A model generated the notes under the pieces. It was not told the DNA's origin. It saw nothing but the letters and a program-made list of their open reading frames with translations, and did no database searches. This document shows positions 1 to 64,000 of a stretch of DNA of 64,000 nucleotides, one piece after another. The stretch is from assembly GCF_000315625.1 (NCBI RefSeq), contig NW_005434600.1, positions 157,755-221,754 of the forward strand, given 5' to 3'. Origin of the DNA: Guillardia theta CCMP2712. Taxonomy: Eukaryota; Protista; Cryptophyta. Within the stretch, counting starts at the first letter, position 1. Each line of letters starts with the position of its first letter. The translations under genes and the position numbers were made by a program.

Positions 1-141
1 TACTCCTCCTCCTCCTCCTCCTCCACTCCTACTCCACCTACTTCCTTCCCCTCCCGACCCCCCCCGACCCCCCCCCCCCCCCCCCGTCCCCCGCGCCCCT
101 TTCCCTTCCCCTCCCCTCATTCCCCTCCCATCCTCCTCTAC

Positions 142-590
142 CTGCAGAGATTTGGCTGGTTTCTTGCTTTTCTTTTCCTTGACTGCAGGAGGAGGAGCAG
201 GAGGAGGAGGGAGTCCCTGAGGTAGGATCGTGAGCAGCAACCAGCATGCCTCTACCTCTTACCAGGCCAGGAGGAGGAGGAGGAGGAGGCAAAGAACCGT
301 CGGCGGATGGAAGAGGAGGCAGAGGAGGAAGAGGAGGATCAGAAGGAGGAACAGAGCTGTTCTCGCCCTCCTCCACAGTGTCCTCCTTGGGGTGGGAGGA
401 AGCAGTGTCTGCATCCTTGGAGAAGAATGAATGATCCTGGTTGGCCGAGACAAGTCAGACAGAAAGACGGACAGAGGGGAGGAAATGGGTTGCAGGAACG
501 AAAGCAGAAGAACAGCAGCAGAAGAAGCGGATAGAGCAGCGGCAGAGACGGGAGCGAGAGCAAGCAGGAGCAGATGCAGGAACAGGCATG

Positions 591-650
<60 letters not shown>

Positions 651-3600
651 GTCACGAGGTCACCGGAGGGATCGCAATCAGCTTCGCGTCATTCTTGAGT
701 TCTTCCCCGCAGGTCAAGAGCTCACGGAGGAAAGTCTGAAGGTCAGCGAAGAATTGACCTGCATGACAAGAAGTGAGAAGAGAGGAGGAAAGTGGAGGAG
801 AACAGGACAGGCAAGGACAGGACGGGAGAGGAGACGACGGAGAGGAGCAGAGCAGAGCAGGTCAGAGCAGGGCAGGGCAGAGCAGGGCAGGGCAGGGCAG
901 GGCAGGGCAGAGCAGAGCAAAGAAAAATGGAAAGGATGAGAGGGGAGGAGGATAAGCTTCAAGGGATCATGCAGGGACGAAAATCCATGAGGCCTCTTGA
1001 CAGCCACACTTGTCAATCCATAGCTTCTGCTCTTGCAACCTAAACCTCCTCCTCCCCCTCCCTCGCCGGCCTCCTCCTCCCCCTCCTCCTACTCCTCCTC
1101 CTCCTCCTCCTCCTCCTCCTCCTCCTCCTCTTCCAACTCCTACTTCTCCCCCTCATCTCCCATTCCTCCACATTCACCTGCATTGAATTTTCCCGAGTCT
1201 TCCACAAAATATGCAGCCACCTTCGAATATCCTGTCAGAATCCATCCTTCCTCTCTCCCTCCTCCTGCTCCTCCTCTGCTCCTCTGCTCCTCTGCTCCTC
1301 TGCTCCTCTGCTCCTCTGCTCCTCTGCTCCTCTGCTCCTCTGCTCCTGCTCTTGCCCTCCTTCCCCTCCTCCTCTTGCCCTCCTTCCCAGCCTCCGCTTG
1401 ACTTCCTCTGCATCTCTTCTCCCATTCTCTCCTCCCCATCCCCCTATCCTCCTCCTCCTTCACCTGCGCATGCTCCTGCTGCATCCGAGAAAGATCATCT
1501 CCCATCTTCGTCACTTCCTCTGCTGCGCTCGACAGAAACTCGCCCATCTTCTCCATGAACTTGCGCACATGGCCCCTCTCCTCCTCCTCCTCCATCTTCT
1601 CCTCCACCTTCCCCAGGTTGGCCACCGTAGCCTGAGCCCCAGCACACGCCGTGCTGACCTCCTTGACCTCAGTGACGAGGAACTCGAACGAGATCTTCGT
1701 CGTCTCGTCGATCTTCCTCTTCAGCTCCTGCAGCTCCTCCTCCGCCCCCTCCCTCTTGCTCCTCAGCACGTGCATCATGTAGTGCAGCAGGTTCCCCCTC
1801 CTGTTCGACAGCTTGTTCCCTGCCAGCAGCGACGAGCTCTGGAACGTGAAGCCCAGCGCTCCTCCTAGCATGTGGCCCTCGTTGATGAAGTTGCCGATCG
1901 TCAGACCGAGCAGGAACACTTCACGAAGAGCAGGACAGCTCCTCACGCTAACGGCGCAGTCGATCGCTTGCCCCAGCTTCCCTCCTATCTCCTCCTTCCT
2001 CACGTGAAACTCCTCCCGGAACAGCATCGCTCCGATCCAGTCCTGCGGGAAGGGGAGCGCTCCCAGCTTCAGCAGGAACTGCTCTGCAGGCCCCAACTTC
2101 GCGCTCTCTCCCTTGCTCTGCTTGAGGTACGCTTGCAGAGTCTTCTCCTCGTCAGCGGTGGGCAGCATGCTCTTGAGCGACAGCAGCTTGTCCATGTCCA
2201 GCACCTCCATGTCCATCTCGAGAATCGCACGGCAGATCTCGTCCTGGGAGCAGCGGAACTGAGCGAGGGCGATGCCGACGTTCTGCGCTCGTTTCATGTC
2301 GAGGAGCGAGACGAACTTGCTCGGCTTCTGCTGCTTCCTCGCCGTCTTCTTCTTCTTCTTCTCGGCCTTAGGGTCCTCACACAGCAGCGCCTCCAGCTCC
2401 TTCTCCTCCAGGCCAAACGTCGTCAGCGAGCTCTTGCCTCGCACCTCGTGCCATAGGGCAGGAGCGACGCACTTCATCGGAGGAACCTTCTTCCAGTGCA
2501 GCATCTTCAGCGCAGGAGCATGCTTCCTCATCCGCAGCGCCATGGGGTTGCTCCCTCCCATCCCAGGGGGAGGAGGCGGCGGCAAGAGTCCTCCTGGGGG
2601 GGGCGGGGGAGGAGGAGGCCCTAGTCCGCCCAGTGGAGGAGGAGGAGGAGGAGGCGGAACTCCAGGAGGAAGAGGAGGGGCAGGAGGAGCAGGAGGGAGG
2701 CCTTGGGCGATCGGAGGGGCAGAAGCCTCAGGTATAGGAAGAGGCCTCCCTTTGCCCTCATCCTGGTCCTCCCTTTGCCCTTCCCCGCTCACTCGCCCCT
2801 TGTCCGACGCCTCCTTGAGCTTCTGCGACTGCCTGTAGCTCTCCAGCTTGCTCCTCGACGCAGAGGATGGCTTGTAGCTCCCTTCCTTCCTCTCCACCTC
2901 CTTCCTCTCCTCCGCTGCCTCCCCCTTCTCTCCTCCTGCCTGCTGCGACACCCTCCTCCTCTCCGCCTCTTTCCCTTCGCCTCCCTCCTCCTCCTCGTCG
3001 TTGTCCTTGAACAACGTGTGGATCTGGTACGCCCGCTCCACATCGTTGTTGGTCCTCTGCAGAGCAAACGCGGCGACCTTAGGAGGGACGTCTCGTTCCT
3101 CCAGCAGCTCCACGAGCCTCGGCTCCGGGTTGATCGCGTGGAGAGCAGAGAGATCCTCAAGGCAGCTCCCGCAGCGGAGGATGAGACTGAGCTCCTCCTC
3201 CTGGAACTTCTCCACTTCCTCGCTGCTCTCGTTGGCAACTACGTCGACTGTCATGTCGGTAGGAACGACAACGTTCTGTGGAGCGCCTGTGAGACAAGAC
3301 AAGACAAGACAAGACAAGACAAGACAAGACAAGACAATGTGAAGTCAAGTCAACCACGTCTGAAGGCTAGACACGGCACAGGAATGAGCTCCAACATCAG
3401 TCACCCTCACATCTCAAACCGCAAGTCAGACATCAAGCAAGGGAGCGACAAGGTAAAGAAACAGACAAGCAGCAGGGGCAGCAGCAAGTCAACTCACCGG
3501 CAAGATGTCAAGGTCGCTTCTGTGCAGCCTGAAGGGTCCGGGATGGACGAAGCCAGTGTTGAACGTGTACCGGAAGATGATGTCCTTGTCCACAGTCTCG

Positions 3601-6600
3601 TCGTTGTACTCCCCATCGCCAAGGCCGGGAAGGTTCTCCTCTCTCAGCTGCTTCTTCAAGGCCACGTGATAGCACGTGATGATCACGTCTCCTAGGACCG
3701 TCACCCCAGCTCGCCCGTCCGACCCTGTGAAGTGGAACTTGATCACTTCCCCCTCCTTGGAATCCACAAACACGGGAGCGATCCCCGCCTTGAGCGTGCT
3801 GTAGATCACGCTGCCGTTGTTGTGAACCTCCATGATGGGTCTACAGCCCTTGACCTCTCTCCCAGTCTTGGGGTCCGTCATCGCCTCGAAGATCAGGTTG
3901 CTGTTGGTGTCCTGGACCCCTTGGTTGCTGCGGTGGAGGAACAAGCGGTGCAGCACGAGCGGCTTCGTGTTGAACAAGCCAGCCCTGATGTTGACATCGA
4001 AGTCATTCACCAGCCGCTTGAACGACGGCTTCGTCCTCATGTCGTCCACCTCGTCCCTTGAGATGTTGCGCTTCATCGCAAACTCGTCGAGCGCGGCTTG
4101 TGCTGACGTCATCGACGAGACTTGGTTGGACCCCACGGCTGACCCGAACATCTCCAGGTCCTTGTTGAACTGGTCAAGGGCCTTGAAGCACGAGTACACC
4201 AGCGCTGCTCGCGTCCGCCCGTTGAGCGTCATGTACCGCTTCTTGCTCAGGTCCTCGTACTCGTTGTACAGCAGCACAACCACATGCTGCTTGTCCAGCG
4301 ACAGCCAGTACCTCATCCCATGGCAAAGCTTCAGCATGAAGGCGAGGCCTGGGATCGATTCCTCCAGGTCGTAGCTGACGACCTGGTGGTCCAGGGTAGA
4401 GTAGTCGAACTTGTCCTCGCCCGACAGGTTCCACACGAGGAACTTCTCCCCCATCTCCTCCCTCAGCTTCCGAATGGCGTCCTCCATCCCCTTGTTCTTG
4501 GGCGTCTTTCCGTACTTCCAGGGGAACCCCATGATGTACAGCCGGTCCTCCATCCTCACCAGCTCGTCGTGCAGTTGTGGCATCTTCTCCAGCAGGGAGA
4601 TGGCAGGGTCGAGCTTGTTGTTGCATCGCTTCAGCACCCATGCTCGCACCTTCTCGTTCACGTCTGATCGCTTGGGGTTCTGTTCGCGCTGAAGGCGGAG
4701 GTACTCGGAGAGGAGGAAGAGATACTCGTTGGAGGGCTTCACGATGTGCATCTCGCTCATGCCGATCAAGCCGCTGAAGTCCGAAGGGAAGATGAAGTCC
4801 TCTACCCCCGGCCGCTCCTCCACCTGGAGCTCAGCTGGGCTCTCCTTGTCCTGAGCTGGGGGGCTGAGGATCAGGTCGACCTTGAAGTCCGACGACATGG
4901 AGACAGGGTTGTTGTGAGAGATCGGCATGCTGGGATACTCGCAGGCGAAGTCAAGGTCCTCTTTCTTCAGCCTCTGCATCTGTCCTCCGTTGGATAGGAA
5001 GCCGGTGTGAAAGCAGATGCGGAAGATGGGGATCTTGTCCGACTTGGGTTTTGTCAGCTTCTCCGTCTGTTTGTTGATACGGTTTGCCTCTTGCTTCACG
5101 TAGCCGTGCCGCACGTGATAGCAGGAGATCACAACATCGCCCCACAGTAGCGCATTCAGCGACTCAAACACCATGATCTCGTCCTTGCTGGAGAAAGAAG
5201 TAAACTTCGCATCTCGGATGTCGGTGTATTTTGCTGCAGTGCAGCAACGTCAGATGTCGTGTCGACACATCAGCATAGCAAGGAGGCTTCCATCACCTTG
5301 CAGATCGATCTTCTCTCCATTGCACAAGATCTCCAAGATCTTCTCGCATGTCAACCCCAGCAACCCCAGCACAGGCTCTCACCGGTCGGCACTGGCTGCT
5401 GTCGAAGAAAGCAGGCACAATGTGAACAAAGATGCAGTCGAGCATCACGGGCTTTGTGTTGGAGAAGCCATGCTTTCGGATGTCATCGATGTAGCTGTAA
5501 TACCTGACATGTACACTCTCAGATCCCACACCCATGATGACACATTGTCATGGTCTCACAGAGACAGCGAAGGCACAAAGACGTTCGAGATGTCGCCTAG
5601 CTGCGAGCAGCAGACAAGTCAGAAGCTGCTTCATACGTCAAGCAGCAAGCTTGTCCCACCAGATCCACCACCCGATCCAGCCCCTCGCGCGCATCTTTCG
5701 TCTCTCCCGAGTACGCCAGGTACGCGCTGACGAGAAAAGCGACGCGGCTCTCGATGTTGATCGACATGGTGTCCTTGTCGACGTGGGGAGAGCTCAACCC
5801 GTCCTCATAGAGAATGACGGCGATGTTGAGCGCGTCTTGCTTCAGCCAGTAGCTGAGATACAGCACGTCAATCCCTCCACCCAAGCATGAGGTCGTCTAC
5901 CGTATCATGTTGCAGATGCTGAAGGTGAACTGCATGGAGGGGATGTACTCGGGGAAGTCTCGTACATCAAGGACCTGAGAAAGCGCTCCATGAGATAGAA
6001 CAAGCTTGAAAGTCAAAGATGTCTTGACCGTGACTACCAACAGCTTTCTTTCTACTCAACAAACACCAAAGGCAAGTGCAACACATCAAGATAAGCTTCA
6101 ACCACTCACTTGCTCCTCCAAATCCTTCGTCTCAAACAGACGCTTGTCTGTGGCAGTCAGGTTCCACACCAAGTAATGCCCAGCATGCTCCTGTCTCAGA
6201 CTTCACCCCCGCACTGTCACAACTCCCGCCCACTCACTTCGTTCAGTCTATTGATCGATCTAGCAAGCCTGGAAGAAGCGAACAGCATCAGACGAAGCAA
6301 TCAAGCACATGTGACTCGCCTCGATTTGTCATCGCCGATAGGCAGCAAGACGAGGTTCTTTGTGATGTATGTGAGGTACCCTGATGACAAGCTGCTCAGC
6401 ACATGCTCATGCTGCAACTACTCCTCGTCCTCACCCAAGTCCTCGCCTCGACCAGCGATTGCATCGTAAGCTGCTGACCAGACCCTGCTGGCGATGGTGG
6501 CTTCATTGAAGACAAGGTGTCAGACTATCAGCATCACGATGGCACAAAGAGTCTGCAGGGTCAGACCTTTCTTGGTGCCTCGATGACGCGGGAGGGGTGG

Positions 6601-6618
6601 CGATTCAGACTTGTTCAT
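142..6618 (-). CDS. Formin, (PTEN-like + C2 + UBA-like)x2 - FH1 - FH2 - Pro-rich tail; multi-exon, last exon lies outside the window (<1)
   Basis: ORF 1140..3332 has poly-Pro FH1 and FH2 hallmarks (LKMLHWKKV, LLDMKRAQNVGIAL, LGPAEQFL, LTIGNFINEG...ALGF). ORF 3489..5174 has two PTEN-type C2 segments (GDVVISCYH...IFRICFHTGF; GDVIITCYH...IFRYTFNTGF) and a PTEN-like segment (DRLYIMGFP, FLVWNLS). Upstream exons at 5300-6618 encode a first PTEN-like segment. ATG at 6618 is tentative. Confidence 0.9.
594..648. repeat. (CAG)n microsatellite in a formin intron
   Basis: Direct reading of the sequence. Confidence 0.95.
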
Positions 6619-7726
6619 GGTCGGTGATCTCAGGGCTCATCGCCTAGTGGGCACATTCCCCTGACAGCTCCAAGAGAAACGCCAGCTCGTGAAGAAGCGA
6701 AGGCTGAAAGATGTCGGCCAGGCTCAACTAGCCAGCAGCGCTCAGTTAGGTTCTACAAAGATTCCTGGCTTACAAATGCTACCTCCTCCTCCTCCTCGCT
6801 CTTTGGATATGATGAGTGACTAGACTATCGATATCACGTTCAAGTTCGCTTCTTCTTGACCGCTCTCCTCCTCTCCTTCCTTCATCCCTCCCTCTCCCTT
6901 CCCCTCTGCCGCGCTGCCTCCCTCCTGTTGCTGAGTCTGCATTGATCCCCCAGAAATGTCATAAAAACATTATATCAAAACTAGCTGGCTGATCTGGTGC
7001 TGCCCATGGACCCACCCGTTGCGAGCCAAGTACCCTACCTTGTTACTGCTTCCAAAATTGGCACTTCTGTCTGACCCCACTCCACCCCCCACCCCCCCGC
7101 CCTCCCCCCACCCCCACCCCCCACCCCACCCCACAAGGACCATCCTTCCTTTTGAAATGAATACTACCGACAACATTACCACCCACCCCATCTTCTCTGA
7201 AGTTGGCGGTGAAACGGTGAATAACGGACTCGAATTGGGGATCAGCGCTACACCATGCCGCCCGGCCAACAGCGGCTCCACATCTCCTCCCTCTCTGAGA
7301 GGTCACCCGGTGACTTGAACGGGTGACTTCCTGGCGGCACTCACAGTTCTGCTGGCACTCCGAGCCGGCCCGGTCCACCGCCGCCGCCAGGTAAGCTAAT
7401 AACTGATTACTCGGACCCGGGCGGGCCCGGGATGGTCCGATCGCCTGTGCGCAACGGTTAAGTGAAGGTGTAATGATTACTGAGTTTAAAAGTATTATAC
7501 ACGGCCTCTTAACAACTGATACTACCGTAAGCAAAAGAGACCCCTATTGTTGACTTCGGTCTTTTAAATTGTACGGTTGCTGGAATAACTGATACTACTG
7601 GTAGTGATCACCCTATTTTTGACTTTGTCTGACGGCCCTCAGCTGAGCGTCAGCTGCATGCGGCTAGGGGGGGGGGGCAGAGGAAGCGTCAGACACAGAG
7701 TGAGTGAAGGAGGGAGCGGGAAGAGA

Positions 7727-8491
7727 ATGCTGCGAGACTCCGTCATCTTGATCGTACTTGGAGGTTGGTTGTGTCCGCAAGCCGAGGCCGGGTGTGGAAA
7801 CTGCTCGTTCGATTTCTCGGAATCAATTTTGTCGAGAAAGGGAATGTGTAATGGTGACTGCGGGATTGATGTTGCGTGGGGAACCTATCGGAGAAGTTTG
7901 CGTTTGAATTCCTGCGAACCACCCATTCAGAGCATAGCGGATGGGGCAGTCTTCGATGGGCTCTGGAACTTACAGGATCTATTGCTGCAGTACAACAGCC
8001 TCTACAGTCTTCCAGCAGGAGTCTTCGACGGGCTCTCAAGCTTGGAGGGGCTATTTCTCCAAAACAACCAACTGACGAGTCTGCCGGTTGGAATCTTCGA
8101 CAAGCTTACGAACCTGCAGCATCTACTGCTTGGAGACAACAACCTGGTAAGTTTGCCATCAGGAGTCTTTGACAGGCTTTCAAACTTACAGACGCTAAGT
8201 CTTCTGAACAACAAGATTTCCTGCATTCCTTCCGATGCTTTCGCAAATCTTTCGTCCCTGAACATTTTGCAACTCAGAGGGAACAACCTTCCGTGCTATC
8301 ATCTGTCTTGGCCAGCTTTCACTCAATATGATGCAAATCTCCAGCCGTGCCAAAACGAAACTGTTTGCAATGACAACGGAGAAAGCTCTTCCGCGTTTGC
8401 TCTGCAGAGGACCAACAACGATGTAGAGCGGGCGTACCAGATCCACACGTTGTTCAAGGACAACGATGACGAGGAGGATGGAGGCGTATAG
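7727..8491 (+). CDS. Intronless typical-class (24-aa) leucine-rich repeat protein with predicted signal peptide; C-terminus derived from the formin and truncated by an insertion
   Basis: MLRDSVILIVLGGWLCPQAEAG leader, Cys-rich N-cap, repeats such as LEGLFLQNNQLTSLPVGIFDKLTN and LQHLLLGDNNLVSLPSGVFDRLSN. Last ~30 aa (AFALQRTNNDVERAYQIHTLFKDND) are identical to the formin. Confidence 0.85.
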   Translation: MLRDSVILIVLGGWLCPQAEAGCGNCSFDFSESILSRKGMCNGDCGIDVAWGTYRRSLRLNSCEPPIQSIADGAVFDGLWNLQDLLLQYNSLYSLPAGVFDGLSSLEGLFLQNNQLTSLPVGIFDKLTNLQHLLLGDNNLVSLPSGVFDRLSNLQTLSLLNNKISCIPSDAFANLSSLNILQLRGNNLPCYHLSWPAFTQYDANLQPCQNETVCNDNGESSSAFALQRTNNDVERAYQIHTLFKDNDDEEDGGV

Positions 8492-9581
8492 AGATTTCCA
8501 GTGGCACTCTCCTCACACACGAAGCAAAGATGCGTGACAACTCTGATGACGATGATTGCCAATATCTATGATGGTGAAGATAGCGATCACCGATGGTCGC
8601 GCCGAGGGATGATAGTATCAGGAAACAGAGAACTAGCAGAGATGACGATAGATGTTCAAGCTTGTTCACTTCAAGCAATCAAGTCTACCAGAGACACGTC
8701 ACCTCGTTCTCGTTTCCCCTTCCTGTCGATGCAAGCGCGGCCCTTCTTCCTCTTCCTCGACCCCTCAAATAGGCCCTGCCTAGTCCTAGGAACTACTACT
8801 ACCGGTACCTTGCTCTTCTAACCAGCGATATGATTCCTCGACCGGTCCAGGTCCTGGTTCCATAGCTTGGGGGTCTCCTGAGAACGAGTCATAGGCTTGA
8901 CATGACGAGATCTTCGATTCGCATCCAACGCTCTCTGTCAAGATCCCATAGCTGCTCTCTTGATAGATCCCATAGCTGCTCTCTTGATAGATCCCATAGC
9001 TGCTCTCTTGATAGATCCCATAGCTGCTCTCTTGATAGATCCCATAGCTGCTCTCTTGATAGATCCCATAGCTGCTCTCTTGATAGATCCCATAGCTGCT
9101 CTCTTGACAGATCCCATAGCTGCTCTCTTGATAGATCCCATAGCTGCTCTCTTGATAGATCCCATAGCTGCTCTCTTGACAGATCCCATAGCTGCTCTCT
9201 TGACAGATCCCATAGCTGCTCTCTTGACAGATCCCATAGCTGCTCTCTTGACGGATCCCGTATGTCCCTGTAATCTGCTGAGAGGTGTTCCCGTGTCTTC
9301 CTCACGTGCCCGCCGGTAGAATAATTCTGATTTATTGGCGGGCTGCCATATCCTGTCACCTGCTGTCCTGTAGAGGTCTGATATAAGCTGATTCGCTTAT
9401 CGCCTGCTGCCTCCGATCGTTCCTAGGTTCTTACTGTCTTCTTCATGGTCCTCCTACGTCGTCCCTATCGAAGCTGTTGCTGTCCTCTCCGTGGGTACTT
9501 CCTAACCCTCTGTGCACTTGAGCCACATCGACTGCCTGGCCTAGTCTGATATGAAGCTTGCTGCCATCAGTTGCTGCAACA
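8487..9581. mobile_element. 1,095-bp insertion with 5-bp TSD (AGGCG), probable solo LTR
   Basis: AGGCG at 8482-8486 and 9582-9586. The flanks join seamlessly into sequence colinear with the formin at ~2960-3000. Ends are TATAG...GCAACA (TG..CA-like, one mismatch). No transposase or RT ORF inside. Confidence 0.75.
8941..9252. repeat. 24-bp tandem repeat x13 (AGATCCCATAGCTGCTCTCTTGA[T/C])
   Basis: 13 near-perfect contiguous units with no spacers. Confidence 0.97.
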
Positions 9582-10350
9582 AGGCGCAGGGAGAGAGGCG
9601 GAGAGGAGGAGGGTGTCGCAGCAGGCAGGAGGAGAGAAGGGGGAGGCAGCGGAGGAGAGGAAGGAGGTGGAGAGGAAGGAAGGGAGCTACAAGCCATCCT
9701 CTGCGTCGAGGAGCAAGCTGGAGAGCTACAGGCAGTCGCAGAAGCTCAAGGAGGCGTCGGACAAGGGGCGAGTGAGCGGGGAAGGGCAAAGGCTGGACCA
9801 GGATGAGGGCAAAGGGAGGCCTCTTCCTATACCTGAGGCTTCTGCCCCTCCAATCGCCCAAGGCCTCTCCCCCGCTCGTCCTGCACCACCTTTGAACAGA
9901 CCCCGGCTTTCTCCTGCTGCTGCTACTGCTCCACGAGGCGTCCCCGCGTATCAGATTGCTACTGATCCTTTCTCGATGGCAAATCTGTTTCCTCCTCCTC
10001 CTGCTCCTACTCTTGCAGTCAAGGAAAGAAAGCAAGAAACCAGCCAAATCTCTGCAGGTAGAGGAGGAGGGGAGGGGAATGAGGAGAGGGGAAGAGAAGG
10101 GCGCGGGGGGCGGGGGGCGGGAAGGAAGAATTCGGATGGATGGAGAGGAGGGGAGAGGAAAGGGGAGGGGAGGGGAAAGGGGAGTGGGGGGAGAATCGGG
10201 ATGAGAGAGGAGAGGAGAGGAGAGGAGAGGAGAGGAGGATATGGGATTGATGAGTTATTCCAGGAAATCGCGCAGGAGAGGATGGCGAAAATCGCTGCGA
10301 GAAAAGCAGCAGAGGGAGGGAACAAGGGAGGAGGGGAGGAAGATTTGTAA
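9582..10350 (+). pseudogene. Inverted partial duplicate of the formin (linker + C-terminal tail, FH1/FH2 deleted); 3' half of the LRR-formin chimera
   Basis: 9582-9868 is nearly identical to the reverse complement of ~2698-2983. ~9990-10075 matches the reverse complement of ~125-210, including an intron donor (CTGCAG|GTAGAG), with 2 nt deleted relative to the parent. Confidence 0.85.
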
Positions 10351-10834
10351 ATGCCACTGAGATGAGCTAACAAGACAATAAGACCAACAAGACTATGGAA
10401 GGATCGAGCACGAGAAGGATGTATGGATAGCACAATGCAGATGAGGAGAAATTGCGAGCTGATGAGGAAATTCAGTTGGATATCAGAGGTGTGAGGGGCG
10501 AAAGGCACAAAGGGAGGAGGAGAAGTTGGGAGGTTGGGAATGTAAGGAGGGACAGAAAGGGAGAGATCCGAAAGATCCGAAAGAGGAGGAGAGGACAGGG
10601 GAAGAATCACCCAGCAAGGTAGATGTGGGGAGGGGAGGTACTATCCAGCAAGGTAGGAGATCAAGTTGGCTAGTGGCAACCACTTCATTGAGCATCATGT
10701 GGGTACGTAGCGTCTAGAAAGCTGCATTGTTGGCATGCGACGCTTTCTCGTCATGCTTCCACCACTGGTCGCTGCGCCCGGCGGTGCCGTCGAAGGACTT
10801 GGCAGACCATCTGGTGGCTAGATGAGAGAGATTC

Positions 10835-11004
10835 GAGGAGGAGGAGGAGGAGGAGGAGGAGGAGGAGGAGGAGGAGGAGGAGGAGGAGGAGGAGGGAGAG
10901 GGAGAGGGAGAGGGAGAGGGAGAGGAGGAGGAGGAGGAGGGAGAGGAGGAGGGAGAGGAGGAGGGAGAGGAGGAGGGAGAGGAGGAGGAGGAGGAGGAGG
11001 AGGA
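10835..11004. repeat. (GGA)n/(GGGAGA)n purine tract
   Basis: Direct reading of the sequence. Confidence 0.9.
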
Positions 11005-11385
11005 CAAATGAGGGGACAAGGGGTTCTCAGCAAGAGAATTCTAGGAAGGGAAACGGCGGAAAACAAGGAGGGAGGGAGGCACAAGGGTCAACCAGTTGTC
11101 ATTCTTGCCGACAACGTCAATCATGAGTTCAAGGCTAAAATCGACCTTCGTGAAGGAGCTCAACCAGTTCAGAGCAAGCCTTATCCGATTCCAATCGCAC
11201 TTGAGGGAGACCTCCAGGAGGCTTTATCGTATATGCCGCAGAGGGATATGATCGAAGTCTCATCGTCAGCCTGCTCTAGTTCTGTGATCTTTGTGAAGAA
11301 GAAGGATAGAACTGCGCCGCTCCCACACGTTACTCAGATGCCCTTGCCACGACGACGTAAAGTCTTCTTCACTTCGTAGAAGTCA

Positions 11386-11553
11386 CCATCAGCTGTAACA
11401 ATGGGAGCAGGAGGTTGTGAAACAACATCCACAGTAGGATCCCATCAGCTGTAACAATGGGAGCAGGAGGTTGTGAAACAACATCCACAGTAGGATCCCA
11501 TCAGCTGTAACAATGGGAGCAGGAGGTTGTGAAACAACATCCACAGTAGGATC
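11386..11553. repeat. 56-bp tandem repeat x3 inside the integrase-chromodomain linker
   Basis: CCATCAGCTGTAACAATGGGAGCAGGAGGTTGTGAAACAACATCCACAGTAGGATC at 11386, 11442 and 11498. Confidence 0.95.
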
Positions 11554-13692
11554 CCCAAAGTAGTAAGGACGCAACGTGGAAACATTGTAATGGGCGTCTT
11601 TGAGCGGACGCAGCCGTAGAGGAAAAGACAAACGCACTGTACTGTCAGACGGCTTGAACAAAAGCCGATGTTCTAGTAGACTCAAATCCTTGGTAGAAAG
11701 CATAACAAAGTCACCAACATTGAAATCAGCCGATCGACGAGCCTTATTCATCTGCGCCTCACGTTTCTCAGCCGCCAAGACAAGAGCGTCGCGAGCAATG
11801 TCCAAGCTCTGTAGGAGATCATCACGAGTTTCGTCAACATCTTCATGAGCATGCTGAGGAGAGAGGTTGATCACTGTCCGCACGTCCCGTTGGTACAGGA
11901 TCTGAAATGAGGTAAGGTCAGCAGAATTTCGTACAGGAGAGTTCCATGTCTTTTTCAAGTGAACCAGATTGGTATCCCAATCCCTTTCATCATGTTTCAA
12001 ACAGAAAACGCTATTAGAACTTTCAACTCGTCCTTGACTCTGAGTAAGGCCAACACAATCGCCAAACATCCTCGCTCACGTAAGGAATAGTTCATCTGTG
12101 CCGGGTTCAATCTTTTGCTGTAGCAGCCCACAGAGAGAAATGTTTGTACGACTGGTCGTTGCATGAGAGCTGCCGCAATCGCCTTATCACTTGTATTGAC
12201 AAACAGATGAGAATGTAACTCTGGATTGAAAATTTGAAGCACTGGAGCATCCACAAACGCCTTCTTCAACTGATCTGGGGACGCTTGGCATGCCTCGTCC
12301 CACACAAACTTGACATTCTTCTTTACAATGTTGGAACTATTGTCGTTGCTGTGGGATGAGATGTTGCAGAGAGGGGTAGACGCAGAACTTGCACTTGTCC
12401 ATGCAACAATCTCCGAACTTGTGGCAGAGATCGTCACATCAGCATGTTCCCGCACTCTCTCCGCGTAATGGCTGAGGCCTTTAAACATCGGGGGAGCTGT
12501 CCGAAGCAGTGGAAGGTCAAGGCCCCCAAGATGATTGTTGTCTGCTCCATGCTGCCCTGAGGAGCGTGTCGTCCCCCCTGGGTGTGGTATTGGTTGAGAG
12601 CAATGGGCACACAACGGAGGAAGGTCATGTAGAAATTTGTCAATTGCTGTTTGCTAGAAGGTACCAAGGTTTGTACTCTCCACTACAGAAGTTGAAAAGA
12701 CCCTTGAATGGTGTTGGCTTGCGAAGGAGGAAGGCGCTGCAGGATGCTAGGAACACGTGTCTGGCAATGGGGGAGAAGAGAAAACTTGGAGGCAGCGCTT
12801 GCAATCTTGATTGGCAGGATGCGGCGAAAGAATCTTTGGAGTCATCAGACTGCACTGGCTGACAGAAAGCACCAGAACTGCTTTGACGAATGATTGGAAA
12901 TGAGTTTTCTGGTCGGATGAATCGTGTCTTCTCGGATGATCGGAGGAGGGATGATTATACATGGTTGTGAGTTGGGCAGCTCGAGGACAGGCAACTTCCA
13001 CCAAGCCTGATGTCGTAGTTGGTTCTCCAACTCGACAACCTTCAACAGGAGCGAATCCTTTGCTGCATACCATGCAAGGACAAAGGTACTGCAGGAGCAA
13101 CTTCAGCTGCTGCCTGGAGGTCTTGAATTCGCCAACGACAGCGTCATTCCACGACGCTTCGTCGCAGTCGCAGGAGTACGCTCACGCACGACACCGTCAC
13201 TCCTCAACGCCTGGTGCAAAAGTCAACTCGACGAGCCGAGTTGCGATAGCAAGGATGGCACCGCCTTGGATACTACGGCTCAGAGCCGGAAGGATACGAA
13301 AATCCGCCAGTTGCATCACCCAGGCGTCTGGTTTCAAGGCGGTCCGAAAGCACAAAAGCTGGAAATAGGCAAGGGGTGCAGGCGCAACGAGCGCGCAGAG
13401 GGCCGCTGCTTTAACTGCGGGCAGCGAGGACAAGAAGCGGCAAGAACCCGTATCATCACACGAGAGCTGGCCTCACAGGTGATGAGGATACCTACTCGCC
13501 TGCATCAGACATGGAGCCGTCCCATGACCAGCACACTAAGGCGCCGTCAAAGGACCACGGTAAGCGCCCGTACGGTAACGAGGATAGCACCAGCAGCAGG
13601 TGCTTTCAAATGAACATCAACTTCGCATCCCAGGTACGATCGCTGGCCATGTCGAAGGCACAAGAGGATGTGGAGGACAAATTCTCGCGTTG

Positions 13693-13783
13693 CTCGACAT
13701 GGGGGCAGAAGCGAGCTCGACACGGGGGCAGAAGCGAGCTCGACACGGGGGCAGAAGCGAGCTCGACATGGGGGCAGAAGCGA
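13693..13783. repeat. 23-bp tandem repeat x4 spanning the retro-protease active-site codons
   Basis: CTCGACA[T/C]GGGGGCAGAAGCGAG at 13693, 13716, 13739 and 13762. Confidence 0.95.
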
Positions 13784-14271
13784 ACATTCTCGCTCCTTCA
13801 GTCACCCGGGTGCTACGGCTGGTGCAGTTGCTCACCGCGACAGCTCCATGGTCGTTCAACGGTTCGCAACGCCTCTCGAGTGGACTTCACCATCATCGCG
13901 GGCACGGCAATAAACGCACAAGGGGACTTCCTTGTCAGTGTACTCGGCGCGCTTTACACTATGATGATCTGCTTGCACTAGACAGACGGTCGGGATGATG
14001 GTCTGCTTAGCGAACTCCGGGCGGCTTCTTTACCGTGGATGATCGCCGCGTTGGCGACAGACTGAGTCAATCTTGACATTGGTTCCGAAAGTGCTTCACA
14101 GTCGCTGCTGAATCAAGCGGTCCGAGCAGCGTCAGTGTCCGATCCGATGATCCGTCAGTCGGACTCCGGGATGATCTCCGGGACGGTGAATAATTCAGTC
14201 ACTGGAGTCCGGGCCCGGGGGCCGGCCCATCCGACACTTTTTTTGTTTTACAGATTGCGAAAGGACAGCGA

Positions 14272-14606
<335 letters not shown>

Positions 14607-14871
14607 GAAAAAGGATCAGGACAAGGAACGATTTGATCAGAAGCAAAATAAAAAGTCTCCTCTAACTCGAAATCAAAGGGCTAGTTATGATTATCAGTGC
14701 AGCAAATCACTACATTTCCAAGATTGTTCTCAGTCCGTGAGCGGTTTTCTGTCTGTTACTTTCCGACCTCTATTGCTGTTGTCATCGCCTTCTTAAACAA
14801 CAATCTCATCACCATCACCATCACCATCCAGACTTGAAGCTGTTCAGTCTCTAATCGTGTTTTCTCACAGG

Positions 14872-15402
14872 ATGAGAACCATTCTTTACTCCCCCTTCGG
14901 CAACCTGCACGCTCGATCCTGTCAGATAGACTCGGGGCCCTTCGGGAACAACTCTCATTGCTTCAACAACCTCGGGTGATGGACTTTTGAACTTCTGCCC
15001 GTCCTACATGCTCACGTTTCTCAACAGCTCTCACACTATCAAGACCGGCAAGTACTACCAGGATAGCAACAACGAGGACAGAGCGGTGGGTTGCCCTTCC
15101 TTGTGCTGTAGCAGGGTCGACGCTGACGCTCCTCCTTCTCGCCTCCTCCCATCCCCTCCTCTCTTGTGCGCCTTCCCTCTCTCTTCATCTCCTTCCTCTG
15201 GATGTCCTGCCCGTATCATCTTTCTCTTCGTTTACCTCCCTTCCTCCTCCACTGCGTTCCATCCTACCTCTCCCCCTGTCGGATCTTCACTCCTTCCTCC
15301 TCCTCTCAGGGTCTGACGGTCGGGAGCATGTGGTATGACCCGCAAACCAACGGCTCGTGGGCCAACGGCAGGAGGGGAGGGCTGGTGCAGGCGTTTCGAT
15401 GA
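14872..15402 (+). CDS. Small spliced hypothetical protein
   Basis: Three exons join in frame across GT-AG introns: MRTILYSPFGNLHARSCQIDSGPFGNNSHCFNNLG / SHTIKTGKYYQDSNNEDRA / GLTVGSMWYDPQTNGSWANGRRGGLVQAFR*. No family recognised. Confidence 0.5.
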
Positions 15403-15949
15403 AGAGCGAAGGTTGCGGACATGTGTAAATGGTGTAAGATGTTTAACAAACAGTTGAACTGTCAAGTCCTGCTCCATTCCTCTACACACCCTTTCCTACT
15501 ACTCTTCCTCCCTCTGCCTCTGTCTTGGCTCCCAACGCCCTTCTGTTGCCGTCCTCCTCCTCTCCCTCCCTCCCTCCCTCTCTCCTTCCTGCCCGTTCCC
15601 CCACCTGCTCCCTGTCCTCCACCCTCCTTCTCACTCTCCTCCCTAATCAAATCCACCCTTCCATTTCTCCCGGGGCGGCAGAGGGAGGGGGGGAGGGAGA
15701 AGAGAGCAGGGCAGAGAGCAGGGCAGAGAGGGAGGTGGTGGGGAGAGGAGAGTGCCAGTCAGAAGATGCTGGGGAGCGGAGAGGGGAGAGGGTGAAGGCC
15801 GCAGATAGGCTCAGAGAGAGAAGGAGGGAGGGAGGGAGGGAGGGAGGGAGGGAGGGAGGGATGAACATGCAAAGGCACAACGGGGGATGGTGAGGGGGAG
15901 TGGGAGGGCAAGAGGGAGGGGGAGGAGGAGGCATTGGGGTGTGGGAGGG

Positions 15950-18900
15950 AGTAGCGACTGAGCCGAGCTGCTTCCAGCATAAGCGTCGCTCTCCGCTATG
16001 GAACTCCTTGTTTGTGGTGTTGCGGCGGGTTGCCTTGGGACGTCGTTGCTGTTTGCGAGCGAGTTTGGCAAGGTGAGGAGAAAGGAGGCGAATATCTCCT
16101 GTGAGATGAAAACTTGTTGTGAACAACAAGGATGAAGTTTACCCCGATGTTCAAATGACGTTGTGATTCGAATGCATGATCAAACATGTTTGTTTATGTA
16201 TAGTTCCCTGATGTAATCCAAGATGTTCTGTTATGTATGATCTTGTACCATCATTCCCTTATATTTCCAAGAAATTATGTATGATGTGTATGTGCAATCT
16301 CGTATTATCATTCCATCACACACCCAAGATGTCATGTTGTTGTGTATATCATTTCCAGATATGATCCAAGAGTGTGACTGTTTGTTCTATCGAGCAAGAT
16401 GATGTGTTTGCTCGATGTTGACTTGTTCTTAGGGTCTTGGAGATTCCTTCTTCGCTGAGAAAACCCCGACAGGAAAACCTTCCAATGAGGTATCATGCTC
16501 AATCCCAGTCCCCCTCCTCCTACAAAATTCCTCCTCTTCTCCTTCCTCCTTCCTCCTCTCTTCGTCCTGCTACTCCTTGCTACTCCTCCTGCGTTCCTCC
16601 TCCTTCCTCCCTCCTCCCTCCCACTCCCTCAGTGCTCCTGCTTATCCTTCTTCGTGCACTTTCTCCCTCCCTGCCTTGCTCTCCAGCCCTCCCCCGCCAC
16701 CCTCTCCTTTCAACTCACCTCCCCTTCCTCACCCTTCCCCACCCCTCCTCCCCCCTCTCCGCTCCTCCTCCTTCCCCTCTCATCCCCTCTACTGCCCCTC
16801 TCCCCCTCTCCTGCCCCTCTCTTTCTCCTGCCCCTCTCCTCCCTCCCCTGTCCTCTCTTCTCCCCCTTCCCTCTCCCCTCTCCTCTCCTCTCCTCTCCTC
16901 TCCTCTCCTCTCCTCTCCCTTGCTTCGCTCATGACAGTCTCCAGTGCAAGGCGCACGAGGCTCCTATCTCAGATCTCCGGGTCCCACATGTCTTCGTTCA
17001 TAGAGAATTTCCCAAGTAGAAGAGGGAGAAAAAGTTTGTAAATTATTCATATCTTACTTGCTTCCCTGCTCCTNNNNNNNNNNNNNNNNNNNNNNNNNNN
17101 NNNNNNNNNNNNNNNNNNNNNNNNNNNNNNNNNNNNNNNNNNNNNNNNNNNNNNNNNNNNNNNNNNNNNNNNNTCCTCTTCATTCCTCTCCTCCCTCTCC
17201 TCTTCATTCCTCTCCTCTCCTCTCCTCTTGTTCCTCTCCTCTCCTCTCCTCTCCTGTTCATTCCCCTCCTCTCCTCTCCTCTTCATTCCTCTCCTCTCCT
17301 CTCCTCTTCATTCCCCTCCTCTCCTCTCCTCTCCTCTCCCCTTATTCTCTCCTCTCCCCTTATTCTCTCTTCTCCTCTCCTCTCCTCTCCTCTCCTCTTA
17401 TTCTCTCCTCTCCTCTCCTCATCGCTCCTTTCCTGCCCTGCCCTGCCCTGTCCCCCTCCTTGCTTGTTTCCTTCACACCTCATCTCTCCTTCATCACACA
17501 TAGCAAACAGTCAGTTTCTATGTTGGAACTTTCCACCATTCCTTGCTCAGCTAATCGTCAATTCAAGGTTTACCACTTTTGTTCAAATTTCATTGATTAA
17601 TCCGACATGTTCACAAGTTATCTACATCAATACATGACATGACAAAGTCCAAGATTTTCCTGAAGCTTTCTGTTGAGAATCTCGCTGACTTGTCTTGAAT
17701 TTTCTGTTCTCATAGTCAAATCACTTGCATCAGTTGCATTCTCACTCACCCGCAATATTTCCTGAGCTTTAACTTGCATCGCACTTCTAGCGATCTCTGC
17801 ATAATCTCCCGTTTGGAGATTGCTGAGACGACAAGTCAGTCTTGACATGATCTCGTTTGTAACAAATATGGCAAATTGTAAGGAAGATCATATCACCTCA
17901 AGAAGATGAAGAGGAGAAAAAGGAACTGATGATAAAACTTTCTCTCCTTCTCTTGGTCTTCATCTGAGCACAAATCACAAACTGCAGGTTAACAAGTTTT
18001 GTCCATACATGTACAGTTGGCTAGACAGGAGAACAGGATAACGTGTCCATCATTTGCCTTCATCTAAAAAGCATCACCTTCAAGCACTATGGAAACAGCA
18101 ACAACCTGGTTGACGAAGTTGTTCAATTCTCTTTCTTGTTTCTTGCTGATTGTATCATGGGGAAAGTCGTCGTGATTTGCTCCACAGAAAGCCAAAAGAA
18201 CTCTGAAGGGGAAACAAGTCAATCCAATCATCGTCGTCGTCGTCGTCATCATCATCATCATCATCTCCATCATCATCATCATCTACCTGCAAAGCTGGAC
18301 TGCAACGTCTGGTTTCTCAATCAAAACGCTCATCGCCGTCAAGACCTGAAAAGTTTTCATTCGTCAACAGCGATTTTCACAACAATGAACACAACTTTCT
18401 CACCACAACCACAAGATCTTCACTCTCCATCTTCTGCCGTATGATTGTATGCTGTGCAAACTGCACAAGAATCTCTCCCGCTAGTAGAACTTCTCTCAAG
18501 ACATGTTCACTCGCAGGGTCGACAGAACGCAACACGTCATAGAGGATGCGATGGACGTCGAGGACGAACATAGGAGGCAAGTTGGATCTGTGCTGAGCAA
18601 GTGCTGAAAGCATTTCGAGCGATCGGATCTTTGACAAGGTGCTGATGTTACTTCTTCTCAGCTTGTCAACAACGTTCTCCAGGCCAGATTGAAGACGAGG
18701 TGTATCACATGATGATGAATGAAACTGGAGATGTGTTGATTGTTACTGAGAGAATTCACTGGATGAGAAGAGATGGTGCTTACATCGTCATCGTTGATCG
18801 TGCTTCTTGTGCTGCACCTGCGTTGAGATTGTTCTGATTCTTGATGATAATGATTGTGTTGGTGATGATGATTTCGTTGCAGCTCCTCTGAATGTTGTTG

Positions 18901-19143
18901 TTGATGTTGTTGTTGATGATGATGATGAAAATGATGATGTTCTTGTTCTTCTTGTCTTTGTTGCAAAGAGTGCAGTTGCAGATGCAGGTGAGGTTGAGAG
19001 TTTGAGGAGATCTTGTACTTTCTGTCTCTGAAACTTTTTCTGCAGGTATCCTGACGAGCTTGCGATGAAATCTGAGAAGAAAAAATGAGGATGTTTGCAA
19101 AGATGGTGGTAATGATGACGATGACGATTACGATTTCGATTTC

Positions 19144-19192
<49 letters not shown>

Positions 19193-21708
19193 CGTCAGAC
19201 ACTTACAAGTTTTCTTTTCGTCTCCCTCTGCACCAGCTTTCTCCTTAAGAAGCTTTGAATTATGATGATTCCTTCCTCCCAAAGCCTCCAGCCCTGTTCA
19301 CATCAGCAGCAAACACAACAAACAGTCACAGCCAGCCAGCAAGCAAACATCTCTTACCTTGATTGATGATCGTATCTTCGTATCTTGTTCAACAACACCT
19401 TTGTCTGCATTCTCATCTTCTGTCGACATCTGATCTTGAGAGCAAGAAACAAGAGATGACGATGGGTAGCAGGACTCATGGGAGGAGTACTCGCTGTCGT
19501 CTGTTGTCTTCAGCAGGTCGCTGAAGTTGGAGTCGTCTTCACTCCAGGATAGCTCCTGGAGAGCAAAGGAGGAATGATCAGAGGAGTTGCAAGTAAGAGA
19601 TGAAGGAGGAGGGAGGAGGAGGAGGAGGGAGAGGAGATAGGTGACGGCAGTGAGGAGGAGGAGGAGGGAGGGGAGATAGGTGACGGCAGTGTAGGAGGAA
19701 GGGGAGGAATGGAGGACAGTAACAGGAGAGAGGTTTGTGTGCAAGGAAGGGCTATTATCGCATGCTCACATGATGGATCGCGTCTTCTAGCACCACACAC
19801 TCAGCAAGGACTGGCGCCCAAAGTTTCTTGGTGATGGCCGCAGGTGTGCTTGTTTGACAAGTCAACAACTCTTTCCCCCTTTGCCCGACAGAGCTTCTCT
19901 TGAACGTTTGCTCGGATATTACTTTGCCGTATGACCCAACAAACGTCTTGCGATCGCAAGTAGACATCGTGTTGCGAGCATGTCGAGGGGTTTGCGATGT
20001 TGTTGGTTTGACATCTTTCCCAACGCTTTCATCACTGACATCCCTCTTCCTTGCTCCTTCCATGACATGTTCTTCTTCTGTCTCTGCAACTTTGCGCATT
20101 ATTCTCTTCAAGATGCTGTCTGCTCTCTCAACAACTTCATGCGTCCTCTGCGCTTGCAGCGCAAGCCTGTTTGCGATGACGTCGTGCTGTAAAATCTCAC
20201 CATCTCCTGACTGTTTCCCCCCACCCCCCTCCTTCATCCTCGTTCTCCGTGAGCTATGTGCAAAGGCAGCACGGTCACCATGTTTTAGGATGGGAGGGTG
20301 GAGTGGCATTGTTGAGCTCGGTTGAATGTCACTTGTGGTGTTTGCAGCATGACTTTCTCTGCTGCTCATAACCAACAACACGCATCAGTGAACATCATCA
20401 GTACACGTGTTACGAATGTCCAACCTTGAAGTTTGATGACCATTTCTAGCTTTGGTTGGCAAAAAACGCGGCGTGTCCATTCTTTTCAACCTTCTTTGAG
20501 ATTTTCTTGGTTTCGGTTGCTTTCCCACAGGCCCCTTCACATCTGCCTCATCAACTTGTACTTGCCTCTGCCTCGTACTGAACGCAAGACAATTCAGAAA
20601 GCAAACAATGGATGACAGGACAGGACAGGACAGGACAAGGGAACATCAGTTATGTGAATACAAGGAACGACTCTGTGCACAGATAACATGCAGTCATGAA
20701 CCTTGCAGGAAGTTTCGATGCCTCATCTCTCTGCGAATACCAACGGAGATCAGAGAATCATCAGTCAGAAGAAATCACCCACGTTATCAACAACCTTGAG
20801 GTTCAGAGCTGAGCGCCAAGAAAGAGTTAAAGGTGCAAACATGTCAAGACACATGTCAAGACAAGCTGAACTCACCTCCTGTTGTTGGGATTCGCGTGAG
20901 GGATCGAGAAGTTGGGGGACGTTGAACAAGATTGCGATGGCTGGGTGACAGCTGACGAGCAGATTGTGGGCGAATCGAATTTTCTGCATGCTGAAAGAAA
21001 CGTGTCAAGGATGGCTTGTAAATGTCTGTGAGATGCAAGACAGAACCATGAAAAAAGAGAGCACAGCGAAGTCTGATCAAGTATAACAACAAAGGGAAAT
21101 TTGTCTCTCCTCCTCGCCTCCTCCTCCTTCCCCTCTCCTCTCCTCTCCTCTCCTCTCCTCTCCTCCTTCCCCTCTCCTCTCCTCTCGTCTCCTCTCGTCT
21201 CCTCTCCTCTCATCACTCCCACACCCACCTTGACTGGCACACCATCCTTGCTCTTGGACACCTCAACGCCTCTCTTCGCCATCTTGGGCGCAAGCACAGC
21301 CCTGCTGCTTGTCATATAACTCTGTATCAGCTCCACAACCTCCTCCACGTTGGGGAAATGGTTCTTTTCGAGCTTGCTGAAGACACTGATCGGACTAAGG
21401 AACGTCTCTCCCCTTGCGACCAGCGCCAGTTGGACTTCGAACGAGCTCCTCCTCGGATACCCTGCTGAGCAGAGCACGGGTCCGTAAGATATCCTCCGCA
21501 AGATTGCTGAAGTACAGACGGGGAGAGGGCCTGTGTTTTCAAGGACGATCACCCTTGGGAAGGAGACTTCAAGGGTCCTGGCGAGCTGGTAGCTGATCCT
21601 CTCATACAGCGCGTCCTCTCCCGAAGTATCCCGCTCGATGAACACGACGGTAGCATGCTCCTGCTCGGCCGATAGTTGCATGCCGGCGGAGAGGAGCTCA
21701 GGGGTCAT
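15950..21708 (-). CDS. Multi-exon hypothetical protein(s): N-terminal Rdx (SelW/SelT-like) fold lacking CxxC/U, low-complexity middle, ARM/HEAT-like helical region
   Basis: Exon 21227-21708 has VVFIE...LEVSFPRVIVLEN...PRRSSFEVQL...VFSKLEKNHFPNVEEVVELI. Exon ~18440-18700 is helical (KIRSLEMLSALAQHRSNLPPMFVLDVHRILYDVL). Could be more than one gene; spans an assembly gap. Confidence 0.5.
17074..17173. other. Assembly gap (100 N)
   Basis: N run. Confidence 1.
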
Positions 21709-22641
21709 GGAGGTGCAACCTCGTCATGGGCTGTAAGTTTGCGATGGTGGAAACTAAGACTGACGCCATGTCTGACATGATTTGTTGTTGTGCACCTGAG
21801 GATAGGGTTAGCTGCACCTCCTCCTGTCTCCCTTGTCCCTTCGCCATGCCTGCTCTGTTTGCCTTCTCTTACTCCTTCATCCCTCTCTCCTCCTCCTCCT
21901 CCACTCCCTCACCGTCGCCATGGCCGTTGATTCCCGTTGACCTGCTGGACCCGTTCATGACTGATGGTCTGAGGGGGGATGAGGTTATGTTAGAGTCGTT
22001 TAATTAACTGAGAGTCACTACTCTGCTGGTAACCCACAACACCATCCTTGCGGCAGGCCATGGTGCTGCCACTGAACTTGTCAAGTGACAGTGAACGGAC
22101 TCCCGGATGGAACGGATCCCGTGACATGTATGGAAGTGCAGGCACAAGTTGATCATGTGGATTGGGAGAAGAGCGACATGTTGATTTGAAAGATAGAAAG
22201 ATAATACAAGAATGCCTACAGTACGCTGCGGGATGTAGACCTGCAACAGAACTTGAAGTGAATACGGTGATGATGATGATGATGGTGATGGTGATGGTGA
22301 TGGTGATGATGAACAAGAAGATGGTGGTGATGATGGTGGTGGCGGAGGAGGAGGACTCGAGATGGGCCGAGGGCGGAAGAGGAGGGGAGAGGGAGGAAGG
22401 CGAGAAAGGTAGGAGAGGTCACCGGATACTCCGCACTGGAGCTCTAGCTGACTTGTTGCTCCTCCTACATCCAGAGACTCAGCTGGAAAAAGAGATGGAT
22501 GGATGGAGGGAGGGAGGGAGGGAGGGAGGGAGGGAGGGAGGGAGGGAGGGAGGGAGGGAGGGAGGGAGGGAGGGGCTGACCTTGACCCATCATCAGCTGG
22601 AGGATTCACCTGGCCAGGCTCAGAGGTCAAACTTCTCCAGC

Positions 22642-22776
22642 TCAGACTCCAGCAGAGGCAGAGCAGCTCACCACCGGCGCGTAGATGTCAAGGCGAGATC
22701 GGACTATGGGAGGCCCTCCACCGTAGATGGAGAAGAAGATGTCCCAAACCTGCGGAGATGATGATGATGATGATGC

Positions 22777-22873
<97 letters not shown>

Positions 22874-25800
22874 TTGGAGGAGGAACAGGAGCAGGAGCAG
22901 GAGGTGCAGGAAACGAGGGGAGAGGGGTGCTGAATGATGTGCAAAAGGATGAGATCAGGATAGGGTCCGGGGGTTGGAGAGGAGCTGAGAAAGGACAAGG
23001 GAATAAAAGGGAAGGGAAGGGAAGGGAAAAGAAGGGCAGGCGGGTCAACCTGTTTGTTCACTCCCCTATAGTGAGTCCCCTTGTCAAGCCCCTGAGCAGG
23101 ATGGTCAGAAAAACGTCTTCCTCCTCCTCCTCTTCTTCTCCATCTAATTCTTCTTCTGCTAAATCCTCTTACCGTCTTAGGGGTGACCCCGTCCTTCTCC
23201 AGAAGGTCTCCGTTGGATATGGGCCCCGGTACCGCCCCGAGCTGTGGAGGAGAGTAAGAAGAGCCGACGAAGAGAGAGGGAGCGGAGGAGGGAGGGAGGG
23301 AGGAAGGAAGAAGGACAGGGTCAATCAGGGGGGGGGAAGAATGGGAATAAGGCGGAAGTGACAGAACGGGGGAGGAGAGAGAGAGTGAAGGGAGGGAGTG
23401 GAAGGAGGACTGAGAAAGATTGGACGGAGGGAGGAGTCGCAGGAAGGGAGAAAACCTGATCTTGATGTACGAACGATAACCAAGATTGCAACCATTTCTT
23501 GTCAATGATGTACCAGGACTGGCCCGAAACATGTCAGGTTGTTGAAAGAGCAAAAACATCGCCAAGTGATTTCTCTTCACCTGCCCTGGCTCAATGTATG
23601 TCTTGTCATGTTCATGCACCTGAAACATCCCTTGGTCAGCCAGCACATCGCAACAGAAAATCTACAGCAGCTCTCACCAGCCTCTGCTCGTAGTCCCTTC
23701 GCTGCATCAGCTCGTATTCGTCCTTCATGCACTGACTGCATTTCTGACGCCCCAGATCGTTAGCAAGGCACCATGTTGTCAAGGCTCTTCCACCTCGATG
23801 CGGTTCAGGATGGGACCTCCCTTGTACTTTTCCAACAGCTTCTCCCACGCGGAAAGTGGAATCGGTCGGAGCTACATGCACATCACATGGCAAGCATGGT
23901 GCTCGCACCTGGACGCACCTTCTTCTCGTCCTCCTGCTTGATGTGTATCCTCTCATGACTGCACATGAACGGGTGATGGTCTATCGGCCCAGGGTGGAGC
24001 ATGTGCAGGAAACGAAGGAGCCACAGTCGCGAGATGTAGACTCGCTCCTCCTGGAGCGATCAACCATCAGGCAAGTGCGAGGTAGAGAGAGGAGGGGCGG
24101 GAAATGAAGTGAGATAGGGTTGAGGGGGGAGCGGGGGGTTGGGACGAAGGTGGGATGTAGGAGATAGGGAGACGGAGGTAGCAGGTGAAGTAGAAGACAG
24201 GAACAAGGGAGGTGCGGTATAGGGAAGTGTGGTGTGTAGAGGTAAGTAAGTAGGGAGGGAGGAAGGTGGTCAAAGGTATGTGGGGGGGTGGTCGAGAGGT
24301 TCTGCTGCTACCTGCGACTCTTCGTCCTCAATCAGTTTCTTGACATCTTCCCTCTCTTGCTCCTTCTCCTGCTCTGCTTGTCAAAATAGTCGTCGTCTCA
24401 ATATACAACTCACACCTTTGGAACCCTCAGTTTGTAGAACAGCATGTAGCCTTCGAGCTTGTGGACCTGTTCATCCTCTTACCCTACAGTGCAGAACAGG
24501 CAGCTATGTATGCAGGAAAGAGAGGAATATGAGAGAGAGGTGAAAATGAGAATAATTGAGAATGTTTCTGCAACTTACATCTGCCCCAGAGATTGTATTG
24601 ACTTGAGAATCGTTGAACTCAAACCATTTGCCGTCAGAGTTGTTTCGAATGTATGCGATATAGTGTCCTCCATGCAACGCTCCCCTTCGGAAAAGTTTCA
24701 GTAAAGGACAGCAACCCAGAAATTAGGGATGCACTCTGGCATCGATGACGAGAGAGCAAGAGAGGGAGAAGAGTGAATCGAGTGTTGGATCGGAGGGAGG
24801 GGGAGAAAGGAAGAAGGGACGAATGGGATGAAAGCAGTGGAAGAGAGAGAGAGAGAGACAGGAGAGAAGGCTGAAAAGGAAGGAAGGGAAGAGTGATCAA
24901 GGGAGATTCGGCGAACCTGTGTTCAATTACAGCAAGCAAATCATAGATTGCGTTCTCCTGTTCCTCCTTGAATTCTTCTGAGGTCTGTAAATGGCAAGTG
25001 TCAGCTCTATTGGATCCTTTAGAATGACCAAGCAGGGAGAGTATGGGGAGTGAGTGAGTGAGTGAGTGAGTGAGTGAGTGAGGGAGGGAGGGAGGGAGGG
25101 AGGGAGGGAGAGGGGGACTGAGTGAAAGGGAATAAGGTTTCAGAACCAAGAGAGACCATAGTCAGGCATGCTAGTAGGAAAGTCACCTTGATGAACGGGC
25201 GCATGTCAAGGCCCTTGATGGGGAACTGAATGTGCTCTGAGATCTTGGTTCCCATGTTGTTTCCAAACAGAGACTCGTAACGAAACCGCTTCAAGTGCAA
25301 GGTTAAAACTTCCGGCGGTTTCAGCAGAGACAACTTCTTTGTACAGTCTCGGAACTGATCGCAGTGTTCACATTTGTACTTGTCATTCCCCGTCAAGTGC
25401 TCTGGCTCATAGTACTGCAACAAACAGTCCTGCAGCGAGATGTTCACATTCGACACCGACGAGAACATGCCGATCAGGAACGACAGCCAACTGTTCTGCG
25501 CGCAGGTCACGTTCTGGTTCTCAGGTTCCTGACTCTCTGAAGCTTCCTCCGACTCCACACTCGCCCGATAGTTCTTGTGCGCGCTCAGTAACCTTTGCCG
25601 GGCCTTCTTGCTTGGGATGGAAATGCTCTGATCGAGAACCGGCTCCTCCGTCACTGATACCTTCCCGCAGTGGTTGCACTTGACCTCGCTGATCAGAACC
25701 CCAGCAAAGATGTCAAGGACGATGCTGTTGTGCAGCCTCTTCTCATGCCTGTGTGTCTCTTTACTCTTCGACTCAGCGTTCCCGTTCTCCGGCGACCTCT

Positions 25801-26446
25801 GCGACGGGCTCAGAGACCCGTTGTGGGGGTGTCCGAGCTCTCCCTTGACGTAGATGTCGTCCTTCTTCTGCACCGAGCTGCTCTTCTGTGCCTCAGAGGA
25901 GGCGTCCAGCGGCCGTTGGTGCAGGAACGGCGTTGATTCCTGTAGCTCCTCATGCAGAACGTCAAGGGTCCTGCGCAGAAACTCCTGAGCGTCCTGCTGT
26001 CCTAGCCCCCGGTAGTCCGGGTTCAAGTCGAGGACGTCGCGGACGAAGTTGTGAGGAGACGCTACCTTCAGCCCTTCATCCCACACCTGGTACACGATGT
26101 CTGCAAGGCTGTGAACCATCCTCCTCTGCGTGATCGCCCGCGAATTCCCCACCTCGAGCCGCGGGGGGATGAAGTCCGCGCAGTCGACGAAGAACCCGGC
26201 GAAGGAGGGGGTATGGACGAGCACTTGGACAGGAGCGTTCAGGTAGCACGTGTTCCCAAGGTTGGGCAGCCCGCTCAGTCCCTTGAGCGTTCTCGAGCAC
26301 CCGTTCCTCCTCCTGTCTCTCTGGTGGTTCCCAGACTGTGACCTGTCTTGCCCTGGGCTCTCAACTTCATCCTCTGAAGCATCTTCCTCCATCTCGTCGG
26401 CGGAATCTACTCTCTTGTCTCTGCTGTCAGAACGGAGTGACGACAT
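22642..26446 (-). CDS. Ubiquitin-specific protease (peptidase C19), USP20/USP33-like with C-terminal DUSP domains
   Basis: Cys box GLPNLGNTCYLNA; QQDAQEFL; LTLHLKRF; His box YDLLAVIEH / GGHYIAY...WFEFNDS / GYMLFY; DUSP-like PGPIDH, PGPISNGDLL, WDIFFSIYGGGP. Confidence 0.93.
22758..22870. repeat. (GAT)n microsatellite in a USP intron
   Basis: Direct reading of the sequence. Confidence 0.95.
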
Positions 26447-28043
26447 GGACGTCTCGTGCAGCTACCGCGCGCCTTGCCCACCTTTCCAATGACCCTACCT
26501 CAGCCTAGCCGCTAATGCAACCCCAGCGCTGAAGTTGTTGCGTCCCCCCAACACGGAATGCTCATGGATCAACGGGCAGCCCTTGTGAGCTGTTCCATGC
26601 TTCAAAGCGGATGGATCGTCCATGTCAAGGATCCATCTCTCACACTCAGCGCCCATGCATCCCTGTCCGATTCCTACATAGCCAGAATTTCAGATCAGGT
26701 GACAGGCAGCATACAGGACGATCTTGCTGAGCTGTTCGAGCATGCACACACCACCCCATCATTCACGTTGAAAATCAACTAGAAATGTCTTCAAACACAT
26801 GAAGCAAACATCATTTCATCGCGGACCCTTCCTCTGCTGCCTTACCCAAACCTCCATGACCTCCGCCACATTTTCCTCACAACAAACACTACAACTTCCT
26901 CTCTGTCCTCTTCACCTCCAATTCCGATACGTATCATTCACTGTGAACTTCCCTGCTTGCACAATCAATGCCTTCAATAGGTCCTGATTCCTGCACAATC
27001 CCCATGGATCCTCTTCTTCGACCTCTCTCCTGCCCTCAGCTTCTTTCCCCCCTGCCTCTTGTCCTCCAGCATACGTCATACACCATCCTTTCCTCTTCAT
27101 CTTCATCCTCAATTGCACTGCCTCCTCCTCCTCCTCCTCTCTTTTCCTGCTCCCCTTCCCTTCGCCATTTTTGGCTTGCTTCTCCGCTCCTAGCCATGAA
27201 GAAGGCTGGGTACATAAAAGATTGGGGGTTGGGGTACTACTTTGGGGTATGGTAGGGTAGTCAAAAAGTGAGGGTGGGGTGATACCTGACAACGCAAAAG
27301 TGGGGGTGTTTGATTGAAAAAAGAAGGGTAGTGGAGATCAAAGTAACAGGAAGTATCAGGGGTGGGGTGGAGGAAGCAGGGAAACAGGGGTGTAATATTT
27401 ATTGGGTGGAGAGCAGATGGAGGGTGGTAGTTATTCAGGGGTGGACTTGGATAGGGTGGGTACTATTGGTTCCATGATAAGCCATGAGGGGTAGTTTTTT
27501 CACAGAAATGGACGGGTATAGACATTGAATTCAAGGGAAGGGTGTGAGATCCAATTTCTGGGGTCGTGAGCTCATGGGGTAGGGTCAGAAAATATTGGGT
27601 ACTCAGAATTCTATCAAATGGTGGGTACTCAAAGGTAAATCTTGGGGTACTACCACATCAAGAACTCTATCTGTGGGGGTCCCGTGTGACAAGCCAGGGG
27701 TTTAACATGGAAGGGTGCCATTTACAACTCAAGGTATAAAAAGTAGGAATTGCTCCACACCACCCACCCTATCTTGTCAGCATTTCATCCACCATGGACT
27801 CCTCCGCTCTACCCCACTGGCGGCTACACCAACCACCCACCCCTTCATGACAAGTTTTCATATCCCTCTGCAGTACCCACCTCTATTCCAGACAGTAGAT
27901 TACCTCACCAGTACCCCACCCTAGCCGAGCCTCTACCCCCTCCACCCATCGTGAATCTGCGGGTGAATTGCAGAGCTGGACCTATCCTGACTTCATCCTA
28001 CTTTTTCAATCGTCTGAACACACTTCGTCAAAGTTTGCCCGAC

Positions 28044-31033
28044 ATGGCTGACGGCGCCGTCATGGTGCGGGAAAGGCGCAGGAGGAGGGCGGGAGACATG
28101 CTGGGGGGGGAAGCAATGGTCAAGGAGGAGGAGGAAGAAGAGGAGGAAGTGGAACGATGGCAGGTTACAACGTTGTCCTCCCGTGGAGGGCTTGTTCTCG
28201 CCTCTGCCGTGTCGTCGGCATTCATGGCAGTCGGGAGCGATCGGGACGAGCAGGTATGAGAAGCTGCGATCAGGATGGGATGGGGAGACTTTGATCTTGT
28301 TGACTGTGGACATGGAGCAGGGAGGTCTCGTCTTCGACAGCCGCGATGCTACCCACATGATCGCCATCACCACAACGCAGGATCCGTCCAACAACGACCC
28401 CAACGCGTTGGAGGTCTGGTTGAGGGATGGGAGGAGGGTGGTTCTTGGATTCTTCGATCCATGCAAACGAGACGAGTGGATGGATCTGATAGCTCAATGG
28501 TCAAATGCGACGAGAAGCAGCAAGCAGCGAGATGTTCTCCCACTGCCGAGCAGAGCTTCGTCAGGCATGACATCGGTCTGTACCCCTTGGGATCCAGCCC
28601 TTTGCACGTTGAGAGTCTTGCGCAGGATCTTGACGTGCAGGTCGAACCCAGCAAGCTGGAGAAGAATGCTGGAAGGTGCTGCAGAAGTTCTCCCGTCCTT
28701 GATGATCGTCCATGACATGTTGCGCTGAAAGGGTTGTGGAATATCCAGACGGGAGTAAATATGTGGGAGAGTTCAAGGAACTGAAACTTTTGTTCCTCTG
28801 CTGCTGAGAGTGAAGATGATGCAGGGGAGCCGTTGGCACGGGACTGGTCGGCTGACAATGAAGAACTCTGTTTATGAAGGGGAGTGGGCTGAGGGTTCGA
28901 AGCATGGTTCAGGGGTGTTGTTCTACTCTAGTGGTGACATCTACCAGGTAGTCGGACTTGCCATGCTTGCCTTGTTCGCTGTATTTGCTTGTTGTGCTGC
29001 TGAACAATGTAATGTAAAGAATGTTTTGCTCAGAATGCTCAATTTCTCACGTCAATCATGTTGTTACGATGTGCGTCATGTGTTATCTGGGGGTCTTGCT
29101 GGTTTTCTCCTCTTGTTTGTTGATGTCTGTTTGGTCAACAGGGAGATTTTCAACATGGCCATCGACATGGAGTTGGCACTTTGTATCACTTCAACGCTGA
29201 TCAAGCGTCGAGAGTTGAGTTGATGAGGCATGGGAAGGCGGAAGACGCCCGCATCGCCATGTTCTGGAGGACTCTCAAACTGATGCGCAACGGCCTTGTG
29301 CGGATGGACAGGTTGTTGGGCATGTCAGTTGATGCGATGCGAATGTAATGAGGAGGAGAAGGTATGAGGGAGAATGGAACGCAGACAAGAAACATGGGAC
29401 GGGCAACGAGTTCGAACGGTCTGACCAGGTTGGCGAAAAGGATGGTCTTGCAAGATTCTAATGCCTTTGTTTTCTCCTTCTATTTGCTGATTGTGTATGA
29501 AGTACCAAGTGGAGTATGACATGGGAAGGTTGATTTCGCGGATCAACATCAAAGATCTCAAACAGATTAACATACCCAAGGATCTCAAGTACAGGTTGCC
29601 TCTACTGCCTCTCCCCCCTCCTTTTGCCTTGTCCTGAGATGCTCCTGTTGCATCTTTCGATGGTGAAAATCTCCGGACAGCGTGGATGAGATGGCGATCC
29701 AAGAGAATGTCGCGTTCATCCCCAACCTTGTAACCTCCATCAAAGGGCTGAAACCCTTCCAATACTGGGGTAATAAGTTCCTATCCTACGAATCTCCTGG
29801 GAGACTGACAACCCCCTAGTTGTCCCAGAGCTCCCAGAAGGAATGGTCCTCGACGCTAACACCGGTACCCGCTCTTCTCTCCTCCTCGCTGCTGTGTCTC
29901 AGAGCATGCGAACAAGGCGAGATCTCGGGGGTCGGGCTGAGAGCTTGCTTGAAGTCCGAGTATGAGATCTTTGCTGGGAATGACTACGGCCAATGCAGCA
30001 CGAAGGCTCGTCCTGCCTTCACTCCTTGCCAACGGTTGACTTGAACGCAGCTAGCGATCACGGTGCTCGAGTCCGAGTGGCAGACTGGCTACCATCACAA
30101 GCTTTATGCTGACGGCTCGTCTTACGCGGGAGAATGGCTGGATGGATTGTGGCATGGCAAGGGCGAGCTGAGGTAAAGGCGCAGCAATGCAATCAGTTGC
30201 TACGAAGTTACTTTAGAGGAGAAAAGCGATTAGGAGTGGAGGCGTGGAGGAAGGGGAGGGGCGATGACGAGTGAGCATACTGCTGCTGCTGCATTGTGTG
30301 AAGGATGAGGAGGATGACTGCCTTAGGTTAGGGAGGGAAGGAGAGGTGAAGTTTTTTGGGGGGGGGGACTGAAAGGAGCAGTGGCAGGATGAACATGAGT
30401 TGAGGAAGGAAGAGAAATAAAGGAGAAGCGATCAGAATGAGGACGAGAAGGAGCAGGAGGACAAGGACTAGAAAGAGGATCAGGACAAGGGCGAGGAAGT
30501 GGAGAAGAGGAGGAGCTCAAGATAAAGGCATTACAGGTACGCGGATGGCAAAAGTTTTACAGGAGAGTTTCATGAGGGACAGCGACATGGCAGAGGTCTG
30601 CTCAAGGATCTCGATGGATGGTACTTCTGCGCTCTGCTCTGCTCTGCCCTGCTCTGCTCGGCTCGGCTCGGCTCGGCTCCGCTCTGCGCTTCTCTGCCTC
30701 TCTCCCACCCCTCCATCCCTCTGCATTTCTCCATCTCTTCCCTTCTCTTTCATTCCATACAAACCCGATCCTCCCTCCCTCCCTATCTCGTCCCCTCTCC
30801 CAGTCCACTGATCTACCTCCTCTCAGCTTCTACGAAGGAGAGTATGCCAGGGGCAAGCGCCATGGCTGGGGCAGAACCCTCTACATCACAGGCCATCTGT
30901 ATGAGGTGAGCGCGGTGAACCTGCCGCTAGTTGTCGTCACGTGCTGGAGCAGGGAGAGTGGAGCCAAGACAAGCGGGCCGGCCGGGGGGTGATGTACGAC
31001 CCGGACGGAACTCGCCATGATATCAGGCCCTGA
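28044..31033 (+). CDS. MORN-repeat protein with N-terminal PH-like region and internal putative Ig (He_PIG-like) segment; multi-exon
   Basis: MORN motifs YEGEWAEGSKHGSGVLFYSSGDIY, YAGEWLDGLWHGKGEL, FTGEFHEGQRHGRG, YEGEYARGKRHGWGRTLY. Stop TGA at 31031-31033. Confidence 0.85.
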
Positions 31034-31263
31034 AGGAATCTTGTTGTTGGACCTCGTGGTTTTTCCGTGCCCAGGCTACAATTTCTCGGTGTCTTTTCAA
31101 ATGTTCAGAGGGACTGGACTTCCTTGTCGAATGATCAGAGGAGCTTTCTTGCAGTAGACCTTTCCTATCTCAACTAGATCGGTTCGATCACCCGCTAGAC
31201 CTTGATGCCGTCGACGAAGTCAGGAGCATGCTCCGAAGCATCTGGAAGCCAAGTCACTAGCGT

Positions 31264-32515
31264 TCACTCTTCCCACCACCTCCTCCTCTTACGAATCTTC
31301 TTCACTCCATGTTCAACTGAGTTCTGCCCCAAGGTCCGGTTGGCTTCAGCCAGAGTACGATCTATCCTTGCCATGAGGGCCTGCGGTTGATGTTCAGGTG
31401 CGAGCTGAGATGTATTATCATCGCAGTACATCTGTGTCCTCGTCGTCCATCTGCCGCGGGACTTCAACCTGCTGGACGAAGTTTGTCGGAACCGGTTGAC
31501 TGAGCGCAAGTCAGAACCGTCTTCTCATCGACTCTCCAGCTCACTTTGACATTGATACAAACGAAGATTCCGTGATGATCGGAGCACTTTGTTGCACAGA
31601 AAACAACATAGGCTGCGAAGTGACTTGGAGGTTCTGATACTCCTGGAGCTGGAAATTCTGTTGCTGAGGTTGTTTCGATGTCAGGAGACCGCAAAGCAAG
31701 GCAGCTACAATTGTTCGCACTCACAACTTCTCTCGTTTCTGTGATGGGTTGTTGATAAAACTGAAGACACACATCAACTTCTTTGCATCGGTTGCATGCA
31801 GTTGCCAAGACCTGGTTGACTTTGGTGGAGTAAATTTGAACCGGCTGCGAGATGTATTCATGCTGCACTTGCACCGGTGATCTCTCGACGTATGTGACAG
31901 GGAACGGTTGCACTTTATCAAAACAACATCAGTGATCATGAAAAATAAAGAAGAAAACTCCCACCTTGCTGGGTAACAACTTCGGGTTGGTAGATGTATT
32001 GGACTGGAGCCACCTGGTACTCTACTTGTGGCTGGACAAAACAGATAACAAAAAAGGCGAAACAAAGGACAAGTACATGTCAGGAAACTAAACATGACGC
32101 AAGAGCAGAAACACCTGTTGTATCACTTGAATGTAATCTGGAGGGATGTATTCCTGACAAGAAAAATGTCACCACACTAAATGGCAATGGCTCTAACGCT
32201 TTCGGCTTCATCACCAGCCGCTGCTGCATGCTGCTGGCATGCTGCACTTGTCTGTCGACGAACATCACAGGAGCGGCTTGCACTTGTTGCTGGTAGACCA
32301 TCATCTCCGGGAGATGCTCGTGCCGTTCTCGAGACTCCACAACTATCGGCGCTGGGCGCGATTGCACCAGCGCGCGATCAGGGTACACTTCGGGAGGCGG
32401 CTCCTCGGTCTTGCGGGTTTCTACTTGGCTAGAGGACAGGATAAGTCGTTCAGCATCTTCAGAGACGAGGAAGAAGCAAGCAGAACCTCTGAGTTATGAG
32501 CGGAGGAGGAGTCAT
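31264..32515 (-). CDS. Val/Gln/Pro/Tyr-rich hypothetical protein; multi-exon
   Basis: Exons MVYQQQVQAAPVMFVDRQVQ, VQPQVEYQVAPVQYIYQPEVVTQQ, VQPFPVTYVERSPVQVQHEYISQPVQIY, separated by GT-AG introns. Confidence 0.6.
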
Positions 32516-33469
32516 CGCCGGGACCCTGGACGGATCAATTTTCGTTTGAGGTATAAACCATTCTCGGATCGCTGCCCACACAAGTCAGTCAGCTCGAGCC
32601 GTCATGGACGGAAATTCTCACTGTCCATTGAGAAATTCGATGTTTTGTTTGAAAGGGTTCGCAGCAGAATATCACCGATGACGGAATGCTTGGCTGCCAT
32701 CAACAATCAGTCCAACTTGCACCGGCAAACTCACTGCCACTTTGCTGGTATTGTTCACAAGGAGCATGCACACCAGCTATGTATGATCAGTCATGGAATG
32801 AAGTGAAGGAGGAAGTGACATTGTGTGCAGATAAACTGTGAATGTGAAGCAAAAGTTCACGGTTGATTCAAACATGGATCGTTTGCTGTTGTACATTGGA
32901 AGGGTCGCTAAAAGTTGAGAGCATATCAGAAACGAGGGAGCAATCAACAGGATGGCAGAGGAGGATTCGGCAAGGTGATTCAGCATTGCGAGCATGGAGA
33001 ATGCACGTGGCGGTCAGCATGGAGGGCAGCCGCAGCGTCTGCCTCCTGGAGCCAGGCATGACCGTACTGCCGTCGGACATTAAGGGGTCCGGCCCGAATC
33101 GGAACTTCCGGGTGAAAGGCTGGGTGGTCATAGGTTAAGGGTGGGTACCTGCACAAGCTACCCCATGCTTTTCCGTAAAAAGTACCTAAATGATACGGGT
33201 GATAGGTAAGGATATGTGTTATACAGGGGGTCAGGGTCCAGCACTGGACGGTGCAGAATTGTCGGAGTCTGCGACTTTAAAAACCCTTATTTTAATGGTG
33301 TAGTGGCCAAAAGAATTCACTACCATAGTTACATTAAAAATGTTTTAATTCTGTACATGAACGAATCATTTTGTACCACAGCCGTTTCGACTCAAATTTA
33401 CTCACCAGAAAAGTTGATACTAGCCAGGCCCGAGGGAGGCAGTGTAAAACAGACCGATCAGACTTTTAC

Positions 33470-34275
33470 TATCCGATGACCGTACCATCGGACGGCGGTC
33501 ATCGCCGCCCGGCCCCCGGGTAGCCCGGCGGGCCCGAGCGGGCCGAAGCCCAGGCTCCCGGTACAGCCTCCAAGTCGGATCTACGCCGGTGTGACGGGAC
33601 TAGGGAAGGCCGCTTTCTTTGGCAACCCATCATCCCGGCGATCGCCAGCGCTGATGGACTCTAGTTGTAGGCATGATAATGCAATCAGTGGCGGGGCGGC
33701 GGATGATCCGCACATTCCGAGTTCAGCCTGCCATCGCTCGGCAAACCGGCGTTGAAGAAAATTGAAACGGCAGCGCTGGATCACGCGGCCGGGCCTCTCG
33801 GCCTCTCGGACAATGGCGTCCGATGAGAGTCGGACACGTTCAGACGGTCGGCAAGTTCGGACTCGCGGCGCCGCGCGGCGGCGCCGCTGGGCCGGCCCGG
33901 CCCCGGCGGCGCCGGGCATGCGGCCATCTGATGGTCCGATCATGGATGGTATTTACTTATTGAAGCCTTCAACGCCGATGATGGCAGCCGGGCGCAGGGC
34001 GCCAAGGCTCGCGGCGGGCCCGCGCGGCGGCCAAACACTCCGCCGGAGCCTCGCCCGCCGCCGGTCACTGTCACACACGGCCGGGCGGCGTCACTGACAG
34101 TCCGATCCGACAGTCACTATCGCGGCACTGCACTCAGCCGGAGCCCGGCTGGCGCGGCCGCGCTGCGTGTCCCGACTCCCGTCACGCCCGGTGACCTCGG
34201 GCGGCCTCGTACCGTAGTACTGATTTTTGCCTTAAAAAGTTTGAGTAAAGTATTGGGGCGCGGACGGTTTCGGTA
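33470..34275. repeat. CpG/CCGG-rich intergenic element (probable dispersed repeat family; related patches at 7255-7445 and 14115-14235)
   Basis: Very GC-rich palindrome-dense tract. Shares GATGGTCCGATC with ~7431 and TCCGATCCGA with ~14137. Confidence 0.5.
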
Positions 34276-36325
34276 GCAGCCTCCGATGTCAATAAGTCCT
34301 CTCACGTGCGACTCTCCCTGATTCCTCCCCCGCCAACGTGACTCACTTAAAGGAGCTGGTTGACCTTGAGTTTGAACTCTGATCTGCGTTTTGACCTCCG
34401 TCTCTCGAGACTTTGACCGATTTGACCGGTGTTTGACCCCGTATATCTGTGGTCAAAGCACGGTCAAAACAGGTCAAGTTGGTCAAATGAGTGGTCAGAT
34501 GCTGATCAAATCATTCCACCCCCAATTTGACCTGCCTGGTCAAATACACCTGCATGTGCATATAGGCCTCCAAAAATCCTTTCCAGAGTGACGTGGTGGG
34601 GGTAGTAAAATGGGGGGTGTGGGGTGGGATATCAGGAGATAAGACCGGCACATCTCGCTGAGATCGAATGGGTCCAAAATATCAAGGTGGGGTGTACCCT
34701 CAATTTGCTGTTGAATCCATGGGTGGGTGGTGCTTTTTGTGTTATAAAATGCCCCTTTTTTTTCACTATGTTTTTTAGAATACTAAGGCGGGGTGTAAAG
34801 TACCCCCACCCCTAATCCACCTTCTTTCCTGGTAGTCTTATGGTACCCCCCACCCTCTTTCTTCCTGGACCCACCCCATGTCTCCTCACGAAGGGATGTT
34901 CTTTCCCCTTCCATGGGCATGAGGACCCCGCCGTCATTTTTGAGATCCACCCCTTCCCACCCACCCCTCTTGACTCTGGACCAATGAGGTACCCTACCCT
35001 ACTCCTTGAGACCGTCCGCTGTCCACTACTCTAGGCTCTCCCGAAGTTCGCCTCACCCAACGACAACAGATTACCACCCCTAGTATCCGCTCCCCTTTGT
35101 TGCTTTGGAAATCAAGTCTTCAAAAGAAAGTCTATTTATTATTTATTTCTCTAATTGATATGGCCACACTGCAGACCCTTTGCTTTCTGACGTGGCACAT
35201 AACACCCATAACAACAGATCTACCCCTGTTTCCCTCTTTCGATCCACCCACGCCACAATGCTGTACGCCATCAGAACCCCACATGCACTGTACCCCCTTG
35301 ACTTGTACCCCCACCCCTCAGAATGAAATTCAATTTCCTAGGTTTGCCAGTCTTAAAATTGAAAACTACCCCCTTGCCGTCTTGCCCTTACTACCCACCC
35401 CATTGATTGTTTCCAGGTAATACCCACCCTAGTTTTTATCGGTTGAAACCACCCCTCATATGCTCTTTCATATCACCCCACCCCGTATGTCTCTCTCCCT
35501 ATCACCCCACCTGCCCTCTCCCCGGCTGATCCAACAAAGTCTCAACTACGCGAGGACCCCCAGCACCCTCTTAAGCAATCCACCCACCCTCTGGTTCGAA
35601 GTGCAAGTACCCCACCTTTGCGTGGTTTTATTAAGCTGTACCCCTACCCACTGGGGAACTGAGTATTTCATCACCCCTACCAAAAAATTGTCACCCCCCC
35701 TAGTATCAGAACTTTGGAGGCTTTATTGGGGTGATCATCCTTGAACTAGAAGATACAACCCATCATCAACTACCCTACCTACAGGAAAAAATATGTTTCT
35801 TTGAAACCCCACCCTAAGACCTAGATAACCCCCGATCCCATCCCCACCCCACCCCCACCACCCCCCTCCCTGATTTCCATTCTAATACTCCCTTGACCCT
35901 CCCATCTCCCCCATCGACCATGCGCTGTCCCCATCTTCCACGCCCTTCTCCCTCCCACCAGGCGCTTTCCGCCGCCCGCTCATCCGCTCTCCCTCCCTGC
36001 TACGCCAACATATTATCCCACTCGACAACTTGCCTACACTTCCTCCTCCTCATCGCCCTTCGGCAGTATCAGCCTGCCTCCTCTCCAGGAATCCTTGTCC
36101 ATATATTGCTAATCCAGCCATGACATCTTCAATACTGTTCTTCGTGCGCTCAATGTAGATTGCTTCTCTTTTCAGATTAATTTGTTCATCTCTTCAAGCT
36201 CCTCCTCCACAACCATCTTATTGCCATTCACTCATCCAAAACATTTCGTGACCACATGTTTTCCGCTTTCTTCCGTGGTTGAGCTTCTCGGTTTGTAATG
36301 TTGTTTTCTAATGCAGATTTCCGCA

Positions 36326-38715
36326 ATGGCTCTGCGCTTTTCTTCTTCTATCCTGAGACGCAACTTCTCTGTTTTCTCCTCTGCGGGAAGGTACTCTGGC
36401 TGATCCTTTCTGCACATTGTTGGCTGATTCCTGTAAAGACTCTCGAGGGCGACCAGGAAATTTCCCAAGAGCCTGCAGGGCGTCGCCGGTGTTGCCAATG
36501 CACTGCGCTCGCATGCCACCCAGGGCGTCACCCGCGGTCAACGAGAGGTGAAGGTCGAAAGTCAGGACTACTATGATGGGCTCTCGGACCACTACTACCT
36601 CTTCCAGCAGGTGACTGCTCTTGCTTGCCCGCTGGGGCTTCCTTGTTGTCTTTGTTTGCCTATCTATGCGCGTCTCGAACACTTGAGAGAGAGAAGGTTC
36701 TTGTTCTGTTACTTACCGATGCATGAACAAAGAGCGTCCTCTCATCGTAGAGGCGTGTGCCGCTTTGGAAGGGGGTGAGGACATGTTTGACTATCCTGCC
36801 CGAGCATAGCACACGCACATAGCTCGATTCCTCACGAACCTACCACACTCTCGTCTCTTGTAGTGACATGTTATCTCTTGTGGCATCATACATCCCACCG
36901 ATGCCTCGCGTCTCACATCTGCGTCGTGCCCTACAACTTCACAATGTGCTCGCAATCAGCTCTTTTTCTCTCTTTCCGCTCTGTGCAGAGATCAGCAAGC
37001 CTTGTTGGGTGACTTGAAGCACATGTCTGAAACGTTTGCAACAGGACTGGGATGGCATGGTGGCCAAGGAGAGACAGGGGTTCAAGGATGCGTTCTTCGG
37101 GGAGAACGTGAAGAAGGTAGGGATGCTCTCTGAGGAGTATGGGGCCTTGACGCTGATATCCCTCTCAGGTACTTGATGCCTCCTGCGGCAGCGGCGAGCA
37201 GTCGATCGCTCTTGCCGGCATCTCCAAGGATATCAAGGTGATGCGAGTCGGAGCTCCTGGTTTGCTGGGAGTTTGACAGGTCGTCAGGTCACTGCCTGCG
37301 ATCCCAGTGCGGGGTTGGTGAGCAAGTGTGCTGAGAACGCCAAGAAGTATGGTTTCCACAACGTGAGCAACTGCTGGACTTAGAGGCTGCTGCCTGCTGA
37401 CGTGTTCCCGCAGATTGAGGCCATCCAGAGTGATTTCCTTGGCCTCGAGCACGACTTCAAGGTTTAACTCGCGGAGGGGGGAGGAGGGGGAGGAGGAGGG
37501 AGGAGGAGGGGAGGAGGGGGAGGAGAGGAGTTGATCTTTCGCTTCAGGATCGCTTGGGAACCTATGACGCGATCGTCACCAAGGGCAGGTGAAGTTTTAC
37601 TACTTGTCCTGTCCATGCTGATCCTCCGTTCCAGCTCCCTCCCTCACTTGTTGACGGACAAGGACCTCACTCAAGCCCTCAAGGTCCTACTCGTCTCAGT
37701 CTGCCTGTGTCTTTCGTTTCCTGTGTCTCTGCTCTGTTTCTTCATCCCCCTCTTTTATCTCCTCTTGCCCTCTTCCTCTTGCCCTTCCTCTTTTTCTCTT
37801 CTACGATAGCGTTAACTTGAAGTCTCTTGATTTTCCTCCTTCGAGATGCTCCTTGTTGTCCTGCGCACTGGCAACCTTGACTCCTCACCTCTCACTCTCT
37901 TCTAATCTCTTGACATCCTTTCAGAACTTCTACAGCCTACTCCGCCCTGGCGGTATCGTCAACATTGGGGTGAGAGACTACGATTACTTCATCAAGCAGA
38001 AGACGCAGATCTACCCTCGTCAGGTGACAGGCACATCCTGCTCTTTCCCCCTCCCTACTCGCCTCCCTCCTCTTGCTGCCTCTTCCTCTTGCCTCTTCCT
38101 CTCCCTCAGCCTCTCGCTCAGCGCTTGTTGCAGCTCAAGGTCGGTGATGACAAGGAGCATCTCATCTTCGATATCTGGGAATGGCATAAGGTGGGAGGAG
38201 GAGGAGAGTAAGGGGGAGAGGGAAGGGGAGGGGGGGAAGGTGGGACAGGGAGCAAGCAGGAGGAGGGAGGTGGGGCGTGCGCATGGAGGGAGGAGGAGGA
38301 GCAAGAAGGAAGTAGCGCGCTGTCGTGACAAGTTTGCCAGGGATCTGAGGGACAGCAGCTTGTTAACTTTAACACCTTCCACATCAACGGAGAGAACACG
38401 CCCAACTACGTCACCAGGTAGGAGGAGCTCACTATGCAGCGGCTGGTCTGACCGGGCATGCAGCAAGTACATCACTACCTTCCGTGCGCTGTTCAGGAAG
38501 GAGATGGAGGACATGCTCGCCAAGGTGAGATGATGATGATGATGATGATGAAGGCTCAGTGATAATGAGATGATGGTGATGGTGATGGTGATGATCCTGT
38601 GTTTGTGCCGATGGCAGCTGAGTTTTTGTCACAGGCTGGCTTCACTGAGATCAAGGTCCACAAGATCGACGGGTGGCTCTGGGAGAACGTCTACACTGCT
38701 AGACGGCCCAACTAA
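36326..38715 (+). CDS. Class I SAM-dependent methyltransferase, glycine/sarcosine N-methyltransferase-like, with predicted mitochondrial presequence; ~14 exons
   Basis: Spliced reading MALRFSSSILRRNFSVFSSAGRLSRATRKFPKSL...DYYDGLSDHYYLFQQDWD...VLDASCGSGEQSIALA...VTACDPS...YDAIVTKGSSLPHLLTDKDL...LLRPGG...VRDYD...AGFTEI. Stop TAA at 38713-38715. Confidence 0.85.
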
Positions 38716-38973
38716 ACTTGTTAAACAAGGTCGCACAATGCGATCAGTACAACTGATGTAACGTTTTAATGAAATTTGAAACATGAATCTTTCTCCTGGG
38801 TTATCTAGCACTTACACATGAGATAGAGTGGGAGGAAAGGAGGAGAGTGAGGGTACAAGAGGCAGAGTGAGTGAGAGCGAGGAGGAGGATAGGAGAAGAC
38901 ATCTGATCAACAGGAGGTGGTGCGACACGTTAGGTTGCAGAGGAAGTTTTGACAACTTCTTTCATGGCCCTCC

Positions 38974-41900
38974 TCATGAATCCGGTGTCGGTGAAACCTG
39001 CCAGTTCGTCAGTCGCACAGCACACTTGGTGAAGTACTCTTCGTCCTCGTCCCCGTCCTCCCTCCTCCCTTTCCTTCTCGTCCTTGTCCTCGTCTCTCTT
39101 CCGCTCCCTCGTCCTCTTCCTTCTGCTCTTCCTCTCCTCCTCCTCACTTTGTTGGACACTCCAAGGGAGCTCTTAAGCGAGTCGGCCATGAAGTAAGGCT
39201 TGTCCTGCCGTCGTTGACTTCGCTGTCGTGCAGGAAGGAAAGGAGGATGCAGTCGATAGCAGCCTCGAACACTCCGATGAAGGCGCCTGCTGCGTACCTG
39301 GTGGTATGGCGGTGAGGAAGAAGAGGGGATGGGGGAGGAGTGAGGAGCCAGGAGTGAGGAGGACGAGGAGGAGGTGCTGGTGGAGGAGAGGTGGGGAGGA
39401 GAAGTGAGAAGTGAAGAACGTGAGGATGGGAGGAGGAACTGAGAGGATGAAGAGCATAGGAGGCAGTGGGGTTACCATGCTGTGATCGCAACGATAAGCA
39501 GGGTAAAGAAAGGAGCGCCGGAAGGCAGGACGTCCTTCTGTGATATATGCCGTTAGAGGAGAGGGGAAGCGAGAACGTAGCAGATGGTAGAGTAGTGTAG
39601 AGTAGAGTAGAGTAGAGTAGAGTAGAGTAGAGTAGAGTAGAGTAGAGTAGAGTAGAGTAGAGTAGAGGAGGAGCAGCAAATCAGTTTGAGTCTCACCGAG
39701 TAGCTCTGAGCGATCAAGTAGCAGATCGCTAACGTTGCGAGGGTGATGAACAGCTTGCCGAGAAGGAGGAAGAACGGTGTGATCATATTGATCGCTGCCC
39801 ATCAAGTAAGTCCACCGCCACCGCCACCACCTCCACCCCCTGCTCCTCCCTCCTCTTTCTTCTGCACTTTCCCAGCTACCCCTCCTCCACCAAAACCCCT
39901 CACGCCTCCTCTCCCACGCTCATGTTTTACCAGCAATCTGTAGAATATTTCTCATGATCAACAAGAAGCCTTTCCATGCCCCTTTGCAGAATGAGTATCC
40001 TACATGTCATATCAGATCGAGTCGCAATCCTGCCGCAACAGAGACCCACGACGTGATGGATACCAACATAATCATTCCATGTGTCACATCATGATGTCAA
40101 AGATCGGGTATCTTTACACATCATCTCATCTCACGTATCATTTTGTCCTATCTCATCTCATCTCATATCAAAATACACGATACAACATCCACTGCAACAT
40201 CACATCACATCACANNNNNNNNNNNNNNNNNNNNNNNNNNNNNNNNNNNNNNNNNNNNNNNNNNNNNNNNNNNNNNNNNNNNNNNNNNNNNNNNNNNNNN
40301 NNNNNNNNNNNNNNTAGTTGATGATGATCCGAATGAATTGCACTACGGCAATGATGAAAGATCCCAGAGCGACGGTCCCCAGGTTGTAACGAACGTAACG
40401 GGAGGTGGAGCTGAAGACTGGATGCTTCTTCAAGTTGGCCTTCTTGTCCAGCGTCCAGTACCTGGGAGGAAAGTGAGAAGGAGGAGGAGGAGGAGGAGGA
40501 GGAGGAAGAGGAGGAGGAGGAGGAGGAGGAGGAGGAGGAGGTGGTGGTGGTGGTGGTGGAGGTTGTGGTGGTGGTGGTGGTGGTGGTGGAGGAGGAGGAG
40601 GAGGAGGAGGAGGAAACCAATCAGAAGGTTGGAGTGGAGGAGGAAAGAGCCAAGCTCAAGGCATGTCAGAGATCAACTCACCATGACGCAACAGCTCCGG
40701 CAACGATGAAGTAAGAGGACGAGATGGTGAAGTTGCTTGTCCATAGAAACATGAAGAGGTGGTACAGGCAGAAGTACTTGTACGTGTTGCCATCGAGAGC
40801 GACTGGTAAGATCGATTTCCAGTTGTCTGCAGCAACAAACTTGTCATGTTCAGAAAAGTAAAGGTTTGCTGCAGCGTTTTGACATAAGGAAGGTCTCATC
40901 ATCATGGCATAACAGCCGGATGGAAGGTTTGACAACCTGTCGTGACGTTGAACAGGGAGACCGTATTGATCTCGTTGACATCAGCCTTGCCTTGTTGTAT
41001 CAGAGCTGCAATCTGTACCCAATCATCAGAAGCTCGAACATGGCAAAGGAGCAGATCGGAGAACTAGCAACAACTTTCACACTGGAACAACAACAGCAAG
41101 TCCAAGGAAGAGGAGCGAGTAACACAACGAGAGTACGCGTCATGGCATGGATGGAACCTTGGAGGAGATGATCTTGTTCAGCGCCAAGTCCGTCGTCGAG
41201 TAGAGGTTGCACCATCTCGTCGCATCTTGGTTCAAGATGGTCTGATTGCTCTGGACCACAACAGTCTCCAGCTTCCAGCTCCCGTAGAAGTCCGCGCCTA
41301 TTGTTGAGCACCTCCATTAACCAAATCTCAACACGAAATCTCCCAAACTACTCACTGCCGAATGCTCCGCTGATATCCCACGATCCACAACCTTTGCCAT
41401 CACTGCAGTTGCGGATGTTGGCGACGAATCGAAAGGTCGAGGAGGATTCTGCATTGAGGTAGAAGGACAAACTCCCTGCTTGCATGTTCAGATCCTTCAA
41501 ACTTCCAACCATGTCAGCAACCGGCTGCCGGCGACCAGACCGTTGACGAAGCGATCCTCTCGCTCTCAGGCTGTTTGTTATAGATCTGCACCAAGGAAAC
41601 TCAGTGGCGGAGAAGGAAGGGGAGCACAGGAGTTGTCTAGCAGGGATGGAGCGGGTGAGATATTCTGCAGGAGTGAGGTACGGACCTTGCTTGCCAAGAG
41701 GATGTCTTTGACGCAAGTATTTGCGGAGTAGTTTCCAAGGCAAGTTCCGACAGGGAACGCGTCTGACTTGGTTGTGTTGGAGTACAGCTTGCATCTGCAG
41801 AAAAATGGTTTGAGCTGGTCTTTGACTCCAACAATACCAACTCACCTTTCAAGGCTCGTGATCGATGAAGTGGAACATTCTTGGCCTCGCAAGCTAGGGT

Positions 41901-42175
41901 GCGTGATTGTGTATATTCCTTCCATGTTCTCATCAGGCAATGATGTGGTGGGAGGAATGTCAGAGTACACGACTTTACCTGTAGCTGAACTTTGTGTGGT
42001 GGAGGAGTTTCTGGATGTATCTTGTCAGTATTTAAAAAAAAAGCAAACCAAGCAGGAAAGAAACATGAGTGCGATTGGGTGAGAGCAAGTTTGATAGCGA
42101 TACTAGGGGATGAGGAAGTTGACGTGAATGCTGATGTGAAGAAGATATAGGGGGAGGAGAACAAGGAGTGATTCA

Positions 42176-42260
<85 letters not shown>

Positions 42261-44737
42261 GATGATGATGATGATAGTGACGATGACATTGAGGTACTGC
42301 TCGTGGCAGACGAAGAGGACGAGGTCTTACTTCATCAGAGTTATCAAGCTGGTGGTAAAGTTGATCGTAAACACGTAGTTCGTGAGATCTGCTACACAGT
42401 TTCCTCCCCCATACTCGAATTTCCCTGTTGAAAGAAGTCCAACCATCAGTCAATGATCGCTTGTGCAGCCGGGAGGTTCACAGACCTGTCACAGGATCGA
42501 ATTTCCCAGCACTGAAAAGGTACATGGCGATCAGGATGACCCAGACGTACAACACTCCGAGTGAGATGAAAGTTGTAAGAGGCTGCGACAGTTGATGGTT
42601 CAGCTAACATCGCAGAAGAAGTAAAGTCAACCTGGAGGATTAAGAAAGGCATTGCAGCGATTGCCTTGGCTGCTTCAACAATGACCTGGTGCATTCGAAG
42701 TCAGTGCGGCTGAGACGAGTAGCGAGCAGATACTTTGACTGCAAGAAGAATCCGTTTGAAGAGGATGATGAGGAGGACAAGGTAGATAACGAAGAGAGCA
42801 GAGAAAATCCTATCAAAGAAGAGGCAGTAACTACTTGACCAGGTCCCACAAACATTCTTACGCTGCAAAGATTGTGATGACTGTCGTGTCTGTGTTCTGC
42901 CCCGGGATCGGCACCCCCGAGGCTTCAGCGAGAGCTGTCGATTCAAATAAGAGAGGCGAGTTAGGAGATTGCCAGTCGTTCTACCTGTGATGTTCGATTG
43001 ATCTGAGAACTTGGAGAAAATGGATATCTTTGCACAAACATCACGAATTTGATATCACTGGCAGTGCCGACGATCAAACCTTCCCAGTTCGATCCCAAGC
43101 GAACAATGAGCACGCAGCGAGTACGATGAACAGTCCGATGATCACTATCTGTTTTGAGAGTGAGTCAAGAGACTTCAATGGCTTCATGCAATCAGAACAA
43201 CGAATATTCGTATCATGGGAATGAAGAAAGGGTGGGTATCGTAAACATGACGATCAAATTTGGTGTATCATCATGACTGAACTGAGAAAGCGATATTACG
43301 AAGGACTCACCCAGAGTATAGCGACAGCAAAGAATCTGACAAGGAGGAGAAACACAAAGCCGAGGACCTTTACAACACATCAGTTGGCAAACGTGAGCCG
43401 CAGAAACTGATTCACTGACCAAGGCAATGACCATGCCAATGATGATAAGTTGCCATGTTTGTGACAACTCTGATTTTTTTGCATTATGACATGTTGCAAA
43501 GAATCTGAAAACGCGCTCGCACCTGCTGCGTACTGTCCTACGCTTCCCCCTGGACTCTGTAAGGTTGAAAGAGAATCGCCGAAACTTCCAATGGAGGACG
43601 GTAAACCAGCAGCTTGTAACGATTCCGACTGATAAGAAGCAAGCAGCTCAGTCGGCTGAAACATCAAGTTGTAGACTTTACATCAGTAGAAATGTTTGCT
43701 GGCAAGCTGGGGATGCATTTGTACAGGACATCTATCGTCGGGTAAGACGGGTACCTGGCATCATCAATCTCAGAAGTGTGAACGGAAGAATCTCACAGAT
43801 CAAAGTGACGATGATAATGTTGCAAATCATCAAGTATGACAAGGAGCGATACCAGCAGTTCGTAGAGTTTGAGGTGGGAAGGAAGCAGTTGTCTAGAGGA
43901 GCAGCCCTGGAGCCACGTGGTAAGACAGTCGCTGGTCAAAGAAGGCAGCAATCATACACTGATGAGCCCCCAGCCTTGTTCTGGTTGTAAAACCACACAC
44001 TTGCACCTCCAAGCATGCAGGCCTGTGGAAAACAATTCAATCGTATCCTTCACTTCACATCTACTGGTTGTCGCTCACGTTGCCCGCGCAGACATACGTT
44101 CCTTGCTTCACGGCTTCATCCTTTGTGAAGGCAAACGCAGTCGGACATGCTATCGTGAACACGTCACCAACTCCACATCTTTTGGATGTACAGGCTGCAA
44201 ACATACTCGCAAGACACAAGCGCGAATACGGATCTCGCGGATCTGGAAGATACAGTCTCTTCTTTCCAGTGTTGTCCACATTCAACTGTCCAGATATGTC
44301 AAACGTGACATGACGTCTTTGTCATCATTCTCTCACGTCAGTGCATTTCCTGCCACACATGCATCCATTCGAGTCTGTTCCATACACAAGCTGCAAATAG
44401 CGTCACGACCAGTTGACATCGCATATGTTCAATGCTCACTTTCATGGGGTCGTTGCAGTGATTCGGGCATCCATCTACAACACAAGAATGTTATACACCA
44501 TGCTCGACAACAGCAAACAACTTGAAAGGAGGAAGAAACACCTGTGAACACCATCAACGCCAGTACGATCCAGACTGCCCAGGCCAGCAAGAAGACTATC
44601 AAGCATAAAAGGTCTCTACAGCTATCGGAGTGTCAGTGAGATCAAGGGCATCTAGCTTGGTTCAACCTTCTCTTCGCAGTCTCAGGGGACGGAACGTCTG
44701 TCTCCTTATCGCCGAACTTCTGTTCATCGTCACCCAT
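38974..44737 (-). CDS. Choline transporter-like protein (CTL/SLC44 family); multi-exon
   Basis: CRDLLCLIVFLLAW; RYNLGTVALGSFIIAVVQFIR; GYSFCKGAWKGFLLIMRNI; FLLLGKLFI; VFEAAIDCILLSFLHDSEVNDG...YFMADSL. Confidence 0.9.
39586..39667. repeat. (AGTAG)n pentamer microsatellite in a CTL intron
   Basis: Direct reading of the sequence. Confidence 0.9.
40215..40314. other. Assembly gap (100 N)
   Basis: N run. Confidence 1.
42177..42275. repeat. (TTG)n then (GAT)n microsatellite in a CTL intron
   Basis: Direct reading of the sequence. Confidence 0.95.
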
Positions 44738-46448
44738 TGCGGAAAATCTGTCCATACATTCAAAAAATGTACGCGACAACCCCTTGCCCACCTGAACTAG
44801 GAAACCCTTGATGAAAAAATCCCCTCCGAGTGAACAAGAGATATTATGCGCTCTACCCTTCTGTTTCAACTATGACGCAAGTTAGGCTCTTGGAAAAGTT
44901 GACCTTCTTGTCGAAATGTAGAAACAACCGACATATATAGAAAATGACCGCGAGTGCTCCGCGGGTCACTTATGAACGGCACACATCACACAAATCATCA
45001 TTCAAGGAGCAATCATCGGATTCTGTCAACAACATCTCCTCTCAACGTCTACAAACACCATCTTCTCGCGAAGGAGTCTCATGCTCGCAACATGCAAGAT
45101 TCCCACTCATAACCAAGAGAATCAAAACAAGTTGAACTGGGAGGACGATTCCCGCTAGCCTCTTGGCATGAATGGGTGTTGATCACTTGTCCATGATTGT
45201 GATGATGAAGAAACAACAACAAGATCGAGCAAACATGTCAGAAGGAATCACAACTAGCGATCGGGTTGGACTGTCGGTTATTCGCGGGCCATCCCAGCAT
45301 TACCCCTGAATGGCCTACCCCCACCTGACTACCCCCTACCCCCACTCTATTTCTTTAACCCCTGGTTTACTCCATGTTTTTGCTCTAAATGCACCGGTGA
45401 CTTAACTACCGCACCTCCTGGCAATGAATGGAGGAGCGGTACATTTTAATACCACCATGGATTTTTAACTCTTCCCTCAAATTGTATCTTTTATTTTTGA
45501 ATTTAGCACACAAGGTTTCCTGTCTTTCCTGGATATTTCACCAGCAAAAATCAACTATCTGTCTTGGTGGATCGAATTCCCAAACTTCCCAGTACCACTT
45601 GGGTGCTATGACCCCCTTTTTGACTAGCAAAATGTAGAGACACATAGGGTAGGGTACTGAAAATCTAACCCTGAGGCGGGTTTGGATGCTGAGTCGTTCA
45701 TCTTCAAACAGATAATAATTTAAAAGTTTTCTGTAGCAGATTTGAAATTAGCTCCAGTAATTTATAGAATTTGCTAGCTGGCACACTCGGTTGCTCCTGG
45801 ATGAAATAGCTACAGTACTCGTTATACAAATCGTTACTTATACGTTATGACCGTTTCTTTTGACCAATTTGACCGTGTGAAGGAGGCGCAGCATGCCAAC
45901 GACCTAAGGCGAAGGGAGGAGAGGGAGAGGAGAGGGAGAGGACAGGGAGAGGACAGGGAGAGGCGTGGAGGGGATATGATAGGACAGGATAGGAGAGAAC
46001 AAGAGGGAGAAGATGGAGAGCGGGTTAAGGATGCAGCATGTCAATGTCAATGCTGGGAGCTGAGGGACAGATGGCATGAGCACCAGGATCAGGAAAGGTG
46101 GGATGGTCGGTGCATGGAAAACATAGGATCTGACGGAATTTCATGGAGAGGACAAGGGGGACTTTGAGATTTCTGTTGAATCTAAAGGAAGAGACGATCA
46201 CTTGTTGCTTCTCAGTAACAAGTTATCACTATGTGCCCGAGACGGGTGGGTCGTAATAGGTGTGCAGTGTAAGGACAGACAAGGGATGGGTTGGAGCATT
46301 GTAGCGACTATGAGGATTGCGCTTCTGGACGACATGCTGGCTCGCGAAGAGGGCTGTTTACGAGGATTCCCTGTTTTCACCTATCTTTCCATGCGTCCAT
46401 CACGCACACTGACTTTTCCTGATCAGATCGTTGGGAGCAGTTGCTAAG

Positions 46449-59289: not shown

Positions 59290-62200
59290 ATAACATGATC
59301 ATGATCACGATCACGATCATGATCATCATCAACAACAACAACAACTACAATGCTCACCCAAGTCTCTCAAAGATCAAGAGATTTCCAAGAGCATCTCCGA
59401 CTACTCCTCGACTTTTATCAAAGAGTTTGCAGCTCACAATCTCATGCAGCCCCTCCCTATCAGGGTGAAGACTCGCCACAACCTCGAACAATTCTGAGCC
59501 AGGCGAAGGTGGGAGATTGTTCGAATGTATCTCAATTAAATCCATGTCTCCTAGCCACCTCAACGCGCAGGCTGATCCGTCCTTGTAAGAGCCGTCGTGG
59601 ACGAGTCCCTGCGAGGTTGCGAGTGAGTGAAGAAGGGAGGGAGGGAGGGAGGAGGAGAGGAGAGGTGCGGAGAGAAGGAGAGAGAGAGAGATGGAGGGAG
59701 AGATGAAGAGAGAGGGAGGGAGGCAGGGAGGGAGGCAGGGAGGGAGAGAGGGAGGGAGGGAGAGTTGGGGATGGATGGGATTAAAGGATGGATGGGCTGA
59801 AGAGACTGATAGATTTCTAGACTCAACGAGTGACATTGCAATGCAGCTTGTGCAAGGTACATCACTTTAACACCTCGTTTACCTTGCCGACGTAAGGTAT
59901 CTTATGGTCGGGTTCCCCCGGTAAGATGTCAACTTTCAGCTTCATGTGGAGCTCTCCTATCCTCCCAAATCTTCTCCCTGCGAGAGAATTTGACGAACAA
60001 GTTGCAACAGCGAGGACGGGGAGAAAGAGATCGGAGGATGAGGGGGAAAAAAGATTCACACCTGTAGCTTGCATCTCTTTGTCAAAGGATGCCGCATCTC
60101 TGCTGGAAACTCAAGTCATGTTGTGACATGTTCACTCGTTCACAACCTCTCGTCAAGAGAAGAGCATTTGACAAGGAACAACTCGCTCGCTGCTGAAGCG
60201 AAGAAGACTCCAAACTGATCTGTAGAATGAAGGTATGTGAACACCTGTCCAGCGAATGCGTCAGAAGGTGCTAGGCTGGTGTGAACGAGCACAAAGGATG
60301 AGAAAGCAAACAAGAGTACATCCTTGACAAGTCGATACAATCTTTTTGAAAGAAGTTTTCTCTGTTTGCTTTCTATGATCTCACCTTCTTTACTTCCTTG
60401 ATGCCAATCAGTCTGATATCGAACGTAACATCAGGATCTTGGTCCTCCCGAGGTTTTGAGATGACACTTTCTATCTCCCACGCTGCTATCACTGCCTTCT
60501 CTCCTCGTTGAAATTCTTGAGAGTCGTCCTAAACAGTCGTGAGGAGGACTGAGAGGGTGGAAGAGGCTGAGGAAGGTGAAGCATAGATAAAGGTGATGGA
60601 GGAGAAGCAGGATGAGCGAGAGGAAAGGAGGATGAGCGAGAGGAGGAGAAGGAGCGAGAAGAGGAGGAGGAGGAGGAGGAGGAGGAGGAGGAGGAGAGAG
60701 ACAGGAGAGGGACAGGAGGAGCAGGAGAAGGAAGGGGAAGAAAGGAGGTGGAAGAGGAGCAGGAGGACGAGGACGAGGGAGAAGATGAGGACGAGGAGGA
60801 CGAGAAGAAGAATTGCAGCAAACCTCTCTCTGTTTGTCTTCTTCTTTGTCCTGTAAGTATGAAGACGCGGAGCTTTTTGGATCGTTCGTCTCTACATAGG
60901 AGACGGTGAGGAAGATCTCTGAGTCGATCGCTGCTGCTTCAGGATCAAGTGCCGAAGGTACTGAAGATCAGGTCATGCACAGACACTGGCTAGTGAAGAA
61001 GAGGGAGAGGGAGAGGGAAAGAGAAAATGGGGAGAGGAAGACCGGGACAGACAGCAAGGGCGAGGGAGAGAGAAGTGGAAAGGGAGGGGGCAGAAGGCGG
61101 AGCGGCGGAGGAGGAAAGGGGAAGGGGGAAACAGGGCGGGAAAACTAGAGAAGAGAAAGATGATTGAAGGTGGGCAGGGAGGAAGAGGGAGGAAGGAGAG
61201 CAGGTGAGCAGGCTGATCGTCCTCACTGTCAGTCTGAAGCTTCGAAGATGCTATCAGCGACCACATGTGCCCTGGCATGAGCTGCATGCTCCAGATCTGA
61301 GCAAGAGTCAGCGACAGCGAGAGCAGCAGCAGCCATCGCATCGTCCACCTCCTGCAGAGAGTCGTCGCTGAAAATTCTCATCCTGTTGCTAGCGTCGACG
61401 GGGCTTTCAGTGAGGAGGAGGAGGCATCGATGTCTTGAGCTGTGGGTCATCGACACTACGTTCTCCGCAAGCTTCACGCTCCTCTGATAGATGGTTGAAG
61501 TTTGCCTGCGATCATGTTAAGATGTGAAAGCGCTGGAAATCTTGCATTGAAATGGAAATCTAATCGAATGTGATGAAAATTCCTCCGAATGTCTTCCAAG
61601 ATGTTCTAGTTTCCTTCCCCACGTGAAAAACAACTCTCTAATCGTTTGCAGTCGAGCTTGTACTTTGATTTACCTGTCTTCTGCCAACTTGCCAAATTGC
61701 AAGCAATCCTTCTCGTTGATCCAGACCAAAGAAGCTGACAAGTGTCAGAGGATGTGAGAAACAAAGAAACAAAAGATGTTCGTGAGAAAGAAAACTGAAA
61801 CATGGGACAAAACCATGATATGAAAGAACACAGTGAAAGATCATTGCAGGAACAATATCATAAACGCCATCAACATTCGTACACAACGGCACAACTATCA
61901 ACAACAGCAATGATATTCCAACGTCATCATAACAAAGTTCAACATGGAAACGACAACATCACAACATGAACATCCAACAGGCAAGCACGTCTCAAGGAAG
62001 AAGATCTCACTCGGCATCAGCTCTGTGTGTAAGCTGCAGACAGCCTTGACTTTCTCAATTCCGTTGATCCTCTTGACCTCCAACTCCCCTGACCGCAAAT
62101 GAATCCAGGCGTTGTAGTTGGAGTGGAGGAAAATCCCATGAACTGCCTGCTCCGTCTCCTCCACGTGTATGCTCACTGCCGTTTCTCCCACCCGCAGAGA

Positions 62201-64000
62201 ACATACTTCCTAGGAGGAGTAAGATGAGCGTGAATGGATCTCAGGTCAAACTTCTCACTATCAACGTCATGACGTCCACAATCCCTGATGTCTTGGATGG
62301 TATAGGAAAGATATGGGCGATTCCCGTGCTTGACCCTACCACAGCAACTTGATCGCAAACACAATGTTGGTTGTATTGTTGATATGAAAGCTTGTCCGGA
62401 AGCTGCCAAAGGTAGACAGAACGGAGATGAACTGGGAATGCAAGCGTTGTGAACATTGTCTGCAACGTTTGACCATGAACAATCTGTACAATATTTGAGA
62501 CCCATTGAGCTACAATCACCTTGACTTCCATGCTGTCGTTTTTCAACATGTGGACCTGTAACTTCAGTGTGAGAAAACTTAAATGACCTCATTGGGCCAT
62601 ACCGCAGAGATCTGGTGTTCAAACTGACGAGAGTGTTTTAGTTTGACTTCTGACTTTTTGTTGGAGTGTGTAAGAATTTCAAACAGACTCAGTACGCTGT
62701 CAACGGCAACTGTAAACAAGTTACAGAAAAAGAAATGATGTAATTGAGAGCAAAAATCACCAACAAGAGAAGCAAGCTGATGAGGAGTCAAAGATTGGTT
62801 GCCATCTGTCTTGATCGACGTGTCGTACTTGACAACGCTTGCCATGTTGATGTTTCCAATTTTCGGAGTCCAAACGTGAAGATAATCTTCCTGACTTGAG
62901 TTCATGACAGACTTTCTCATGTTGATCAATCGGATCTCCATCTCTGTGACTTGTACAAGGTGTCCATGAGGTAGCGATGTGATGAAGACTGTGTTTGCGT
63001 CTTCGCACAATCCTGCAGGGGAGAAGAAACGTGAAATGATCGAAACGCAGATGGAAGAAGGCTTGAACAATATAGGAAAACAAAAGACTGATTTCAAACA
63101 TGACGGAAGTATGAGAAGGGCAGAAGGGGAAAAGAACAATGGATGCATTTCGAGAAAAAATCAGCTGAAGGGGAGCAATACGTTTGATAAGAGAAAGACA
63201 ACAAAAACAAGCACACGTTTAAGTTTAGACGACACAGAGATGGTAAGCAAATTAAGAAATGCGCATAGAAACACGTTGGGCATGCACAAAAATCTTTGAT
63301 AGATAAGTAGTAAATGTTGTCAAAATTTCAACTTGGTTTTATCATTACCTGGTAGAGTCACTGGCACGAATTCATGCCCGTCAAGTTCCAAAACCTATCA
63401 AAGACAAAGGTTAGATGTTGTACAAACATGTCATGCGAACATAGCAATCAATGAAGAGTGTAGTGGTATCAAAATACATCTAAAACCACATCGAAATCAT
63501 CATGGAATAATGTCACATTCCAGACACATGATGTCGCTCCAATACACCAGAAGCAATTTGCTCACGATTTGAGAACATCTCTACCCCTCTCTCAAATCAC
63601 TACACGCGTCATGTTGAGATAAGCAGAGCAAACACAGGCAACATGATGGTTGTTACATTCTCACACTCCCTCACCTTGGTCTGATTGATAGAGGCAAACG
63701 AGAACACCAGGTGAGAATCAAAAGCTCGAAGACGCTGAATGTTGCTGCCGTTGTCATGGGGTTGCACATGCAGGATGTGGAGGCCTCTCAGTGCAAAGAT
63801 GTCGCTACACTCGGGCATTTCCGGCCCTTCTTCAATAATCTTCGACACCTTGTAGATTATAATGTTACGTGTGAGATCGTGATAAGAAGCAGAATTGTGA
63901 TGACGAGGAAAATAGAAATTTACAGATGAAGATCAAGCATGAAGGACGGATGTAGTCGTTGCAGACAAACACATCTTCACGACAAAACAAACAAAACGTC
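57361..64000 (-). CDS. DDB1/SF3B3(RSE1)/CPSF1-family beta-propeller protein, partial (5' end beyond window)
   Basis: EGPEMPECSDIFAL...HLVFSFASINQTKV; GLCEDANTVFITSLPHGHLVQVTEMEIRLI, resembling the second propeller of the DDB1/RSE1 family. Downstream exons assigned by strand continuity; the 3' boundary is uncertain. Confidence 0.65.

What the first reader, a model, noticed from the sequence alone, without database searches (positions are those of the whole stretch)
7727..10350. Reconstructable chimeric gene: secreted LRR ectodomain fused in frame to an inverted, FH1/FH2-deleted copy of the neighbouring formin
Seen: from 8391 the LRR ORF switches to sequence matching the reverse complement of formin ~2977-3073. 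After the insertion, 9582-9868 continues that match (~2698-2983). Removing 8487-9581 plus one TSD copy gives ...GAT GGA GGC GCA GGG AGA GAG GCG GAG AGG..., one continuous frame: SP-LRR-...AFALQRTNNDVERAYQIHTLFKDNDDEEDGGAGREAERRRVSQQ...-Pro-rich-tail. The copy jumps from the start of FH1 (QGLPPAPP) to the C-terminal Pro-rich exon (GLPPPPAPP), dropping FH1-FH2. It keeps a formin intron, so it arose at DNA level, not by retroposition. Inference: this is a young domain-shuffling event that gave an LRR-family member a new tail from an adjacent gene, then truncated it by a TE. It may show how this LRR family diversifies.
Basis: partly seen in the sequence, partly recalled or inferred. Interest (0 to 1): 0.85.

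Follow-up and report, generated by a model that had tools for sequence, protein, structure and literature searches.

The report
Truncated LRR gene fused to formin scrap
In the alga Guillardia theta, a stretch of about 4 kb was copied backwards and replaced the end of a secreted leucine-rich-repeat (LRR) gene, joining it in frame to a piece of the neighbouring formin gene that holds no complete domain; the fusion is real and probably transcribed, but it looks like a decaying by-product and not a new working gene.

Summary
8391-8486 and 9582-9891 are the reverse complement of formin 3073-2673 at about 96% identity. 8487-9581 is an insertion with a perfect 5-bp duplication (AGGCG), and taking it out restores one reading frame. 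An independent DNA run bridges every junction, so this is not a misassembly.

- The formin is the donor. A Hanusia phi orthologue has the same collinear sequence, and no other LRR paralogue carries this tail.
- The copy is larger than described. It runs from 8391 to 11111 and also mirrors the 3' end of the gene that converges on the formin. It ends at a breakpoint inside a truncated retrotransposon pol gene.
- It replaced the conserved ~80-aa C-terminal domain that 15 of 17 LRR paralogue loci keep, so the family does not diversify by capturing tails.
- The captured piece starts inside a UBA/CUE-like helix and contains no complete domain.
- One copied formin exon carries two 1-nt deletions.
- Substitutions fit neutrality (pN/pS 0.57, p = 0.42).
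- The insertion is an antisense Ty1/copia solo LTR. It stops the ORF 32 codons after the fusion point.

RNA contigs from two studies cover the LRR part and reach 30 nt past the junction.

Verdict: a young rearrangement scar carrying an expressed, truncated LRR gene. This scan had already noted the solo LTR (s1-434981).

The parts
7654..7726 (+). Probable 5' UTR of the LRR gene
   Evidence: RNA contigs from two studies start at 7670 (X5) and 7654 (X7). Depth is zero at 7300-7567.
7727..8390 (+). Coding part derived from the LRR gene: signal peptide, Cys-rich N-cap, LRRs and Cys-rich C-cap. This is the 5' part of an old family member.
   Evidence: Pfam LRR_8 at E 1.7e-30. It is 53-55% identical to complete paralogues up to ...CNDNGESSS and then diverges. 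RNA depth is about 12 in X5 and X7.
8391..8486 (+). Formin-derived segment A (reverse complement of 3073-2978). It begins in the last helix of a UBA/CUE-like region and is in frame with the LRR ORF.
   Evidence: blastn 95.8%. Weak CUE/UBA_4 hits on the parental stretch, E 0.007-0.02, below the Pfam cut-offs. DNA contig X1 record 1 spans 7300-8466.
8482..8486 (.). Left copy of the 5-bp target-site duplication AGGCG
   Evidence: Read directly from the sequence. The parent has a single copy at 2978-2982.
8487..9581 (-). Solo LTR (1095 bp) of a Ty1/copia family, antisense to the LRR gene. The in-frame stop TAG at 8489-8491 now ends the ORF.
   Evidence: It is 80-85% identical to LTR pairs that flank 9.2-kb elements in C4 and C251. 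Its ends coincide with their LTR ends. The family has TGTTG..CAACA termini and 5-bp duplications. The polyprotein lies on the opposite strand, with rve before RVT_2. X1 contigs bridge both ends.
8941..9259 (.). Tandem array of 13.3 x 24 bp inside the LTR
   Evidence: TRF, 98% matches.
9582..9586 (.). Right copy of the target-site duplication AGGCG
9587..9867 (+). Formin-derived segment B (reverse complement of 2977-2697): the charged linker up to the start of FH1
   Evidence: Four differences in 281 nt. The genome holds only one other copy, the parent.
9868..9955 (+). Degenerate Pro-rich junction stretch where FH1-FH2 (parent about 2690 to about 240) is missing
   Evidence: 64% identity to FH1. 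Scores are not above shuffles for 9881-9960. X1 contig 9822-10027 bridges it.
9956..10018 (+). Copy of the 3' end of a formin intron (parent about 240-178), including the pyrimidine tract and the AG acceptor
   Evidence: Alignment. RNA reads differ from the genomic text upstream of the acceptor (loose ends at 10029).
10019..10057 (+). Copy of a small formin exon, with two 1-nt deletions relative to the parent (a frameshift)
   Evidence: Alignment. Parental-type contigs and reads carry the extra A after 10024 and after 10028 (tables 4 and 7).
10058..10263 (+). Copy of a formin intron (GT..AG)
   Evidence: 17 spliced X19 RNA reads skip 206 nt here (table 5). The same reads carry parental letters, with 10359 G>A in 11 of 11.
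10264..10350 (+). Copy of the formin's last coding exon. The parental original lies in the 2240-N gap left of the window.
   Evidence: The assembly has no other match.
10671..10809 (-). Copy of the last exon of the highly expressed gene that converges on the formin
   Evidence: X5 and X7 RNA contigs match with 0 mismatches. They then continue into the parental penultimate exon (L021 7656-7685), not into the copy's version.
10810..11111 (-). Copy of that gene's last intron and about 18 nt of its penultimate exon. This is the outer end of the mirrored segment.
   Evidence: 11023-11111 is the reverse complement of L021 7755-7667 at 90%.
11112..11367 (+). 5'-truncated retrotransposon pol fragment that abuts the copy (breakpoint, not an insertion end)
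   Evidence: It is 87% identical to a copy in C151 whose polyprotein ORF continues upstream of the matching point.
2697..3073 (-). Parental formin segment (UBA/CUE-like helix, linker, start of FH1)
   Evidence: The Hanusia phi orthologue fragment P0109 is collinear with it.
6..240 (-). Parental formin 3' segment (end of an intron, the small exon, start of the next intron)

Best explanation
A single complex rearrangement happened in the Guillardia lineage after it split from Hanusia. It copied at least about 4 kb lying 5.3 kb to the left: from the middle of the PTEN-C2/UBA-like/FH1-FH2 formin gene, through its 3' end, into the 3' end of the convergent neighbour gene. The copy was placed in inverted orientation between a break inside an old secreted LRR gene (8390|8391) and a break inside a retrotransposon pol gene (11111|11112). 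Whatever lay between those two breaks was lost, including the LRR gene's conserved C-terminal domain.

I infer the mechanism to be two template switches during replication or break repair (FoSTeS/MMBIR or SDSA type). This produced an inverted duplication coupled to a deletion.

By chance (about 1 in 3 for frame) the LRR ORF continued in frame into a formin fragment that contains no complete domain. The FH1-FH2 part of the copy was either skipped in the same event or deleted later between Pro-rich tracts.

The copy then drifted. It gained two frameshifting 1-nt deletions in a small exon and substitutions that look neutral. A Ty1/copia element inserted into it and collapsed to a solo LTR, which now ends the ORF 32 codons after the junction.

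The LRR promoter still fires at a low, condition-dependent level. The cell therefore makes an mRNA for signal peptide + LRR ectodomain + a 33-residue foreign tail. The most likely status is a truncated, decaying family member and not an adaptive chimera.

Shown: the structure, the direction of transfer, the DNA-level origin, the loss of the C-terminal domain, the nature of the insertion, and that the locus is transcribed with junction-spanning sequence present in RNA runs (one continuous molecule and its strand are inferred).
Inferred: the mechanism, the order of the internal deletion, the strand of the RNA, and the lack of function.
For: Structure:
- Searches give the alignments.
- Searches show that the mirror extends to 11111 and includes the neighbour gene's 3' end.
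- Searches show that the right end is a breakpoint inside a pol ORF.

Not a misassembly: X1 DNA contigs bridge 8391, 8487, 9581 and 9868-9990. At least two DNA-like studies hold about 80% of the stretch's words.

Direction:
- The Hanusia phi protein P0109 is collinear with the formin across the UBA-like region, linker and FH1.
- The tail occurs in the genome only at the formin and here.

Loss of the C-terminal domain:
- The paralogues are single-exon ORFs of 328-350 aa that end in a conserved domain of about 80 aa.
- That domain is absent from the whole 64-kb window.
- It lies just downstream of 15 of 17 LRR loci.

Decay and neutrality:
- pN/pS is 0.57, with 6 nonsynonymous and 3 synonymous changes, p = 0.42 against neutrality.
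- One exon has two 1-nt deletions.
- No Pfam domain is found in the tail ORF.

Insertion: solo LTR of a copia family.

Expression:
- RNA contigs cover 7670-8420 in X5 and 7654-8420 in X7 at depth about 12.
- X5 contig 8437-8864 carries copy-specific bases plus LTR sequence.
- Depth is zero upstream of 7568 and at 9310-9979.
- Both runs contain spliced contigs, so they are RNA.
Against: - The LRR part is fully intact and transcribed, and the fusion is in frame, so a functional truncated or chimeric protein cannot be excluded.
- The frame stays open from 9571 to 10350. That has P about 0.005 under a first-order Markov model and about 0.06 given the actual stop triplets, which is a mild hint of past coding.
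- The RNA contigs reach only 30 letters past 8391. This is one short of the tool's bridging rule, and it is where a k=31 graph merges with the formin mRNA path. Contigs also carry no strand.
- The raw-read RNA run X19 shows the LRR gene almost silent.
- Divergence is uneven: 0 of 139 nt, about 2.4%, and 8-18% in different parts. The age is therefore uncertain, and gene conversion between the arms may have blurred it.
- The parental 3' end lies in an N gap, so the mirror cannot be checked base by base there.
Confidence: 0.7

Rival explanations
1. The fusion was a productive domain-shuffling event: before the TE arrived, the locus encoded a working secreted LRR protein with a new, long formin-derived tail. 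This would be the way the LRR family diversifies.
For: - The junction is in frame, and the frame stays open to 10350 once the LTR and one duplication copy are removed.
- The locus is transcribed.
- The copy arose at DNA level.
Against: - The tail begins mid-helix in a UBA/CUE-like region and has no intact domain.
- The downstream ORF runs through two copied introns and an exon with two deletions.
- pN/pS cannot be told from 1.
- The fusion removed the family's conserved C-terminal domain.
- No other paralogue carries a captured tail. 15 of 17 loci keep the standard domain.
- The other end of the copy is a random break in a TE.
Confidence: 0.12
2. The present product (signal peptide, LRR ectodomain and a 33-residue acidic tail, without the C-terminal domain) is a functional soluble variant of the family. 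It would be kept because loss of the C-terminal module changes its localisation or partners. The TE-imposed stop would then be harmless or even part of the gene.
For: - The LRR ORF is intact and all cap cysteines are conserved.
- RNA contigs from two independent studies have similar 5' ends.
- The X5 contig runs from the copy into the LTR, as expected if the LTR supplies the 3' end.
Against: - The rearrangement is too young for an intact ORF to mean anything (about 2.4% divergence).
- Expression is low: depth about 12 against 33-514 for the formin, and near zero in X19.
- The C-terminal domain is conserved in nearly all paralogues and in at least 69 ORFs of the genome, which suggests it is needed.
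Confidence: 0.15
3. Assembly artefact: the LRR-formin and TE junctions are chimeric joins made by the assembler in a repeat-rich region with gaps.
For: - The assembly has N gaps nearby: 2240 N immediately left of the window and 100-N gaps inside it.
- The region is rich in low-complexity and TE sequence.
Against: - Contigs built from the reads of run X1 (2021, not among the 2011 runs; which run the assembly was built from is not on record) cover 7300-8466, 8437-8964, 9440-9623, 9594-9851 and 9822-10027 with no mismatches.
- Junction-spanning sequence also appears in RNA runs X5 and X7.
Confidence: 0.02
4. Reverse direction: the formin acquired the shared sequence from the LRR locus.
For: None found.
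Against: - The Hanusia phi formin fragment has the same collinear sequence.
- In the formin the shared stretch is embedded in a complete UBA-like region followed by linker and FH1.
- LRR paralogues have an unrelated sequence at that position.
Confidence: 0.01

Closest known systems
DNA-level chimeric (fusion) genes and pseudogenes made by segmental duplication, as surveyed for example in rice (PMC3673630, title and abstract as listed; paper not opened) and, from my own knowledge, Drosophila Sdic-type fusions
   Same: - Parts of two or more neighbouring genes are juxtaposed by a DNA duplication.
- Introns are retained.
- The recipient's promoter drives a transcript across an in-frame junction.
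   Different: - The recipient lost its own conserved C-terminal domain.
- The captured part has no complete domain.
- There is no sign of selection.
- The ORF is already interrupted by an LTR.
- It therefore sits at the 'failed or decaying' end of the spectrum.
Inverted duplication with spacer, coupled to a deletion, as produced by replication template switching (FoSTeS/MMBIR) or ectopic break repair (own knowledge)
   Same: - Two inverted arms are separated by a 5.3-kb spacer (3074-8390).
- Both ends of the copy are breakpoints inside unrelated sequences.
- Material at the insertion site was lost.
- There is an internal skip with a short, unassignable junction stretch.
   Different: - The mechanism is inferred from the geometry alone.
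- Microhomology at the junctions is at most 1-2 nt, and it cannot be judged without the ancestral sequence.
Solo LTRs of Ty1/copia retrotransposons
   Same: - A 5-bp target duplication.
- Ends that coincide with the LTR ends of full-length elements of the family.
- No internal region.
   Different: - It is only 80-85% identical to the family's young LTRs, whose pairs are 100% identical.
- Its 5' terminus reads TATAG where the family has TGTTG.
- It carries a longer 24-bp array (13 units).
Processed retrocopy fusions (jingwei type; own knowledge)
   Same: A foreign coding piece is recruited by a host gene.
   Different: - The copy keeps at least two introns and flanking non-coding DNA of two genes.
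- It has no poly(A) remnant.
- It is therefore not RNA-mediated.

Membership tests
DNA-level chimeric gene | Two identifiable parental sequences joined at a defined junction | tested here: met
   LRR-paralogue similarity ends at 8391 and formin identity (96%) starts at 8391.
DNA-level chimeric gene | Donor introns or non-coding DNA retained (not a retrocopy) | tested here: met
   Spliced RNA reads of the parental type skip the homologue of 10058-10263. The copy also holds an intron and exon of the neighbour gene.
DNA-level chimeric gene | Continuous ORF across the junction | tested here: met
   The ORF is in frame at 8391, but it stops at 8489-8491, two codons into the LTR.
DNA-level chimeric gene | Transcription across the junction | tested here: inconclusive
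   - RNA contigs 7670-8420 and 7654-8420 contain every junction-spanning 31-mer, but only 30 letters lie beyond the junction.
- X5 contig 8437-8864 is copy-specific.
- The strand is not known, and X19 is nearly silent.
DNA-level chimeric gene | Evidence of function or selection on the chimeric product | tested here: inconclusive
   pN/pS is 0.57 from 9 changes, p = 0.42. There are frameshifts in a copied exon. No population data are available.
Guillardia secreted LRR family with conserved C-terminal domain | Signal peptide, Cys-rich caps and LRRs | tested here: met
   Pfam LRR_8 at E 1.7e-30. The alignment shows conserved cap cysteines. The signal peptide was judged by eye only.
Guillardia secreted LRR family with conserved C-terminal domain | C-terminal domain of about 80 aa (NWT.YPDYL.C ... 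FCYVYDE..F.PW) | tested here: not met
   tblastn of two paralogues finds no such domain anywhere in the window. It is present at 15 of 17 paralogue loci.
Formin (for the copy) | FH2 domain | tested here: not met
   Pfam finds nothing in the 9571-10347 ORF. The parental ORF has FH2 at E 4.7e-57. Parent 2672 to about 240 is missing from the copy.
UBA/CUE-like domain (in the captured tail) | Complete three-helix domain | tested here: not met
   The parental stretch gives only sub-threshold CUE/UBA_4 hits (E 0.007-0.02). These cover residues whose first part lies upstream of the breakpoint, so the copy holds only the last helix.
Ty1/copia solo LTR | Homology to LTR pairs of full-length elements, with ends that coincide | tested here: met
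   Full elements are L047 334-9489 and L048 310-9550.
Ty1/copia solo LTR | Family polyprotein with integrase before reverse transcriptase (RVT_2) | tested here: met
   rve at residues 993-1091 and RVT_2 at 1519-1752 of the 2015-aa ORF.
Ty1/copia solo LTR | 5-bp target-site duplication | tested here: met
   AGGCG here. The full elements have TTTAT and GTCTA.
Processed retrocopy | Intron-less, with a poly(A) tail | tested here: not met
   Introns are retained and there is no A-tract at the copy's end.

The most novel reading that the evidence does not exclude
The transcribed in-frame LRR-formin fusion could be a genuine newborn gene. It would encode a freely secreted LRR protein that escaped the family's C-terminal module, with the antisense solo LTR domesticated as its terminator. 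The patchy divergence between the two inverted arms (0% in some stretches, over 10% in others) would then reflect ongoing gene conversion between the formin and its copy. Such conversion could also feed mutations back into an essential cytoskeletal gene.
Probability: 0.1. Interest if true: 0.45.

Novelty: new member of a known kind. Interest (0 to 1): 0.27.

Why it matters
This is a clean case, validated against reads, of how a local inverted duplication with a deletion can truncate one gene and join it in frame to a piece of another. It comes from a cryptophyte, a lineage where such events have hardly been described. It shows the raw material of gene birth and also its usual fate, which is decay.

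There is a practical use as well. The copy preserves near-identical versions of the formin's last exon and of the neighbour gene's last exon. Both originals fall in an unassembled gap of the reference, so the copy can guide gap closure and gene-model repair. It also warns that short RNA reads from the parental genes will be laid wrongly on the copy.

Tried and rejected
- **Sequence left of window position 1.** I fetched it to follow the formin's 3' end. The adjacent 2240 bases read N, so the parental last exon could not be seen. It was inferred from RNA reads and from the copy.
- **Missing LRR 3' end.** I looked for it in the window and in the genome. There is no orphan copy near the locus. 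The only hit on the same contig lies 146 kb away, inside an unrelated 997-aa ORF.
- **Annotated or transcript-derived G. theta formin protein.** I searched for one to fix the exon structure. None appeared in the accessible length range; the best hit was 50% identical, from a metagenome.
- **Assigning 9881-9955 to FH1 or to the C-terminal Pro-rich exon.** Both alignments score within the range of shuffles.
- **Naming the family's C-terminal domain.** Pfam gives nothing, and the best atlas score is 0.88, below the level that counts.
- **Upstream exon text from RNA loose ends.** I searched the window for it. Only chance-level matches turned up, and the loose-end consensus was weak.
- **Literature.** Two searches on Guillardia LRR families, chimeric genes and retrotransposons found nothing specific.
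- **Empty-site allele.** No DNA joint 8486 to 9587 appears in X1. Contigs drop rare variants, so this is weak evidence.
- **Misassembly and reversed direction of transfer.** I considered both and rejected them (see the rival explanations).
Full report
**Organism and setting.** The window is G000:C74:157755-221754 of an 87.1-Mb assembly in 669 contigs. Protein hits name Guillardia theta, a cryptophyte alga (P0002). On the minus strand, from about 7000 down to position 1, lies a formin gene. It has PTEN-C2 (ORF 3489-5174, E 6e-16) and FH2 (ORF 1140-3332, E 5e-57). On the plus strand an ORF with ATG at 7727 encodes a signal-peptide-like start followed by leucine-rich repeats (LRR_8, E 2e-30).

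**Check of the observation.** blastn of 7600-11200 against 1-7500 gives three matches:
- 8391-8486 is the reverse complement of 3073-2978 at 95.8%.
- 9582-9891 is the reverse complement of 2982-2673 at 96.5%.
- 9991-10121 is the reverse complement of 210-76 at 92%. With gentler scoring this extends to 10193/6 at 82%.

The first two matches overlap by five parental bases, AGGCG. These bases flank the intervening 1095 bp as a perfect target-site duplication (8482-8486 and 9582-9586). Removing the insert and one duplication copy puts the LRR ORF and ORF 9571-10350 in one frame, and that frame is the formin's own.

It is not an assembly artefact. Contigs built from the reads of DNA run X1 (2021, not among the 2011 runs; which run the assembly was built from is not on record) cover 7300-8466, 8437-8964, 9440-9623, 9594-9851 and 9822-10027 without a mismatch. 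Runs of a second study hold about 79% of the stretch's words.

**What the LRR gene was.** A genome search with 7727-8486 finds about 17 paralogous loci. The best are 67-73% identical in DNA, and several matches end at query position 665-666, which is window 8391.

The two closest paralogues (L002 and L003) are intact single-exon ORFs of 328 and 350 aa. They have a signal peptide, a Cys-rich cap, LRRs and a second Cys-rich cap, then a short linker and a conserved C-terminal domain of about 80 aa. The window protein is 53-55% identical to them up to ...CNDNGESSS and then switches to formin text.

The C-terminal domain is nowhere in the 64-kb window. It lies directly downstream of 15 of the 17 LRR loci, and at least 69 ORFs of the genome end in it. 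The window gene is therefore an old, diverged family member that lost its normal end. The family does not show captured tails elsewhere.

**Direction of transfer.** A 206-aa Hanusia phi protein (P0109) is collinear with the G. theta formin from upstream of the breakpoint through the shared stretch, the charged linker and into FH1.
- The shared stretch is therefore ancestral in the formin.
- The G. theta copy is nearly identical to the G. theta formin in a linker where Hanusia differs widely, so the duplication is younger than that split.
- At one site (K in the parent, R in the copy, R in Hanusia) the parent changed and the copy did not. Both arms have evolved since the duplication.
- In the genome the linker occurs only twice, in the parent and in the copy.

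**The copy is larger than reported.**
- 11023-11111 matches the reverse complement of the sequence just left of the N gap that borders the window (L021 7755-7667, 90%).
- RNA contigs of X5 and X7 lie on 10671-10809 without a mismatch. They then continue with text that is the parental exon at L021 7656-7685, not the copy's version.
- So 10671-10809 copies the last exon of a highly expressed gene that converges on the formin, 10810-11093 copies its last intron, and 11094-11111 copies the end of its penultimate exon.

The mirrored segment thus runs from 8391 to 11111. It corresponds to the parent from 3073 leftwards across the formin's 3' end into the neighbour gene. Without the LTR the copy is about 1.6 kb, and the part of the formin it skips adds about 2.4 kb, which makes about 4 kb in all.

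At 11112 it meets a retrotransposon pol fragment. A fuller copy of that element in C151 has its polyprotein ORF continuing upstream of the matching point. The right end is therefore a break inside a TE and not a TE insertion site.

**Inferred mechanism.** There are two inverted arms with a 5.3-kb spacer. Both ends of the copy are breakpoints in unrelated sequences, and the material between those breakpoints is lost. This geometry fits an inverted duplication coupled to a deletion, made by template switching or by ectopic break repair. That mechanism is inferred and not shown. The in-frame LRR-formin join is then an accident with a prior of about one in three.

**Anatomy of the tail.**
- *Starting point.* The captured piece starts in what gives weak, sub-threshold CUE/UBA_4 hits in the parent (E 0.007-0.02). 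Only the last helix is present, followed by a charged linker.
- *8391-9867.* Copy and parent differ at 9 of 377 positions. Three changes are synonymous and six are nonsynonymous (five codons). pN/pS is 0.57, not different from neutrality (p = 0.42).
- *From 9868.* Identity collapses, and 9881-9955 cannot be assigned to FH1 or to the C-terminal Pro-rich exon above shuffle level. FH1-FH2 is absent.
- *From about 9956.* The copy follows the end of a formin intron, then a 39-nt exon, then a 206-nt intron and then the last coding exon. Seventeen spliced reads of the raw RNA run X19 skip exactly 10058-10263 (GT..AG). All 11 reads over 10359 carry A where the copy has G, and reads and contigs carry an extra A after 10024 and after 10028. 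These reads come from the parental mRNA.
- *What this shows.* The copy keeps introns, so it arose from DNA. Its small exon has two 1-nt deletions.
- *Open frame.* The frame 9868-10350 is open with P about 0.005 under a first-order Markov model. Given the seven stop triplets actually present in the other two frames, P is only about 0.06. This is suggestive at most.

**The insertion.** 8487-9581 matches dispersed repeats at 80-85%. Those repeats occur as direct pairs about 8.2 kb apart.

Two full elements were examined (L047 334-9489 and L048 310-9550). They have 924-926-bp LTRs that are 100% identical within each pair, termini TGTTG...CAACA, and 5-bp duplications (TTTAT and GTCTA). They carry a 2015-aa polyprotein with integrase before RVT_2, which is the Ty1/copia order.

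The window insert starts and ends at the homologous LTR ends and has no internal part, so it is a solo LTR. The polyprotein lies on the opposite strand, so the LTR is antisense to the LRR gene. It holds a 13.3 x 24-bp array. The LTR's TAG at 8489-8491 ends the ORF, which gives a predicted 254-aa product.

**Expression.**
- X5 (2018) and X7 (2014) are RNA, because they hold spliced contigs.
- Both have a contig from 7670 or 7654 to 8420 at depth about 12. Depth is zero at 7300-7567.
- The contigs end 30 letters past the junction. This is exactly where a k=31 graph merges with the more abundant formin mRNA path. All junction-spanning 31-mers are therefore present, although the tool's 31-letter bridging rule is missed by one letter.
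- In X5 a further contig (8437-8864, depth 6) joins copy-specific bases to the LTR. Nothing covers 9310-9979.
- In X19 (raw reads, about 6% of the run read) the LRR gene is nearly silent, while the formin and the neighbour gene are covered.
- I conclude that the LRR promoter drives a low-level, condition-dependent transcript that crosses the fusion point and ends in or near the LTR. The strand and the 3' end are inferred.

**Verdict.** The structural claim is right and now better defined. The evolutionary claim is mostly not supported. This is a young rearrangement scar in which an LRR gene lost its conserved C-terminal domain and acquired, in frame, a formin scrap without a complete domain. 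The copy has since picked up frameshifts, substitutions that look neutral, and an LTR. A functional truncated LRR protein cannot be excluded, but nothing argues for it beyond transcription and an ORF too young to have decayed.

**Comparison with known cases.** It belongs to the known class of DNA-level chimeric genes and pseudogenes. It is not a retrocopy, not a formin (no FH2) and not a full member of its LRR family (no C-terminal domain).

Noticed in passing
L021 7761-10000 (C74:155515-157754), immediately left of window position 1: A run of 2240 N hides the formin's last exon and 3' UTR and the last exon of the convergent neighbour gene. The inverted copy at window 10264-10809 holds near-identical versions. 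Spliced RNA reads and contigs show that both missing exons are expressed.
   Followed up: partly
L021 5353-6240 (+), exon end at L021 7656-7685, last exon copied at window 10671-10809 (-): The gene that converges on the formin is very highly expressed (contig depths 489-1140 in X5 and X7). It encodes an internally repeated motif (YEYHVPGGYLGGDNGVDSDYDAVTAPSEY, twice). Its function is not identified.
   Followed up: no
L002 2064-2330 and at least 69 places in G000: A conserved C-terminal domain of about 80 aa with four cysteines (NWT.YPDYL.C ... FCYVYDE..F.PW) ends ORFs of 280 to more than 3600 aa across the genome, including nearly all members of this LRR family. There is no Pfam match, and the best atlas score is 0.88. 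It may be a lineage-specific anchoring or sorting module.
   Followed up: partly
window 7727-8390 and paralogues: The best named database hits of the LRR ectodomain are lamprey and hagfish variable lymphocyte receptors (38-58% identity over the repeats). The likely cause is a shared LRR consensus with Cys-rich caps and not common descent.
   Followed up: no
L047 334-9489 (C4) and L048 310-9550 (C251): Full-length 9.2-kb Ty1/copia elements with 100% identical LTR pairs and an intact 2015-aa polyprotein ORF. The family has transposed very recently and may still be active.
   Followed up: partly
window 8391-9867 compared with 9991-11111: Divergence between the two inverted arms is patchy: 0 of 139 nt in the neighbour's exon, 0 of 192 nt at 9601-9792, five changes within about 36 nt around the LTR site, and 8-18% in introns. 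Gene conversion between the arms is one possible cause.
   Followed up: no
window 11112-12614: A jumble of retrotransposon fragments on both strands: a 5'-truncated pol piece on the plus strand at 11112-11367, and an RT-RNaseH fragment on the minus strand at 12000-12614 (RT_RNaseH_2, E 1.5e-19). A duplicated 50-nt motif lies around 11380-11500.
   Followed up: partly
window 10835-11004 and 1045-1170: Long (GAGGAG)n / (CCTCCT)n microsatellites produce many spurious blastn hits between the two regions. They are not part of the mirrored homology.
   Followed up: yes
window 2990-3260 (-) and 3489-5174 (-): Between PTEN-C2 and FH1 the formin carries a stretch with weak CUE/UBA-like similarity.
   Followed up: partly
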